This document shows positions 1-64,000 of a stretch of DNA of 64,000 nt, one piece after another (within the stretch, counting starts at the first letter, position 1; each line of letters begins with the position of its first letter). The position numbers were made by a program, and so were the translations under genes. Location of the stretch: the NCBI GenBank assembly GCA_965246885.1, contig OZ251992.1, positions 2,400,001 through 2,464,000 of the forward strand, given 5' to 3'. The notes below the pieces were generated by a model. It searched no databases and had not been told where the DNA came from. It saw only the letters and a list, made by a program, of their open reading frames with translations. Source of the DNA: Abditibacterium sp. GTDB lineage: Bacteria; Armatimonadota; Abditibacteriia; Abditibacteriales; Abditibacteriaceae.

Positions 1-46
1 AGACGCCCCTTCGATGCGTGCATTAAGTGACTCTCCGGGGAAATTC

Positions 47-1321
47 ATGGCTCAAAATCCAACACAAATCGGGCGCCCCTCTCCGCCACCCATTGGCGCG
101 ATGCCGCCGCGCCCGATGGCACCCAACCCTTCCGCCCCCTATGCAGCCAACGGCGGCAATGGCGGCTTCGCGCGCGAAGCGCCGCCCGAATCGGTCATTG
201 AAGTGGTGGAGAAAATCCCGCTCGACGAGATCCACATAGACGAACTGCTGCAGTTCGTCATTGATATGAAGGGTTCGGACTTGCACTTGGCGGTCAATAA
301 GCCTCCGTGCATTCGCGTTCACGGCAAAATAAGGGAACTGACGCAGTTCGAGGTCTTCAAAGCTCCTCTCTTGCAGCGCGTGATTTATGATGTGCTCACT
401 GACGAGCAGATTCAGCGCTTTGAGAACGAGTGGGAACTCGATTTCGCCTACACCACCGCCGATGCCGTCGCGCGCTTTCGCGTCAACGCTTTCCGTGACA
501 AAGGCGCGCTGGCGGCGGCGATGCGTATTATTCCCACCAAGATTCCCAACCCCGAAGACCTTGGCTTGCCGCCGGTCATTATGGAGTTGGCGAACCGTCC
601 GCGCGGCCTGATGCTGGTGACAGGGCCGACGGGGTCGGGCAAATCTACCACTCTCGCTGCAGTTCTTAACAAGATCAACTCCGAGCACGACGGGCACATT
701 ATCACAATCGAAGACCCGATCGAGTTCGTCCATCCGCACCGGCGTTGCGTCGTGAACCAGCGCGAAGTGGGTACGGATACCCACTCTTTCAAGAACGCGT
801 TGCGCGCCGCTTTGCGCGAAGACCCCGACGTTATTCTGGTGGGCGAAATGCGCGACAATGAGACGATTCACCTCGCCATTACCGCCGCCGAAACGGGTCA
901 CTTGGTGTTTGGCACGCTCCACACCAACTCGGCGTCTGAATCCATTGACCGCATGGTCGGCGTGTTCGCGTCCGAGCAACAAGAGCAGATTCGCACGCAG
1001 CTTTCTAACTCCATCGTCGCCGTCGTGACGCAGCAACTGCTGCCCAAGGTCGGCGGGGGACGCGTGAGCGCGGTGGAGATCATGATTGCGAACTCGGCGA
1101 TTCGCAACCTCATCCGCGAAGCCAAAGCGCATCAGATGAACTCCATCATTCAAACGCAAAACGGCATCGGGATGCAAACTATGGATCAAGCACTCCGCGA
1201 CTTGGTGTTGCAGGGCACCGTAACCTACGAGGACGCGATGAGTCGCGCGGGCAACCCGGCGGAACTGGAAGTCATGATTACCGGCGGCTCGCAGCAAATG
1301 AACGGGAATGGACGGCGCTAA
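47..1321 (+). CDS. pilT: Type IV pilus retraction ATPase PilT
   Basis: Walker A GPTGSGKST, TIEDPIE, LREDPDVILVGEMRD, His box TLHTNS and AIRNLIRE motif; ATG at 47 chosen over 14. Confidence 0.95.
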   Translation: MAQNPTQIGRPSPPPIGAMPPRPMAPNPSAPYAANGGNGGFAREAPPESVIEVVEKIPLDEIHIDELLQFVIDMKGSDLHLAVNKPPCIRVHGKIRELTQFEVFKAPLLQRVIYDVLTDEQIQRFENEWELDFAYTTADAVARFRVNAFRDKGALAAAMRIIPTKIPNPEDLGLPPVIMELANRPRGLMLVTGPTGSGKSTTLAAVLNKINSEHDGHIITIEDPIEFVHPHRRCVVNQREVGTDTHSFKNALRAALREDPDVILVGEMRDNETIHLAITAAETGHLVFGTLHTNSASESIDRMVGVFASEQQEQIRTQLSNSIVAVVTQQLLPKVGGGRVSAVEIMIANSAIRNLIREAKAHQMNSIIQTQNGIGMQTMDQALRDLVLQGTVTYEDAMSRAGNPAELEVMITGGSQQMNGNGRR

Positions 1322-1357
1322 CGCGTCTGGAGCAGGATATTTAAGCAGGAACCAACT

Positions 1358-2590
1358 ATGCCAATTTTCGCGTATGTCACCAAGGATGCGGCGGGTAAAA
1401 TCCATCGCGGGCGCATCGAAGCCGCCAATGAAAAGCTGCTGACCAAGAAGCTATCCGAGCAGGGCTTTTTAGTGCAATCGGTCACGGCGGAGAATGTCAA
1501 AAAGAAGAAGTTCAACCCGTTGCAAGCGCTTAAGCGCGTCAAGCCGCAGCAAATCGCCATCTTCTGCCGCCAGTTTGCGACCATGATCAACGCGGGCGTG
1601 TCGCTTGTGCGTTGCTTGTCCGTTTTGGAAAAGCAGAGCATCAACCCGAAGATGAAGGACACCATCCGCGACGTCCAGAACCGCGTCGAAGCGGGCGAAA
1701 CCCTGTCGCGCGCCATGTCGCATCACCCGGCCATCTTCTCGAACCTGACGCTTGGCTTAGTGAAAGCGGGCGAAATCGGCGGCGTGTTGGATGAGACCTT
1801 GGAGCGTCTGGCGACGTTTATGGAGTCGGACATCCGCCTACGCCAAAAGATCAAGGCGGCCATGACTTATCCCGTTTTGGTCGGCATCATCGCGGTCGTT
1901 ATCGTCACCTTCCTCGTGACGTTCATCGTGCCGAAGTTCTTGGACATCTTCAAGGACTTCAAAGTCGAGATGCCCGCCATCACGATGCTGCTCGTGCAGA
2001 TCTCCCACTTTATGACTAACCCACAGTCGGTCATCCCGCTTATCGTCGGCATCGTCGGCGGCTCATGGGCTTTCAAGAAGTGGAAGAAAACGAAGTGGGG
2101 TAAGCGCATCTTCGACAAGTGGAAGATGAAGGCGCCCGTTTTCGGCAAGTTGTCGCACAACATCGCTGTCGAGCGTTTTTGCCGCACCCTCGCCACCCTG
2201 CTTACGTCAGGCGTGCCCATCCTGCAGGCTCTCGAAACCGTGTCGGGCGCCATTGACAACGAAACATTCACCGATGTCATCATGCACGCCCGCGCCCGTA
2301 TCCGCGAGGGCGACCCCATCGGCGAGCCGCTTGAAAAGTCGAACCTGTTTCCGCCGATGGTTGTACAGATGATTGCCATCGGTGAAGAGACAGGCGCGCT
2401 CGATCAGATGCTCGGCAAAGTCGCCGACTTCTATGAGGTCGAAGTCGAGACTCAGCTGGAGCAGTTGGCCGCTACTATCGAGCCACTCATGATCGTGGGA
2501 CTTGGCCTCGTCGTCGGCTTTATCGTTATCGCCATGTTCATGCCGATGATCTCATTGGTGAACTCCTTGTCTGGTGGCGACGACAAGTAA
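1358..2590 (+). CDS. pilC: Type IV pilus platform protein PilC (T2SS F family)
   Basis: FCRQFATMINAGV, GEIGGVLDETLERLA, AMTYP, IGEETGALDQML motifs; AGGA SD. Confidence 0.95.
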   Translation: MPIFAYVTKDAAGKIHRGRIEAANEKLLTKKLSEQGFLVQSVTAENVKKKKFNPLQALKRVKPQQIAIFCRQFATMINAGVSLVRCLSVLEKQSINPKMKDTIRDVQNRVEAGETLSRAMSHHPAIFSNLTLGLVKAGEIGGVLDETLERLATFMESDIRLRQKIKAAMTYPVLVGIIAVVIVTFLVTFIVPKFLDIFKDFKVEMPAITMLLVQISHFMTNPQSVIPLIVGIVGGSWAFKKWKKTKWGKRIFDKWKMKAPVFGKLSHNIAVERFCRTLATLLTSGVPILQALETVSGAIDNETFTDVIMHARARIREGDPIGEPLEKSNLFPPMVVQMIAIGEETGALDQMLGKVADFYEVEVETQLEQLAATIEPLMIVGLGLVVGFIVIAMFMPMISLVNSLSGGDDK

Positions 2591-2606
2591 TAAGCGCCAT
2601 CCTGTC

Positions 2607-2640
2607 CAAAAAGGCCGAAGCACCTGCTTCGGTCTTTTTG
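2607..2640 (+). terminator. Intrinsic terminator-like hairpin after pilC
   Basis: CAAAAAGGCCGAAGCA-CC-TGCTTCGGTCTTTTTG with A- and T-tracts. Confidence 0.7.
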
Positions 2641-2677
2641 CTTGAAGGTGATACCAATCTCCCCATACTTCCCCGTC

Positions 2678-3532
2678 ATGCGTCCGATTTCTGCCCGCGC
2701 AATTGCTGCCATCTTCGTCACCGCGTCTGGTGTTGCGCTTCCCTCTGACACCGCAGACCGTTTTCAAGCGGGCAATCCCGACACGCTCGTGCGCGGCGTG
2801 GCGGTTTCGATGATGCCCACGCTCGACGTTTTGCGGCGGGCGGTCGAGGCGGGGTGCAACCTCGTCATTTCCCACGAACCGGCGTTTTACAATCACCGCG
2901 ACGACACGGCGGCATTGGAGCGCGAAAACGACGCGGTTTGGGGAGCGAAGCGGAGATTCATCGAGGAGAACGATTTGGTTCTTTGGCGCTTTCACGACAT
3001 CCCCCACGCCCTGCGTCCCGATGCCATCCGCAAGGGAATGGCGGGTGAACTGGGCTGGAGCGACTTTCAAGCGTCCACTGGGGACAACGAAGCGCTGTTT
3101 CGCTTGCCTCGCACGACGCTTGCCGAGTTGGCGCGCGACATCCGCGATAAGTTGGGTGCACGCACGCTGTGCGTCGTCGGCGATGGCGCGCGCTCTGTCA
3201 GTGGCATCGCTCTCTCACCGGGATTTGCGGGCTTTGGTTTTGGCCGCTCCCTCCTTCAATCGCCCGAAGTGGATTGTCTGGTGATTGGCGAAGATTTCGA
3301 GTGGGAAACCGGAGCCTACGTCGCCGACGCGGTCGCGGCAGGGTTAGCCAAATCCCTCATTGTTATCGGTCACATTCCATCCGAGCAGGGTGGCATGAAA
3401 GAGTGCGCGGCGTGGATGGCGTCGGTCTTACTCGAAGTGCCCGTGCGCTGGATTCCCACTGTTGACCCATTTTGGGCGCCTTTGAAGGGGCAGAGCCAAA
3501 AGCGACCAGAGCAGGCAAACTTCTCACAATGA
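2678..3532 (+). CDS. Nif3-like dinuclear metal centre protein
   Basis: NLVISHEPAFY, WRFHD, GHIPSEQGGM motifs; start approximate. Confidence 0.85.
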   Translation: MRPISARAIAAIFVTASGVALPSDTADRFQAGNPDTLVRGVAVSMMPTLDVLRRAVEAGCNLVISHEPAFYNHRDDTAALERENDAVWGAKRRFIEENDLVLWRFHDIPHALRPDAIRKGMAGELGWSDFQASTGDNEALFRLPRTTLAELARDIRDKLGARTLCVVGDGARSVSGIALSPGFAGFGFGRSLLQSPEVDCLVIGEDFEWETGAYVADAVAAGLAKSLIVIGHIPSEQGGMKECAAWMASVLLEVPVRWIPTVDPFWAPLKGQSQKRPEQANFSQ

Positions 3533-4518
3533 TCTTGTTGATGCTGTTTATCTTGGGTACGCTCATCGGCTCGTTTTTGAACGTGTGCATATACCGCTTG
3601 CCGCGTCATGAGAGCGTATCGCATCCGCCGTCGCATTGCCCGAACTGTTGTACCCGCTTGCAGGCGCTCGACTTGGTGCCCATTTTATCGCAGGTCTTGC
3701 TCGGCGGCAAGTGCCGCTACTGCGGACAGAAGTTTTCATGGCGCTACGCGGGCATCGAGTTCCTGACTGGCGTCCTTTTTCTCCTCGCGGGCACGCGCTA
3801 TATCGAGGTGGGCGGCGGCTTCGGCGCGGCTTTTGTGGGCGATCCGGTGCGTCTTGTACGCGACCTCATTTTCATGGCGACGCTCGTCGTCATCTTTTGG
3901 GTGGACTTCGACACGCGCTTAGTGCAATTAGAAGCGACGCTCTTGCTGGGCCTGAGCGCCGTCGCTTACAACTTGTGGCAGATACACCGAGGAGGCTTTA
4001 ACGACATCACGACGGACGGCGGGCTATTCGCCCCTTGGCTTCCCGCACTGCTTCCCGACTCGCTGCTTGCGGGCACAGTGGCGGCGACGTTCATCTGGTT
4101 GCTGCGCGCAGTCTTCTCATTCCTGTATGGGCGCGAGGCGATGGGGCTGGGCGATGTTTTTATAGTAGCGGCCATTGCCATGCATCTGGGCTGGCACGCC
4201 ACTCTCGTCACGTTCTTCTTTTTAGCGGCTGTGTTGGGCGCGCTGATCGGCAGCTTGTTCCAGATCCCGCGCACCGTGCGCTCCTATCGATGGGGCAAGC
4301 AGCGCGCAGAGAAGTACGCGTCTCCCGATCTATCACGCGCGCTGGCCCGCCACTCGTTTCGTAAGAGCTTGATGCCCTTTGGCCCGATGTTGGCAATAGG
4401 AGCAGTCGCCGCACTGCTTTATGGTCAGCAAATCAATAGTTACTACGTAGGTTTGTACACGATCCCGCCTGCCGCAAGCTCGGCGCCCGCCATAGGCGCG
4501 GCTTCTACAAATCCGTGA
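3529..4518 (+). CDS. pilD: Prepilin peptidase / N-methyltransferase
   Basis: [18 protein letters not shown]...GKCRYC, VDFD, MGLGD, MPFGP; ATGA overlap with upstream gene. Confidence 0.93.
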
Positions 4519-4670
4519 TACTGCGCGGGGGTTGCGCTCTTGTCGCCGCTCCTTGGCTCTTACTCACGTGTCTTGTAGTTGAATGTGTCAGGGTGAGGGG
4601 CAAAATGGGAACACTCTGGTTTGTTGGTTGTCGAGCGTGTTACAGGCTCGTTTCCACCCTTGGAGATTTC

Positions 4671-5516
4671 ATGCATTTAGTCAATCCATGCACGCGCACC
4701 GCGCGCCGGGCTTTCACTCTCATAGAAGTTCTTATCGTGCTGGCGATTATCGCGCTATTGGCGGCGTTACTATTCCCCGCCTTTAGCCGCGCAAGAGAAA
4801 GCGCGCGCACGACGAGTTGCGAGACGAACTTGCAGCAAATCTACCTCGCCACCCAGCAATACTTCGCCGACGAGCGGCGTTACCCCGACTCGCTCGTTGA
4901 CCTCTTGCCCGCCAACGCCAAATACGACGATGGCACTCCCACAGGCGCAACCCTGCCCGATAACGTCAACGGCTACCTGAAGTCCGGCGCCGACGGCTTG
5001 CACTGCCCCGACGACGACCTCAGCAACGCCACTCCCCGCGCTTCCTATGGCGCCCTCACGAAGAACCTCACTGGAGCTGCTCCCACCGGCGCTTCCCCCG
5101 ACCCCAACGCTGACGCGGGCAAATACACATGGAACTACTGGGGCTACGACAAAGACGGCTTCGCCTACTCCACCGCCAGCGATGCAGCGACCAACACAAC
5201 GGCTGGCTCCCTTTTGTTGTCGAACCCGCAGGATTCTTCCGGTACCAATCTACCCTTCAACTCGCGTACCAACAAGATCAAAGCCTCGCTTTCCAACCGC
5301 TTCGCGCCCACTTCCACCATCATCACGCACTGCGTCTTCCACCGCTTGCCAACCGCTAACAACATCATCGCTCCCGGACAGTTGGGATACGGCGGCGACG
5401 GCAAGAACGCGCGCGACGTCGTCCTGCGGCTCGACGGCACTGTCCGCTCCCTGGACGTTTCGACGTGGAACGCCCCCACTGGCGGCGCCACCAAGTGGCA
5501 AACGCAAACACCTTAA
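4671..5516 (+). CDS. Prepilin-type N-methylation domain protein
   Basis: [50 protein letters not shown] before 4671. Confidence 0.9.
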
Positions 5517-5613
5517 CTACTTCCGCCCCTTAACCCTTTCTCGCGGTTCCTTGCGGCTTCCATGCAACCTTTAAGCGTTGTGTTCGAGACAGCCCGCGCC
5601 GTTCATCATTCTT

Positions 5614-7314
5614 ATGTTCGCCTTCCAGAGCAATCGAAAGCCGTACCCCGCCCGAATTTCACTTCGGACGCGCGCCGCGCGCGCGTTTTCTCTGCTCGAA
5701 GTCTCCATCGCGCTCGCCATCTTCGTTTTTGGCGCGCTCGCGGTGGTGCAAATCTTTCCGGGCGCCTTGAAAGTCATCGGCACGGGCGGTGACCGCCAAA
5801 ACGCCATTGGACTCAACCGCGCCACCCTCGCCCGCGTGCAAAACAACCCGCCCCTCGCCACCTACGACACGCACGATTACAACACTTGGGAATGGCAAGA
5901 CGGTATCACTGGCCCTATGGCCGAACCGCGCGCGGTATTGGCATCAGCCCATCGCGGCTACTCCTTACCCCGCAACAACATGGCGGACATAGACCGCTCG
6001 GCGTTGGGAAGCCTGCGCGCCATCATCGGTGAACCCGAAACCGTCCAACTCGACGCGGGCAATAACCCTTTCGTCCTGACGCAATTTCCGATTTTTGGCG
6101 ATAGCCTTTCGCCAACTTCGGTGCGTGTGTGGACGCGCGATGCTCTAGAAGGGGTAACAGTTGATAACACCGGCAAGCTCCACTTCGACGATGCGCGTTT
6201 TTCTTTGAGCGGTGGAGATTTTACTCATGTTCCGGGTGATATTTACTACGTCACATTCCGTTACCACGACAATACTAACTTGTGGGGCGTCAGCGAGGCA
6301 CCTACGCTTGATACTCTCGCCGTTCCCGATGTCGCTCCAGCAGAAGTTGGAGCGGGCGCCACAACCCGCGTTGTGGCGGGGAACGTAGCGGTTACATGCG
6401 CGCGACTTATCGCTACGGTTCCGGCTCCTGTTGCTGCTGGGGACGAAGGCGATAACAAGCGCGGTTACGTCAAGTTGCCATCAGGAATAAGTGGCACTAT
6501 ATATCTCGACTATCAAGCCGATTGGGGCTGGCTGTTGCAAACGGGAGTGCCAGATGCCGTACCCGAAGACGTACCAACTGGCGCGACGCGCCCCCGCCAA
6601 ATTGCACTCGGCGCCCCGTTCATCGAAGACCGCGCCGACAAGTCCGTTTACACGCTGTGCCAAACAATGACGGGCACCCAAATCACGCTCACGCCCGCCA
6701 CGTTTGGTGAGACTACGCCTCCTTCAAGCGGGAGCAAACTCTACCCGCCCACCACCTCCGACCTGCGCGCAGGGCGCTTGACCTTTGAAACTGATGTTCC
6801 CGGAGGAACCTTCGCGGGCGCGCGAGTCGCCTTCCGCACCCGTGACGGCTGGGCGCAGCAACTCTCCGTTGCGGCCTCGGCTTATAAGCCATACGGGTGC
6901 GGCCCTGACACGGGGACTGCGGCCTACAATCCCAACGGTGAACCTTGGCGCGACTACATATTAGGTGGCGACACGCTCTATTTCCACGCTTCTGAAGCGG
7001 GAAAGGGCGTGTTGGTCACATATACCTACAAGGACACAGTAGGGAACTCCGTTACCTTGCGAGACCGCTTATTATCCATTGACGACCAACCCATTCAGAA
7101 CCTCGGTTTGGACACAAGTTTTTCAGCAAAAGGCTTCGCTGCGCCATTGCAACTGACAGAAGCAGATGGTAGCCCCATCACTAATCTGGTTTCCATCACC
7201 GAAGTGCGGGGGGCGAGTGTGGCGGTGCGGACGGCTTGGTTGGATGGCTCGCGCTACACGCAGTCGTTCCTGACGGCGGTGCGCTCTGGGGCGGGCGCGG
7301 AGGCGATGCAATGA
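5614..7314 (+). CDS. Large prepilin-type protein (PilV/GspI-like N-terminus)
   Basis: ARA/FSLLEVSIALAIFVFGALAVVQIFP. Confidence 0.85.
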   Translation: MFAFQSNRKPYPARISLRTRAARAFSLLEVSIALAIFVFGALAVVQIFPGALKVIGTGGDRQNAIGLNRATLARVQNNPPLATYDTHDYNTWEWQDGITGPMAEPRAVLASAHRGYSLPRNNMADIDRSALGSLRAIIGEPETVQLDAGNNPFVLTQFPIFGDSLSPTSVRVWTRDALEGVTVDNTGKLHFDDARFSLSGGDFTHVPGDIYYVTFRYHDNTNLWGVSEAPTLDTLAVPDVAPAEVGAGATTRVVAGNVAVTCARLIATVPAPVAAGDEGDNKRGYVKLPSGISGTIYLDYQADWGWLLQTGVPDAVPEDVPTGATRPRQIALGAPFIEDRADKSVYTLCQTMTGTQITLTPATFGETTPPSSGSKLYPPTTSDLRAGRLTFETDVPGGTFAGARVAFRTRDGWAQQLSVAASAYKPYGCGPDTGTAAYNPNGEPWRDYILGGDTLYFHASEAGKGVLVTYTYKDTVGNSVTLRDRLLSIDDQPIQNLGLDTSFSAKGFAAPLQLTEADGSPITNLVSITEVRGASVAVRTAWLDGSRYTQSFLTAVRSGAGAEAMQ

Positions 7315-8225
7315 GAACTCACTCTTACTCCGCGCGTGGCGCGTTTACCCTTGTGGAATTGATGGTTGTGCTCGCGGTCGTGGCGCTGTTGTCCGCCATT
7401 ACCTTGGGTGTCGTCTCGTCGCTCCGCGAGGGTGGCAAGCGCGGCACTTGCCAGACCAACCTCAACCAAATCTACGGCGCCATGCGGCTCTACGCCCAAG
7501 ACTTCGACGGTCAATTCCCTTACTATAACCCCTCAGACGGCCCTACCTCGCCACCCCCACCCGGCCCATCCCTCCCCCATGATGGCATGGGCTTGTGGGC
7601 GCTCTATGCCTACTCGCCCGGCGCGTCGAACGGTGACTGCAATAACTTCCCAACCTCGAAGGGCGACCCTCTGATAGATGCGCCACTCGCGGGCTATATC
7701 AAGTCGCCGCGCGCGTTGCACTGCCCCAACGACGACTTCGTGCCTGTCCCCGATGCTGCCGACACATGCAACACGATGCCCACTGGAAGCGCGCAACTCA
7801 ATGTTGCCCCCAACGGCGATGGACTTCAACACCTCAACCCGTTCTTCCTGAGCTATCAAACCTACCGGCCCGCCGGTGCTGTAATGGCTACCACCCCCTA
7901 CTCGCTTTTTCGCGGCGACGGCACGACAGTGAAGCGCCAACTCCGCTATTACACGGGCAGCGGCGCCACCCTTTCCCTACCTGACCGCCGCGCCGCCGAC
8001 GACACCGTCGTCACGTGGTGCCGCTTCCACCGCCACCTCGATAAGAACGGCAACACCATTTCGGGCGACAACTCGCTCGACAATGTCCTCTTCTTGGATG
8101 GTAGCGTCCAATCCATTCGCGTTTCGCAGGCCATCACCGACGACACAGGCGCCGACCAAGTTTGCACCGGCGCGAGCCGCGTGCCCCTCAGCGAGACCAT
8201 CAAACGCAAGAACGGTTGCAGCTAA
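7311..8225 (+). CDS. Prepilin-type N-methylation domain protein
   Basis: RGA/FTLVELMVVLAVV..TCQTNLNQIYGAMRLYAQDFDG; ATGA overlap. Confidence 0.9.
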   Translation: MRTHSYSARGAFTLVELMVVLAVVALLSAITLGVVSSLREGGKRGTCQTNLNQIYGAMRLYAQDFDGQFPYYNPSDGPTSPPPPGPSLPHDGMGLWALYAYSPGASNGDCNNFPTSKGDPLIDAPLAGYIKSPRALHCPNDDFVPVPDAADTCNTMPTGSAQLNVAPNGDGLQHLNPFFLSYQTYRPAGAVMATTPYSLFRGDGTTVKRQLRYYTGSGATLSLPDRRAADDTVVTWCRFHRHLDKNGNTISGDNSLDNVLFLDGSVQSIRVSQAITDDTGADQVCTGASRVPLSETIKRKNGCS

Positions 8226-8234
8226 CCCACCGCC

Positions 8235-9296
8235 ATGAACATCCGCACCTCGCCCGCGCGCCGCGCGTTTACCCTTGTGGAATTGATGGTTGCCATCGCC
8301 ATCTTCTCCCTTTTATTGGCGGTCGTGTTGATTCCCCTGCGCGCCGGGTTGGAATCGTTCCACGTTGGCAAAGCCAAGTCCGAAACGCAAGGCGCCGCCC
8401 AAGTCACCCTCGACCAAGTCGAGCGCGACCTACGCCGTGCCGTCTATGTCTTCCCCAATACCTCTCTCCCCGGCGTTACCGATCGCGCGCCGTATACGAA
8501 TAACGTTAACGCGAGCGGTGTCGGCTTGCCATACGTGAAGTCCCTCGACCCCAGCAATACCGACATTACCGAAGGCAAGCGCGGCGTGTGCGACAAAAGC
8601 GCGAACGCCATTCCTTGGGGCGACACCGCCCGCCTCGACATCCTGCTCGCCAAACGCGATTCGCAGGGCCGCGTCGCCACTCCGGCCCGTGCGGGTGACA
8701 CCATCGTTTCCTACTACGCGCGCCGCCAGAATATCAACGCGCCTTACGATGCCGTTGATAACCCCATTGTCCTGTTCCGCGCACAGTTCCCGTTTCGCGG
8801 CGTCATGGCAACGGCGGTTACGCCTGTCGGAGCCGTCAACGCTGACACTTCAAGCGCCCGCTTCCCGTCCAGTTGCACATCCGCGCCCATTCAAAACCGC
8901 AACGCCCTGTGGCTTGCGCACAACCTCTACGCCGAACCCGACTTGGAGCCGCTTTGCACGGACACCGCCGACCCGAACGTGAGCGGCTCCCACACCGTCG
9001 TCATCCCGCGCGGCGTCGGCTTGGTCGCCTCGCAAGCGTACCGCATCCAAGAGAGCATGGACGACGTCACTAAGCCTCTCATCCCTGCCAAAGAAGCGCC
9101 GCTTCAGCCCGACTTGTCTTTTCAATTAGACGACACCAACGGCGACGGCAAAATCAACCGCGTCACCATCGCCATCGCGCTTGAAACCTTCGACGCCAAC
9201 TCCGGCGGCACCGTGAGCGCCAACGCCGCCAACAAACAGCCCAAAGGCCAAATCATCCGCGCCCGCCGCGTCATTGACTTGCCCAACGTCCGCTAA
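8235..9296 (+). CDS. Prepilin-type protein (PilW/GspJ-like)
   Basis: RRA/FTLVELMVAIAIFSLLL and QVERDLRRA. Confidence 0.88.
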   Translation: MNIRTSPARRAFTLVELMVAIAIFSLLLAVVLIPLRAGLESFHVGKAKSETQGAAQVTLDQVERDLRRAVYVFPNTSLPGVTDRAPYTNNVNASGVGLPYVKSLDPSNTDITEGKRGVCDKSANAIPWGDTARLDILLAKRDSQGRVATPARAGDTIVSYYARRQNINAPYDAVDNPIVLFRAQFPFRGVMATAVTPVGAVNADTSSARFPSSCTSAPIQNRNALWLAHNLYAEPDLEPLCTDTADPNVSGSHTVVIPRGVGLVASQAYRIQESMDDVTKPLIPAKEAPLQPDLSFQLDDTNGDGKINRVTIAIALETFDANSGGTVSANAANKQPKGQIIRARRVIDLPNVR

Positions 9297-9323
9297 TCCC
9301 ACCCGTTTTCCATCGCCACCGCC

Positions 9324-12300
9324 ATGAACCGACACGACTTCGACTTCTCCTCTTCGCCCGCCGCTCCCTCCAAGGGAGCGGGGCGCCGCGCCGGAGGTGG
9401 CGCTGGACGGCGGCGCGGCCAAGCGCTCATCCTCGCGGTGCTCATCATGCTGATGATCGCCCTCATCTCCGCCGGGTTCTTAGTCGTCGTGTCCGGCAAC
9501 CTCAACCAAACCGCGCGCGTGGGCGACAAAACCCGCGCCGTCGAAGCCGCCCGTTCCGGTTTGCGCTTTGTCAACGAGCGTCTCACCTATTCTCCCAAGG
9601 GCGAAAATTGGCGCCCCGGCGACGAAACCACCATTCCCGCCGCCAATAACGGCGCTTACAACTTGTATTACACCGCCGTCGACCGCGCCCAAGGCTGGGC
9701 GGGCACTTTCGCCAAGTTCCCCGACCCCCTCGCGCCGCGCACCGACGCCCCCACTTTCCTCGCGCGCGTGCAACGCATCCCCGGCGAACTCGACGCGGGC
9801 GACCCCGACATCGCCGACGCAAGCAAAGCGGGCGCCCTCAAAATCACCGTAATCGGCCTGTCGCCCGACGACCCCGCCGCCTTCCACAAAACCATCGCCT
9901 ACAAAGGTGGCCAAGCCGCCCCCTTGGGCCGCTTCATGCGCACCGTCACCAACTGGGACTTCAAAAACAAAGTCGTCCCGTCGGCCACCGCCGATTACGA
10001 CAACACCAGCCGAATACTGACCCTTTCTAACACCAAAGGCATCTTTCCCCCCGTTCCGTTCCCCATCGTTATTGGCAACGCCGGAAGTCCCGACTTGGGG
10101 AGCGCTGTCGTGGATTCCATTCCCGGCGCTGGCCAATTGCACCTCGCCAGCGACCCGTTCGGCAAAACCCTCACTGTCGCCCGCGTCGAACTGGCCGCGC
10201 AACTGGGCGCCTCTTTACCGGTTGGCGTAGCCAGCACAAGTTCGGCAGTAGATTTCAACCTTAACGGCACAATTGATAGCGGCGAAACCACTACCCTCGC
10301 CGTAAGCGACGTGACCGCAGCCAAAGCTGGAGGCGCGCGCGTTAACGGCGGTTTGGCTTTGACTGGAACCGTTCAACTGCCCGCCTTGGACGCAGGCGCT
10401 GGCGAAACAGTACGAGTTTCCGGCCTCATGGTCGCGCCGGTTGCGAGCGCGCAGGTCAGCGTTTCCACCAGCACCGCACCCGCCACGTTTGCAGGTCTTG
10501 CCAACGGCTCCAATGATTCTACTTTTCCGGGCACGGGCGTATCCATCGACGATGTGAAAGACGGCTCCGACCGCTTGCAAAACAACGCCACCGGCGACCG
10601 CACCGTCGCTCCCTTCACCCCACCCGATATCGCTTCCAGTGCGGGCGTGGGCCGCTATCGCCAACTTACGCGCGATTCGGTTTCCACTGTCGCTGGTCAA
10701 CCTGAAGCCGCCAATTACGGCTATGGCGAGGGCATTTACATCAACAATCCCACCGATCGCGAGCGCATCTACGACGGCACAAAACTGCGCGACATGACGC
10801 AAGCGGAACTGGTGAAGATGTGGCTGTCGCGCAACTCCGATGGAACGGACGACGCAGCCGCGCCGACGACCGACCGGTTTCGTCGCAGCGCCACCCCCGC
10901 TCTTGCGAGCGCGACTGACGCTTCACTCGAACAGCAGCACCTGCGCGGCTGGGTCGGGTCGGACGAGTTCCACGGGCGCGGTGCTTTGGTGGAATTGTTC
11001 AACGGCCCGACCGGAGCGCCGCAAATCGCCATCACCCTTGATTCGCGCTCCGACAACTCCTCGCTATCAACAACCAACGCGCTTGGCCCTGTTGATGCCA
11101 AAGCGTGGCACGATGTAACAACGGGCGCCATTAGGACGGGCGTCTACCGACAGGTTCTCGCATGGCCCACCAACGGCGTCCTCTTCGCCGAAGGCAACAT
11201 CCGCATACGCGGCGAAGTGGCGGGCGCCCCCCGCTCCCTCACGGTAGTTTCGGAAAATAACATCTACATAGACGGCGCACTTGGCATAACGGGCGGCCCC
11301 CAAAAGGTGCTCCTCCTCGCCCGCCGCAACGTCGTGGCAAACCCAACTGCTGCCATTTACCGGCCCGACGTGCAGTCACTGGTCACCCAAAACGTCGCCC
11401 TCACAGCAGGAACGCCTGTGAACCTGCCCGTCGCGGACTCGTCCGACTTCGCCGTCGGCGAAGTCGTCGAAAGCGCCACCAAAGCTGCCCCTACCACCGT
11501 GACCGTTGCCGCCGTCGTGCAAAGCTTGCCCGATAGCACCACCCTCGCCGTCGCACCTCTTTCCAGTGGAAGCGTGGCAAGCAGCGACATCGTGCGCGTG
11601 CGGGCGGACGACGTTCAAAATGGACGCCCAGTGTTAGCTTCGGCAGCCGACGCAGTCCAGCGCATCATCCAGCCCCAGCCAACAGCGGTTCCTCCTGCCA
11701 CTGTCCCGTATCCCAATCTGCGCATCGCGCTTTATCACAACGCCGACCGCGTTCCGGCTGTGACCATCGGAACGCAGGACGCGGGTGGCTTCACCCGACC
11801 GGCCACTGCCTTCGTGCAGTTGTCGAACAACAAAGCGACGGGCGAAACCACTTCTACCGATAAAAAGCTGCAAGGCGACTACTCGCAGCCCACAACCGGG
11901 AGCGATCTATTTCCCACGACGCCGCACTCTTCTGAGTCGGCGGCCAACGGCTACGATTTGACGGCGCTCAAAACGGCGATGGAGGGCACTTCCCACGTTG
12001 CTGATCCCATTGGCTGGGCCTATAAGGTGGGGCTTGCTCCCACCGTTCCGGCCAATCTGCCCGCGTTTTACTTGGCGGGCGTCGGAGCGCGCGGAGACTT
12101 CGGCGCGCCCGTTCCGACGCTCCCAGCCGATTTTCGCCCCGACATTTCCACCACTCCTTACATCGTTCCTCTTGCCACCTCGGTCGCCACCTTTTTGAAC
12201 GGCACTCAGACGGCCTTGCCCTCGTTCGATGCGCCCACTGGAACGGCCATGACCTTTGGTTTCTCTCCGTTGTTCCTCACAACCAACGAGGACACGCGCA

Positions 12301-13064
12301 CCAACGAGCAGAGCTTCTATCAGGGCACAACTTCTGGAGTGGGTATTCCTGATGCCGCGACGAATAACGCCACGCTCGATTCGCGCTCCCTTGCGGGCGC
12401 CGTAGCCGGTGCTAACACGCTGGTGTTGCGGCCAAGTACAGGGGTGGTGGCTGGCGTGACACTGCCTACTTATCGCGCGGGCAACCTCAAATTGGAATCG
12501 GTGGATGCCACTTCTGGCGACATCAAACCGGGCTATGCGCTGAACATCCGCGCCTTCGTTTACGCACAGACCGGCTCGTGGTTCGTCATCCCCGCTGCGC
12601 CCGCTGACCCACTCGTGCGCGACGTGTTGAAACTGCGCGGCGACGCGACCAAGTCGTATTTCGACTTCAACAATAACGGTGCCGCCGATCCGGGCGAGTA
12701 TGTAGACGTAGACAACAGTGGTGTTTTCAAGGCGGGCGACTGCGCCGATTTGAATCGCAACGGCTCCTGTGACGCGGGAGAAGCGAGCGCCTTTTTGCGC
12801 TACGCGCGCGCCAACTACAGCATCAACTTTGTGGGCGCCATCGCCGAAAATCAGACGGCCCTCGTCAACGCGGCAGGTAATTTTCCCGGTGCTGTGCAAG
12901 CGTGGTCGAACTCGTGGGCCAACTACAACGCAAGCGGCGGTAATCTGTCTAACAAAAATGCTGGGGTGGTTTATACCTTTGACCCGGATTATGCGAATAA
13001 CCCAGCTGCGATGGATGCCGGGTTTGTGATGCCCCAGAGTGACGAACTGACCTACGTCGAGTAA
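9324..13064 (+). CDS. Giant PilX/GspK-like protein with Ca-binding-like DxNxxG motifs
   Basis: RRRG/QALILAVLIML lacking Glu5; AVEAARSGL; DFNLNG, DFNNNG, DVDNSG, DLNRNG motifs. Confidence 0.8.
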   Translation: MNRHDFDFSSSPAAPSKGAGRRAGGGAGRRRGQALILAVLIMLMIALISAGFLVVVSGNLNQTARVGDKTRAVEAARSGLRFVNERLTYSPKGENWRPGDETTIPAANNGAYNLYYTAVDRAQGWAGTFAKFPDPLAPRTDAPTFLARVQRIPGELDAGDPDIADASKAGALKITVIGLSPDDPAAFHKTIAYKGGQAAPLGRFMRTVTNWDFKNKVVPSATADYDNTSRILTLSNTKGIFPPVPFPIVIGNAGSPDLGSAVVDSIPGAGQLHLASDPFGKTLTVARVELAAQLGASLPVGVASTSSAVDFNLNGTIDSGETTTLAVSDVTAAKAGGARVNGGLALTGTVQLPALDAGAGETVRVSGLMVAPVASAQVSVSTSTAPATFAGLANGSNDSTFPGTGVSIDDVKDGSDRLQNNATGDRTVAPFTPPDIASSAGVGRYRQLTRDSVSTVAGQPEAANYGYGEGIYINNPTDRERIYDGTKLRDMTQAELVKMWLSRNSDGTDDAAAPTTDRFRRSATPALASATDASLEQQHLRGWVGSDEFHGRGALVELFNGPTGAPQIAITLDSRSDNSSLSTTNALGPVDAKAWHDVTTGAIRTGVYRQVLAWPTNGVLFAEGNIRIRGEVAGAPRSLTVVSENNIYIDGALGITGGPQKVLLLARRNVVANPTAAIYRPDVQSLVTQNVALTAGTPVNLPVADSSDFAVGEVVESATKAAPTTVTVAAVVQSLPDSTTLAVAPLSSGSVASSDIVRVRADDVQNGRPVLASAADAVQRIIQPQPTAVPPATVPYPNLRIALYHNADRVPAVTIGTQDAGGFTRPATAFVQLSNNKATGETTSTDKKLQGDYSQPTTGSDLFPTTPHSSESAANGYDLTALKTAMEGTSHVADPIGWAYKVGLAPTVPANLPAFYLAGVGARGDFGAPVPTLPADFRPDISTTPYIVPLATSVATFLNGTQTALPSFDAPTGTAMTFGFSPLFLTTNEDTRTNEQSFYQGTTSGVGIPDAATNNATLDSRSLAGAVAGANTLVLRPSTGVVAGVTLPTYRAGNLKLESVDATSGDIKPGYALNIRAFVYAQTGSWFVIPAAPADPLVRDVLKLRGDATKSYFDFNNNGAADPGEYVDVDNSGVFKAGDCADLNRNGSCDAGEASAFLRYARANYSINFVGAIAENQTALVNAAGNFPGAVQAWSNSWANYNASGGNLSNKNAGVVYTFDPDYANNPAAMDAGFVMPQSDELTYVE

Positions 13065-13116
13065 AGAGGGGGGACGGCGGACAGTTCGCGCGTGCTTGCC
13101 GGTGAGTGGCGCGGTC

Positions 13117-13231
13117 GCGTGACTCATCGGCGCAGAAGTGTGATCCATCGGCAGGCACGCGTGACTCATCGGCGCGTACGCGTCGTTGAAAGAATTAGCT
13201 GGGCCGACGGAAGATTTAGGCGCCTCCATCG
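13117..13231. repeat. Degenerate 21-bp-period tandem repeat (two sub-families)
   Basis: GCGTGACTCATCGGCGCAGAA / GTGTGATCCATCGGCAGGCAC / GCGTGACTCATCGGCGCGTAC, then AAGAATTAGCTGGGCCGACGG / AAGATTTAGGCGCCTCCATCG. Confidence 0.75.
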
Positions 13232-13258
13232 TTCACCGGGCTAATTTGGCGACTGGTT

Positions 13259-14710
13259 TTAGTATTTGCGGCGCAGGCGTTCGGACAGCGTCAGGCGGGC
13301 TTGGGGCGAGAGGAGCGAGGAGCGGATGGCGAGTTGGTCGGTGACTTCTTTGCGGCGCTCGGTGCTGGGACTCCACACGTACGCTTGGACAGGCACAGAG
13401 AAACCTTTGATTTTGACATGCACCGGGTCGAGGGTGTGGAGCATATCGGGCGGCAGGTCGCGCATGGTTTCTTCGCTCATCATGATGGCTTGGGGCGGCG
13501 CGCTTGACTGCATGCGTTGCGCGAAGTTGACGGCCTCGCCGAGTACCGTGCGTTGGCGATACTCCGAAACGCCGAGGTTGGCAAGCGTCACTTCGCCGGT
13601 ATTGAGGCCGACGCGGACTTCGATGGGCAGGGTAAAGTTGCCGCTCACGCGAACAGTGCGCGATTCCAAGACCATCTTTTTGGCTGCCTGAAACGCTTCG
13701 GCGGGTTCGCGAAAGTAAGCGAGCATGGCGTCGCCGATAAACTTGTCTATGGTGCCGCCGTGTGCGCGAACGATGTTATACAAGCGCGCGAAGTGGTCGT
13801 TCAAAAGGGAGGCAACATCCTTCGGCATGAGGCGCGTTGACATTTTGGTAAAGCCGACCAAGTCGCAGAAGCAGATGGTCAGCTTCTCGCGCTCCTTGTC
13901 GGCGACATTGTCGTCACCGGCGCGCATGGCGTCTTGCACCTCGCTCCACGTTTTGCCGCCGACGTAGCCGCGCACCATAATCTCGAACTTTTCGGCTTCT
14001 TCGCGCGCCAGTTCGAGGTCTATCTTGACGCGCACGAGTTCATCGGCGCGCGAACGGGCGTTAAGGCGTTGCCCTTCCAACTCTTCGAGCAGGCGGCGTC
14101 CCAAGCGCGCGCCCCACGAGAGTTGCAGGTCGTGGTCAAGCCAGCGCTTGCCCATCGGCTGTAACTTAAGCAACGCCGCCAAGCGGCCTGCCGCGATTTC
14201 GGTTGCGTCGGCGCGCGTGGACAAGAACCCCTCGAAGTAGCGGGTTTCAAAGGGGTTGGAAGGGTCGAGGTAGCCGCCCTCGCGGGCAAGGAGCGCCGCG
14301 CCGAACGATTGGGCTTCGATTACGATGCCGCGCTCTTGCTCGAAGGGCGATCCGTTGGGAACCGCGACGGGCACCACGCCCGCGATATTCCAGTTGGCAT
14401 CGGGCGCGCCAAAGACCCACACGTCGCACACTTTGGCGAGGTTTTCGAGAGCATCGGCTTCGACCAAGGCTTCGCTCCATGACCCCCATATGCAAAAAAT
14501 GCGCGCCCGCTCTCCGGTGCGCTGGGCGCAGTGGAGCGCCATACTTTGCGCTTCCCGCCGCAATTCACGCACTGTTTCCGGCAAATAAAGGTTTAGTCCG
14601 CCGTCGTCACCCCAAAGCTGCGCTTCGTCCTGCGCGACCGCAAGCGCGATGTCGAACAAACCAAATTGGCTCAGCGACAAGTGCGGGTCTTTGGGGAACG
14701 GAGCGTCCAT
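13259..14710 (-). CDS. Class III adenylate cyclase with N-terminal DICT-like sensor
   Basis: CFCDLVGFT, DKFIGDA, TVLGEAVNFAQRMQ; N-terminal LAKVCDVWVFGAPD..YFEGF resembles DICT. Confidence 0.85.
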   Translation of the reverse strand: MDAPFPKDPHLSLSQFGLFDIALAVAQDEAQLWGDDGGLNLYLPETVRELRREAQSMALHCAQRTGERARIFCIWGSWSEALVEADALENLAKVCDVWVFGAPDANWNIAGVVPVAVPNGSPFEQERGIVIEAQSFGAALLAREGGYLDPSNPFETRYFEGFLSTRADATEIAAGRLAALLKLQPMGKRWLDHDLQLSWGARLGRRLLEELEGQRLNARSRADELVRVKIDLELAREEAEKFEIMVRGYVGGKTWSEVQDAMRAGDDNVADKEREKLTICFCDLVGFTKMSTRLMPKDVASLLNDHFARLYNIVRAHGGTIDKFIGDAMLAYFREPAEAFQAAKKMVLESRTVRVSGNFTLPIEVRVGLNTGEVTLANLGVSEYRQRTVLGEAVNFAQRMQSSAPPQAIMMSEETMRDLPPDMLHTLDPVHVKIKGFSVPVQAYVWSPSTERRKEVTDQLAIRSSLLSPQARLTLSERLRRKY

Positions 14711-14798
14711 AACAATAAGAAGCGGCGCGATGCGTCGGGTTAAGCCCTATAGCATCAATTTCGCCCAAGGCGCGAACCGCTTATAACTCAAGTGTTCC

Positions 14799-16706
14799 AT
14801 GATTCAAGTCACTTTTCCCGACGGCAACTCCCGTTCTTTTGAAGACGGCGCATCGCCGCTCGCCATTGCCCAATCTATCGGCGCCCGCTTGGGAGCCGCC
14901 GTGTTAGCCGCGCACGTGAACGACCAGCCTTGGGACTTGACGCGCGCCCTCGAAGGCGATGCCTCGCTGCGCTTGTTCACGTTCAATGATGCCGAGGGCC
15001 GCGAGGTCTATCGCCACTCCTCGACGCACCTCATGGCCCAAGCGGTCAAGGCGCTGTTCCCAGACGCGTTGCTGACGGTCGGCCCGCCGTTGGAGGACAA
15101 GTTCTACTACGACATCGAACTGCCCGGTTTGGGCGAGGCGGACTTTCCAGCCATCGAAGCCAAGATGCGCGAGTTCGCCGACGCCGATTTGCCCATCGTC
15201 CGCGAGGAAATAACCCGCGAGGAAGCCGCGCGCTTGTTCGCCGACGACCATTATAAGTTGGAAGTGTTGGCCGATATTCCGGCAGATGCGCCGATTACCA
15301 TCTACAAGCAGGGCGACTGGTTTGACCTGTGTCGCGGGCCGCACTTGCCTTCGACGGGCCGGATAAAGGCGTTCAAACTGCTGTCGGTCGCGGGCGCATT
15401 TTGGAAGGGCGACGCCAAAAACGCGCAACTCGCACGGCTGTATGGCACGTCGTTCCCGTCCCAGAAGGAGTTGGACGAACACATGGCGCGGCTCGAAGAA
15501 GCCAAGGCGCGCGACCACCGCAAATTGGGGCGCGAGTTGGGCTTGTTTGTGATGTCCGCCGATGTTGGGCCGGGGCTACCGCTTTGGACGCCCAAGGGAA
15601 CGCAGTTGCGTTACAACCTCGAAAGTTTCATTCGGACGGAGTTGGTCAAGCGGGGGTATCAGATGGTGGTCACGCCACATATCGCCTCGACCGAACTGTT
15701 CAAGAAGTCGGGGCACATCCCGGCGTATCAGGGTTCGATGTTCCCGATTATGCGAAACGAGGACGGCGACGAGTTCGCGCTCAAGCCCGTCAACTGCCCG
15801 TTCCATATCGCCATGTTCGCGTCGTCGCCGCGCTCTTACCGCGAACTTCCCCTCCGCTACGCGGAGTTTGGCACAGTTTACCGGTGGGAACTGAGCGGCG
15901 AAGTGGGGGGCCTGACGCGCGTGCGCGGCTTCACGCAGGACGACGCGCACATCTTTTTGCGCGCCGATCAGTTGGTCGAGGAGTTCAAGCAGCAGGTGGA
16001 CTTGGTGCTGCTGGTGCTTAACCGCTTGGGTTTGAGTTTCACGGCGCGCGTGGGCTTGCGCGACCCGGATGGGGATAAATCCATCGGGTCGGATGAAGCA
16101 TGGGCCGAATCCGAGGCGTCACTGCTCCAAGCCGTGCAGGAGATGGGCATGGAGCATACCGTCGCCGAAGGAGAAGGCGCCATTTACGGCCCGAAACTCG
16201 ACTTCATCGTGTCGGACGCGATAGGCCGCCAGTGGCAACTGGGGACGGTGCAGGTGGATTATGTGTTGCCCGAACGCTTCGGTCTGGAATATACCGGACA
16301 AGACGGCAAAAAGCACCGCCCCGTGATGATCCACCGCGCGCCGTTTGGGTCGTTGGAGCGCTTCACGGGCGTGCTCATCGAGCACTTTGCGGGCGCGTTC
16401 CCGCTTTGGCTGGCGCCCACGCAAATCCAGATACTGCCCATCGCCGACCGTCATCACGAGTGGGCGCTCGCGGTGGCCAAGCGGCTGGGCGATGAGGGTT
16501 TCCGCGTCGAAACGAACTTCGACAACGAGAAAGTGGGCGCGAAAATCGCCGTCGCAGAAGCGCAGAAGGTGCCTTACATGGCGGTCGTGGGCGACAAGGA
16601 AGTGGAGGCCCAATCGGTTGCCTTGCGCGCACGGGGCAAGAAGGACTTGGGCGTGGTGGGGATAGATGCGCTCGTGGAGCGTCTGCGGGCGGAAGAAGCG
16701 CAATAA
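14799..16706 (+). CDS. thrS: Threonine--tRNA ligase
   Basis: TGS domain, HSSTHLMAQA, DLCRGPH, RDHRKLG, KPVNCPFH, IHRAPFGSLERF. Confidence 0.98.
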   Translation: MIQVTFPDGNSRSFEDGASPLAIAQSIGARLGAAVLAAHVNDQPWDLTRALEGDASLRLFTFNDAEGREVYRHSSTHLMAQAVKALFPDALLTVGPPLEDKFYYDIELPGLGEADFPAIEAKMREFADADLPIVREEITREEAARLFADDHYKLEVLADIPADAPITIYKQGDWFDLCRGPHLPSTGRIKAFKLLSVAGAFWKGDAKNAQLARLYGTSFPSQKELDEHMARLEEAKARDHRKLGRELGLFVMSADVGPGLPLWTPKGTQLRYNLESFIRTELVKRGYQMVVTPHIASTELFKKSGHIPAYQGSMFPIMRNEDGDEFALKPVNCPFHIAMFASSPRSYRELPLRYAEFGTVYRWELSGEVGGLTRVRGFTQDDAHIFLRADQLVEEFKQQVDLVLLVLNRLGLSFTARVGLRDPDGDKSIGSDEAWAESEASLLQAVQEMGMEHTVAEGEGAIYGPKLDFIVSDAIGRQWQLGTVQVDYVLPERFGLEYTGQDGKKHRPVMIHRAPFGSLERFTGVLIEHFAGAFPLWLAPTQIQILPIADRHHEWALAVAKRLGDEGFRVETNFDNEKVGAKIAVAEAQKVPYMAVVGDKEVEAQSVALRARGKKDLGVVGIDALVERLRAEEAQ

Positions 16707-16708
16707 GG

Positions 16709-16772
16709 AACCCAGAGCGTGAGCGACGGGCTTTTCGCTACACAGACGCCCGTCGCTCGCGCTCTGGGTTTT
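16709..16772 (+). terminator. Long inverted repeat/terminator after thrS
   Basis: 23-bp arms AACCCAGAGCGTGAGCGACGGGC / GCCCGTCGCTCGCGCTCTGGGTT running into a T-tract. Confidence 0.7.
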
Positions 16773-16823
16773 TAATTGGTTGCGGCATACTATGGCCGTG
16801 AATTTTTTTGAGGTGGTGCGTTT

Positions 16824-17561
16824 ATAGCACTTCGTCGCAACACACGGCGTCCCGACAATCGGCGGGAATTTCCGATGATCAACGACCGCATTCGCGTCCC
16901 GCAAGTGCGCGTTGTGGATCAAGACAACAATCAGATCGGCATCATGCCCACGCGCGAGGCCATTGACATGGCGCGCGATAAGGGCCTCGATCTGGTTTTG
17001 GTGGCCGCCCAAGCGCAGCCGCCAGTCTGCCGCATCATTTCCTACGGCAAGTGGAAATACGAGCAGTCCAAGAAAGACTCCAAGCCCAAGGGCAAAGAAC
17101 TGAAGATGGTGCGCCTGCATCCGCGCACCGGCCCGCACGACCGCGACATTCTCATCCGCAACTGCGACCGCTTCTTGCGCGACGGGCACAAAGTCCGCGT
17201 CCTCTGTCAGTTCAAGGGCCGCGAAAACGCTTACCCGGAGCTTGGCAAAGCGCAAATGGACGCCATCGCGGAGGCTCTGGTGGAAAGCGGGGGTGTTGAG
17301 GGCGTCGTCACCAAGCAGGGCCGCGACATGACGATGATGCTTGTGCCCAAACCCGGTGTCAAGCCCTTACCCAAAGGCTCCAAGGCCGACAAAGCGGCGC
17401 TGGCCGAAGAAGAAGCCTTCGCCAAACAGCAAGCGGATTTGGCCGCCGAAGCCGCAGCCGAGGCCCTCGCGGCGGGCGAAACCCCCGTTATCGAAGCCGA
17501 AGAGGATGTCGAGGAAGGGGACGACGCGGGCGAGGAAGCAACCGAAACGGACGAGGCCTAA
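16824..17561 (+). CDS. infC: Translation initiation factor IF-3, probable ATA start, acidic C-terminal tail
   Basis: INDRIRVPQVRVV, LDLVLVA..PPVCRI..GKWKYE, FKGRE; GAGGTG SD before in-frame ATA at 16824 (first ATG at 16875). Confidence 0.95.
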   Translation: MALRRNTRRPDNRREFPMINDRIRVPQVRVVDQDNNQIGIMPTREAIDMARDKGLDLVLVAAQAQPPVCRIISYGKWKYEQSKKDSKPKGKELKMVRLHPRTGPHDRDILIRNCDRFLRDGHKVRVLCQFKGRENAYPELGKAQMDAIAEALVESGGVEGVVTKQGRDMTMMLVPKPGVKPLPKGSKADKAALAEEEAFAKQQADLAAEAAAEALAAGETPVIEAEEDVEEGDDAGEEATETDEA

Positions 17562-17572
17562 AGCGCTTCGTC

Positions 17573-19084
17573 CTACGGCACTGCGACGCTTGCCGTCGCC
17601 AGTGTCGTGGCGCTTCCGAGCGCAGTTTGCTGCTCGACCGTCACTTGCACCGTGTCCCCTGACATGGGCGCAAGGGGCGCGAGCGGAATGGAGACTGGCT
17701 GCTTGGGAGTGAGGTTGCCCATCCAGAGCATTTTCGCCGCGTCCGCTTTGCCCGCGATTTTTCCCGTCACGCGCGCGCCGGTTACGGGGTGCTCGACGGA
17801 CAGTGTGATGTGAAGCGGCGCGGGCGGGCTGCTTTTTACCAAAGCCGTTCGCTCCCGTGCGGCCAAAGCGTTGGCACTTTTTGCGGCAAAGCGGCTTGTG
17901 GGGCGGGCGGCGCCGCGCAGGATGGCGCCCGCTTGGGGTTGGGCAAGGGCGGGCGCATTGCCGGGAAGCCCTGCCGCCGAATCCATCGCGGCGCCGTTGG
18001 CATCCGGCTGGGAGCCTGCCATCGCGCCGTTGCGGGCGAAGGCTCCCCCACCTGACGCGGATGGCGCCACGTCTTGCGCCGCTTCTGGCGCGGGGGCCGG
18101 AAGTGGCGGAGCGAGAGCGGGCGACGATTCCACCGCGTCCATGCGTCCCGCCGTTGCCGCGACTGGCGCGGTTTCGAGGGCGACCCGCAACCCCAACGTC
18201 CGGCCCGTCGGCGCCTCAAGTTTCGCCGCGAGGCGAGGCTCTGTCGGCATTTGCAAGCGCGGCGCCGGGGGTTTCATCGCGCCGGACAGCGGTGCAGGGA
18301 AGCTCGACGCGGGGTGCGGCTGGGGCGCGGGCGGCGATAGCTTGGGCGGCGCGGCTTTACGCATGCGGTGCGGCGCTGGCGCGGCGCGGGGCGGCGGCGC
18401 TTCAACCCGAAGCGGCGCTTGCGGCGGCGGCGCCATCACCGGCGGGATGGGCGCCACAAATGGTTGCGGCGCGGGAGCAATTTTCGGGAGCGGGGCCGAT
18501 GGCTTGGAAGCGGACGCCGCCGTTTTCGGCGCGGGCGCGGCAGGTTTCGGGGCGGGTGGTGCCGCTTTGGGGGCGGCGTTCTTCTGCGGCATGGCGCCGT
18601 CCGCCGTTTGCGGCTGGGGCGCGACTTTGGCGGCGGGCGCGGCGTCCTGCTGTGCGCTGACGGAAGATGGGATGGGCGCTTGCGCGCGCTCCATCAGGAA
18701 CGGGCGCGCGACGAGAAAGAGCAGCGCCGCCGACGCGACGGCGCCGCCCGTCCACGCCCAGCGTCCAAACGCCCGACTGCGGGCCGGGGGAAGCGGCGCG
18801 GAAGTTTCGCGCTCCAAAGCGCGGCGGACATTGGCCCGAAGTGCGGCGGGAACGGCGGGCGGTGGTGGGGCGGGGGCCATCAGCGCGAGGCGAACTTCCA
18901 CATGCGCGCGAAGCTGCGCCGCGCAGTCAGGACAGTCGCGCGCGACTTCTTCGAGCATCAGTGCCGCTTGCGCGCGCGCCCACTCGCCCGATTCGCCGCG
19001 CTGCAAGGGCGCGCGCAGGTCGTCGATTCGCTCGTCGAGCCGTTCTTGGCACTGGGGGTAGTTCATCGCGGTCTTAACCATCAC
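17573..19084 (-). CDS. Putative anti-sigma factor (CxxC, one TM, Pro/Ala-rich extracytoplasmic region)
   Basis: QCQERL..RDCPDCAAQL, TM WAWTGGAVASAALLFLVA; overlaps ECF sigma stop. Confidence 0.7.
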   Translation of the reverse strand: MMVKTAMNYPQCQERLDERIDDLRAPLQRGESGEWARAQAALMLEEVARDCPDCAAQLRAHVEVRLALMAPAPPPPAVPAALRANVRRALERETSAPLPPARSRAFGRWAWTGGAVASAALLFLVARPFLMERAQAPIPSSVSAQQDAAPAAKVAPQPQTADGAMPQKNAAPKAAPPAPKPAAPAPKTAASASKPSAPLPKIAPAPQPFVAPIPPVMAPPPQAPLRVEAPPPRAAPAPHRMRKAAPPKLSPPAPQPHPASSFPAPLSGAMKPPAPRLQMPTEPRLAAKLEAPTGRTLGLRVALETAPVAATAGRMDAVESSPALAPPLPAPAPEAAQDVAPSASGGGAFARNGAMAGSQPDANGAAMDSAAGLPGNAPALAQPQAGAILRGAARPTSRFAAKSANALAARERTALVKSSPPAPLHITLSVEHPVTGARVTGKIAGKADAAKMLWMGNLTPKQPVSIPLAPLAPMSGDTVQVTVEQQTALGSATTLATASVAVP

Positions 19085-19712
19085 CTCGACTGGGGCCGAG
19101 GTCGAAAAGTTCCCTCGCGTCGCCCAGAGCGTCTTTCAGCGCGGCGCGCGCGCGGCTCAGGCGGCTCTTGAGCGTGCCCATCGGCACTTCCAAAAGGGCG
19201 CAACATTCTTCGTAGGAGCGGCCTTCGAGGTCGAACAAGACAAGAACCGCGCGGTGTTCGGGCGAGACTCTTCCCAAGGCGCTCCGCACCGCCGCGCGCT
19301 TTTCGTGTTCGAGGGCGGTCTGGGCGGGCGATGGGGCGTCGGAGGGCGGGTCGTATTCCTCGCCGCCCGTCTCGCCTTCCTTGGCCAACGAGGAAAAGGG
19401 GCGCGGCGCCTTTTGGCGGCGTTTGGCGCTGTCGTGGACGACGTTGATGGCGATGCGATGCAGCCACGTCCCGAACGCGCAGTCGCCCCGAAAACTCTTG
19501 AGCGAGCGAAAGGCGCGGATGAAGGTGTCCTGCGCCGCGTCCTGCGCTTCGTCGGCGTCGCGGAGCGACCACGCGCAGAAGCGGAAGATGCGCTCCTGAT
19601 GCTGGCCGACCAAGCGGTCAAAAGCGTCCAAGTCCCCCCGCCGCGCCGCGTCCACATCGCGCTCATCGGAAACAAGCGGCAGGGGCGGTGGGGAAGAACG
19701 GAAGGGCGTCAC
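19074..19712 (-). CDS. ECF RNA polymerase sigma factor
   Basis: GDLDAFDRLV, AQDAAQDTFIRAF, FGTWLHRIAIN, PMGTLKSRLSRAR. Confidence 0.93.
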   Translation of the reverse strand: MTPFRSSPPPLPLVSDERDVDAARRGDLDAFDRLVGQHQERIFRFCAWSLRDADEAQDAAQDTFIRAFRSLKSFRGDCAFGTWLHRIAINVVHDSAKRRQKAPRPFSSLAKEGETGGEEYDPPSDAPSPAQTALEHEKRAAVRSALGRVSPEHRAVLVLFDLEGRSYEECCALLEVPMGTLKSRLSRARAALKDALGDARELFDLGPSRGDG

Positions 19713-19733
19713 GAAATCGGGGCTTAGTGTGTC

Positions 19734-21332
<1,599 letters not shown>

Positions 21333-21383
21333 AGCGCGCAGTTTGGCGCGTCCTGTCGGAGCGAGAGGCGCCACACTGCAAGT

Positions 21384-21995
21384 GTGAAAATTTTAGGGTT
21401 GACCGGAGATATTGCTGCGGGCAAATCAACGGTGGCGGGAATGCTGGGAGCGCGGGGTGCGCATCATCTCGATGCCGATTTGGGGGTACGCGAACTGTAT
21501 GCACAAGCCGACTTTGCCGCGCGCGTGGCGGCGGAGTTCGGCGACGTTCTGGATACGTCGGGCGGGGTTGACCGCATCAAGCTGGGCGCCATCGTCTTCG
21601 CCGACGCCGAGCAGTTGCTGCGCTTGGAAGCGATCGTCCATCCCGCCGTCGCGCAGTTGCGCGAAGAACAACTGGAAGAGCTACGCGCCCAAGGCACGCA
21701 GTGGGTCGTCATCGAAGCCGTGAAACTGCTCGAAAGCGGCCAAGCTCAGGTATGCGACGAGGTATGGTGCCTCACGACATGGCACCGCACCCAAGTCGAG
21801 CGCTTGATGGAGCGGCGCAACCTGTCGCGCGACGAGGCTCTTGCCCGCCTCGAAGCGCAGCCTTCGCCCGAAGCCAAGCGCGTGTTGGCGGGCAAAGTGC
21901 CTCTCCTCTTCATTCCCAACAACGGCACCTTAGAGAATTTGCAAAAGCGCGTGGATAAGGAATGGGCGCGGTTCGTCAAGGGAGAGACTTTCTGA
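21384..21995 (+). CDS. coaE: Dephospho-CoA kinase
   Basis: LGLTGDIAAGKSTV, LDAD, LEAIVHPAV. Confidence 0.93.
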   Translation: MKILGLTGDIAAGKSTVAGMLGARGAHHLDADLGVRELYAQADFAARVAAEFGDVLDTSGGVDRIKLGAIVFADAEQLLRLEAIVHPAVAQLREEQLEELRAQGTQWVVIEAVKLLESGQAQVCDEVWCLTTWHRTQVERLMERRNLSRDEALARLEAQPSPEAKRVLAGKVPLLFIPNNGTLENLQKRVDKEWARFVKGETF

Positions 21996-22056
21996 GCCAT
22001 CACCAGCCTTCCTTTAACCTTTTCGCAACCCGCCGCCTTTACACTGGGAGCGTTTC

Positions 22057-23073
22057 ATGAAATTTGCGCCCGATTCCACACCCGTTCCTGCCACTCCTGC
22101 TCCTTTCACCGACAACGGCACGGCGCCAGCCCCCGCCGCGTTGGATACTCCCGAACTGGCTCGATTACTCGGCGCCTTGGTGCAGAACGTCGAGTGGGTG
22201 ATTTTGGGCAAGCGCGAACTCATTGAAGCGTGCTTGATTGGGCTTCTGGCGGGCGGTCACGTGTTGCTCGAAGATGTGCCGGGCGTTGGCAAAACGATGC
22301 TCGCGCGCTCCCTCGCCAAAACGCTGGGCGTTTCCAGCAAGCGCATCCAGTTCACGCCCGACCTCTTGCCTTCGGATATTACCGGCACGATGATCTACGA
22401 CCCGAACGAAGGGCGCTTCCACTTCCGCGAAGGGCCAATCTTTGCGCACGTCGTTTTGGCCGACGAGATCAACCGCTCCAGCCCCAAGACGCAGTCCGCG
22501 CTCTTGGAATGTATGGAAGAAGGGCAGGTCACGATGGATTTGCAATCGCGCCCGTTGCCCGATCCGTTTTTCGTCATCGCCACACAAAACCCGATGGAGT
22601 CCGAAGGCGTGTATCCCCTGCCCGATTCGCAGTTAGACCGCTTCGCTTTGCGCCTAAGCGTGGGCTACCCGCACCCCGACGCCGAGCGGATGCTGATGAA
22701 AGGGCAGCGTTTGCATCATCCCATCGAGGACTTACAATCCATCACTGACGCGCACACCATCAGACAAATGCAAGAGGCCGTGCGCCGCATCAACATCGCG
22801 GACGCGGTCTACGATTACATCCTGCGCTTGGCCAATGCTTCGCGCCAGCACCCGAAACTGCGCTTGGGACTGAGTCCGCGCGGCGCCTTGACGCTGGGAC
22901 GTTGTGCCCAAGCCCACGCCGCGTTTCGGGGGCGCGACTTCGTTATTCCCGACGACGTGAAACTCCTTGCTCCCATCGTGATGAGCCACCGGCTGGTGGG
23001 ACAACCCGAAACGCGCTTATCCGGTGGCACTCGCGTCGTGGTCGAAGATATTCTAAAAACTGTCGCGGTCTAA
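22057..23073 (+). CDS. moxR: MoxR family AAA+ ATPase
   Basis: HVLLEDVPGVGKT, RIQFTPDLLPSD, LADEINR, ATQNP, QLDRF. Confidence 0.93.
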   Translation: MKFAPDSTPVPATPAPFTDNGTAPAPAALDTPELARLLGALVQNVEWVILGKRELIEACLIGLLAGGHVLLEDVPGVGKTMLARSLAKTLGVSSKRIQFTPDLLPSDITGTMIYDPNEGRFHFREGPIFAHVVLADEINRSSPKTQSALLECMEEGQVTMDLQSRPLPDPFFVIATQNPMESEGVYPLPDSQLDRFALRLSVGYPHPDAERMLMKGQRLHHPIEDLQSITDAHTIRQMQEAVRRINIADAVYDYILRLANASRQHPKLRLGLSPRGALTLGRCAQAHAAFRGRDFVIPDDVKLLAPIVMSHRLVGQPETRLSGGTRVVVEDILKTVAV

Positions 23074-23079
23074 ACCAAC

Positions 23080-23111
23080 TGCCCCTTCCGAACTTCGGAA
23101 GGGGCACTTTT
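23080..23111. terminator. Hairpin between convergent moxR and tadG
   Basis: TGCCCCTTCCGAA-C-TTCGGAAGGGGCA then CTTTT. Confidence 0.7.
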
Positions 23112-23114
23112 GGC

Positions 23115-24635
23115 TTAGCGGATGAGTTGCACGGTGCCGGGGCTACCGGGGCCAGCGTTGGAGTAAGACATGTCCCAAATCGAGGTGTCGCCCAAGCCCG
23201 CCGTGTAGTGGGCATACCAAGTACCTTGGGTGTAGTTGGCGGGCACGTTGATGATGTCACTGGCGAAGGTATCGTTGCTCGACAAGGTTCCGGGGAATGT
23301 CATTCCCGGCAGAGTGCTACAGGTATATGTGATGCCTGTAGCATTGACGTCGGTGTCGAACTTGGTGATTTTCATCGTGCCCCCCGCCGCCGCCGTAGGA
23401 ACGCTACCCAAAGCGATGTCTACGGTTCCCGAAACGTTAAAGTTCAAAGGCAGGTGCCCATCGGCAGTGACTTTAGTGCCGTTGTTTGGGTCGAAGGTCT
23501 GTTTTCCAGTCAACTGCGGGCCAGCGCGCAAGCTGAAACCGTTCTCGCTGGAGCCAGCGATGGACGTGACGTTGACGCGGTAATTGGAGTTGGACTTCGA
23601 GCGGCTGGAGCGTGTGTCGTTGAGTAGCGTGACCCACTTGTTGTTGGCCGCAATGTCGGCGGCGCTGGATCCGCCATAGGTCATGGAGCCGAGAAAGACG
23701 TCGTCATTGGGGTTTCCCGGCGTGCCGTTGTCATCGTAGACAGAGTATTTGGTTGTCGTGGCGTCGGGGGACGTGCCATCCGAGTTACGCCTTCCATCCG
23801 CGCCGCCCGACTGACGCAACTCATCTATTTGCATGGCGCCTGACGAGTCGTTGCCGCCCGCGTTGACGCCAAGAGAATTGATGCAGTCGGGGTCATACAC
23901 TTCGATGGTCGGCACTTTGGTAGTTGTGGGGACGGACACGTTGAAGTTGTAACCGTTGGGGTTGTAAAGTGGGTTGGGGCTGCCGTTGTTGAGGTTGGTG
24001 GTCGAGTAGCAATCACCATAAGAGTGCAACCCGGCAGGGCCGAAGACGGACAAGTTGACGGGGCCGTTGGCAAGGCCATAGGTGCCCAAGCCCGCGATGT
24101 CAATGGGAGCAAGCGTGCTGTAAAGCGCGACGGCGGTGGCGGTGATGGGCACGGTGCGGCGCCCGATGATGCCACCAAACAGGGTGGGTTGGTTGCGCGT
24201 GACGACGACGCGGTACCAGTTGTTGCGGTCGGGGTTGGTGGTGGCGTCGGCGGCCAGACTTTGCTTTTCGCGCGCCGGGTAATACACCAGCACGTTCCAC
24301 TTACCCGCGCTGGCCGTAGCGTTGGCTCCCGTCACGTCGTAGCCGTTCTTGGCGGCGTAGTCCAAGGCGGCGGCTTGGGCATCGGGCACGTCTTGGGTTG
24401 GATCGGCTCCGGGGTGAGCCAATCGCCACGCGCCCGCGAGCGCCGCCGCATCCGCCGCACGTTGCATCGCTTGTTTTTCGCGGTAAACGCTGCCCATATC
24501 CACCACTAAGCCCGCCGTGCCCAAGATGGCCGTCATCAAGAGCGCGGTATAAACCACCGCCATACCCCGACGCCGCGCGGACGAAGGGATAATCGCTTTG
24601 GTGCGCGCCCGAAAATTACGAGAATAGTTCATCAT
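23115..24635 (-). CDS. tadG: TadG-like Flp pilus pseudopilin (copy 2)
   Basis: RRRGMAVVYTALL..GLVVDMG..MQRAADAAALAGA; ATGA overlap with upstream tadE. Confidence 0.8.
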   Translation of the reverse strand: MMNYSRNFRARTKAIIPSSARRRGMAVVYTALLMTAILGTAGLVVDMGSVYREKQAMQRAADAAALAGAWRLAHPGADPTQDVPDAQAAALDYAAKNGYDVTGANATASAGKWNVLVYYPAREKQSLAADATTNPDRNNWYRVVVTRNQPTLFGGIIGRRTVPITATAVALYSTLAPIDIAGLGTYGLANGPVNLSVFGPAGLHSYGDCYSTTNLNNGSPNPLYNPNGYNFNVSVPTTTKVPTIEVYDPDCINSLGVNAGGNDSSGAMQIDELRQSGGADGRRNSDGTSPDATTTKYSVYDDNGTPGNPNDDVFLGSMTYGGSSAADIAANNKWVTLLNDTRSSRSKSNSNYRVNVTSIAGSSENGFSLRAGPQLTGKQTFDPNNGTKVTADGHLPLNFNVSGTVDIALGSVPTAAAGGTMKITKFDTDVNATGITYTCSTLPGMTFPGTLSSNDTFASDIINVPANYTQGTWYAHYTAGLGDTSIWDMSYSNAGPGSPGTVQLIR

Positions 24636-25153
24636 CCGGTGAGTCCTTGCTCCATCACAAAGGTCGCTTTGGTCGTGTAGTTGCCGTTCCACCGGCTTAG
24701 GCCGGGGAACTGAGAGCCGATGAACAGCTTCTTGGTCATCGGATAGGTGACGGTCATCACCAGTGCCTGTCCGACCACGCGGCTACTGGCGGAGGGCGTG
24801 ACGGTGACGGTCAGATCCGACCATTTGATGGTCGTAAGTCCCGCCGTTTGCCCTTTCATGTAGTACTTCCAACTCCCGGAGGTGTTCTCGTCGGAGTCGA
24901 AGTTGGTGCTTTGGGCGTGCACTGCCGCCCAGCGCCCGCCATCGCGCGCCAGTTGCTCGACTTGGTTCGTCGTGGACATGATGACGCCGAACTGCAAGAT
25001 GCCCAGCGTGAGCGGCATCAAGATGAACGCCAAACACAGCGAGGTTTCCACCAACACAGAAGCGCGGCGCGAACGCCGCGCGCCGCCCTGCGAGTTAGAA
25101 GCAAAGCGGGCGCAGAGCGTAAAGATAGAAGATGTGGGAAAACGAGCAACCAT
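24632..25153 (-). CDS. tadE: TadE-like pseudopilin (copy 2)
   Basis: RRASVLVETSL..GILQFG..ARDGGRWAAV. Confidence 0.8.
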   Translation of the reverse strand: MVARFPTSSIFTLCARFASNSQGGARRSRRASVLVETSLCLAFILMPLTLGILQFGVIMSTTNQVEQLARDGGRWAAVHAQSTNFDSDENTSGSWKYYMKGQTAGLTTIKWSDLTVTVTPSASSRVVGQALVMTVTYPMTKKLFIGSQFPGLSRWNGNYTTKATFVMEQGLTG

Positions 25154-25230
25154 TGGAAGACCTCAATTCAAACCTCCCGACACATATGCGAGGAATTGGC
25201 CACTGAATCCGGCTTATATGAGGTCTTCCA
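25154..25230 (-). promoter_or_regulatory. Structured leader pairing over the RBS of tadE copy 2
   Basis: Perfect 12-bp inverted repeat TGGAAGACCTCA/TGAGGTCTTCCA; the 3' arm contains GAGGT and abuts the ATG. Confidence 0.55.
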
Positions 25231-25300
25231 CGCCAGCCTGCCACTTTCACATGCGCAAGAATTTATTTTTCTCGGCGGGGCGTTCGGGGCGTCAGACGCG

Positions 25301-25332
25301 CAAAAGCGCCCCGCTTATGCAGGGCGCTTTTG
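25301..25332 (-). terminator. Terminator after tadG copy 1
   Basis: CAAAAGCGCCC..GGGCGCTTTTG hairpin. Confidence 0.65.
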
Positions 25333-25342
25333 GAAGAGCGGA

Positions 25343-26833
25343 TTATTGAACCAAACGGACGATCCCATCTTTGCCGCTGCCGAGCAGTTGCCAACTGGAG
25401 GTGTCTCCCTTTCCGGCGACGTATTCGGCGTAGAGGCTGCCGCCCTTCCAGTTGTCGGGCAAGTGAATAGTGTCCGTTGACCAAACCCCGTTGCCGGGTT
25501 GAGGAATTACGCCCGGCGCGATGCCATCAATGGGCGGGTCAGTGGTGTAAGTGATGGTCTGCGAGCCGACGTCCACATCGAATTTACTGACTTTCACGTC
25601 GCGTCCGGCTTGATCGGCGGCCAGATAGCCCAGTTGGAACTTCACTTTGCCGCTTTGGGTAAAGTTCATTTGCAAGTGGTCAAGCGCCGAGATGGGCGTG
25701 AGAGTGTGGCTGGGGTCGGTGCCGTTTTTATCGCCAAATTGGTCGTTCCAGTCGGTGTCGGTGAGCGCCAAACCCTTGGTGGGGCCAGCGCGCAACAGGA
25801 AACCGTTCTCGCTGGAGCCGTCGAGGGCCTTGACCTTTATTTGGTATTCGCCCGTCCCGTAAGTTTCGACATTGACGTTGAAACCGGGCGGCTCGACCCA
25901 ACTGGCATCCGTCGCGTCACTGTTGGCATAAGTCGCTTCCGATAGCTTTTTCCCGTCTTTCCAAAGTTCGTAGACCGTCGTCGTCGCGTCTTGGGTGTGG
26001 TGAACGGGGTATTGCGCCGAGTGCTGATTAGTCGGGTTGGAGCCACGAATTTCGTCGTAGGAGTCGGAGCCACCCGGCGAGTAACATTCGGGATCGAAGA
26101 TTTGGATGTGGACGAACTTGTCGCTTTGCGTGCTAACGTAGTCTTTGGGCACTTCGAGCGAGAAGTTTGAATAGCCACCCGTCTGGTCATAAAGCGGGTT
26201 GACCCCGCCGTCTTGGAGGAAACGAGTCGAATAAGGATCGCCGTAGTTGTAAAACGCTTCAGGCCCGAAGACGGACACGTTGGCGGGCGAGACGTTCGGA
26301 TCGGCAATACCAAATGGGCCGCCTAAGCTGAGGGGCAAATGCACTTCCTTTTCAGCGCGCGCTTCTGCTGCGACCGCGCGCGAAAAGCGCGCGGCGACGC
26401 TTTCCAATCCGACCGCCGCCAGTAGCGTTTCGGCAACCGGCGCAAAATACACCGGCTCGTCGCTCCCCACTTTTACATAGACGGTATCGGCATAACCGTT
26501 GCCGCTTTGCGTTCCGTAGTTGGGAGTCACCGTCACGCGCGCGGGCTTGGTAGGACTGTTGATGTCAAAGCCGTTGATGGCGGCATATTGCTGAGACGTT
26601 GAGATGACGAGGGCATCGGTGGCTTGCCCGTTGGAAACTTGGGCGCCCGCAAGCGCCGCCGCGTCCGCCGCGCGCTGGGCTTGGGCGCGCTTGGCTTGAA
26701 GTTGGCCCAGATCAATGACGAGACCGCAGACGCCGAAAATCATCGGCATGGACATCACAAAAAGCCACATTGAAACCCCGCGCCGACGCCCGCGCGCACG
26801 AACAGCCAATAGCGCACGAAAAGAAAGATTCAT
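25343..26833 (-). CDS. tadG: TadG-like Flp pilus pseudopilin (copy 1)
   Basis: RRRGVSMWLF..GLVIDLG..AQRAADAAALAGA; C-terminus collinear with copy 2. Confidence 0.8.
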   Translation of the reverse strand: MNLSFRALLAVRARGRRRGVSMWLFVMSMPMIFGVCGLVIDLGQLQAKRAQAQRAADAAALAGAQVSNGQATDALVISTSQQYAAINGFDINSPTKPARVTVTPNYGTQSGNGYADTVYVKVGSDEPVYFAPVAETLLAAVGLESVAARFSRAVAAEARAEKEVHLPLSLGGPFGIADPNVSPANVSVFGPEAFYNYGDPYSTRFLQDGGVNPLYDQTGGYSNFSLEVPKDYVSTQSDKFVHIQIFDPECYSPGGSDSYDEIRGSNPTNQHSAQYPVHHTQDATTTVYELWKDGKKLSEATYANSDATDASWVEPPGFNVNVETYGTGEYQIKVKALDGSSENGFLLRAGPTKGLALTDTDWNDQFGDKNGTDPSHTLTPISALDHLQMNFTQSGKVKFQLGYLAADQAGRDVKVSKFDVDVGSQTITYTTDPPIDGIAPGVIPQPGNGVWSTDTIHLPDNWKGGSLYAEYVAGKGDTSSWQLLGSGKDGIVRLVQ

Positions 26834-26844
26834 GGGGAAAGTTC

Positions 26845-27303
26845 CTATTCGACCATCATCGTCGTCGTCGTGTTGTAGTTTTTATTGAGCAAGCCACCAA
26901 GCGGGATAAACAGCTTGTCGCTCATGTCGTAGGAAAGCGAGACTGTCACCTGAGTCCCCTTGGCGCGCGTCGTGGCGTCGTCGGGCGTGATGGTGACGGT
27001 CAATTTGGCAGGGTTTATGTCCGGCGGCAACATCCCATCGGGCGCGGGCTTGGTGACGTGATTGATGATGTTGGTGTTGTTATCGGCCACCGTCTTGGAG
27101 TCGGAGCGTTGCACCGAAGCGAAGCGCGCGCCCTCGCGCGACAGGTTCCATAGCGAGTTCGACGTGGACAGATAGATACCGAATTGAAGCATTCCCATCA
27201 GCAACATCAAAAACATGGTGGCGACGAGGGCAAACTCTAATAGCACGGCGCCCCGCCGCCGGTTGAGCGCCCGCGCTCTAAGAAAAGTTCGATTGAAGAC
27301 CAT
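26845..27303 (-). CDS. tadE: TadE-like pseudopilin (copy 1)
   Basis: RRRGAVLLEFALV..GMLQFG..SREGARFASV; AAAGGAG SD. Confidence 0.88.
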   Translation of the reverse strand: MVFNRTFLRARALNRRRGAVLLEFALVATMFLMLLMGMLQFGIYLSTSNSLWNLSREGARFASVQRSDSKTVADNNTNIINHVTKPAPDGMLPPDINPAKLTVTITPDDATTRAKGTQVTVSLSYDMSDKLFIPLGGLLNKNYNTTTTMMVE

Positions 27304-27388
27304 AACGGTTCTCCTTTCACAGAAACCGCCATTCGCGCCGCGCTCCCTCCTCCCCTGAAACGTCGGAAGCGATAGAAACTAAAGCCTC

Positions 27389-28672
27389 ATGTCCACACCA
27401 ATCTCCACACTTTTGTTCCAAGAAGCCCAGACTCTTCTCCCCGGCGGCGTCAACTCGCCGGTGCGCGCGTTCAACTCCGTCGGCGGCACGCCGCGCTTCA
27501 TGGCGCGCGGGCAAGGCGCCCACTTCTGGGATGAGGACGGCAATCGCTACCTCGATTACGTCGGCAGTTGGGGGCCGCTCATTCACGGTCACGCACCCGC
27601 TTTCGTGCATGACGCGGTGCGCGCGCAACTCGACCGGGGCACCACCTTCGGCGCCCCGACGCGCTTGGAAGTCGAGATGGCCCGCGCGGTCGTCCAAGCA
27701 GTCCCCTCCATCGAAATGGTGCGCATGGTCAACTCCGGCACGGAAGCCGTCATGGGCGCCCTGCGCGCCGCGCGCGGTTTTACGGGCAGGCGCAAGATTA
27801 TCAAGTTCGCGGGCTGCTATCACGGGCACGCCGACGCCCTGCTCGTGCAAGCGGGAAGCGGCGCCCTCACGCTGGGCATCCCCGACTCGGCGGGCGTCAC
27901 CCCCGCCCAAACGCAGGACACCGTTGTCGCCAACTTCAACGACATTGAGGGCACGCGCGAACTGATTCGGCAACTGGGCCACGAACTCGCCCTCGTTGCC
28001 GTCGAGCCGCTCCCCGCCAACATGGGCCTCGTCAAACCGCGCCCCGGCTTTTTGGAGATGCTGCGCGAGGAAACCGCCCAGACCGGCGCCCTGCTCCTCT
28101 TCGATGAAGTGATGACCGGCTTTCGCTTGGCCAAAGGCGGCTTTCAGGAGGTCATCGGCATTTCGCCGGACTTAACGACGCTCGGCAAAATCATCGGCGG
28201 CGGCTTCCCCGTTGGCGCCTACGGCGGGCGCCGCGACATCATGGCCTGCGTGTCGCCATCCGGCCCCGTTTATCAAGCGGGCACCCTGAGCGGCAACCCG
28301 GTCGCAATGACGGCGGGCCTCGCCGCCATCAACGCCCTGAACGCCGACTCCTACGCCCGCCTCGAAACTTTGGGCACCCGCTTGGAAGACGGCTTCGCCC
28401 GCATTTTGCACGACCTCCATTTCCCCGCGCAACTCCAACGCTGGGGTTCGATGTGGACGCTGTTTTTCAGCGCGACGCCCGTCGAGTCCTTCGCCGACGC
28501 CAAAGCAAGCGACACCGCCGCCTTCGGCCACTTCTTCCACGCCATGTTAGAGCGCGGCATCTACCTCCCCCCCGCCCAATTCGAGGCCGCCTTCATCTCC
28601 CTCGCCCACACCGAAGACGACATAGACGCGACACTTGACGCCGCGCGCGAGGCGCTCGCGTCTCTTCGCTGA
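27389..28672 (+). CDS. hemL: Glutamate-1-semialdehyde 2,1-aminomutase
   Basis: PGGVNSPVRAF, DYVGSWGP, VNSGTEA, FDEVMTGFR, GKIIGGGFPVG, YQAGTLSGNP. Confidence 0.97.
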   Translation: MSTPISTLLFQEAQTLLPGGVNSPVRAFNSVGGTPRFMARGQGAHFWDEDGNRYLDYVGSWGPLIHGHAPAFVHDAVRAQLDRGTTFGAPTRLEVEMARAVVQAVPSIEMVRMVNSGTEAVMGALRAARGFTGRRKIIKFAGCYHGHADALLVQAGSGALTLGIPDSAGVTPAQTQDTVVANFNDIEGTRELIRQLGHELALVAVEPLPANMGLVKPRPGFLEMLREETAQTGALLLFDEVMTGFRLAKGGFQEVIGISPDLTTLGKIIGGGFPVGAYGGRRDIMACVSPSGPVYQAGTLSGNPVAMTAGLAAINALNADSYARLETLGTRLEDGFARILHDLHFPAQLQRWGSMWTLFFSATPVESFADAKASDTAAFGHFFHAMLERGIYLPPAQFEAAFISLAHTEDDIDATLDAAREALASLR

Positions 28673-28678
28673 TGCCCC

Positions 28679-29461
28679 ATGAAACAGTTCCCCGACCCCG
28701 CGCTCAACGTCCCCCGCCCCCGCCCCCGCCCCCGCCCGACACGCAAGCGGAGAAACGGTGGGTGGTGGTTTTCGGATGGTTGCGTCGGCGTCTTCGCGGC
28801 CATTATCGGCACTCCTATCTGGCTCTTCTTCGCCCTTCGCGCGACGGGTGAAGTGATAGTCGCTGTGGCTGGACACACAATTCACGCGCCCGTCGTTGCC
28901 GCTCGGTTTGTTGACGCAAAAGGAGGAGGCCATCTCATCTCTTACCGCTACGGTGCTAAGGCGGAGGACGTGGACGAAATTTGGGTTCGCCCCGAAGAAT
29001 ACGATGCTTTGCCCGTAGGTTCACTGCTACCCGTCAAGACATTCGGCATGGGCGCCCTCATCTCCTCACGCGTTCCATTCTTCGCTGGTAGACCTCCCAT
29101 CGCGTTCTACTTTCAGTGGTTCCCTTTGTGCTTCTTCGGCTTTGTTCTGTATGCCTGTTGGGACGGCGGTTTCTGCGGCCCCCGCCGTCTGCATTGGCTG
29201 CTCCAGAACGGCATCCCCGCAAGGGGCCAAATCAGAAAGATTGACCGCTCCAACGGTAGGCACAAGCGGTATTCCGTTAACTACATCTTCCCCGACGGGA
29301 TGGGACGCCAATACCGGGGCTGGGTGGGAGGCTTAGAGAGCCGACCAGAGTTGGAAGAGGGCGACTCTATCTCCGTTCTCTTCGACCCGAACGACCCGCA
29401 CATCAGTACCATCTACGAGCTTTTGCCGGAGGAAGTGGACACCGGCTCCGCCTCCAGTTAG
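28679..29461 (+). CDS. Hypothetical membrane protein (DUF3592-like modules)
   Basis: Two TM segments each followed by a small beta module (..GDSISVLFDPNDP). Confidence 0.6.
   Translation: MKQFPDPALNVPRPRPRPRPTRKRRNGGWWFSDGCVGVFAAIIGTPIWLFFALRATGEVIVAVAGHTIHAPVVAARFVDAKGGGHLISYRYGAKAEDVDEIWVRPEEYDALPVGSLLPVKTFGMGALISSRVPFFAGRPPIAFYFQWFPLCFFGFVLYACWDGGFCGPRRLHWLLQNGIPARGQIRKIDRSNGRHKRYSVNYIFPDGMGRQYRGWVGGLESRPELEEGDSISVLFDPNDPHISTIYELLPEEVDTGSASS
28711..28738. repeat. (CCCCCG)4 microsatellite encoding PRPRPRPRP
   Basis: Read directly. Confidence 0.85.
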
Positions 29462-29479
29462 GGGTGAGAGGCGCGGGGG

Positions 29480-29488
29480 TGATATAAT
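29480..29488 (+). promoter_or_regulatory. Extended -10 promoter for rpmI-rplT
   Basis: TG-A-TATAAT 42 bp upstream of rpmI. Confidence 0.65.
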
Positions 29489-29530
29489 TTCTCTCCGCGC
29501 CTTTTCAAGTGCGCACCGGGAACAACGATT

Positions 29531-29728
29531 ATGAGCAAGATGAAAACACACAAGGCGACCGCCAAGCGCGTGACCACGACGGGCACGGGCAAATTGAAGC
29601 GGCGCAAAGTCGGCTTAGCGCACTTGCAGACCAAGCGCGCCTCGACCACGCAGATGCGCAACAACGACGCCGCGATGTCCGTCGCCAAGTCGAACGACAA
29701 GTCCATCCGCCGCTTGCTGGCGATCTAA
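29531..29728 (+). CDS. rpmI: 50S ribosomal protein L35
   Basis: MSKMKTHKATAKRV..TGTGKL; upstream of rplT. Confidence 0.93.
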   Translation: MSKMKTHKATAKRVTTTGTGKLKRRKVGLAHLQTKRASTTQMRNNDAAMSVAKSNDKSIRRLLAI

Positions 29729-29815
29729 CTCTTTCCCGCTTCGGCGGGAACTAACCGCGACTGACCGAGTACTTCACCACCTGTCGGGCGCAAGGAAACA
29801 CACAACACAAACATT

Positions 29816-30181
29816 ATGGCAAGAGTGAAACGCGGCGTCGCCGCCCACAAACGACACAAGAAAATCCGCGATTTGGCCAAGGGTTACTATGGCGCCAAGC
29901 ATCGCTGGTTCCGCACGGCCAACGAAGCCGTCATGCACGCCGGACAATACGCCTACCGCGACCGCCGCGTTTTCAAACGCGAAATGCGCCGCCTCTGGAT
30001 CGTCCGCATCAACGCCGCCGCAAGGCAAAACGGCCTCTCCTATTCCGTTCTCATCAACGGCCTCCTCAAAGCGGGCATCAAGATGGATCGCAAGATGCTG
30101 AGCGAAATCGCCATCATTGACCCGGCAGCCTTCACCTCCATCGTGAACCAAGCCAAAACCGCCCTGTCTGCCCGCGCGTAA
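29816..30181 (+). CDS. rplT: 50S ribosomal protein L20
   Basis: [33 protein letters not shown]. Confidence 0.98.
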
Positions 30182-30194
30182 GACGACAACCGAG

Positions 30195-30226
30195 AGCGCC
30201 GATTAGACTGAAGTCTAAGCGGCGCT
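30195..30226. repeat. 32-bp palindrome, copy 1 (also likely rplT terminator)
   Basis: AGCGCCGATTAGACTGAAGTCTAAGCGGCGCT followed by TTT. Confidence 0.7.
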
Positions 30227-30244
30227 TTTCGTTGCTTGGAGCCT

Positions 30245-30730
30245 ATGAAGCGCGCACTCGCCCTCATCGGGATTTTACTCGCAGGACTTTGGGCATGGAA
30301 CGCCTACGAACACAACTGGCGCGCTCAGTTGCAGGCTTCGCCCACGCTCACACTTTATTCTATTGACCCCCACCGGGAACATGCCGCGCCCACCGACGCC
30401 AAAATTGACCGCTTCCGCGTGCTGGGCCAAACCACACTTCGCGGCGCCGAGTTGCAAACCGCCGTTGATGCCGCAGAGTCCGCGTCGAATGGTGGCGCTA
30501 ACAACGCCTCCTCCTGCATCTTCGCGCCGCGCGTGGCGTTGGAAAGCGAGGACAAGAAGACGCGCTTGCTGCTCTGTTTCACCTGCGGCGAAGCCAAAAG
30601 CGAAGTGCTGGGCGTCGGGCGCTATTTCAACATCTACGGTCGCAAAGATGCCCAAGGCAAAGCCGCAGAAGGGCAACTCAACGCCCTGCTCCGCCGCGCC
30701 CACGTTCCAATCGCGCCGATTCAGTGGTAG
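30245..30730 (+). CDS. Hypothetical exported protein
   Basis: N-terminal hydrophobic segment; SCIFAPR..LLLCFTCGE; GGAG SD. Confidence 0.7.
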   Translation: MKRALALIGILLAGLWAWNAYEHNWRAQLQASPTLTLYSIDPHREHAAPTDAKIDRFRVLGQTTLRGAELQTAVDAAESASNGGANNASSCIFAPRVALESEDKKTRLLLCFTCGEAKSEVLGVGRYFNIYGRKDAQGKAAEGQLNALLRRAHVPIAPIQW

Positions 30731-30731
30731 T

Positions 30732-30763
30732 AGCGCCGCTTAAACTTCAGTTTAAGCGGCGCT
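30732..30763. repeat. 32-bp palindrome, copy 2 (inverted relative to copy 1)
   Basis: AGCGCCGCTTAAACTTCAGTTTAAGCGGCGCT. Confidence 0.7.
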
Positions 30764-31030
30764 CCCGTCGTCTGCGGGCGGCAGCTTCTTGCCTTCCTTG
30801 CGCTCATCCAACTGGCGCTGCAACATCTCTAAGCGCAAGCGCATCTCCAATTTCTCTCGCTCGTGTTGCTCGTTCTCCGTTCGGCGCTCCATCTCGAAGA
30901 TGACGCGCTGCACTACAGCGGATAGGTCGCTCAGTTCACGCTCGAACTTCTCGTCGTTTTCGCGCGAGCGACGCGCTTCGTCGGCAATGTTATTGACGAA
31001 GCGAATCCACGAAAAGAGGTTTCCCCACAT
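30752..31030 (-). CDS. Small hypothetical coiled-coil protein
   Basis: 92 aa, charged helical; TGATG coupling to upstream ORF. Confidence 0.7.
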   Translation of the reverse strand: MWGNLFSWIRFVNNIADEARRSRENDEKFERELSDLSAVVQRVIFEMERRTENEQHEREKLEMRLRLEMLQRQLDERKEGKKLPPADDGSAA

Positions 31031-31224
31031 CAGCGAGCCGCAAGTGCGTCCAGCGCCCGGTTCATCGCTTCTATACGCAGGCGCGTTTGCCCCGACAGTT
31101 CGTCAATGCGGGCTTGCGAGCGGCTCATCTCTTCCAGAATCGTTTCCATCCGCACGCTCATGCGCTCTATTTCGCGCTCGTAATCGGCGTCGGTCATTGG
31201 GTCTGTGATGGGCAAAGATTTCAT
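31030..31224 (-). CDS. Small hypothetical coiled-coil protein
   Basis: 64 aa; GAGGAG SD. Confidence 0.7.
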   Translation of the reverse strand: MKSLPITDPMTDADYEREIERMSVRMETILEEMSRSQARIDELSGQTRLRIEAMNRALDALAAR

Positions 31225-31239
31225 AGGTTTCTCCTCGGC

Positions 31240-31518
31240 TCAGTTCAGCCCGCGCCACTCCTCGCCGTGCCCGTCGTCTTCGAGTTCGAGCAGGCGGCGC
31301 AGTTGCTCTTGGCGCAGGTCGGACTCGGCGCGCACGACTAACACCTCGGTGTTGGCGACCTCGATGTCAGCGCGCATCTCGTCCAAGCGCGCCTCGATTT
31401 CCTTCTGCCCCGCAATGGCCGTCTCGACGCGGTGCCGCAAAAACAGGAAGCCCACGAGGACGCCCGCACCGAACGAGACGGCCATTCCCAAAAACCAGAA
31501 TACGTTGCGGATTATCAT
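31240..31518 (-). CDS. Small hypothetical protein with N-terminal TM and coiled coil
   Basis: 92 aa; GGAGG SD; ATGA overlap with VOC gene. Confidence 0.65.
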   Translation of the reverse strand: MIIRNVFWFLGMAVSFGAGVLVGFLFLRHRVETAIAGQKEIEARLDEMRADIEVANTEVLVVRAESDLRQEQLRRLLELEDDGHGEEWRGLN

Positions 31519-31847
31519 CGTTCCTCCAGTCTGACAGTTCGCCCGTCCGGGTCAAGGAGAGAGCAAACGCGCGTCTTTCCAATCTTAATCTCAACTTCCG
31601 CCCGCAACGACTCCAATACCGCCTCCAAAGATGGAACGCGAAAGCCGAGCATGACCGAATCAGTCACTTCGGTTTGCCCCGCTTTCAACGGGTACACCTC
31701 CAATACCCACCCGTCTTGCTCGCACGCGAAGTGAGGCGGCCCGCCGCCGTGTTGCTCCGGCGAGAATTTGAGGCCGAGCGTTTCGTAAAACGCGACAGTC
31801 GCTTCGATGTCGCGGGCGCGCAAGACGAGAAAGGAAAGAGTCGCCAT
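31515..31847 (-). CDS. VOC/glyoxalase-like protein
   Basis: LVLRARDIEATVAFYETLGL..EQHGGGPPHFA..LLDPDGRTVRL. Confidence 0.85.
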   Translation of the reverse strand: MATLSFLVLRARDIEATVAFYETLGLKFSPEQHGGGPPHFACEQDGWVLEVYPLKAGQTEVTDSVMLGFRVPSLEAVLESLRAEVEIKIGKTRVCSLLDPDGRTVRLEER

Positions 31848-32007
31848 AAGGTGACGAGGCTTTCCACAGTTAAGCAGCCTTGGAGGGCGGCGATTCTAAC
31901 TTGTCTTCTCGCCGCAACACTATCCCCAAAACATCTGCGTCATTCGGCGTGCATCTGCGGTCAAAATCCTCTGGGCCTCTTTGGGATGTCCTCCGTGCCC
32001 TCTGTGG

Positions 32008-34473
32008 CTAATCGCCAAGTTGCACCACCGTCGCGCCTTCGCCGCCTTCGTTCAGGGGGGCGAGTTCAAAGTTCGCTACGCCGCGTGCGCCACGTAGGAA
32101 CTTGTGGACGGCGTTCTTGAGGACGCCTGCGCCGCGCCCGTGAACGACGCGGAACTCCTTTTTGTCGGCGAGCAGGGCGTCGTCCAAGAAGGTGGATAGC
32201 TCGTCCAAGGCGTCTTCGGCATTGAGGCCGATGAGGTTGATCTCGCTGCCGGTGTTCAGCGTCTTGCGGGATTGCACGCCCGCCGTCGAGACGGCGCCCG
32301 CCACGCGCGGGGCGGCGACTTCGTTTGGCTTGAGCGCCAAGCGCATCGCGCCGACGCGGACTTCCACCTTGCCGTCATCGAGCGACACGACTTCTCCCTC
32401 GCGGTCGAGGCTTTTGACGCGCACTATCTGCCCGACTTTGGGCGCGAAAGCATCGGGCGCCTCGCCGAACTTCGGCTGGGCTTTGGCAGGGATGGGCAGT
32501 TGCACGCGCGTTTGAATCGGTTGCTCGCCCTCGCCAAACGCCCGCACCCGTTCGCGCAGAGTTTTCAATCTCCCCCGCGCGTCCTCGGTCGTTTTGTTCT
32601 CGCCCGCGCCGCCCGACTCGCGCGCCCCGCGCCGCAGTTCGCGCAAGGCTTCGTCGGCTTCACGCTGGGCTGTTTCGACCAGTTCGCGCGCTTGGGCTTT
32701 GGCACGCGCTATCTCTTTCTGCGCTTCGAGTTGGACGCGCGCCAGCTTGCCCTCGTATTCGCGGCGCAGGCGTTCGGCGGTCGCTAACTCGCGCTCGGCT
32801 TCCCCTATCTGCCCTTGCAACTCGCGCTGCGTTTGCTCCAAGCGCTGCGCAATGGCTTCCTGCTCCACTCTGTCCGTGCCCAGATAGCGCCTCGCGCGGC
32901 CAATCAAGTCCCCCGGCATCCCCAAGCGCGCGGCAATATCGAGGGCGTTGCTCGCGCCGGGAACGCCGATGCGCAAACGGTACGTCGGGCCGAGCGTCTT
33001 GGGGTCGAACTCGACGCTCGCGTTCTCGAACTTCTGCGAAGACAGCGCAAACTGCTTTAGCTCGCCGTAGTGCGTTGTCGCCACGACTCTGGCGCCGCGC
33101 CTCTGAAGGGAGCGCAGCACGGCCTTGGCGAGGGCGGCGCCCTCGTCGGGGTCGGTGCCCGCGCCAATTTCGTCGAAGAGCACCAAATCGCCTTCCTCGA
33201 CGCGCTTCAGGATGCCGACGATGTTCTTCAGGTGCCCGGAAAACGTCGAAAGCGACTGCTCGATAGACTGCTCGTCGCCGATATCCACATGAATCCCCTT
33301 GGGAAGATGCAGCCAAGACCCTTCGTCCACAGGCAAATGCAGGCCGCACCCCGCCATTCCCGTCAGCAACCCCAGCGTCTTGAGGACGATTGTCTTACCA
33401 CCGGTATTGGGGCCAGTCAGCATCATCACGTCGAAGTCACCGCGTTCGGTGACTGCCGATTCGTCTCCCAAGCGGATGTCATTGGGCACGCAGCCCTCCA
33501 CAAGCGGATGCCGCGCGCGCTTCAAATCCCAGCCGGTCACATCATCGCGGAGCCTCGGCTCGATGCCGTTCGTCCGCAACGAGAGTTGCGCTTTAGCGAA
33601 GGTGAAATCTAACTCCCCCGCCGCCTCCTGAGTGCGGAGCAGTTCATCCGCCGCCCCGCCAACAAGGGCCGATAGGCCACGCAACACATCCAGCACCGCC
33701 TCGCGCTCTTCGGCCATTAGCTCGCGGATGCGATTGTTCAGTTCGACCACTTCCTGCGGCTCGACAAAGACGGCATTGCCACTGCCCGAACGGTCGTGGA
33801 TGATGCCCTTCACGCTTCCGCGCGACTCGGATTTCACCGGCAAGCAATAACGCCCATCGCGCATGGTCACGAACGCATCTTGCAAGTGCGGCGTCACGCG
33901 CGGGTCGGACAGCATCGAGCGCAAGCGGCTTTGCACTTGCGCTTGCGTTTGCCGCAAATTGGCGCGCGCGCGGCGCAAATCAAGCGACGCTTCGTCCTTT
34001 ACTTCGCCGTTGTCGTCAACCGATTCAAAGACGGCTTTTTCTATGTCGGGGCGCGGGAACAGCCCATCGGCGAGGTCGAGCAGAAGCGGATACTCGCGCT
34101 TCGCCTCGTCCTCCAAGTCTTCTAAAGCCCGTTTCAAGGCGCGCGCCCCTTCGGCGAAGCGCCCAATTTCCAAGAGGGCGAGCGGCTCCAACGTCGCGCC
34201 GATGCCCGCCGATTTAACGGAGTCCGTCAGGTCGCGCAACCCGCCAAAAGGCGGAAAGCGCACGAAGTCCACGAAGCGCCGCGCTTCGCTCGTTGCCGCC
34301 AAGCGCCGCCGCGCCTCCGTGTTGTTGTTGGCCGCACGCAACGCCTGAACGCGCGCGCGCCCCAAATCGCACGCGCACAGCGCTTCCAAACGCGCCAAAA
34401 CTTTGGGCAGTTCGAGGCGCTCCAGCGGGCGGGGATGATAAAAGTGAGTGGGGTCGGGCTTGTCGTGTGGCAT
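32008..34473 (-). CDS. mutS2: Endonuclease MutS2
   Basis: TGPNTGGKT, DIGDEQSIEQSLSTFSGH, DEIGAGTDPDEG, C-terminal Smr HGRGAGVL. Confidence 0.96.
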   Translation of the reverse strand: MPHDKPDPTHFYHPRPLERLELPKVLARLEALCACDLGRARVQALRAANNNTEARRRLAATSEARRFVDFVRFPPFGGLRDLTDSVKSAGIGATLEPLALLEIGRFAEGARALKRALEDLEDEAKREYPLLLDLADGLFPRPDIEKAVFESVDDNGEVKDEASLDLRRARANLRQTQAQVQSRLRSMLSDPRVTPHLQDAFVTMRDGRYCLPVKSESRGSVKGIIHDRSGSGNAVFVEPQEVVELNNRIRELMAEEREAVLDVLRGLSALVGGAADELLRTQEAAGELDFTFAKAQLSLRTNGIEPRLRDDVTGWDLKRARHPLVEGCVPNDIRLGDESAVTERGDFDVMMLTGPNTGGKTIVLKTLGLLTGMAGCGLHLPVDEGSWLHLPKGIHVDIGDEQSIEQSLSTFSGHLKNIVGILKRVEEGDLVLFDEIGAGTDPDEGAALAKAVLRSLQRRGARVVATTHYGELKQFALSSQKFENASVEFDPKTLGPTYRLRIGVPGASNALDIAARLGMPGDLIGRARRYLGTDRVEQEAIAQRLEQTQRELQGQIGEAERELATAERLRREYEGKLARVQLEAQKEIARAKAQARELVETAQREADEALRELRRGARESGGAGENKTTEDARGRLKTLRERVRAFGEGEQPIQTRVQLPIPAKAQPKFGEAPDAFAPKVGQIVRVKSLDREGEVVSLDDGKVEVRVGAMRLALKPNEVAAPRVAGAVSTAGVQSRKTLNTGSEINLIGLNAEDALDELSTFLDDALLADKKEFRVVHGRGAGVLKNAVHKFLRGARGVANFELAPLNEGGEGATVVQLGD

Positions 34474-34526
34474 GTGGGGAAAGTGTAGGACGCGCGGGAG
34501 AGTTTTCTGTGCCAGCGTTCTAAACT

Positions 34527-35006
34527 TTGGCGGTGCCGCTTTTGATTGTGGGGTTGCTCGCCCTGTATCCTGCGCTGCTGCTTTGTCTCTTCGCTGTCAA
34601 ATGGGAGAACACCAAGCCGTCGCGCCCATCTCCGCCGCGCCCCGTCGAGCCATCCGTTGCGCCGGAGCGCGAGCAGGAGTTACTCGCGCTCGTGTGCCCC
34701 GAAGTCCGCGCCGTTCTGGAAGCGGAGCTAAGAGCGGGCAACCGCATCGTGGGCGGCGCATCGGGCGGCGACTGGCCTTGGCCGGACTCGACTCTTATTT
34801 CGTTGGGGTTCATCTTTCGGGCCGAACCTGCGCCGTTACCACCCGCGCTTCGGTTTGACACCTACGACTTTAAAGTTGGAATGGGCGACTCGGTTGACTG
34901 CGAGGCGCACCGGATTCTTGTGATTGCAGCGATGCCGACATTGGAAGAGCACCTTTCCGAAACAGTTCTCGTCGGCGGCAAACGGCGCGCTCGGTTGAAG
35001 AGTTAA
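34527..35006 (+). CDS. Hypothetical membrane-anchored protein
   Basis: N-terminal TM; plausible composition. Confidence 0.55.
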   Translation: MAVPLLIVGLLALYPALLLCLFAVKWENTKPSRPSPPRPVEPSVAPEREQELLALVCPEVRAVLEAELRAGNRIVGGASGGDWPWPDSTLISLGFIFRAEPAPLPPALRFDTYDFKVGMGDSVDCEAHRILVIAAMPTLEEHLSETVLVGGKRRARLKS

Positions 35007-35025
35007 GCGCCCTGCGCCCTGCATC

Positions 35026-35130
35026 CACAGACATGCGCCGACCGTCCACAGGCGTCTGTCACTGGCCGACACGCATGCGCCGACGACCCACACGCATGCG
35101 CCAATCACCCACAGACGTCTGTAGGTAATT
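35026..35130. repeat. Degenerate 21-bp tandem repeat, 5 units
   Basis: CACAGACATGCGCCGACCGTC / CACAGGCGTCTGTCACTGGCC / GACACGCATGCGCCGACGACC / CACACGCATGCGCCAATCACC / CACAGACGTCTGTAGGTAATT. Confidence 0.8.
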
Positions 35131-35185
35131 CCGGGGAGGAATTTTTCCGGTGCGGGACGCTCGGCGCGACGGGAAAAAGGGCGGC

Positions 35186-35653
35186 TTACCCCTCGCCGAT
35201 GTAAACCTCGCCGCTAACGAGCGCGGCGTGTTGGAGGGCGCTCCACAGGTCGGCTTCGGCTTCGATTTCTTCCAAGAAACGTCCGCGTTCGTCGGGGTAC
35301 TGCGTCAATTCGTCGGCTTCGACGGCCCACTCTCCGGCGTTGGCGAAGGTTTTCAGTTCGGGCGAAAGCGCGAGCAAAAAGTCGCAGTTGACGATGAGGG
35401 CGTAGACGTGGCCCCCGGCTTCGCGGGCGTAGAGAGTGCGCGTGAAGTGGACGTAAAAGCGGTCGCGTTGCGAGGGCGAGATACCGGCCTCGAAGAAAAG
35501 GGAGTCGTCGTCGCACTCGATGGCTTCGCGGGCAAACGCGGCGAAAGCGCGCCAAGTGGGTTCCAACTTGGCATGGTCGCGCGAAGTTCCAAAGCGCGCC
35601 AACACGGAATCGAAGTGAGCGGCAAGCGAAGCGAGGTGAACGGGCGTTTGCAT
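35186..35653 (-). CDS. Hypothetical protein
   Basis: 155-aa globular-looking ORF (MQTPVHL..); the ORF-track upstream extension runs through a repeat. Confidence 0.7.
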   Translation of the reverse strand: MQTPVHLASLAAHFDSVLARFGTSRDHAKLEPTWRAFAAFAREAIECDDDSLFFEAGISPSQRDRFYVHFTRTLYAREAGGHVYALIVNCDFLLALSPELKTFANAGEWAVEADELTQYPDERGRFLEEIEAEADLWSALQHAALVSGEVYIGEG

Positions 35654-35676
35654 GGGGCAGAGGTTACAAAACCTTG

Positions 35677-35800
35677 TGCCCGCGACTGAAGTCGCGGGCA
35701 ACTCAAGGCAAAGTCGGCCTGCGCCGACTGGAAGCGCAAGAAGTGCAGACTCCGTAGGGAGACTTCGCCGTGAGTTGCCCGCGACTGAAGTCGCCGGGGC
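35677..35800. repeat. REP doublet / REPIN-like element
   Basis: Two GCCCGCGACTGAAGTCGC hairpins joined by inverted arms and internal hairpins; second copy at 43878. Confidence 0.8.
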
Positions 35801-35876
35801 GCGAGTTTGGGGCGCCAAGATAGGGATAACACGGGGCTTTCGCCCCTCCTCAGGCGTCAAGGGGCGCCGTTCCGCT

Positions 35877-37256
35877 ATGTCCTTTCTGTCTTCCGTGCGC
35901 CCGACGCTCCTGCTGGCGTTGCCTATCATCGCGGGTCAACTGTCGCAGATGGGCATTGGCATCGTGGATTCGGCGATGGTCGGGCACTTCTCGACGCTCG
36001 CGCTTGCGGCGGCGGCGCTGGCGATTAACGTGGGAAACATCCCGATTGTCTTTGGCTTGGGCGCGTTGTCGGGGCTATCGGTGCGCGTCGCGCAAGCGCA
36101 GGGGGCTAAGGACGATGTGCGCACGCGGGAGATATTGCGGCATGGTATGTGGCTGTCGCTGGGGCTGGGCGTTTTGCTGTCGCTTTTGATGCTGTGCTTG
36201 GTGCCCCTGCTCGACCATCTGGGGCAACCGCCCGCCGTCGTGCGCGAAGCGAAGCCGTTCTTTGCGCTGTTTGCCTTGTCCGTGACACCGGTGGTAGTGG
36301 GCTTTGCGGTGAAGAGTTTCGGCGAAGCGATGCGCACGCCTTGGCCGCCAACGCTACTCTTTCTCGCTTCGATTCCGCTCACCGCGTTCTTTAATTGGGT
36401 GTTCGTGTTTGGGCATTTGGGCGCGCCCGCGCTGGGGCTAATGGGTTCGGGGGTAGCGACGCTCCTCGCGCGCACGCTTACGACGGGCGCGCTGCTCTTG
36501 TGGCTCCATCGCACGGCGCGCTTCCAAAGTGTGCGCCCGACGAAGTGGCGCGGGGCGTTGCAAAAGCAGGAGGTACGCGAGCAGGTGGCGCTCGGCTTGC
36601 CGACGGGGTTGCAAGTGGCCATCGAAATAGGCGCGTTTTCGGCGGGGGCCTTGATTGTCGGGATGTTAGGGCAGGACTCCTTGGCGGCGCATCAAGTCGC
36701 CATCACCTGCGCGGCAACGACGTTTATGCTGCCGCTTGGTCTGGCCATCGCGACGACGGTGCGCATCGGCAACGCCCTCGGCGCGCAGGAACTGGGCGAA
36801 ATCCGCGCCATCGGCTTGAGTTCCGCCGTCATCGGGACGGGCATGATGGTGTGTAGTGGCCTGCTGTTCCTAACGGAAGGGCACCAAATCGCGGGGCTGT
36901 TCTTGCACGACCCGAAGGTAATAGACCTCGCCGCGCGTCTCTTAGTAGTCGCGGCGCTGTTCCAGTTGTTCGACGGGGTGCAGGTGACAATGGCGGGGGC
37001 GCTGCGCGGGTTGTCGGATGCCGTTGTGCCGATGGTCGTGGTCGCGGTGGGGTATTGGGTGCTGGCGCTACCGTTCGGCTGGTTCCTGACGTTCCACATG
37101 GGCATGGGCGCGCGCGGCGTGTGGTTTGGCTTCGCGTTGGGGCTGGGTTTGGTCGCGGTGGCGTTGGCGCGGCGCTTCTTCGGGCGCACACGGGCGGGAG
37201 TTTTGGAGGAAATCGCGCAGAACTTGCCGGGGCAAACGGCGGTGGCGATGCATTAG
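35877..37256 (+). CDS. MATE family efflux transporter
   Basis: LALPIIAGQLSQM..VDSAMVG, AAHQVA, ALFQLFDGVQV..GALRG. Confidence 0.93.
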   Translation: MSFLSSVRPTLLLALPIIAGQLSQMGIGIVDSAMVGHFSTLALAAAALAINVGNIPIVFGLGALSGLSVRVAQAQGAKDDVRTREILRHGMWLSLGLGVLLSLLMLCLVPLLDHLGQPPAVVREAKPFFALFALSVTPVVVGFAVKSFGEAMRTPWPPTLLFLASIPLTAFFNWVFVFGHLGAPALGLMGSGVATLLARTLTTGALLLWLHRTARFQSVRPTKWRGALQKQEVREQVALGLPTGLQVAIEIGAFSAGALIVGMLGQDSLAAHQVAITCAATTFMLPLGLAIATTVRIGNALGAQELGEIRAIGLSSAVIGTGMMVCSGLLFLTEGHQIAGLFLHDPKVIDLAARLLVVAALFQLFDGVQVTMAGALRGLSDAVVPMVVVAVGYWVLALPFGWFLTFHMGMGARGVWFGFALGLGLVAVALARRFFGRTRAGVLEEIAQNLPGQTAVAMH

Positions 37257-37312
37257 TCGCCGTCTTTTGCCAAACTACCCCGCCCGAAAAATTCGGACTA
37301 CTGGAAAAAGAC

Positions 37313-38038
37313 ATGGCCACTATTAATCTCACTGTTAGCCTGCGCGAAACGCGCGGCAAAGAAGCCGCGAAAGTCATGCGCCGCGAAGGGCTTTTGCCCG
37401 CCGTTTTGTATGGACACAATCAGGAGCCGGTCGCGCTCGCCATTAACGCCCGCGAGTTCGGCGACGCCTTGCGTCATCACGGCTCCACCAGCCTCATGGT
37501 GCTCAAAGGACTCAATGATGAAACCGCGCTGATTAAGTCCATCCAGCGCCACCCGTATCGCAACACGCCCCAGACCATTGACTTCATCCGCGTCGCCCGC
37601 AACGAGGAAGTTCACGTCATGGTGCCAGTTATACTCACCGGCGACTCCGTCGCCGTGCGAACGGGCGACGGCGTGTTAGTGCAAGGCCTCCAAGAAGTCG
37701 AAATCGTCGCCACGCCCGACGCCATTCCCGATTCCATCACGGTAGACGTGTCGAGCCTCGAACTCGACGGCGGCGCGCTCCACGTGTCCGACATCCACGC
37801 GCCCGCAGGCGTCACCATCGTGACCGGTGAGGACGAAGCCGTCGCCGCCGTCAACCTGCCCGCCCGCGAGGAAGAGGAAGCCGGTGCCGTCGTCGCCGAG
37901 GGAGAAGCCGAAACTGCCTTCGCCAGCCAACAAGTTCCCGCCGAACATGGCGGCCCGCAAGGGGGCGGCGAGGGACTCAAGCGCGAGGAACACACCGGCA
38001 ACCGCAGTTCCACGCCGGAAACGCCCGCAAGCACATAA
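37313..38038 (+). CDS. rplY: 50S ribosomal protein L25 / Ctc
   Basis: RETRGKEAAKVMRREGLLPAVLYG, IQRHP, IPDSITVDVSSL. Confidence 0.93.
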   Translation: MATINLTVSLRETRGKEAAKVMRREGLLPAVLYGHNQEPVALAINAREFGDALRHHGSTSLMVLKGLNDETALIKSIQRHPYRNTPQTIDFIRVARNEEVHVMVPVILTGDSVAVRTGDGVLVQGLQEVEIVATPDAIPDSITVDVSSLELDGGALHVSDIHAPAGVTIVTGEDEAVAAVNLPAREEEEAGAVVAEGEAETAFASQQVPAEHGGPQGGGEGLKREEHTGNRSSTPETPAST

Positions 38039-38050
38039 AACACAAGAAAG

Positions 38051-38089
38051 AAGCAAAGGGCAAGCGCGACGCGCTTGCCCTTTTGCTTT
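38051..38089 (+). terminator. Terminator after rplY
   Basis: AAGCAAAGGGCAAGCGCG-A-CGCGCTTGCCCTTTTGCTTT. Confidence 0.75.
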
Positions 38090-38384
38090 GGTGACCGCTC
38101 ATTGTCCGCCAGCGCGTAAGGAGGAGAAACCCTCAGATGCAGTGCGCCCAAAAGCCGCGACGGAGCGGGTTTGAGCGTGGCATTGGAAAGCTGTGTGCGG
38201 CAACGGACAGTAAGAAGGGCCACCACATGTAAAAATTTTCTGGCACACGTTGAAGCGAAGCGTCATGCAGAGGCTGATGCGAATAAATACGTTCAAAGTC
38301 AGCGACGTGATTTCTCTTTCGCATCCAAGGCCATGCCAGCCTTCCTGCTTAAAAGTGTTGAAGGTTGCGCAGGAACGCTCTTAT

Positions 38385-39089
38385 ATGGCCCTATCCAATT
38401 CAGAAACCAGTGTGAACCATTTGCTTGCGGGTTTGCCGGAAGCCGAACGCTCGCGCTTGACGCCGCTTTTAAAACCCAGCCTCATCCATTTGGGCGAACC
38501 CCTGTGGGAAACGGGGCAAGCCATCGAAGCCGTCTATTTCCCCAAGCAGGGCGTAATCTCTTTGGTGTTGACCAGCGTCGACGGCGTGGATGTCGAAGTG
38601 GGCATGGTGGGCCGCGAAGGAATCGCGGGCAGCATTGAAACTTTGGGCACGGGCCGCGCGACGACGCGGGCGCAAGTGCAAATGGCCGGAAGCGGCTGGC
38701 GCATGGAAAGCAGCGCCTTTCGCGCCGAGTTCGCGCGCGGCGGCGCGTTTCAAGAAGCCATCCTGCGCTTCCACGCTTCGCTTTCGTTCCAAAGCGCGCA
38801 GTGCGCGTTGTGCAATCGCCTCCACAGCGTCGAGCAACGCTTGGCGCGTTGGCTGCTCATGGCCAGCGACCGCGCCAACGCGCCCGACATGCAACTGACC
38901 CACGAGTTCATCGCCACCATGCTCGGCACGCGGCGCGCGGGCGTCACCGTCGCGGCGGGCGTGCTACGGGAAGTGGGGCTTATCTCCTATCACCGGGGCA
39001 TGATCACCATTCTCGACCGCGCCGGAATGGAGAAAACGGCTTGCGAGTGTTACCAAGCCATCGAGCGGAACTTCAACGGACTCTCCTGA
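38385..39089 (+). CDS. Crp/Fnr family transcriptional regulator
   Basis: NHLLAGLP, VYFP, EVGMVGREG, HSVEQRLARWLL, LTHEFIATMLGTRRAGVT, ACECY. Confidence 0.92.
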   Translation: MALSNSETSVNHLLAGLPEAERSRLTPLLKPSLIHLGEPLWETGQAIEAVYFPKQGVISLVLTSVDGVDVEVGMVGREGIAGSIETLGTGRATTRAQVQMAGSGWRMESSAFRAEFARGGAFQEAILRFHASLSFQSAQCALCNRLHSVEQRLARWLLMASDRANAPDMQLTHEFIATMLGTRRAGVTVAAGVLREVGLISYHRGMITILDRAGMEKTACECYQAIERNFNGLS

Positions 39090-39395
39090 GGGCGTGATGA
39101 CTTCCACGCTCAACGCGAATGGGGGAACGGGGCCGACCGAATCGAAAATCGCCACCCGCACCCGCGCATCCCACCCCCGCGCCTCGGCCATCACGAACTT
39201 GTGCAAGGCCTCGTAGCCATACACCTGACAGGAGCGGTGCGGCGGCAAAATCTCCACGCCCACCCCGCACGCCGAAAAGCGCCACCACGAGCCGGTCTGA
39301 CACGAGAGCAAATGCGCGATGGCGTTTTCAAATCCCAAGCCGCGCGCGTCCCGCCAATCCTGCGCGCCGAAATGCAAAATAACTTCCTGCTGCAT
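38964..39395 (-). CDS. Possible hypothetical protein
   Basis: Fills 39090-39400 but overlaps the crp 3' end by 126 bp. Confidence 0.35.
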   Translation of the reverse strand: MQQEVILHFGAQDWRDARGLGFENAIAHLLSCQTGSWWRFSACGVGVEILPPHRSCQVYGYEALHKFVMAEARGWDARVRVAIFDSVGPVPPFALSVEVITPSGESVEVPLDGLVTLASRFLHSGAVENGDHAPVIGDKPHFP

Positions 39396-39493
39396 AACTT
39401 TAGAATCTGAAATGGCGGGTAGCCTTTCCGTACGATAAAGAACACAGCCGAGGCGGGCGGCGCAAGGGATGACGGCGCCGGGTGGAGCGATAC

Positions 39494-39525
39494 CCGTAGG
39501 GGCACGGCAAGCCATGTCCCTACGG
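39494..39525. repeat. GTAG-type REP palindrome
   Basis: CCGTAGGGGCACGGCAAGCCATGTCCCTACGG. Confidence 0.65.
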
Positions 39526-39550
39526 TGGCGCGATTGGGAAACTGCAAGCC

Positions 39551-40123
39551 ATGTTTTTAGTCGTCGGATTGGGCAACCCCGGAACGCAATACGCGCGCAC
39601 GCGCCACAACGCCGGGTGGTTCGTGATAGACGAACTCGCGCGGCGCCATGCCATCGAACTGGTCAAAAAGAACGCGGACACCAAAGTCGGTTTGGGAATG
39701 ATGGGCGACGCGAAGATCGCGCTCGTCAAGCCGCAGACCTTTATGAACGATTCGGGCCGCGCGGTGCAATCGCTCAAGAATTTCTATCGCGTCGAGTTGG
39801 AGCAGATTCTGGTGCTGAGCGACGACCTGAACCTGCCGCTTGGCAAGCTGCGCTTTCGCGGCGGCGGGTCAGACGGCGGACACAACGGCCTGAAGTCCGT
39901 CGCGCAAATGCTTGGCTCCAAGGAGTACCCGCGCCTGCGCTTTGGCGTGGGCGAGCCGCCCGATGTCGAGCGCGCGCAAGCGGGCACGGCGGGCTTTGTC
40001 CTGCGCCCCTTTTCGCCCGATGAGTGGCCTCAAGTCGAGGCCACGACACGCCGCGCGGCGGACGGCGTCGAATGTTTTGTGCGCGACGGTCTGGCACTCG
40101 CCATGAACCGCTTCAACGTTTGA
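39551..40123 (+). CDS. pth: Peptidyl-tRNA hydrolase
   Basis: VVGLGNPG..TRHNAG, KPQTFMNDSG, GGHNGLKS. Confidence 0.97.
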   Translation: MFLVVGLGNPGTQYARTRHNAGWFVIDELARRHAIELVKKNADTKVGLGMMGDAKIALVKPQTFMNDSGRAVQSLKNFYRVELEQILVLSDDLNLPLGKLRFRGGGSDGGHNGLKSVAQMLGSKEYPRLRFGVGEPPDVERAQAGTAGFVLRPFSPDEWPQVEATTRRAADGVECFVRDGLALAMNRFNV

Positions 40124-40197
40124 GCGGGGCGAATGCTGATGGCTTGAAATTCTAACCCGTAAAGTAGACGTGGTGTCCGGGAGGACACTTGGCGTAG

Positions 40198-40269
40198 CCG
40201 GATGCCGGGGATTTTATATCCCCGACGGCGCCCCAAGCCAACCGGGGATATAAAATCCCCGGCATCCGG
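40198..40269. repeat. Perfect 27-bp inverted repeat with internal hairpins (REP-like)
   Basis: CCGGATGCCGGGGATTTTATATCCCCG ... CGGGGATATAAAATCCCCGGCATCCGG. Confidence 0.8.
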
Positions 40270-40393
40270 GCGCAAGCGCCCAAGCGTCCTGCCGGACGCG
40301 GCACCTATCGGTTAGGATGGCAAGCCTCAACATTTGCCCCACTCGCTCCCAACCCTGAACCGCCCGCCCGCTCTATTCGTTCAACCTTGTGCC

Positions 40394-40861
40394 ATGAGAA
40401 AAATCCTGCTGTTGTCCCTACTGCTTGTGCCCGCCCTCGCGCAAGCCAAGCCCGCCAAAAAAGCCGCGCCCAAAACGAGCGGCGCCGTGTGGCGCACCGA
40501 CTTCGACGCCGCGCTCAAAGAAGCGCGCCGCACGCACAAGCCCGTCTTCGTGGACATTTACACCGATTGGTGCGGGCCGTGCAAATACCTCGACGCGACG
40601 ACCTACAAAGACCCCAAGTTCGTGCGCGCCGCGCGCGGGTGGGTGCTGGTCAAAGTCAACGCCGAGAAAGGCGCGCGCAACATCCAAATCGCCCAGAAGT
40701 ATCAGCCCGAAGGCTACCCGACGCTCCTGATGCTCGACGCGCACGGCAAAAAGCTGAACAAACTGACGGGCGCATATCCGGCGGAACTGTTGGTCCCCGA
40801 AATGCAAAAAGCGCAGGGCGGCGTGTCGGCCCGGAACTCCGTCGCGCCGCGCGTGGGTTAA
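40394..40861 (+). CDS. Exported thioredoxin-family protein
   Basis: Signal peptide, YTDWCGPCK, GYPT. Confidence 0.88.
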   Translation: MRKILLLSLLLVPALAQAKPAKKAAPKTSGAVWRTDFDAALKEARRTHKPVFVDIYTDWCGPCKYLDATTYKDPKFVRAARGWVLVKVNAEKGARNIQIAQKYQPEGYPTLLMLDAHGKKLNKLTGAYPAELLVPEMQKAQGGVSARNSVAPRVG

Positions 40862-40864
40862 GCC

Positions 40865-41500
40865 ATGCAAGTCAAAATCTGCGGGACAACCTCGGTCGAA
40901 GACGCGCGCTTCGCCTTGGATGCGGGAGCGGATTGGGTCGGCGTCATCGTCCATCACCCGCCCTCCCCGCGCAACGTGTCGCTCCAAACCGCGCGCGAAA
41001 TCAAAGCCGTCGTCGGGCGACGACTCGTTTTGCTGACGGTCGGTCAATCCCTCCCCGACCTGCGCGACTTGAGCGCGCTCCTCGCGCCGGAAATCCTCCA
41101 ACTACACGGCGACGAAACGCCCAAGTTAGTCGCGGGTTTGGCCAACAGCCGTCTGCGCGTGTGGAAAGCGATTCATGGCGACGGCGCGCAGCTATTGGAG
41201 CAAGCCCGCCAATACCGCGACGCGGGCGCCGAAGCCCTCGTAGTGGACGCGCGCGACGCCGGGGCAAGCGGGACGGTGTATGGCGGGACGGGCAAAGTCG
41301 CCGACTGGAACGCCGCGCGTCAGTTGGTGGACGACGGTTTCCGCGTGGTTCTGGCGGGCGGCCTTGATCCCGACAACGTGGCGCGCGCCGTCGCAACTGT
41401 TAATCCATTCGGCGTGGACTGCGTGTCCGGCGTCGAAAGCGCCAAGGGCGTCAAAGACGCGGAGAAGGTGCGGGCGTTTGTGGCCGCGGCGCGCGAATAA
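40865..41500 (+). CDS. trpF: Phosphoribosylanthranilate isomerase
   Basis: VKICG, QLHGDET, GGTG..DW, LAGGLDPDNV, GVDCVSGVE. Confidence 0.95.
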   Translation: MQVKICGTTSVEDARFALDAGADWVGVIVHHPPSPRNVSLQTAREIKAVVGRRLVLLTVGQSLPDLRDLSALLAPEILQLHGDETPKLVAGLANSRLRVWKAIHGDGAQLLEQARQYRDAGAEALVVDARDAGASGTVYGGTGKVADWNAARQLVDDGFRVVLAGGLDPDNVARAVATVNPFGVDCVSGVESAKGVKDAEKVRAFVAAARE

Positions 41501-41503
41501 GGC

Positions 41504-42907
41504 TCACTTCGCCCCCTGCGCCGCAACGATGGCGGCGCGAGTTTTGGCGTAGTCGTCTTGGTGGAACTTGGCGACAACCGAATCCTTGGGAATGAGCGCG
41601 ATGGCGCGGTCTATATCGGTGAGAGCGACGGCGTAATTTTTCTGCGCCAATTCAATATCGGCGCGGATGGCGACGAGCGAATCGTCGGCGGGACTGAGCG
41701 CGATGAGCCGGTCCGCTTCGGCAAGGGCGCGTGCTTTGTCGGGCGAATTGCGCAGCGCCAGCAAGCGGGAGAACTGCAAATTGGCGGTGAGTTTGTCGTT
41801 GGGGTGGAGCGCGCACAGGTGGTCGTAATCGGCGAGCGCGTGGGGGGCGTCTTGCTTATACGAGTAGATGCCCGCGCGCAAAGTGAGCGCGTCGGTGTCG
41901 TCGGGGCGCCCCGCGAGGGCGTTGTTGAGGTCGAGGAGCGCGAGATCGCGTCGCCCATCGGAGTAGTCGGCATAGGCGGCAGCGCGCGCGGCGAGGGCGG
42001 AGAAGTTGTGCGGCGCGACTTTCAAAGCCGCCGTGTAAGCGTCCACGACGCCCTGATGGATGGCACTCTTTTGGGCGTCGGTCGAATACGTCGCGGCGTC
42101 GAGTTGGCGTTGCAAGTCGGCGCGGGCCAGCAGCAGTTCGAGGTTATTGGGCGAACGCTCCAGCGAATGAACGAGAAGCGCGATGCCCTTGCGGAGATTG
42201 CCCGTGCTGTCAAAGCCACTGTAGTTGCTCGCGTTGAAAATATCGGCGCGCGCGGCGAACGCGGGGTCGGCGGCAATAGCGGCGGCGAAGTCGGCGTCCG
42301 CTTGCGCCCATTCGGTGGGATATTCTTTGCGCGCATCTTCGACCGTGCCCCCGAAATTGCTTGCCGGATGCCGACGGATGCCCGCCACGCCGCGCCCGAA
42401 CAAACTGGCGGCATCGGTTGGGCGCGCCCGAACGAGCAAGTCCCACGCGCGAAACGGCCCGGCCCAACGCGGCCCCGCGAATTTGACGGCGTCGCTCGCG
42501 GCTTGGGCTTGCGCTTTGAGTTCGGCGAAACCCGCATCCGACAAGCGCAAGAAAGCGACTTCATCGGTGTCGGCCTCGCCAACGTAGCCCCTTTTTCCAT
42601 ACATCGCGGCGCGCAACCGGAGGGCGTCGGCGTTCTTGGGCTGAAGTTCGAGCAAGTGCGACAGCGTTTTGATGGCGCCCGCGAAGTCTTCTTTCTGGGC
42701 GCTCACGATGGAGCGCGCAGTCAGGAATTGGATGTTATCCGGCTCCAATGCGAGGGCGGCGTCGAGTTCAGTCGCGGCTTTGTCGAAGTCGCGGGCATTG
42801 GCGGCGGTTTGCGCGGCCTGAAAGTGCGTGGCGCCATCGGCAGCAAAGGCCAACGGGCAAAGCGCGAAAGTCGCGGCGAGGGCGAAGGAGCAGGCGAGGC
42901 GGATCAT
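41504..42907 (-). CDS. Exported TPR-repeat protein
   Basis: Signal peptide; repeated A..D...A..L.P helices. Confidence 0.8.
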   Translation of the reverse strand: MIRLACSFALAATFALCPLAFAADGATHFQAAQTAANARDFDKAATELDAALALEPDNIQFLTARSIVSAQKEDFAGAIKTLSHLLELQPKNADALRLRAAMYGKRGYVGEADTDEVAFLRLSDAGFAELKAQAQAASDAVKFAGPRWAGPFRAWDLLVRARPTDAASLFGRGVAGIRRHPASNFGGTVEDARKEYPTEWAQADADFAAAIAADPAFAARADIFNASNYSGFDSTGNLRKGIALLVHSLERSPNNLELLLARADLQRQLDAATYSTDAQKSAIHQGVVDAYTAALKVAPHNFSALAARAAAYADYSDGRRDLALLDLNNALAGRPDDTDALTLRAGIYSYKQDAPHALADYDHLCALHPNDKLTANLQFSRLLALRNSPDKARALAEADRLIALSPADDSLVAIRADIELAQKNYAVALTDIDRAIALIPKDSVVAKFHQDDYAKTRAAIVAAQGAK

Positions 42908-42940
42908 TGCGAGTATTTTGACAGAAATTGGCCAGCCGAC

Positions 42941-43861
42941 TCAGGCAGGCACTTCCGCCGAACTGCGCAACTCCCCCAATCCCTCCAAGTCGCTCCAATG
43001 GTGTTTGGATTTCCATCCTAACAGTTCACCTGCGCGCCGCGAGTCCCAGCCGCCATGCGCTGGGTCGTAACCATCCGCGACGGCGGCATCGAACGACGGG
43101 AGCATGGCCGGGTAATGCCGCTCCAACAGGGCGCGGTAGGGCCACGCCGACCAGTAATCTTGCGCGGCGAGGGTGACGACGTGCGCGCCGGACTCGACGC
43201 GCTCCAACGCCAAACGGAACGCGCGCGCGGCGTCGCGGCGCTCGACGTAGCCCCACAAGTCGCGGCTTTTCCACTCGCCGCGCTCCAAACTGCGCCGCAG
43301 CCAAGGATGAATCTCTTCGAGCGAGTGAACGGCGCACAAGCGCAGGCACACACTGGCGATGCCACAACGCCGGTTATACATGGCGGCGGTCGCCTCGTTG
43401 CACCCTTTGGAAAGCCCATACAGGTCGCGGTTTTCGATGGGATGGTCTTCGGTGATGGGCAAAAAGCGCGGGCCGATGACTTCTTCGCCAAAGGGCACAT
43501 TCTGAAAAGCGAAACCGAAGATGGAGCAACTCGACGCGAGCGCGACGCGGCGCACGTCATATGCCTCACACGCCGCGAACACCAGTTGCGTGCCCAAAAC
43601 GTTGGGCGCGAACAGCGAGAGGTCGTTGCCATGCACCGGGTTGGGAATAGCCGCAAGGTGCGCGACGGCTTCAACGCCCTCGACCGCGCGTAGCACCGCG
43701 TAGCGGTCGGTCAGGTCGCCCAAGTGCATTTCGCACCGCTCGCGCAAGTCGCGCGGTAGGGGCGCTCGGTCAAAAGCGCGGATTTCGTGCCCCGCGTCCA
43801 GCAGTTCCCGCGCAACGGCCCCGCCCACTCCCCCGGCGGCGCCGGTTACTAAAATTTTCAT
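42941..43861 (-). CDS. NAD-dependent epimerase/dehydratase
   Basis: VTGAAGGVG, HLAAIP, ASS, YGLSK. Confidence 0.9.
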   Translation of the reverse strand: MKILVTGAAGGVGGAVARELLDAGHEIRAFDRAPLPRDLRERCEMHLGDLTDRYAVLRAVEGVEAVAHLAAIPNPVHGNDLSLFAPNVLGTQLVFAACEAYDVRRVALASSCSIFGFAFQNVPFGEEVIGPRFLPITEDHPIENRDLYGLSKGCNEATAAMYNRRCGIASVCLRLCAVHSLEEIHPWLRRSLERGEWKSRDLWGYVERRDAARAFRLALERVESGAHVVTLAAQDYWSAWPYRALLERHYPAMLPSFDAAVADGYDPAHGGWDSRRAGELLGWKSKHHWSDLEGLGELRSSAEVPA

Positions 43862-43877
43862 GGCGCTTTGGTTTACA

Positions 43878-43991
43878 TGCCCGGCGACTGAAGTCGCGGC
43901 AACTCACGGCAAAGCCTCCCTGCGGAGGCTGGAAGTGCAGTCGGCGAAGGCCGACTTTGCCGTGAGTTGCCGCGACTTCAGTCGCCGGGCA
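43878..43991. repeat. REP doublet / REPIN-like element, copy 2
   Basis: Approximately the reverse complement of 35677-35800. Confidence 0.8.
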
Positions 43992-44003
43992 AAGGGGGCA
44001 TGG

Positions 44004-45356
44004 CTACTCCTCGCGCGGCGGCGAGCCGCGAAAGGCGTCCTTTTGCGCGACTGCCGGAAGCGAAACGGCCCGCCCTTCGCGCGCCGAGCGGTAAATGGCT
44101 TCCATGATGCGGTGGTCTTGCAAGCCTTCTTCGCCGGGGGTGTAAGGGCGCTTGCCCTCAATGACGCACTCGGCCATGTGATCCATTTCGAGCGCGAACT
44201 GGTTCTTTTCTTCCATGCTGACTTCCTCGCGGCGCTCGATGCGCCCCTGCGCGAAGGAGGTCTGCATCTTGAGGCCAGAGTAGGAAAACGCCGGGTCAAG
44301 GCCGAAGGTGCCGCGCTCCTGTAACACGCGGTAGCGGCGTGTTTCGTGGTGGCCGTAGCCAGTCACGCAGTTCGCTTGCACGCCCGATGGAAAGCGCATT
44401 TGCCACAAACAGTTCTCCTCGACTTCGCGGAAGCGCGGGTCGCCGGGCGTAGAATACGTCGAGGCCATCACTTCCACCGGCTCTTCGCCGAGCAGAAAGC
44501 GCGAGGTGTTGAGGCAATACAAGCCGACATCGGGGAGCGAGCCGCCGCCCGCGAGCGCGCGCTTTTGGCGCCACTGGTTCGGGTCGCCTTGGTTTTGGCC
44601 ATTGACGGCTTCGATAATCTTGGTCTGGCCGAACGCCGCTTCGCGCACCATGCGTTGCGCCAAGCGGTTGTGCGGCTCGTATTGGATGCGGTAAGCGATC
44701 ATCAGCAGCCGATTGGCGGCGGCGCTCGCGGCGACCATGCGCGCCGCCGACTCGGAACTGACCGACATCGGCTTTTCGCACAGGACGTGCTTTCCGGCGC
44801 GCGTGGCGCGCACGGTGTATTCCTCGTGCAGAGCATTGGGAAGCACGACATACACCACGTCCACCGTCGGGTCGTCGCGCAAGCGGTCGAAGCCCGCGTA
44901 GGAGTAGACGTGATTGGCGCCAATTCCATACTCTGCCGCAAGGGTACGGGCTTTGTCCGGCTTGCCCGACACCAGCGCGGCGAGCTTCGCCTTTTTGCAG
45001 TTGCCGAAAGCGGGCAGGATTTGGCGAATCGAAAGCTCGCCCAACCCGACGACGGCGAAGCCGACGCGTTGCGCGGGCGGAAGCGGTTGCGGCGGCGGGC
45101 CGGATTGCCGCTCGGTCGGCGCGTTTTGATTGGGCACGCGGAGGGGCGGCTGGGGCTGGGCCGGTTGGCGCGCGGGGTTGCCCGACGCGGGTGCAGGCAA
45201 GCGCGGTTGGGCATTGGCGAGGGAGGACAGCCCCGTCGCGGTGGTCGCGGCAGCAGCCGCAGCGATGAACGCGCGGCGGGAAGTCTTAGCGTCGTTGGGC
45301 GCGGGGGCGGAGGGAACATCCGCGTCGGGGCTGGAGTCGAAATGCTGGTCTTGCAT
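44004..45356 (-). CDS. Gfo/Idh/MocA oxidoreductase (glucose-fructose oxidoreductase-like), Tat signal
   Basis: SRRAFIAAAAA, GFAVVGLG, GKHVLCEKPM, GGGSLPDVGLYCLN. Confidence 0.9.
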   Translation of the reverse strand: MQDQHFDSSPDADVPSAPAPNDAKTSRRAFIAAAAAATTATGLSSLANAQPRLPAPASGNPARQPAQPQPPLRVPNQNAPTERQSGPPPQPLPPAQRVGFAVVGLGELSIRQILPAFGNCKKAKLAALVSGKPDKARTLAAEYGIGANHVYSYAGFDRLRDDPTVDVVYVVLPNALHEEYTVRATRAGKHVLCEKPMSVSSESAARMVAASAAANRLLMIAYRIQYEPHNRLAQRMVREAAFGQTKIIEAVNGQNQGDPNQWRQKRALAGGGSLPDVGLYCLNTSRFLLGEEPVEVMASTYSTPGDPRFREVEENCLWQMRFPSGVQANCVTGYGHHETRRYRVLQERGTFGLDPAFSYSGLKMQTSFAQGRIERREEVSMEEKNQFALEMDHMAECVIEGKRPYTPGEEGLQDHRIMEAIYRSAREGRAVSLPAVAQKDAFRGSPPREE

Positions 45357-45425
45357 AATCCCCGCGCGCCTTCGCAAGGGCCGCGCCAGAAACCCGCCCC
45401 GCCCGTACGGGTCATACAACTTCCA

Positions 45426-46169
45426 ATGAAATTCCACCGCTTCCTCGCACCCGCCGCCTTGCTTCTCGCCCTCGGAGGGGCGCGCAGTGCATGCGCACAA
45501 ATCGCCGCGCCGTATCCCCGCGTCTTCGCCGCGCCGTATCCCCGCGTCTTCGCCGGGGAGCGTGGCCAAACCCTGCTCAAAGTCGTGCCGGACAAGCACT
45601 CCATGACCGGCGCTACCGCCACGCTCACCCGCTTCAACACCGACGGCACGGAAGAGGTCTTATGGAACAAACCGCTCGTCAACCTCCCCGGCGGCGTGTT
45701 ACTATCCAACGACTACAACCCCTACCTCGTCACCACCGACTCGTGGGGCAACGCGGGCGGCGCACACGCGCTCGTCATTTACAACCCCAAAGGAGAAGTC
45801 GTCGCCGACCTCAAGGGCGACGACTTCCTGCCGCCCGTCGTCAAGCCGCCGCACAAGGCGGGCGAACCCTTCACCATCGTCATGGACGGCGGCGGGCGCC
45901 AATGGACGAACAACGCCGAACTTTCCTTCGAGCCGCGCTTCGATCCCACCACGCTCGTTGTGCAACTGTTCCATGGGAAACCAATACCCGTCGCCTTGCA
46001 AAACGGAAACACCAAGTCAGTGGGCGACTTGCGTCAGCGCGGCAACCAGATTCGCGTTGACATCAAAACGGGCGCCATCACACAGGTAACTCCAGAGCAA
46101 CTCGACGAAGAAGAAATGACGTCGCACATAACGCACTGGTTTTCGGTAGTGCCTGTTGGTTTCAAGTGA
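45426..46169 (+). CDS. Hypothetical exported protein
   Basis: Signal peptide MKFHRFLAPAALLLAL; contains a 24-bp duplication. Confidence 0.7.
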   Translation: MKFHRFLAPAALLLALGGARSACAQIAAPYPRVFAAPYPRVFAGERGQTLLKVVPDKHSMTGATATLTRFNTDGTEEVLWNKPLVNLPGGVLLSNDYNPYLVTTDSWGNAGGAHALVIYNPKGEVVADLKGDDFLPPVVKPPHKAGEPFTIVMDGGGRQWTNNAELSFEPRFDPTTLVVQLFHGKPIPVALQNGNTKSVGDLRQRGNQIRVDIKTGAITQVTPEQLDEEEMTSHITHWFSVVPVGFK

Positions 46170-46229
46170 TAAAAAGGCGGGGCCAGACGCAATCCACCTG
46201 CGTCTTTGGCGGGCGCGTTTCTTACCCTT

Positions 46230-46811
46230 ATGGCTTTCACTCTCGAACTCGGCGACATGGCGCCCGACTTTGCCTTGCCCGCGACGGACGGCAAGAGCTA
46301 TTCCCTCGCCGATTTCGCCGCCGCGCCCGTGTTGGTTGTGGCATTCACCTGCAACCACTGCCCTTACGTCGTCAACTCCGAGGAGCGCATCCTCGCCTTT
46401 GACCGCGACTACGCCCCGCGCGGCGTCCGGTTGGTGTGCATCAACTCCAACGCCGAGACGACCTACGCCGATGACGATTTTCCGCACATGGTTGAGCGCG
46501 CGCGCGAACGCGGCTTTGCGTTTCCGTATCTGCGCGACGAATCGCAGGAGGTCGCCCTCGCGTATGGCGCGCTCCGCACGCCGCATTATTTCGTCTTCGA
46601 CGCGGAGCGGAAGCTGCGCTATACCGGCAGGATGGACGATCGCCCGCGTCACCCCGGCGAAGAAACCACGCGCGAACTGCGCGATGCTGTCGAGGACTTG
46701 CTCCAAGGGCGCGAGGTCGCGGTTCCGCTCACCAACCCCATCGGCTGCAACGTGAAATGGCGCGGCCAAGACAAGCACTGGATGCCTGCGCTCGCGTGCG
46801 ACTTGGTCTGA
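46230..46811 (+). CDS. Thioredoxin/peroxiredoxin-like (AhpC/TSA-like) protein
   Basis: [31 protein letters not shown]. Confidence 0.9.
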
Positions 46812-46858
46812 AGCCGCCCCGACTGTGACAATTTGAGGGATAACCTCCCTCCGTGTTT

Positions 46859-46884
46859 GGAACTTTGCCAGCGTGCCTTGCGTT
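46859..46884 (+). promoter_or_regulatory. Candidate ECF-type promoter
   Basis: GGAAC-N17-CGTT upstream of the sigma-70 paralog. Confidence 0.45.
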
Positions 46885-47006
46885 AGTTGTTAGGCGCGGC
46901 GCTAAGACTACCCAAAAACGAGCACGAGTGTTTCTAATACTTTACCCTCCCTTCCCCCGACCTATATGAAATTGCGCGCCCGCCAAGGAATGACACTCTG
47001 AAAAAA

Positions 47007-47894
47007 ATGAGCAAACAATACCCGACCGGACAGACCTCTCGTGGTGTGGAAGCGACCTCTTCCGCCCTACCCGACGCTGTGGCGGCTTGGGTGAAGATGG
47101 CCCAGAAAACGCCGCTTCTCACCGCCGCCGAAGAAAAAGAATTGGGCCGCCGCATCGCTAAAGGAGACGAACCCGCCTACAAACGCATGGTCGAGGCCAA
47201 CCTGCGCCTCGTCATCACGATGGCGCTCAAGCAACTGCACCAAGGGCACAATCACTCGCTCACTCTGGCCGACCTCATCCAAGAAGGGAACTTTGGCCTG
47301 ATGCGCGCCGCCCGCAAGTTCGATCCCGCGCTGGGCTACCGCTTTTCGACGTACGCTTCGTTCTGGATTCGCCAAGCCATGAGCCGCGCCATCGCCGACC
47401 AAGCGAAGATGGTGCGCGTCCCCGCGCATATCGCGGAACTGACCAAGACCGCTTATCGTACCATCGCCACGCTTGTGCAATCGTTGGGGCGCCAACCGAC
47501 CGTCGAAGAACTCGCCGAGAAGCTGCAAGTCACCAAAGAAACCGCCGAACTGGTTCTCAAGAACATGGCGGAAACCTTCTCGCTCGACGACGAGATCGGC
47601 GACAGTGGCGACGGCGAGGATTTCGTGGATATGCTGCGCGACGTGGATGCCATTGTCCCCGAAGAAGCCGCCGAAACCGCCATCCTGCGCGAGGAAGTGC
47701 GCCGCGCCTTGGACGAACTGACCGAGCGGGAGCGCGAAGTCGTCAACATGCGCTACGGACTTTCTGGCGGACGCGCGCACACTCTGCAAGAACTGGGCGC
47801 CTACTTCAAAGTTTCGCGCGAGCGCGTGCGCCAAATCGAAGGGCAGGCGCTGCGCAAGCTGCGCAAGGGCGGCCTGAGCGAAGCGGTCAACTAA
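47007..47894 (+). CDS. Sigma-70 family factor (RpoD/SigA-like, no region 1.1)
   Basis: PLLTAAEE, ANLRLV, DLIQEGNFGL, RFSTYASFWIRQA, SRERVRQIE. Confidence 0.92.
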   Translation: MSKQYPTGQTSRGVEATSSALPDAVAAWVKMAQKTPLLTAAEEKELGRRIAKGDEPAYKRMVEANLRLVITMALKQLHQGHNHSLTLADLIQEGNFGLMRAARKFDPALGYRFSTYASFWIRQAMSRAIADQAKMVRVPAHIAELTKTAYRTIATLVQSLGRQPTVEELAEKLQVTKETAELVLKNMAETFSLDDEIGDSGDGEDFVDMLRDVDAIVPEEAAETAILREEVRRALDELTEREREVVNMRYGLSGGRAHTLQELGAYFKVSRERVRQIEGQALRKLRKGGLSEAVN

Positions 47895-48003
47895 ACAACT
47901 CCATAAACCACCCATCGGCCCGCGAACTCGATTCGCGGGCTTTTCGTTTGGAAAGAGCCATGCCTCAAGAGCCGGAAACTGATTTGCAGAAGCAGTGAGT
48001 TCT

Positions 48004-48903
48004 ATGGGAATCCAACTCAAACCCTTAAACGAACAGGTCGTTGTGCTCACGGGCGCAACCAGCGGCATTGGACTGGCAACGGCGCACTCGCTCGCCAAAG
48101 CCGGAGCCAAGGTAGTGCTCGTGGCGCGCAACGCGCAGGCGCTACAAAAGGTCGCCGACGAGATTAGCGCCAATGGCGGACAAGTCGCCTACGTCGCCGC
48201 CGATGTCGCCGACAAAAGCGCGCTCGCGGGCGCGGCGCAAACGGCCTTAGATACTTTCGGGCGCATTGACACGTGGATTAACGACGCGGGTCTGGGCATG
48301 ATTGGGCGCTTGCAAGACGGCTCCGACGAAGACCACCGCCGCTTGTTCGAGACGAACTTCTGGGGTCTTGTTTACGGCTCTCTCATCGCCTTGCCACATT
48401 TAAAACACAACGGCGGCGCCCTCATCAACGTGGGCAGCGAAGTCTCCGAAGCCGTCATCCCCCTCCAAGGAATGTATGCGACCACCAAACACGCCGTCAA
48501 GGGCTTCACCGACGCCCTGCGCGTGGAGTTACAAGTCGAGGAAGCGCCCGTCTCCGTCACGCTGATTCAGCCCACTGCCGTTGACACGCCCTTCCCGCAG
48601 CACGCGCGCAACATCACCGACCAAGAGCCAAAGCTCCCCGACCCGATGATCGAGGCCCAGCAGGTCGCCGATGCCATCTTGCACGCTTGCGCCAACCCCG
48701 ACCGCGACGTGAAAGTGGGCGCCATGTCGGTGATGAACACCTTTATGCACAACTTCCTGCCCAAGGTGGGCGAGAAAATGGCGACTGCCCAACAAGACCG
48801 CCAGCACTACGACGAGCCGCCCCGCGACCCTCAAGGTTCCCTCTACTCTCCCGCCGCCGACGGCGACGGGCAGGTAAAGGGGTCGGGCGGTGTGCAAAAA
48901 TAA
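48004..48903 (+). CDS. Short-chain dehydrogenase/reductase
   Basis: TGATSGIG, IDTWINDAG, YATTKHA. Confidence 0.92.
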   Translation: MGIQLKPLNEQVVVLTGATSGIGLATAHSLAKAGAKVVLVARNAQALQKVADEISANGGQVAYVAADVADKSALAGAAQTALDTFGRIDTWINDAGLGMIGRLQDGSDEDHRRLFETNFWGLVYGSLIALPHLKHNGGALINVGSEVSEAVIPLQGMYATTKHAVKGFTDALRVELQVEEAPVSVTLIQPTAVDTPFPQHARNITDQEPKLPDPMIEAQQVADAILHACANPDRDVKVGAMSVMNTFMHNFLPKVGEKMATAQQDRQHYDEPPRDPQGSLYSPAADGDGQVKGSGGVQK

Positions 48904-49239
48904 AGGCTCGTTGGGGCACAACCATTCGAGGCGGCGCCAAACGAAGAAACAGCAATGAAGAAGTGCCCGTTGTGTGGTTACGTGATGGAAGCCTTTGACC
49001 GCGAGTGTTTGCGCTGCAAAGGTAGGGGCGTCGCAGTTCCGGCACAGTCCACCCCTGCTCCGGGGGCGCCCACCCCCGCCCCACGCCACTCAACAGACTC
49101 ATTTCATCCGCCGCTCCCGCGCCACCACTTGGCCCCACTGGGGCGCCGCCTTTTTTTCTGGCCGCCCTCGAAAACACCTTTGGCAAGCCCAAACTGTCCC
49201 GCTTTTACGCCGATGCCGACGTGCTGCTGTTCATTTTCT

Positions 49240-49420
49240 CTGGGCCATATCACGCAGGAGTCAACTACCCCTTAGCAAGCTAAGGGGCTTGTCCCTAATC
49301 CATCAGGATTGAGACATTAGGGCCGTTGACACGGCCCCGCTACCCTCAGATTTACCGAGAGTAGCAAGGTATTTGAAACCTATATTTCTGCTGGCGTTTA
49401 GGTCAGCGTTCAATTCAAAG
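49240..49420 (-). ncRNA. Predicted TnpB omega/reRNA (5' boundary approximate)
   Basis: Inferred from the known architecture: scaffold spans tnpB 3' end and right end, guide comes from flanking DNA. Confidence 0.45.
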
Positions 49421-50555
49421 TGACATTCACGGCAATGGAAAACAGATTGAGACTTGCGATTACCCCGATGCTTGTAGCCACAGTGCGAGCAGGTTTGGCT
49501 AGTGTGGCGGGGGTCTACCCCGACCACGCGGCACGCTTTCTCCGCGCCCTTGTATTCCAGCATCGCACGCAAACGAGCAAAGCTCCATTGGTGCATCTGC
49601 CGTTTCAAGGAAGTGCCCTTGCGGGCCTTCGTCCGTTGTCGAATCTCCGTCAAGTTCTCAACCACTATCACACTGCCAAAACCCACACTTTGAACGATAC
49701 GACGCGACACCACATGGTCACAGTCAGAGCGAAAACGGGTCAGGCGACGGCGAAGCTGTTTCAAGTGACGCTTGGCGCTTTTTGTTCCTTTGCTCTGCAA
49801 GCTGCGCTTGAGCTTGAAGTATCGGCGTTCAATGTTCTTCCAACGTTTCTCGCCGAAGAACCGATTATTGGACGCGACGGCGGGCCGCGTGATACCAAAG
49901 TCAACGCCCACAACTTCCCCGCCACTCGCGGCTTCCGGTTCTTCGAGCGTGACTACCAAATGCAAAAACCACTTTCCCTTGCGATACACAAGGTCGGCGC
50001 TGTCAAAGCCCGTCGACTTGTCCATCGCTTCACGCGCATGGTCATACAGGCCAAACGCGACCTTCTGGCGCCCGTCAACCGTCGCCAGAGACACGATACC
50101 ATCCGCGCAAATCACGCGGTAGCTTCTGGCATCGTAGCGAATCGGGCAACTCTTGGACTGCGGGCCAGACACCTTTTTGCCCTTTTTCGCAAGCGCCATT
50201 GCCGAGACTACCGCCTCGGTTGCCTTGACGCGAGACGCGCAAACCAACTGCGAAGGCAGAAGAGGGAAACGCTCTCGAAGCGCGGCATAGGTGTCTTTAT
50301 GCAATTGCACGCCGTTCTTGATTTGCTCCTCCCAACCGTGAGACGCCACCGCGTTGAAGCACTCCGTGTGCTGGCGAAGTGTTTCGCCAAGCAAAGCAGA
50401 TTGCTCTTTCGTCGGTCTCAACTCCAAGCGGATAGTGCGTTGCATTTCTCATATGCCAGACGTTTTGGTGAATCGCTACGTTCCAAAGTCGTCGTCCCGA
50501 CGACACTTTTTATCCTCCCCTCAGACAAGCTGAGAGGTTTCCAAAAAGTATTTTT
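49260..50555 (-). mobile_element. Non-autonomous IS200/IS605-family (IS1341-like) element
   Basis: Subterminal hairpins at both ends (CCTCTCAG..CTGAGGGG; CCCCTTAGC-TT-GCTAAGGGG); right end ..GTTGAC; TCAT target 5' of left end; tnpB only, no tnpA. Confidence 0.88.
49303..50445 (-). CDS. tnpB: RNA-guided endonuclease TnpB
   Basis: RuvC motifs VVGVDFG, IVVENL, NADLNAS; zinc finger CSHC..CREC; DPRHTSQ. Confidence 0.95.
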   Translation of the reverse strand: MQRTIRLELRPTKEQSALLGETLRQHTECFNAVASHGWEEQIKNGVQLHKDTYAALRERFPLLPSQLVCASRVKATEAVVSAMALAKKGKKVSGPQSKSCPIRYDARSYRVICADGIVSLATVDGRQKVAFGLYDHAREAMDKSTGFDSADLVYRKGKWFLHLVVTLEEPEAASGGEVVGVDFGITRPAVASNNRFFGEKRWKNIERRYFKLKRSLQSKGTKSAKRHLKQLRRRLTRFRSDCDHVVSRRIVQSVGFGSVIVVENLTEIRQRTKARKGTSLKRQMHQWSFARLRAMLEYKGAEKACRVVGVDPRHTSQTCSHCGYKHRGNRKSQSVFHCRECHFELNADLNASRNIGFKYLATLGKSEGSGAVSTALMSQS

Positions 50556-51068
50556 ATGAAACATGGCATTAAGCGCAAACGGGGAGAAGCATCGGGCGTA
50601 GGCTCACGCACAGTTCAAGCGATGGGGCGCGGGGCCATTGCTGGCGCGCGAGTGGGCGGCTTGGTGGGCATGTCCGTTGGCGGCGGCCTTGCCTTAATCG
50701 GGGGAGCGCTTGTGGCGGCGGACTATTTGCGTGCCCAAAAGGAGCGCGACAAATGCGAGAATGTCTTGGACAATCCGACGCTGGCCTACCTGCGCCACGA
50801 AGCCCAAAACGGGAAGCACTGCTCTCGCATCGAACGCGGCAACACGAGAGGGGTGAAACTGCGTCCGTCGTCAAAGGGTTTCTTCTCGAACGACGGAGCC
50901 GACATCGCCGGATATTTGCAGTTCGCGCACGCCCCACAGGGCAAGTGGAAACTAAAACTCATCACCTTGCCCGACGCTTACGATGCCCTTATGGATTTCC
51001 GCCGCGTCGTGGGCGCCGACCAAGTGGAGTCGCAGTTTCCGTTCTGACGGCGCGGCGGGGGAGAGGCT

Positions 51069-51503
51069 TTACAACTTGATGTCCACGATGGCGCTGACGC
51101 CCACACCGGGGACGCGGCGGATGTTGCTCAAACTGTTGGAATCAATGGGAATCAGGACGCGCGCTTGAATGGTGGAAAGCGCGCGCACTTGAGTTTGGAA
51201 CTGCGCGACGGCTTTGACTTTGTCCACTTGCTCGCGCGGGCCGGAAACTTGGACGATGCCAACGGCGCCGCGTGACCCCGCCGAAATAACGGCCACGACT
51301 TTGGTAATGGTGTTGGGGTCGTCCACTTTGTTTTGTCCGGTGATGCGGTTAAGCGCCGAGTTGATCTGGCCGCCGAACTGCTTGACGATGAGCGCCGCGC
51401 CTCCGATTTTGAGTAGCGCGCCGAGTTGGGCGCTGGCCGCGCCAGCGCCAAAAAGAAGTCCGCCCGCCAAAGCGAGGGCGGTTTTAGAAGTTTGAAGTTT
51501 CAT
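51069..51503 (-). CDS. Hypothetical exported protein
   Basis: Signal peptide ..AGAASA; VKQFGGQINSALN, TKVVAVISAG, GIVQVSGP, RRVPGVGVSAIVDIKL. Confidence 0.8.
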   Translation of the reverse strand: MKLQTSKTALALAGGLLFGAGAASAQLGALLKIGGAALIVKQFGGQINSALNRITGQNKVDDPNTITKVVAVISAGSRGAVGIVQVSGPREQVDKVKAVAQFQTQVRALSTIQARVLIPIDSNSLSNIRRVPGVGVSAIVDIKL

Positions 51504-51599
51504 ACCAGTAGTTTGGCGTTCAAAGTCGGTGCCGGGTTCATTTTCGTCTTTTTTGCGGGCACACAGATAATTCTTCGCGCGACCCACATGAGAAATGCC

Positions 51600-51737
51600 A
51601 AGAATTAACTGCGCCATCGGAAGAAGTAGGCGCGCCACCGAAAAAATTAGGTGCGCCGATGGAAGAGTTAGCTAACTGACGCAAGAATTAAGCGCGCCAT
51701 CGGAAAAGCTAACTGCGCCATCGGAAGAATTAGGCCC
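51600..51737. repeat. Degenerate 21-bp tandem repeat, about 6.5 units
   Basis: Consensus near AAGAATTA(A/G)(C/G)(T/C)GCGCCATCGG; units at 51600, 51621, 51642, 51663 (20 bp), 51683, 51704, 51725. Confidence 0.88.
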
Positions 51738-51742
51738 TTTTG

Positions 51743-54283
51743 TCAGCCATTGGACAATGTGGCGAACAGAAGTAAGCCAAGCAGTAGCGCCGAGGCGACG
51801 GCGCCAAAGACAACGCGGCCCGCCGCGCGGCCCGTTGCGCTCAGCGCGCGCCCCACGCCCCACGCCAAGCCGAGCGCGGCGCCCAGCATCGCCCACACGA
51901 GTGGCGCGTTCCCCAAAGCGAGCGCGCCGAACTTGCCGCCGAGGGCACGCGCGACGGGATACAAGAGCCAATCGCCCGCGCTCCAGAGCGTCCAATGAAG
52001 CAGTTCGGTCGCCAAGTAGCCCCCGAAGGCGCCCAGAGCCAGACCGACCATCGGCAAGGTTTGCAGCATGGAATCATCGGAGCCTTTGAGCAATCCGGCG
52101 CGCTCGCGGGAGGGAATCTTGCGCTCGCGGCGCGCGAGCAGGAGGCCGCCGTAACCGCCAAAGCCACTACCGACCAGAAGCGGGCCAAGACCGCGAAAAT
52201 CCAGCCCGGCCAAGGTGCGCCCGCCGTTCTCCCACAGCCATTTGGTGGTGTATGCGGGGTTAACGAGACCATAAAAAGCGCGCACCCCCGCGCCAATGAG
52301 CGCGCCGTAAAGAAGGGATAGCAAGACCAGTTCGGCCAATTGGCGCGGCGGCAAGACGATGCGGTAGCGCACCGGAACGCGCAAGCGTCCGCCGTTGGTG
52401 TCTATTTGCAGTAGCCCTTCGTAGAAGCGCGCGACGGCGGCGGAACTGGAAGCGTCCACGCTCAGGGTGATGGGTTCGCTGCCCTCGAAGCGTTCAGGCG
52501 CGGTCAAGATGCCCAAACTCGGCCCAACATACACGGCGCCGCGCGGCGTGCCACCGGACGCGCGCTTGGGTTGCACGCGCACCGTCGCTTCGGCGCGGCG
52601 CCCGACGAGAACGGAGCCGAAATCCACTTCGGCGGGGGCGGCTTCGAGTTCAAGGGGCACGACCGAGTACGAGACGGGCAAGCGATGCGCGCCCGCGTCG
52701 GTCTCGAACAAGACAAAGCCAGCATAGGCCCCGACCGCGACGCGCGCGGTGTCGAGTTCGAGCGCGAGTTCCACATCGTTGCCCGCCCAACTGGGGGGCA
52801 CGACCAAACCGGGCAGAGACGCTTCCGCTTCGCCTATCCCGCCCGCCAGAATATCTTTGACCGCGAAGGCGAGCGCGCTTTGACCGGGGCGGGCTTTGGG
52901 GGGAACGCTGATAATCCCCCACAACAGCCCCGGCCCGACGTTACGGAGGCGCACGTCCAACTTCGCTTTGGCGCCGGAATCGAGAGCGCCGAAGTTGAGG
53001 GCGTCGGGTTCGATGTCGAGGCGCGGCAAAACGTTGGTGGTGCCGGTCGGATAAAGCGCGCGGCGCAGCAGTTCGAGGGCGCGGTCGGGTTGCTCGGCGT
53101 GCGACTTGACCAGCCCCATCGCCACGCGCGCGGGGTTGGCGAAGCCGTTTTGCAACAGCCATGACCCCAAGCTGCCGTTGAAGAGATACGTCTTTGATTC
53201 GTCGCCGTGCGTGTCGAAAAGCAGCGCCAGTTCGCTCGCGGTGCGCGCTTTCGCGCCGTCGGCGAAGGTGAAGGCAGGGGCGCCGGTCGCGCCCATGTCG
53301 GGCGCGAGGATGGCGTGGAGGTCGGCGAGGAGTTCGTCTATCGTCTGAAAGCGCGCCGCGAGGTCGCTTTGCGTGGCCTTGGCAATCAACAGTTCCGTTT
53401 CGGGCGAAACGAGCGAATTGAAAAAGCGCGGCGAGTGCGCGCGCAGTTCGCGGAGTTGCTCGGCGTCCTGCGGGTCGCGGCCACTGAGCAGGCGGTAAAG
53501 AGTCATGCCGAGCGCGTAGATGTCGGAGCGCTTTTCGGGGTGGTCGCGCTCTTGCGGGGTGTCGGGCGCATATCCCAGAGTTCCGAAACGCGAAGTGCCA
53601 CTGATGGCGACCGTGCCGTAGCCCCCCGCTTCGCCGACTTTTTTGGTCAACCCGAAGTCGAGAAGCACGGCGTTTTCGTCGTCACCCCGGATTTTGATGT
53701 TGTCGGGCTTGATGTCGCGGTGGATGGTGCCGACACGGTGCAACGTGCGGACGGCGGACGCGATTTGCCCGATCCACGTCAGGGCGCGCTTTTCCTCTAA
53801 CGGCACGCCGCCATTGTGGGCCGCGACTGCTTCCAAAGTCGGGCCGTCCACGAAGTCCATCATGAGGTAGTAGCGCGCCTCGACCAGAAGCAACGCCGCG
53901 CCATGTTCGGGACAAAAGCGCGCGCCCTCGCCCCAGTCCAAACCACAGACGGGACAGACGTGCCACGCGCCGGTTTCTTGGTCGAAGTAAGCGGCGGGGA
54001 TGTTCGGGTGGCGGATGGTAGCGAGGTTCAGCGCCTCGCGGCGGAACAATTCAAGTGCGCTTTGTCGTTCGTCTCCCGCCGTATCAGGGCGCGACAGGAC
54101 GTGCATTTCCTTGGCGGCGAGCGTATTGCCGACGGCGGAGTCGAAGACGCGGTATACACTCCCGAAGTTGCCGCCGCCGAGTGCGTCCAGCACATCGTAG
54201 CGGTCTTTGATGCGGTCGCCGACGCGATGCTTGAGGGGAGCAATTGGGTTTAGCGCGGTGCCGGACGGCGGGGGAATCGTCAC
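51743..54283 (-). CDS. Hanks-type Ser/Thr kinase with zinc-ribbon insert, Ig-like domains and C-terminal TMs
   Basis: LGGGNFGSVY, AAKE, HRDIKPDN, DFG, GTLGYAP, SDIYALG; start approximate. Confidence 0.9.
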   Translation of the reverse strand: MTIPPPSGTALNPIAPLKHRVGDRIKDRYDVLDALGGGNFGSVYRVFDSAVGNTLAAKEMHVLSRPDTAGDERQSALELFRREALNLATIRHPNIPAAYFDQETGAWHVCPVCGLDWGEGARFCPEHGAALLLVEARYYLMMDFVDGPTLEAVAAHNGGVPLEEKRALTWIGQIASAVRTLHRVGTIHRDIKPDNIKIRGDDENAVLLDFGLTKKVGEAGGYGTVAISGTSRFGTLGYAPDTPQERDHPEKRSDIYALGMTLYRLLSGRDPQDAEQLRELRAHSPRFFNSLVSPETELLIAKATQSDLAARFQTIDELLADLHAILAPDMGATGAPAFTFADGAKARTASELALLFDTHGDESKTYLFNGSLGSWLLQNGFANPARVAMGLVKSHAEQPDRALELLRRALYPTGTTNVLPRLDIEPDALNFGALDSGAKAKLDVRLRNVGPGLLWGIISVPPKARPGQSALAFAVKDILAGGIGEAEASLPGLVVPPSWAGNDVELALELDTARVAVGAYAGFVLFETDAGAHRLPVSYSVVPLELEAAPAEVDFGSVLVGRRAEATVRVQPKRASGGTPRGAVYVGPSLGILTAPERFEGSEPITLSVDASSSAAVARFYEGLLQIDTNGGRLRVPVRYRIVLPPRQLAELVLLSLLYGALIGAGVRAFYGLVNPAYTTKWLWENGGRTLAGLDFRGLGPLLVGSGFGGYGGLLLARRERKIPSRERAGLLKGSDDSMLQTLPMVGLALGAFGGYLATELLHWTLWSAGDWLLYPVARALGGKFGALALGNAPLVWAMLGAALGLAWGVGRALSATGRAAGRVVFGAVASALLLGLLLFATLSNG

Positions 54284-54316
54284 AAGAGGGAGTTTAGAAT
54301 CCCAAGGAAGCCGACT

Positions 54317-54649
54317 TTGTCCGACCAACCCCAGTTCTTGCCCGCCGAACCCGCTTCCGCGCCTGCCGAAGACGCGGCCCCAGCGCCGCGCCCACCCGCC
54401 CCGCCGCTCCCGTCCTCGCCGTTGGAGCGCGCCCAGTTGGAATCAGAGGGCAAACTTCCGACACAAACCGCCGAAGACGACCGCACGACGATGGTGGCGT
54501 TCGGCCTCTTGTTCGTGGTGCCACTGCTGATTATCATCCTGTCGCTCGTGTTCCTGCTCCCATTCATCAACGCGCAAATCAACCGCGACCAAAACCCCGG
54601 CGGCGCGGTCACGCAATCCGCTCCGAACGGACAAACGCCGACGCGGTGA
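54317..54649 (+). CDS. Small single-TM hypothetical protein
   Basis: Pro-rich N-terminus, TM VAFGLLFVVPLLIIILSLVFLL. Confidence 0.6.
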   Translation: MSDQPQFLPAEPASAPAEDAAPAPRPPAPPLPSSPLERAQLESEGKLPTQTAEDDRTTMVAFGLLFVVPLLIIILSLVFLLPFINAQINRDQNPGGAVTQSAPNGQTPTR

Positions 54650-55617
54650 GGAGTGTTGAAGCGATGCCAAAGAAAGGGGACACTTTGCCTATGACCTGCC
54701 CCCTTTGCCATTTGGTCAACTCGCCGCTCTCGCTCGATGTCTGCTCGCGTTGCGGCGCACTTTTGCGCGGTAGCGGAACTGGGGCCGCCCCTGCGGACGG
54801 AGCGCCGCGCTTGGGCGTCGCTCCGTCGCCAACTCCGCGCCCGCGTCGTCTCCTGTCGCGCCTCAACCGGCTTTCCAATCTCACGATTTGGCTGGGCGCC
54901 GCGCTGTTGGGTACAGGCACGGGCTTTTTGGTGCGGTGGGGTCAACAAGTGTTCTCCCCTGCGTCAAGTCCTTTAACTGTTGCTGCCGCGCCGATGCCAA
55001 TCCCGATGAGTCCACTCCAAGGTCAAGTCGCACCGCGCTCGTTTCCACAAGCCATACCGGAGCAATATCGAACCGGCTCACGATTGCGGCCAAAGCCGCT
55101 CGAAACCCTTCCAGAAATGCCGCCCCTTGCGGTGCTTCGCCCGGCGAAAGATGTTGATGTACCGCTACGAGATTATGCGCCCAATAAAATCTCGTTGCGG
55201 TTAAGTGAAGTGCATCCAGTTTCCCGTGCAGTGCGCTTAGAAATCACCGCACGCTACAATGAGTGGAAGCAACGTCAGACCGACGGCACAAACCAGCTTG
55301 AAAGCCTTATCGACTTCTACGCACCGGGGTCTCGTATTTTTCGGGTTCCAGACAAGGCAATATCGCGTGACGATTTGCGCCAGCTTTCCATCCGCACACG
55401 GCAGATGGGCATATTCACCTCCGCGCGTGACCAGAAGCCATTGGAGTGGGCGCAGAACGCGGCGGGCGACCGCGTGGAACTGCTCGCGTTTCATTGCTAC
55501 GGCGACGACGGCGGCAATTTGCTAAGCGGGCAACGCCTTTTGACATGGCGGAGAAGCGGTGGGAAATGGCTTATCGTCCGCGACGACTTCCCGCCGCGTT
55601 ATTTTGTCTCCAAATGA
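54646..55617 (+). CDS. Hypothetical zinc-ribbon/TM protein with NTF2-like C-terminus
   Basis: CPLC..CSRCG, one TM, C-terminal LTWRRSGGKWLIVRD. Confidence 0.6.
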   Translation: MRSVEAMPKKGDTLPMTCPLCHLVNSPLSLDVCSRCGALLRGSGTGAAPADGAPRLGVAPSPTPRPRRLLSRLNRLSNLTIWLGAALLGTGTGFLVRWGQQVFSPASSPLTVAAAPMPIPMSPLQGQVAPRSFPQAIPEQYRTGSRLRPKPLETLPEMPPLAVLRPAKDVDVPLRDYAPNKISLRLSEVHPVSRAVRLEITARYNEWKQRQTDGTNQLESLIDFYAPGSRIFRVPDKAISRDDLRQLSIRTRQMGIFTSARDQKPLEWAQNAAGDRVELLAFHCYGDDGGNLLSGQRLLTWRRSGGKWLIVRDDFPPRYFVSK

Positions 55618-55653
55618 ACAACGGCCCACACTCCAGAGAGTGTGGGCCGTTGT
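55616..55653. terminator. Hairpin between convergent genes
   Basis: AACAACGGCCCACACTC..GAGTGTGGGCCGTTGTT. Confidence 0.7.
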
Positions 55654-55668
55654 TGTAGTGCGTTGCAA

Positions 55669-55980
55669 CTACGCGGTTTGAGAAGCGACCGGAGCCGCCT
55701 CAACGGTTTCCGCCGCGACGACGGGGTAGACCGAGATTTTCTTGCCGGTGGCGCGGGCGCGGGCATAGGGTTCAAAGGTGACTTTGCCTTCGACCATAGC
55801 GAAGAGCGTGTCGTCCGAGCCGATGCCGACGTTGTTGCCGGGGTGATATTTCGTGCCGCGTTGACGGACGATGATGCAACCGGCGGTGACGAGTTCGCCG
55901 CCGAAACGCTTGATGCCTAACCGTTGGGAGTTGGAATCGCGCCCGTTGCGCGAACTGCCCATGCCTTTTTTGTGTGCCAT
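55669..55980 (-). CDS. rpmA: 50S ribosomal protein L27
   Basis: [25 protein letters not shown]. Confidence 0.98.
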
Positions 55981-56001
55981 TGTGGTGAGTCTCCTTGGGT
56001 T

Positions 56002-56313
56002 TTACGCTGTGATGGAGTCAATCTTGAGCAGCGTTTGGTGCGCGCGCGCACCAATGCGGCGGCGGTAGTTCTTCTTGGCCTTGTATTTGAAGACGCGAAT
56101 CTTCTTGCCCTTTTGGTGGCGAACGACGGTTGCGGCGACGGATGCGCCCGCAACGGTGGGGGCGCCGACTTGCACCTGCGCGCCGTCGCCGACCATCAAA
56201 ACTTCGACGCCCTCGACGGACGCGCCCACTTCGGTGTCGAGTTGGTCAACCAGAACCTGTGTCCCGGTTTCGACGCGATACTGTTTGCCGCTCACGCGGA
56301 TGATTGCGAACAT
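56002..56313 (-). CDS. rplU: 50S ribosomal protein L21
   Basis: MFAIIRVSGKQYRV..KGKKIRVFKYKAKK. Confidence 0.97.
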   Translation of the reverse strand: MFAIIRVSGKQYRVETGTQVLVDQLDTEVGASVEGVEVLMVGDGAQVQVGAPTVAGASVAATVVRHQKGKKIRVFKYKAKKNYRRRIGARAHQTLLKIDSITA

Positions 56314-56371
56314 GATTGTCTCTGCCTTTGGAAAAAGCCCCGGATATATTAGCAGATTTGCGCGGGGTCGG

Positions 56372-56743
56372 TCAACGAACGTGGGCGCGGAAAAAAGTTT
56401 CGAGCACGTCGCGCGTCATTTCGCCGGAAGCGATTCGGAGGAAGATGCTAATCACATCGTCTTCGGACAAGTCATGTTGCACGCCGTTGAGTTCAAGGAA
56501 AATCAGCATCGAACCGGCGGCAACGCGCTTGTTTCCATCTATGAAAGCGTGCGCTTGGCATAAATGGAAGCCGTAAGTCGCCGCACAAATAACCGCGTCG
56601 GCGTCCTCGTAGTAGTGGCGGTTTTCGGCGGCAGCTATGGCCGACTCAAAGGCGCCGTCATCGCGCAAGCCATGCGCACCGCCAAAACGTTCGATGTTCG
56701 CGTGCTGCATAAAGGCGACCTGTTCTTTGGAAAGAAAGATCAT
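56372..56743 (-). CDS. doc: Doc (death-on-curing) family toxin
   Basis: [24 protein letters not shown]. Confidence 0.9.
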
Positions 56744-56952
56744 TTGGCGCCCTCGGCCAGCACCTCGAAAGACTTCTGGTAGCGGTCAAACACGCGGTTC
56801 ATCACGGCCTCGAACTCAGCATCAGAAACTCCCTCTTTGGAGGCAGTCTCGACCATCGTCTCCAGCCATTGTTCGGGAGTGGCCCCGTTCGATTTGGCTT
56901 TCTCTTCAACCTTGCGGGCCGTTTCCGGCTTCAAATTCAACACGTAAGTCAT
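56740..56952 (-). CDS. Putative antitoxin
   Basis: 70 aa ending [18 protein letters not shown] overlap with doc; GAGGTG SD. Confidence 0.75.
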
Positions 56953-56997
56953 TTTGTTCACCTCTTTGGGCAGGGGGAGTTTACCCGGCGCCTGAAG

Positions 56998-57111
56998 TGT
57001 GCTAAGATATTCCCGGTTTTTTCCCACCAAATCCAATTCGCCGCGCCTTTGGGTGGCCCATCTCCTTGGGTCGCATCGCAGCGAATGGGAATAACCCAAA
57101 GGACACCAACT
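56998..57111 (+). promoter_or_regulatory. rpsB extended -10 promoter and S2-type leader
   Basis: TGTG-C-TAAGAT; GGGTGGCCC..GGGTCG..ATAACCC; CCTTTGGGT complementary to ACCCAAAGG. Confidence 0.6.
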
Positions 57112-58218
57112 ATGCCAGTCGCATCCATGAAAGATTTGCTCGAAGCCGGAGTGCACTTCGGGCACCACACGCGCAAGTGGAATCCAAAAATGAAGCCGTA
57201 TATCTACGGCGCGCGCAACGATATTTACATTATCGACCTGCACAAGACCCGCAAGGAACTCGAAAAGACCTACGAAAGCGTCCGCCAACTGGCGTTTCAG
57301 GGCAAGAAGTTCCTTTTTGTCGGCACCAAGAAACAAGCGCAAGACCCCATCCGCGAAGCGGCGGAAGAATCGGAGCAGTTCTTCGTCAACCATCGCTGGC
57401 TCGGCGGAATGCTCACCAACTGGAACACCGTTCAGCTTCGCATTGACCGCCTCAACCAGATTGACCGCATGATCGAGGACGGCACGCTCGCCAAGCTGGT
57501 CAAGAAGGAACAGGGCCGCGTGATGGAAGAGCGCACTAAGCTGGACAACACGCTCGGCGGCATTCGCACCATGAACGGTTTGCCCGATGTCCTCGTCATC
57601 ATTGACTGCCGCAAAGAGCAGATCGCCATCAAAGAAGCGCGCAAACTGGAAATCCCCATCGTCGCCGTCGTGGACACCAACTGCGACCCCGACGAGATTG
57701 ACTACGTGATTCCCGGCAACGACGACGCCATCCGCGCCGTGAAACTCATGGCGAGCCAAATGGCCGAGGCCATCAACGAAGGCCGCACCATGCGCCAAAG
57801 CGTGATGGAAGAGCGCGCTGGACAACTCGGTCAGCAAGCGGCGGCAGTGTCGTTTGGCGGCGGACAGATTGACTTCGTCGGCGCCACCGACGTGCAGTTC
57901 GCGCCCGTTTCCAATGACGAGGACGACGACGTGTTCGAGTCCGAAATGGCGAAGAACTTCGACGTGTCCTCGCGCGCCAAAGCCGGTCTCGACGTTTTGA
58001 GCGAAGACGCCAACCTCGCGTCCGACCTCGATGCGCAAGGCGCCGACATGAACGTGCAAACCACGACCGGCCAATCGTTCGTCCGCAACAACAGTGGCGG
58101 CGCCGACGTTGCCGTGAGCGGACGTAACCAAGACGCGGGCAACCTCGAAGCGACCGACGCCGACAATCGCGGCGGCGCGGCAGACCAAGAAGTCAACAAG
58201 GCGCTCGCAGGAGCGTAG
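57112..58218 (+). CDS. rpsB: 30S ribosomal protein S2 with long acidic C-terminal extension
   Basis: [35 protein letters not shown]. Confidence 0.97.
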
Positions 58219-58227
58219 GAGAAAACA

Positions 58228-59076
58228 ATGGCAACAATCAACGCGGCAGAAGTGAAGCAACTGCGCGACATCACCGGCGCAGGCATGATGGACTGCAAAA
58301 AGGCGCTCATCGAGACGAACGGCGACATCGAAGCCGCCGTCACCTATTTGCGCGAGAAGGGCATCGCGGGCGCGGCCAAGAAATCCGAGCGCGCCGCCAA
58401 CGAGGGCGCGATTGGCGTCTACATCACCGAAGACGGCGCATCGGGCGCGCTGATTGAAGTCGGTTGCGAGACCGATTTCGTCGGCAAGAACGAGACTTTC
58501 CGCGAACTGGTCGCGGAGTTGGCGCGCAACGCGGCGCTGTTCGGCTCGGCTGACATCGAGGCGCTGATGGGAGCCAAAACGCTCAACGACGACAACAAAA
58601 CCGTTCTCGAAATGGTCGCCGATGGCATCGCCACGCTGAAAGAGAACATCGTCGTCAAGCGTATCGCCCTGCTCGCCGCCCAAAACGGCGTGATCGGCTC
58701 CTACGTTCACTCGGACGGGCGCAAAGGCGCCCTCGTCGTCGCCGAAGGCGCCACGACCGAAGAAGCGAAGGTCGCTGCGCGCGAAGTAGCGATGCAAGCC
58801 GTCGCGTTGCGCGCGCCGTATCTCGACCGCGCGAGCGTCCCGCCGCACGTCATCGAAGCCGAGAAAGCCATCTACCGCGCGCAAGCCGCCGAAGAAGGCA
58901 AGCCCGAAGCGATGCAAGACAAAATCGCCGAGGGGCGGTTGGGCAAATACTACAAAGAGAACACCCTGACCGAACAAGCGTTCATCAAGGACGACAAGCA
59001 ATCCGTCGCCCAAGTCGCCAAAGCCGTCGGCGCCACCATTGACAACTTCATCCGCTTTGAAGTTGGCCAAGCGTAA
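58228..59076 (+). CDS. tsf: Elongation factor Ts
   Basis: VKQLRDITGAGMMDCKKAL, CETDFV, FIRFEVG. Confidence 0.97.
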   Translation: MATINAAEVKQLRDITGAGMMDCKKALIETNGDIEAAVTYLREKGIAGAAKKSERAANEGAIGVYITEDGASGALIEVGCETDFVGKNETFRELVAELARNAALFGSADIEALMGAKTLNDDNKTVLEMVADGIATLKENIVVKRIALLAAQNGVIGSYVHSDGRKGALVVAEGATTEEAKVAAREVAMQAVALRAPYLDRASVPPHVIEAEKAIYRAQAAEEGKPEAMQDKIAEGRLGKYYKENTLTEQAFIKDDKQSVAQVAKAVGATIDNFIRFEVGQA

Positions 59077-59138
59077 GGTGTGCGGAGAACAACAACGCCC
59101 ACCCTGTCGGAAGATGGGGCGGGCGTTTCTGCTTGGAC

Positions 59139-59283
59139 GTTCCCGGCCATGAATGACCGGGCTACACGAGCGCTTCGCGCTCCACAGGCCACCTTCGTGG
59201 CCACCACAAACTGCGACTTGCCCGCGAAGGCGGGTAGTGGTTGGCGTAGCCAACGCGTAGCCCGGTGCTTTAGCGCCGGGAAC
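59139..59283. repeat. REPIN-like element (divergent family)
   Basis: GTTCCCGGCCATGAATGACCGGGCTAC ... GTAGCCCGGTGCTTTAGCGCCGGGAAC with two internal hairpins. Confidence 0.65.
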
Positions 59284-59289
59284 TCAGTG

Positions 59290-59505
59290 CTACTCAACCG
59301 GGAACTCCAACGACTCCCACAACCAAGGAAGCCCCTGCTTCTCAAGTAGCGCGTCCAAAGTCTTGTAAGTAGCTTGGCTAACTTCCTCCCCCACGAACCA
59401 GTAGGCCTCGCACTCCGGGCACAGCATGATGTGGATGTCAGTGCCTTTGAGCTTCGCGGGAACTACCCAATCTTGCCCGCATCGGGGGCAGGCTTGTCGT
59501 TTCAT
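59290..59505 (-). CDS. Small zinc-ribbon protein
   Basis: CPRC..CPEC, 71 aa. Confidence 0.7.
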   Translation of the reverse strand: MKRQACPRCGQDWVVPAKLKGTDIHIMLCPECEAYWFVGEEVSQATYKTLDALLEKQGLPWLWESLEFPVE

Positions 59506-59535
59506 AGGATTGATTGCGCGCCTTTCAAAGCACGC

Positions 59536-60867
59536 TCACACCTTCGCCCCATCTTTGGCCACCAAGCGCGCGGGCAACAGGTCGTGCGCTAAGACATCTT
59601 CGAGCGTTTCGCGTTCGATGATTAAATCGGATTCGCCGTCGGCGACTAAGACGACGGCGGGGCGGCGGAAGCGGTTGTAGTTGCTGGCCATCGCGTAGTT
59701 GTAGGCGCCCGTCGCATAGACCGCCACGATGTCGCCGCGCGTTGGGCTGGCCAAATCCGCTTCTTCGATCAAAACGTCCGTTTCGCAGTGCTTGCCCGCG
59801 ACGGCGACGCGGTCGGACTGCGGTTCGTCGGCGCGGCTGGCGTTGAGGACGAAGTATTTGGCTTCGTAAAGCGCGGGGCGCGGGTTGTCGGACAGGCCGC
59901 CGTCAACGGAAACATACGTCCGCACGCCGGGAATGCGCTTGATGGTGCCGACGCGATAGAGCGTCGTGCCCGCTTCGCCGACCAAGGAGCGGCCCGGCTC
60001 GACGGCCAAATGCGGCAGGGCGAGGCCGAATTTATCTAAGCCCGCGCGCACGGTTTGCACAAGGGTCGCGGCGTATTCCTCCATCGGGGGCGGCGTTTGT
60101 TCGGGCAAGTAGCGCACGCCCAGCCCGCCGCCCAAATCGAGTTGCTCGAATTCGACGCCCAGTTCGTCGCGCACAAGTGCCAGAAACTCCACCATGATGG
60201 TAGCAGCGAGGGTGAAGAAGGGCGCATCCAGAATTTGCGAGCCGATGTGACAGCCCACGCCGAGCAGTTCGAGGTTTTCCTTCTGGAGCGCGGTTTCGAC
60301 GGCGCGGCGGGCGCTTCCCCCGTCTATGTTGAAGCCGAACTTGGTGTCAATGCGGCCCGTTTGGATGAGGCGGTGCGTGTGCGCGTCCACGCGCGGGGTA
60401 AGCCGCAACATGATGGCTTGGCGCACGCCCGCTTCGCCCGCGATGCGGTCAAGCATTTCCAACTCGTCGAAGTTGTCCACGATGACGCGCCCGATTTTGG
60501 CGCGAACCGCCATTTCCAACTCTTCAGCCGACTTGTTGTTGCCGTGAAAGACGATGCGCTCGGCGGGAAAGTCGGCGCGCAGCGCCGTGAGCAGTTCGCC
60601 CGCCGACGCGACATCTATCCACAGCCCTTCTTGCGCGGCGATGCGCGCAATGGCAACGCACGGAAACGCTTTACTGGCGTAGATGATGTGGCAGGGCGCG
60701 CCTTGCGCCTCAAAAGCGGCTTTCATGGCGCGCATTTGGGCGCGGATGTGCGCCTCGTCCATGACAAACAAGGGCGTGCCGTATTCGCGCGCCAAATCGG
60801 TCGCGTCGCAACCGCCAATTTCTAAGTGTCCCCGCTCGTTAACGCGGTGTGTGCCCAATAAAAACAT
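59536..60867 (-). CDS. lysA: Diaminopimelate decarboxylase
   Basis: YGTPL, YASKAF, HGNNKS, KFG, HIGSQ, EPGRS, GKHCE, MASNYN. Confidence 0.97.
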   Translation of the reverse strand: MFLLGTHRVNERGHLEIGGCDATDLAREYGTPLFVMDEAHIRAQMRAMKAAFEAQGAPCHIIYASKAFPCVAIARIAAQEGLWIDVASAGELLTALRADFPAERIVFHGNNKSAEELEMAVRAKIGRVIVDNFDELEMLDRIAGEAGVRQAIMLRLTPRVDAHTHRLIQTGRIDTKFGFNIDGGSARRAVETALQKENLELLGVGCHIGSQILDAPFFTLAATIMVEFLALVRDELGVEFEQLDLGGGLGVRYLPEQTPPPMEEYAATLVQTVRAGLDKFGLALPHLAVEPGRSLVGEAGTTLYRVGTIKRIPGVRTYVSVDGGLSDNPRPALYEAKYFVLNASRADEPQSDRVAVAGKHCETDVLIEEADLASPTRGDIVAVYATGAYNYAMASNYNRFRRPAVVLVADGESDLIIERETLEDVLAHDLLPARLVAKDGAKV

Positions 60868-60996
60868 ATGGCCCAGTCTAACCAGCGCCCATTTTTCGGA
60901 TAATTGAATAGCTTTAACTTTTAAGTTTTCGTCTCTTCCTTCAAAGGCAGTTCCGTTGCCTTTGTCAACGGCTCAGGCTGACCCACCATTTCGCCC

Positions 60997-62286
60997 ATGA
61001 TTTCTTCCCAACCTGACCCTTGGCCCTCCACCGCGCTACGCGGCACCATCGTTGAATCGCGCCCCGTTTTCAACGGTGCGCGCGTCTTGGTTTCTGGTGG
61101 CAACGGCTTCGTCGGCGGCCACCTGTGCCGTGCCTTGCACGCGGCGGGCGCGCACGTTGTCGCACTCGATATAGATTTCTCCCCCGCGCGCGGAACCCAA
61201 CTCGACCTAACCGGCTTGCGCGATGAAATCGAACTGGTCGAAGCCGACGTCTGCGACCGGCGCGCAATGGCGCAACTCATCACCGGCGGCGGCTTCTCGC
61301 ACATCTTCCACCTCGCGGCGGGCGCTTCCACCATCGAACGCGCCCTTGTTGACCCTTATGGCACTATCGTGGCGAACACGATGGGGTTCGTCAATCTTGC
61401 CGAAGGCGCCCGCCTCGTGTGCGCCGAAAGACGCCCCACCGTCATCTACGCTTCCACCGACAAGGTCTACGGCGACTGCGCGACCCTGCCATACACCGAA
61501 GACACCGAACTCAACGGCGTTGGCATCTACGACGCTTCCAAGCTGTGCGCCGACATCCTCGCCAAGACCTACTTCCGCGCCCTCGGTGTTCCCACGGTTG
61601 TGCTGCGAATGTGCAACATCTTCGGCCCCTACGACCTCAACTGCGACTACCGCTTGTTCCCCAAAGCGATGCGCAACATCTTCCGCGACGGCGAAGCGCC
61701 CGAACTGTATATGAACTCGATGGAGCACTTCCGCGATTACCTGTTCGTGGAAGACGCCATCCGCGCTTATTTCCACCTTGCGCGCGAGCCGAAGTGCCAA
61801 GGCCGCGTTTACAACCTGCCCGGCGCGCGCTACGTCTCGACGCCCGACGTTTTGCGCGACATCGTGAACCTCGTCGGCGAGTTCCAAACGCGCGCCGCCC
61901 CCGACTCCATGCTGGCCCGCCACAAGTGGAGCCGCTCCATCCGCGTTGTGCCCAGCGACCCCAAGCTCGTCACCATTTCCAAGCAGCACCTCGACGGAAG
62001 CCGCATCGAAGCGGAAACCGGCTTCGCGCCCCTCATCGGATTCAAAGCGGGAGTCGAGGCGACCGCGCAGTTTTACCTCTGGTACTTCAAAGAAATCGCG
62101 CCCGCCACGTGCCCCTGCCCCGCCATTGATGCGGTGCTTCCGGCCAGAAATGCGGAGCCGCCCTCGCCATTCGCCGACGAAGTAGAAGCCCAAACCATCT
62201 TGCCCCGCGTTCGCGTATCTAAACGAAAGGGCGAAGCGGGGCCGGTGCGTCCGCGCTCCTTTGTGCGTAGGGAGACGCTGGCTTAA
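60997..62286 (+). CDS. NDP-sugar epimerase/dehydratase
   Basis: SGGNGFVGGH, ASTDKVYG, YDASK, NIFGP. Confidence 0.88.
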   Translation: MISSQPDPWPSTALRGTIVESRPVFNGARVLVSGGNGFVGGHLCRALHAAGAHVVALDIDFSPARGTQLDLTGLRDEIELVEADVCDRRAMAQLITGGGFSHIFHLAAGASTIERALVDPYGTIVANTMGFVNLAEGARLVCAERRPTVIYASTDKVYGDCATLPYTEDTELNGVGIYDASKLCADILAKTYFRALGVPTVVLRMCNIFGPYDLNCDYRLFPKAMRNIFRDGEAPELYMNSMEHFRDYLFVEDAIRAYFHLAREPKCQGRVYNLPGARYVSTPDVLRDIVNLVGEFQTRAAPDSMLARHKWSRSIRVVPSDPKLVTISKQHLDGSRIEAETGFAPLIGFKAGVEATAQFYLWYFKEIAPATCPCPAIDAVLPARNAEPPSPFADEVEAQTILPRVRVSKRKGEAGPVRPRSFVRRETLA

Positions 62287-63249
62287 ATGAACTGGCACGG
62301 CAAACGCGCTCTTGTTCTCGGCGCCACCGGCTTTTGCGGCGCTCATTTGTGCGCCGAACTGCGCGAACGCGGCGCCCACGTCACGGTCTACGACCGCCGC
62401 GAACCGGCGCCCTGTGCTGGCGTTGGCTTCGAGCGCGGCGACATCCTCGACTTTTCGGCGCTCCGCCTGACACTCGAACGGGTGCAACCGGAGTGGGTGT
62501 TTCACCTCGCGGCGCAGGCCATCGTCGGCACGTCCGTCGCGCTGCCCTTGGAAACCATGCACGCCAACGTCGTTGGGACTTACCACGTCTGCGAAGCGAT
62601 CCGGCTTTCTTCCATGCGCCCGAAGATGATCTTCGCGTCGAGCGGCGCCTTTTATGGCGCCACCAACGCGGGCGAACCCATCAGCGAAGATGACGCCGCG
62701 CTCGCCGCCAGCAACATCTACGCGCCCACCAAAGCCGCCGCCGACCTCGCCGTGCGCTCCTACGCCAAGACGTACGACCTCCCGTTTGCCGTGTGCCGAT
62801 GGATGAACACCTACGGCGAGGGAGATACCAATTTATCCCGTGTCGTGCCCGCCACGTTTCGCCGCGCGAGCGTCGGCCTGCCCGGACTTATCAGCGCAAC
62901 AGACGGGAGCAACGTCCTCGAGTTGCTGCATGTGCGCGACATGACGCGCGCTTACCTGCGCGTCGCCGAAGAAATCGAGCGCCCCGACGTGCGCGGCGCG
63001 GCGTTCAACTTCGGCGGCGGCCAGCCGCTCATCTTGAAGGAGTTAGTCGCCCAAATTACGGGCGCGTGGAACGAAGCGACCGGGCAAAACGTGCCTGTAG
63101 AGCCGGAGATTTTAGGCCCGCGCGTCGCGTCCGCCAAGTATCTCGACATCTGCAAAGCCAAGCGGCTGTTGGGTTGGCGACCAGAAGTCGCGCTTGACGA
63201 GGGGTTGCGCACGGCAGCGCTCTGGTACGCGCGCCACTTCGCAGGGTAA
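62287..63249 (+). CDS. NDP-sugar epimerase/dehydratase
   Basis: GATGFCGAH, FHLAAQ, YAPTK, NTYG, AFNFG. Confidence 0.88.
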   Translation: MNWHGKRALVLGATGFCGAHLCAELRERGAHVTVYDRREPAPCAGVGFERGDILDFSALRLTLERVQPEWVFHLAAQAIVGTSVALPLETMHANVVGTYHVCEAIRLSSMRPKMIFASSGAFYGATNAGEPISEDDAALAASNIYAPTKAAADLAVRSYAKTYDLPFAVCRWMNTYGEGDTNLSRVVPATFRRASVGLPGLISATDGSNVLELLHVRDMTRAYLRVAEEIERPDVRGAAFNFGGGQPLILKELVAQITGAWNEATGQNVPVEPEILGPRVASAKYLDICKAKRLLGWRPEVALDEGLRTAALWYARHFAG

Positions 63250-63304
63250 GCCCTCATCCCCGCAAACAAAACAGCCCCTCACGCATGTAAGGGGCTGATT
63301 AGAC

Positions 63305-63378
63305 TGGCGGGAACAGGATTCGAACCTGTGACCTCAAGGTTATGAGCCTTGCGAGCTACCGGGCTGCTCCATCCCGCG
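63305..63378 (-). tRNA. tRNA-fMet (CAT)
   Basis: CGCGGGATGGAGCAGCCCGGTAGCTCGCAAGGCTCATAACCTTGAGGTCACAGGTTCGAATCCTGTTCCCGCCA; unpaired 1:72; CCA not encoded. Confidence 0.95.
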
Positions 63379-63411
63379 ATGGATGTGGGTGCTTCTGGCG
63401 AAGCACTTCAA

Positions 63412-63440
63412 AATATACCGCGAAACGAAGCGCTTGTCAA
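63412..63440 (-). promoter_or_regulatory. Sigma-70 promoter of the tRNA
   Basis: TTGACA-N17-TATATT on the minus strand. Confidence 0.75.
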
Positions 63441-63452
63441 GGCGGCGCGCTT

Positions 63453-64000
<548 letters not shown>

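Follow-up and report, generated by a model that had tools for sequence, protein, structure and literature searches.

Within the window, that is the whole stretch of 64,000 nucleotides of an Abditibacterium sp. contig to which all positions below refer, the minus strand carries a single tnpB gene lying between two hairpin-bearing ends, and the plus strand on either side carries what appear to be the two parts of one host gene. The features assigned to this locus, each with the evidence on which it rests, are the following.

48955..49259, plus strand: host-gene 5' part, with a zinc-ribbon-like start and a Pro-rich linker (match to the homolog P0122, codon score)
49240..49259, minus strand: predicted guide from the right flank (placed from the boundary; the conservation among relatives stops at 49260)
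49260..49264, minus strand: right cleavage motif TTGAC, the terminal bases of the element (relatives' alignments)
49260..49390, minus strand: predicted scaffold of an omegaRNA, which overlaps tnpB at its 3' end (fold and alignments; 5' limit approximate)
49260..50555, minus strand: whole tnpB-only IS200/IS605-type element, 1296 nt (relatives' alignment, host-gene register, pairing rule)
49268..49287, minus strand: right subterminal hairpin (DNA fold, covariation alignment)
49288..49291, minus strand: right guide tetramer CAAG (sequence, relatives' right-end alignment)
49303..50445, minus strand: tnpB, 380 aa, with RuvC residues D182/E263/D348, zinc finger C319/C322/C338/C341 and an NADxN motif
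49325..49329, minus strand: predicted 5' strand of a pseudoknot, pairing with 49261-49265
50488..50504, minus strand: second left-end hairpin (DNA fold)
50517..50537, minus strand: left subterminal hairpin, 8-bp stem and 5-nt loop (DNA fold)
50538..50541, minus strand: left guide tetramer GAAA at the hairpin foot, 14 nt from the cut (sequence, pairing rule)
50556..50560, minus strand: left cleavage site and transposon-adjacent motif TTCAT, outside the element (sequence; also precedes the related loci L008 and L030)
50556..51047, plus strand: host-gene 3' part, 163 codons (57% identical to P0122 residues 102-269)

Some observations were also made in the surroundings of the element. A short gene for an RpoD-like sigma-70 factor (47007-47894, 295 aa) lies nearby, no link to the element being seen, and an exact 24-nt tandem duplication is found within an open reading frame at 45502-45549. 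Imperfect 21-nt units fill an intergenic region at 51578-51755, sequence similar to them giving 77 blastn matches spread over 36 two-kb bins of the genome; these units may represent a REP-like family, and a REP-associated transposase (L005) is encoded in the genome. In a crude scan, large CRISPR-like arrays were noted on contig G000:C1 at about 2,530,000-2,542,000 and 3,124,000, the repeat seed occurring about 214 times.

The 380-aa protein scored above the cut-offs of the domains PF01385 and PF07282 and reached 200.6 bits with the NCBIfam guided_TnpB model NF040570 (cut-off 100), and the narrower models IS200_TnpB, IS607_TnpB and Cas12f2 stayed far below their own cut-offs. The catalytic triad and the four zinc-finger cysteines were invariant in an alignment that joined the query to 39 of the 120 listed homologs (40/40 sequences), in agreement with the intact TnpB and RuvC D/E/D residues announced in the preliminary description. 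From columns conserved at 85% or more, the query departs at three places only (S144, G300 and A304), none of them catalytic. Homologs are very numerous, at least 3083 of 8000 scored candidates reaching E <= 1e-20, the best of them 87% identical. The ratio dN/dS was about 0.11-0.14 against L008 and L030, at a dS near saturation. Two other assignments were set aside: a nuclease-dead TnpB (TldR), all RuvC catalytic residues being retained, and an IS607-type TnpB, as the score with NF038280 was 67.8 bits for a cut-off of 350, the motif is AT-rich and not G-rich, and the ends are of the IS608 type.

The predicted structure, built from the alignment (pLDDT 86), showed a TnpB/Cas12f fold with structure matches 17-22% identical. 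ISDra2 TnpB (8H1J, 8EXA) and ISFba1 TnpB (8IAZ) share the fold of this model at TM 0.56-0.62 and belong to the same size class; they are 17-20% identical and recognise the TAMs TTGAT and AGGAG, and the scaffold predicted here is shorter than theirs. The best fold match of the model was with the NADXN-clade TnpB/Cas12f group (TM 0.69, 22% identity), and the NADXN RuvC-III motif is common to 'derived' TnpB of this clade and to Cas12f such as AsCas12f and OsCas12f according to part of PMC10691335. Among solved structures, Cas12f gives the best match in both sequence and fold, and CRISPR-like arrays are present in the genome; both points would fit a Cas12f belonging to a CRISPR system, or a TnpB domesticated by the host. 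Such a reading is very improbable, since the CRISPR_Cas12f2 model gave 126.6 for a cut-off of 450, no array lies within 44000-56000 and about 80 kb separate tnpB from the nearest large array, the transposon ends are complete, a gene is broken by the element, and presence is patchy, with a close homolog in 1/26 other genomes of the family, in a different context there. Compared with the NADXN-clade TnpB and Cas12f proteins, the window TnpB is also shorter, without an adjacent CRISPR array and flanked by transposon ends.

The right end was compared among 24 distinct related tnpB loci (30-100% identity; 7 duplicate loci dropped) over the 200 nt following codon 350, the alignment being anchored on the protein alone. 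TGAC occupied a single alignment column in 21/24 loci, and column agreement went from about 0.9 down to 0.4 or less at the very next base. In the three exceptions, the contig ends early, the motif is displaced, or TGTC is read. In a tighter alignment of 19 right ends, which leaves out L030 (truncated), L010, L021 and L032 (irregular) and L052, both AAG and TGAC were invariant (19/19). A longer end or target preference, suggested by TCC after TTGAC in 3 loci, was rejected, as the remaining loci diverge already at the first base. The hairpins proposed earlier at both ends were borne out by DNA folding, with a z of -2.5 at the right end (3/200 shuffles as good) and of -3.0 to -4.0 at the left end.

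The same right-end region appears to encode the guide-RNA scaffold. The 3' RNA region folded with a z of -6.85, and a pseudoknot of 5 pairs was formed with 100% of cells paired in 19/19 rows, both-sided changes being seen at 2 pairs. Pseudoknot and right hairpin together were 96.8% paired against 31-53% in slid controls, figures that count as support and not as a probability because the structure was drawn after the sequences had been inspected and the rows are kin. In the window copy every pair of the pseudoknot and of the right hairpin is intact. These comparisons, drawn from aligned sequences, support a guide-RNA scaffold that would close in a covarying pseudoknot at the element boundary, and a pseudoknot is also described for the ISDra2 scaffold in part of PMC13639567. 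The scaffold region gave no match in Rfam. An omegaRNA would presumably be expressed from the 3' end of tnpB together with the right end.

In IS608-type elements, the guide tetramer pairs with its cleavage site by an exact rule, the first two guide bases crosswise and the fourth to the fourth. The IS608 guide/site pair AAAG/TTAC, as given in part of PMC3201880, agrees with this crosswise pairing. Left ends were scanned for hairpins in the 24 loci without use of the motif, with criteria set after the sequences had been inspected and with loci that are related and not independent. A left hairpin was detected in 8/24 loci; one locus was truncated and 15 gave none, several of these having tnpA at that place. 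The tetramer predicted by the guide was found 14-15 nt upstream in 6/8 of these left ends (5/7 when the window is left out), the probability that a specified tetramer occurs by chance with a spacer of 13-15 nt being about 1.2% per element. GAAA or GAGA goes with TCAT in the window, L030 and L053, GGGA with CCAT in L056, and GGGG with CCAC in L031 and L047, so that the guide tetramer and the upstream tetramer change together across TCAT, CCAT and CCAC. The rule missed L032 and L008; in the latter TTCAT is present and the spacer has apparently been lost. About 11 nt fewer were counted between TTCAT and the hairpin in L008 than in the window and L030, and this left end is probably damaged. The tetranucleotide pairing put forward previously was thereby upheld at both ends in the window, at the left end in 6/8 loci and, through the invariant AAG and TGAC, at all 19 right ends.

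TTCAT at the left boundary, proposed before as the insertion motif, precedes L008 and L030 as well, in flanks unrelated to those of the window. T at position -5 is visible in these three cases only, the sequence of L053 being cut there. Sequence comparison thus supports (T)TCAT as the transposon insertion motif, and by analogy the TAM of the nuclease may be the same motif. A TnpB with a TCAT or TTCAT TAM was not found in the literature searched, which lay outside most subscription papers and TAM supplements.

Further evidence on both ends came from the host gene. The open reading frame starting at 50556 had one homolog besides itself, the intact 269-aa protein P0122, in which residues 1-26 correspond to the sequence beginning at 48955, residues 39-104 to the stretch that reaches 49253, and residues 102-269 to the right part; on the plus strand, the last three bases of the TTCAT motif are a Met codon of this gene. 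The interval between H104 and K108, 3 residues in P0122, takes 1305 nt in the window, that is 1296 nt extra, and as the register of the host gene is kept only if exactly 1296 nt have been added, this supports ends at 49260 and 50555. Together with the TGAC boundary of 21/24 loci, it supports the extent of 1296 bp that had been read from the sequence. No terminal microhomology or repeat was found at either element end, and, judged at the protein level from the register against this single homolog, insertion occurred without gain or loss of target. This empty-site argument is that of one protein homolog at 57-60% identity, differing at the two residues before the junction. The codon score over the last 80 nt of the left flank points to the frame in which the right part is read.

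The preliminary description was therefore right on the anatomy of the element (ends, length, pairing and triad) and had overlooked that a gene is interrupted. That the host gene was broken by insertion of the element is supported by these alignments. A separate frameshift lies in the Pro-rich linker, at about 49035-49110, and is identical to the letter in a contig of sequencing run X1, possibly the source sample. In contigs of one study (2 runs), neither a joint spanning the element nor a loose end at its boundaries was seen, a result uninformative as to absence. No Pfam or NCBIfam family was matched by P0122, and its Atlas leads were hypothetical zinc-ribbon proteins (scores of about 0.9). 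In a search for empty-site DNA among relatives, which yielded none, the right part of the host gene, used as query, was found in 0/26 other genomes of the family, and the left part was matched there by its zinc-ribbon start only.

The element has a GC content of 54.2% against 61.4-62.5% for comparison (61.4% being that of its flanks), which, with a close homolog in only one of the 26 family genomes, fits horizontal arrival. GC skew was too irregular to place it on the leading or lagging strand. Just 110 nt separate the left cut from the tnpB start codon, and no tnpA lies inside the ends, none of the five genomic matches to PF01797 (Y1) falling in the element. Alignment with other copies had been recommended. 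By tblastn, blastn and PF07282, the genome holds one tnpB gene, and these searches together with a right-end profile gave no further copy or end-only derivative. The right-end profile, from which the window copy had been left out, matched genome-wide the window's own end alone; an end of this type is consequently absent from all of the genome's Y1 genes. The left-end profile had zero matches, missing even the window's own end, and is hence uninformative, and loose pattern searches for ends and hairpins, genome-wide and in the neighbourhood of the Y1 genes, gave chance-like matches only.

A tnpA acting in trans had likewise been called for, and a close one was not found among the five Y1 matches. 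Three of them pass the NCBIfam cut-off for IS200/IS605 transposases (58.6-68.1 bits for a cut-off of 55), one is just under it and one is of the REP-associated type. Mobility driven in trans by one of these stand-alone transposases would fit the three proteins above the cut-off and the report that one GstTnpA mobilised five element families (part of 10.1101/2023.03.14.532601); an element still mobile is improbable all the same, as the Y1 proteins are just 25-36% identical to tnpA beside related tnpB (4/6 queries matched at E <= 0.01) and both the right-end profile and the copy count return one. The genome is 92.7% complete, and a cognate tnpA could thus be unassembled. Since only one copy and no close TnpA were found, the element has most likely become stranded at its present site, and its nuclease would be without a current genomic target. 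The genome gave no match to the TAM plus 8 nt of guide, and over 16 nt the best match has 5 mismatches. In part of PMC10691335, 89% of TnpB clusters are likewise without recent copies. As an observation on a relative, the right hairpin of L009 equals the left hairpin of the window at 20/21 bases, and the L009 element adjoins a divergent tnpA apparently shortened to about 79 aa, an arrangement that hints at the type of transposase that moved the window element.

Taken together, the locus is very probably a tnpB-only (IS1341-type), non-autonomous element of the IS200/IS605 group, inserted by a Y1 TnpA from elsewhere, taking its guide from the right flank and now probably stranded. By analogy with IS608, from which the action of TnpA is taken (the ends and the exact insertion come from the comparisons above), a Y1 TnpA in trans would have inserted the element into the host gene as a single-stranded circle, placing it 3' of TCAT and leaving no target duplication. 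A transcript across the tnpB 3' end and the right end would then yield the omegaRNA, with the pseudoknot at the boundary and the right flank as guide, and TnpB guided by this RNA would cleave the site left empty by excision, (T)TCAT joined to the right flank, after which repair from the sister copy would restore the element. The last step follows the ISGst elements of Geobacillus stearothermophilus, for which part of 10.1101/2023.03.14.532601 describes a motif common to transposase and nuclease and cutting of the excision joint by the nuclease, by which the element is restored.

A rival reading keeps this anatomy and differs on activity alone. On it, the element is a recent relic whose intact-looking protein is not expressed or does not cut, and this has not far from an even chance of being true. 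Its single copy and the failure to find a close tnpA fit such a relic, as do a second lesion in the host gene, suggesting some age, and a shortened spacer before the start codon: the conserved TATG motif stands 4 nt from the tnpB start, where the two closest relatives have 7-8 nt, and this shortening may, though weakly argued, impair expression. In an E. coli screen, 25/64 TnpBs were active (part of PMC13639567). The complete open frame, the three non-catalytic departures from conserved columns and the intact pseudoknot and right-hairpin pairs speak against silence. No promoter was found by the sigma-70 scan. By eye, a -10-like hexamer was seen 6-7 nt before the tnpB start in several relatives, with no clear ribosome site (window 50446-50460 and the equivalents in L009, L013, L046, L048 and L031), which suggests a leaderless tnpB mRNA. 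Expression and nuclease activity of the window TnpB may be expected by analogy with known systems. The most far-reaching reading, rather unlikely, is that of a 380-aa TnpB that is active, has a short scaffold, recognises (T)TCAT and belongs to a branch about 20% identical to solved TnpB/Cas12f.

Compared with known systems, the stranded tnpB-only element is closest to the IS1341-type solo TnpBs, which are common and mostly without recent copies in part of PMC10691335: it shares with them a lone tnpB between hairpin ends and insertion 3' of a tetranucleotide without target duplication, and differs in sequence and insertion site only, not in kind. As in IS608 of Helicobacter pylori (part of PMC3201880), guide tetramers stand 5' of both hairpins, a second left hairpin is present and the joint is scarless, the left cut lying about 19 nt from the hairpin foot in IS608 and 18 here. 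The motifs are TTAC/TCAA in IS608 and TCAT/TGAC in the window element, which lacks tnpA, and the IS608 TnpB is of the DRDXN clade, that of the window NADXN; part of 10.1101/2023.03.14.532601 reports the former as inactive. In the same source, the ISGst elements are similarly non-autonomous, with a TAM common to transposase and nuclease and a flank-derived guide; TTCAT is there the TAM of IscB and TTTAT that of TnpB2, whereas TTCAT here adjoins a TnpB element, and about 50 copies with a cognate tnpA contrast with one copy and none found here.

The element is real but ordinary, one more solo TnpB of a very large known family, and its biological weight is small, though it is a clean example. Since the ends, motif and guide can be read and the interrupted gene provides a check, it is fit for a TnpB screen without guesswork. 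If the protein were active with a TCAT-type TAM, a modest gain in the target range of miniature editors would follow, and if (T)TCAT is truly its motif, the TCAT, CCAT and CCAC of its relatives would offer a natural series for mapping the residues that set the TAM.
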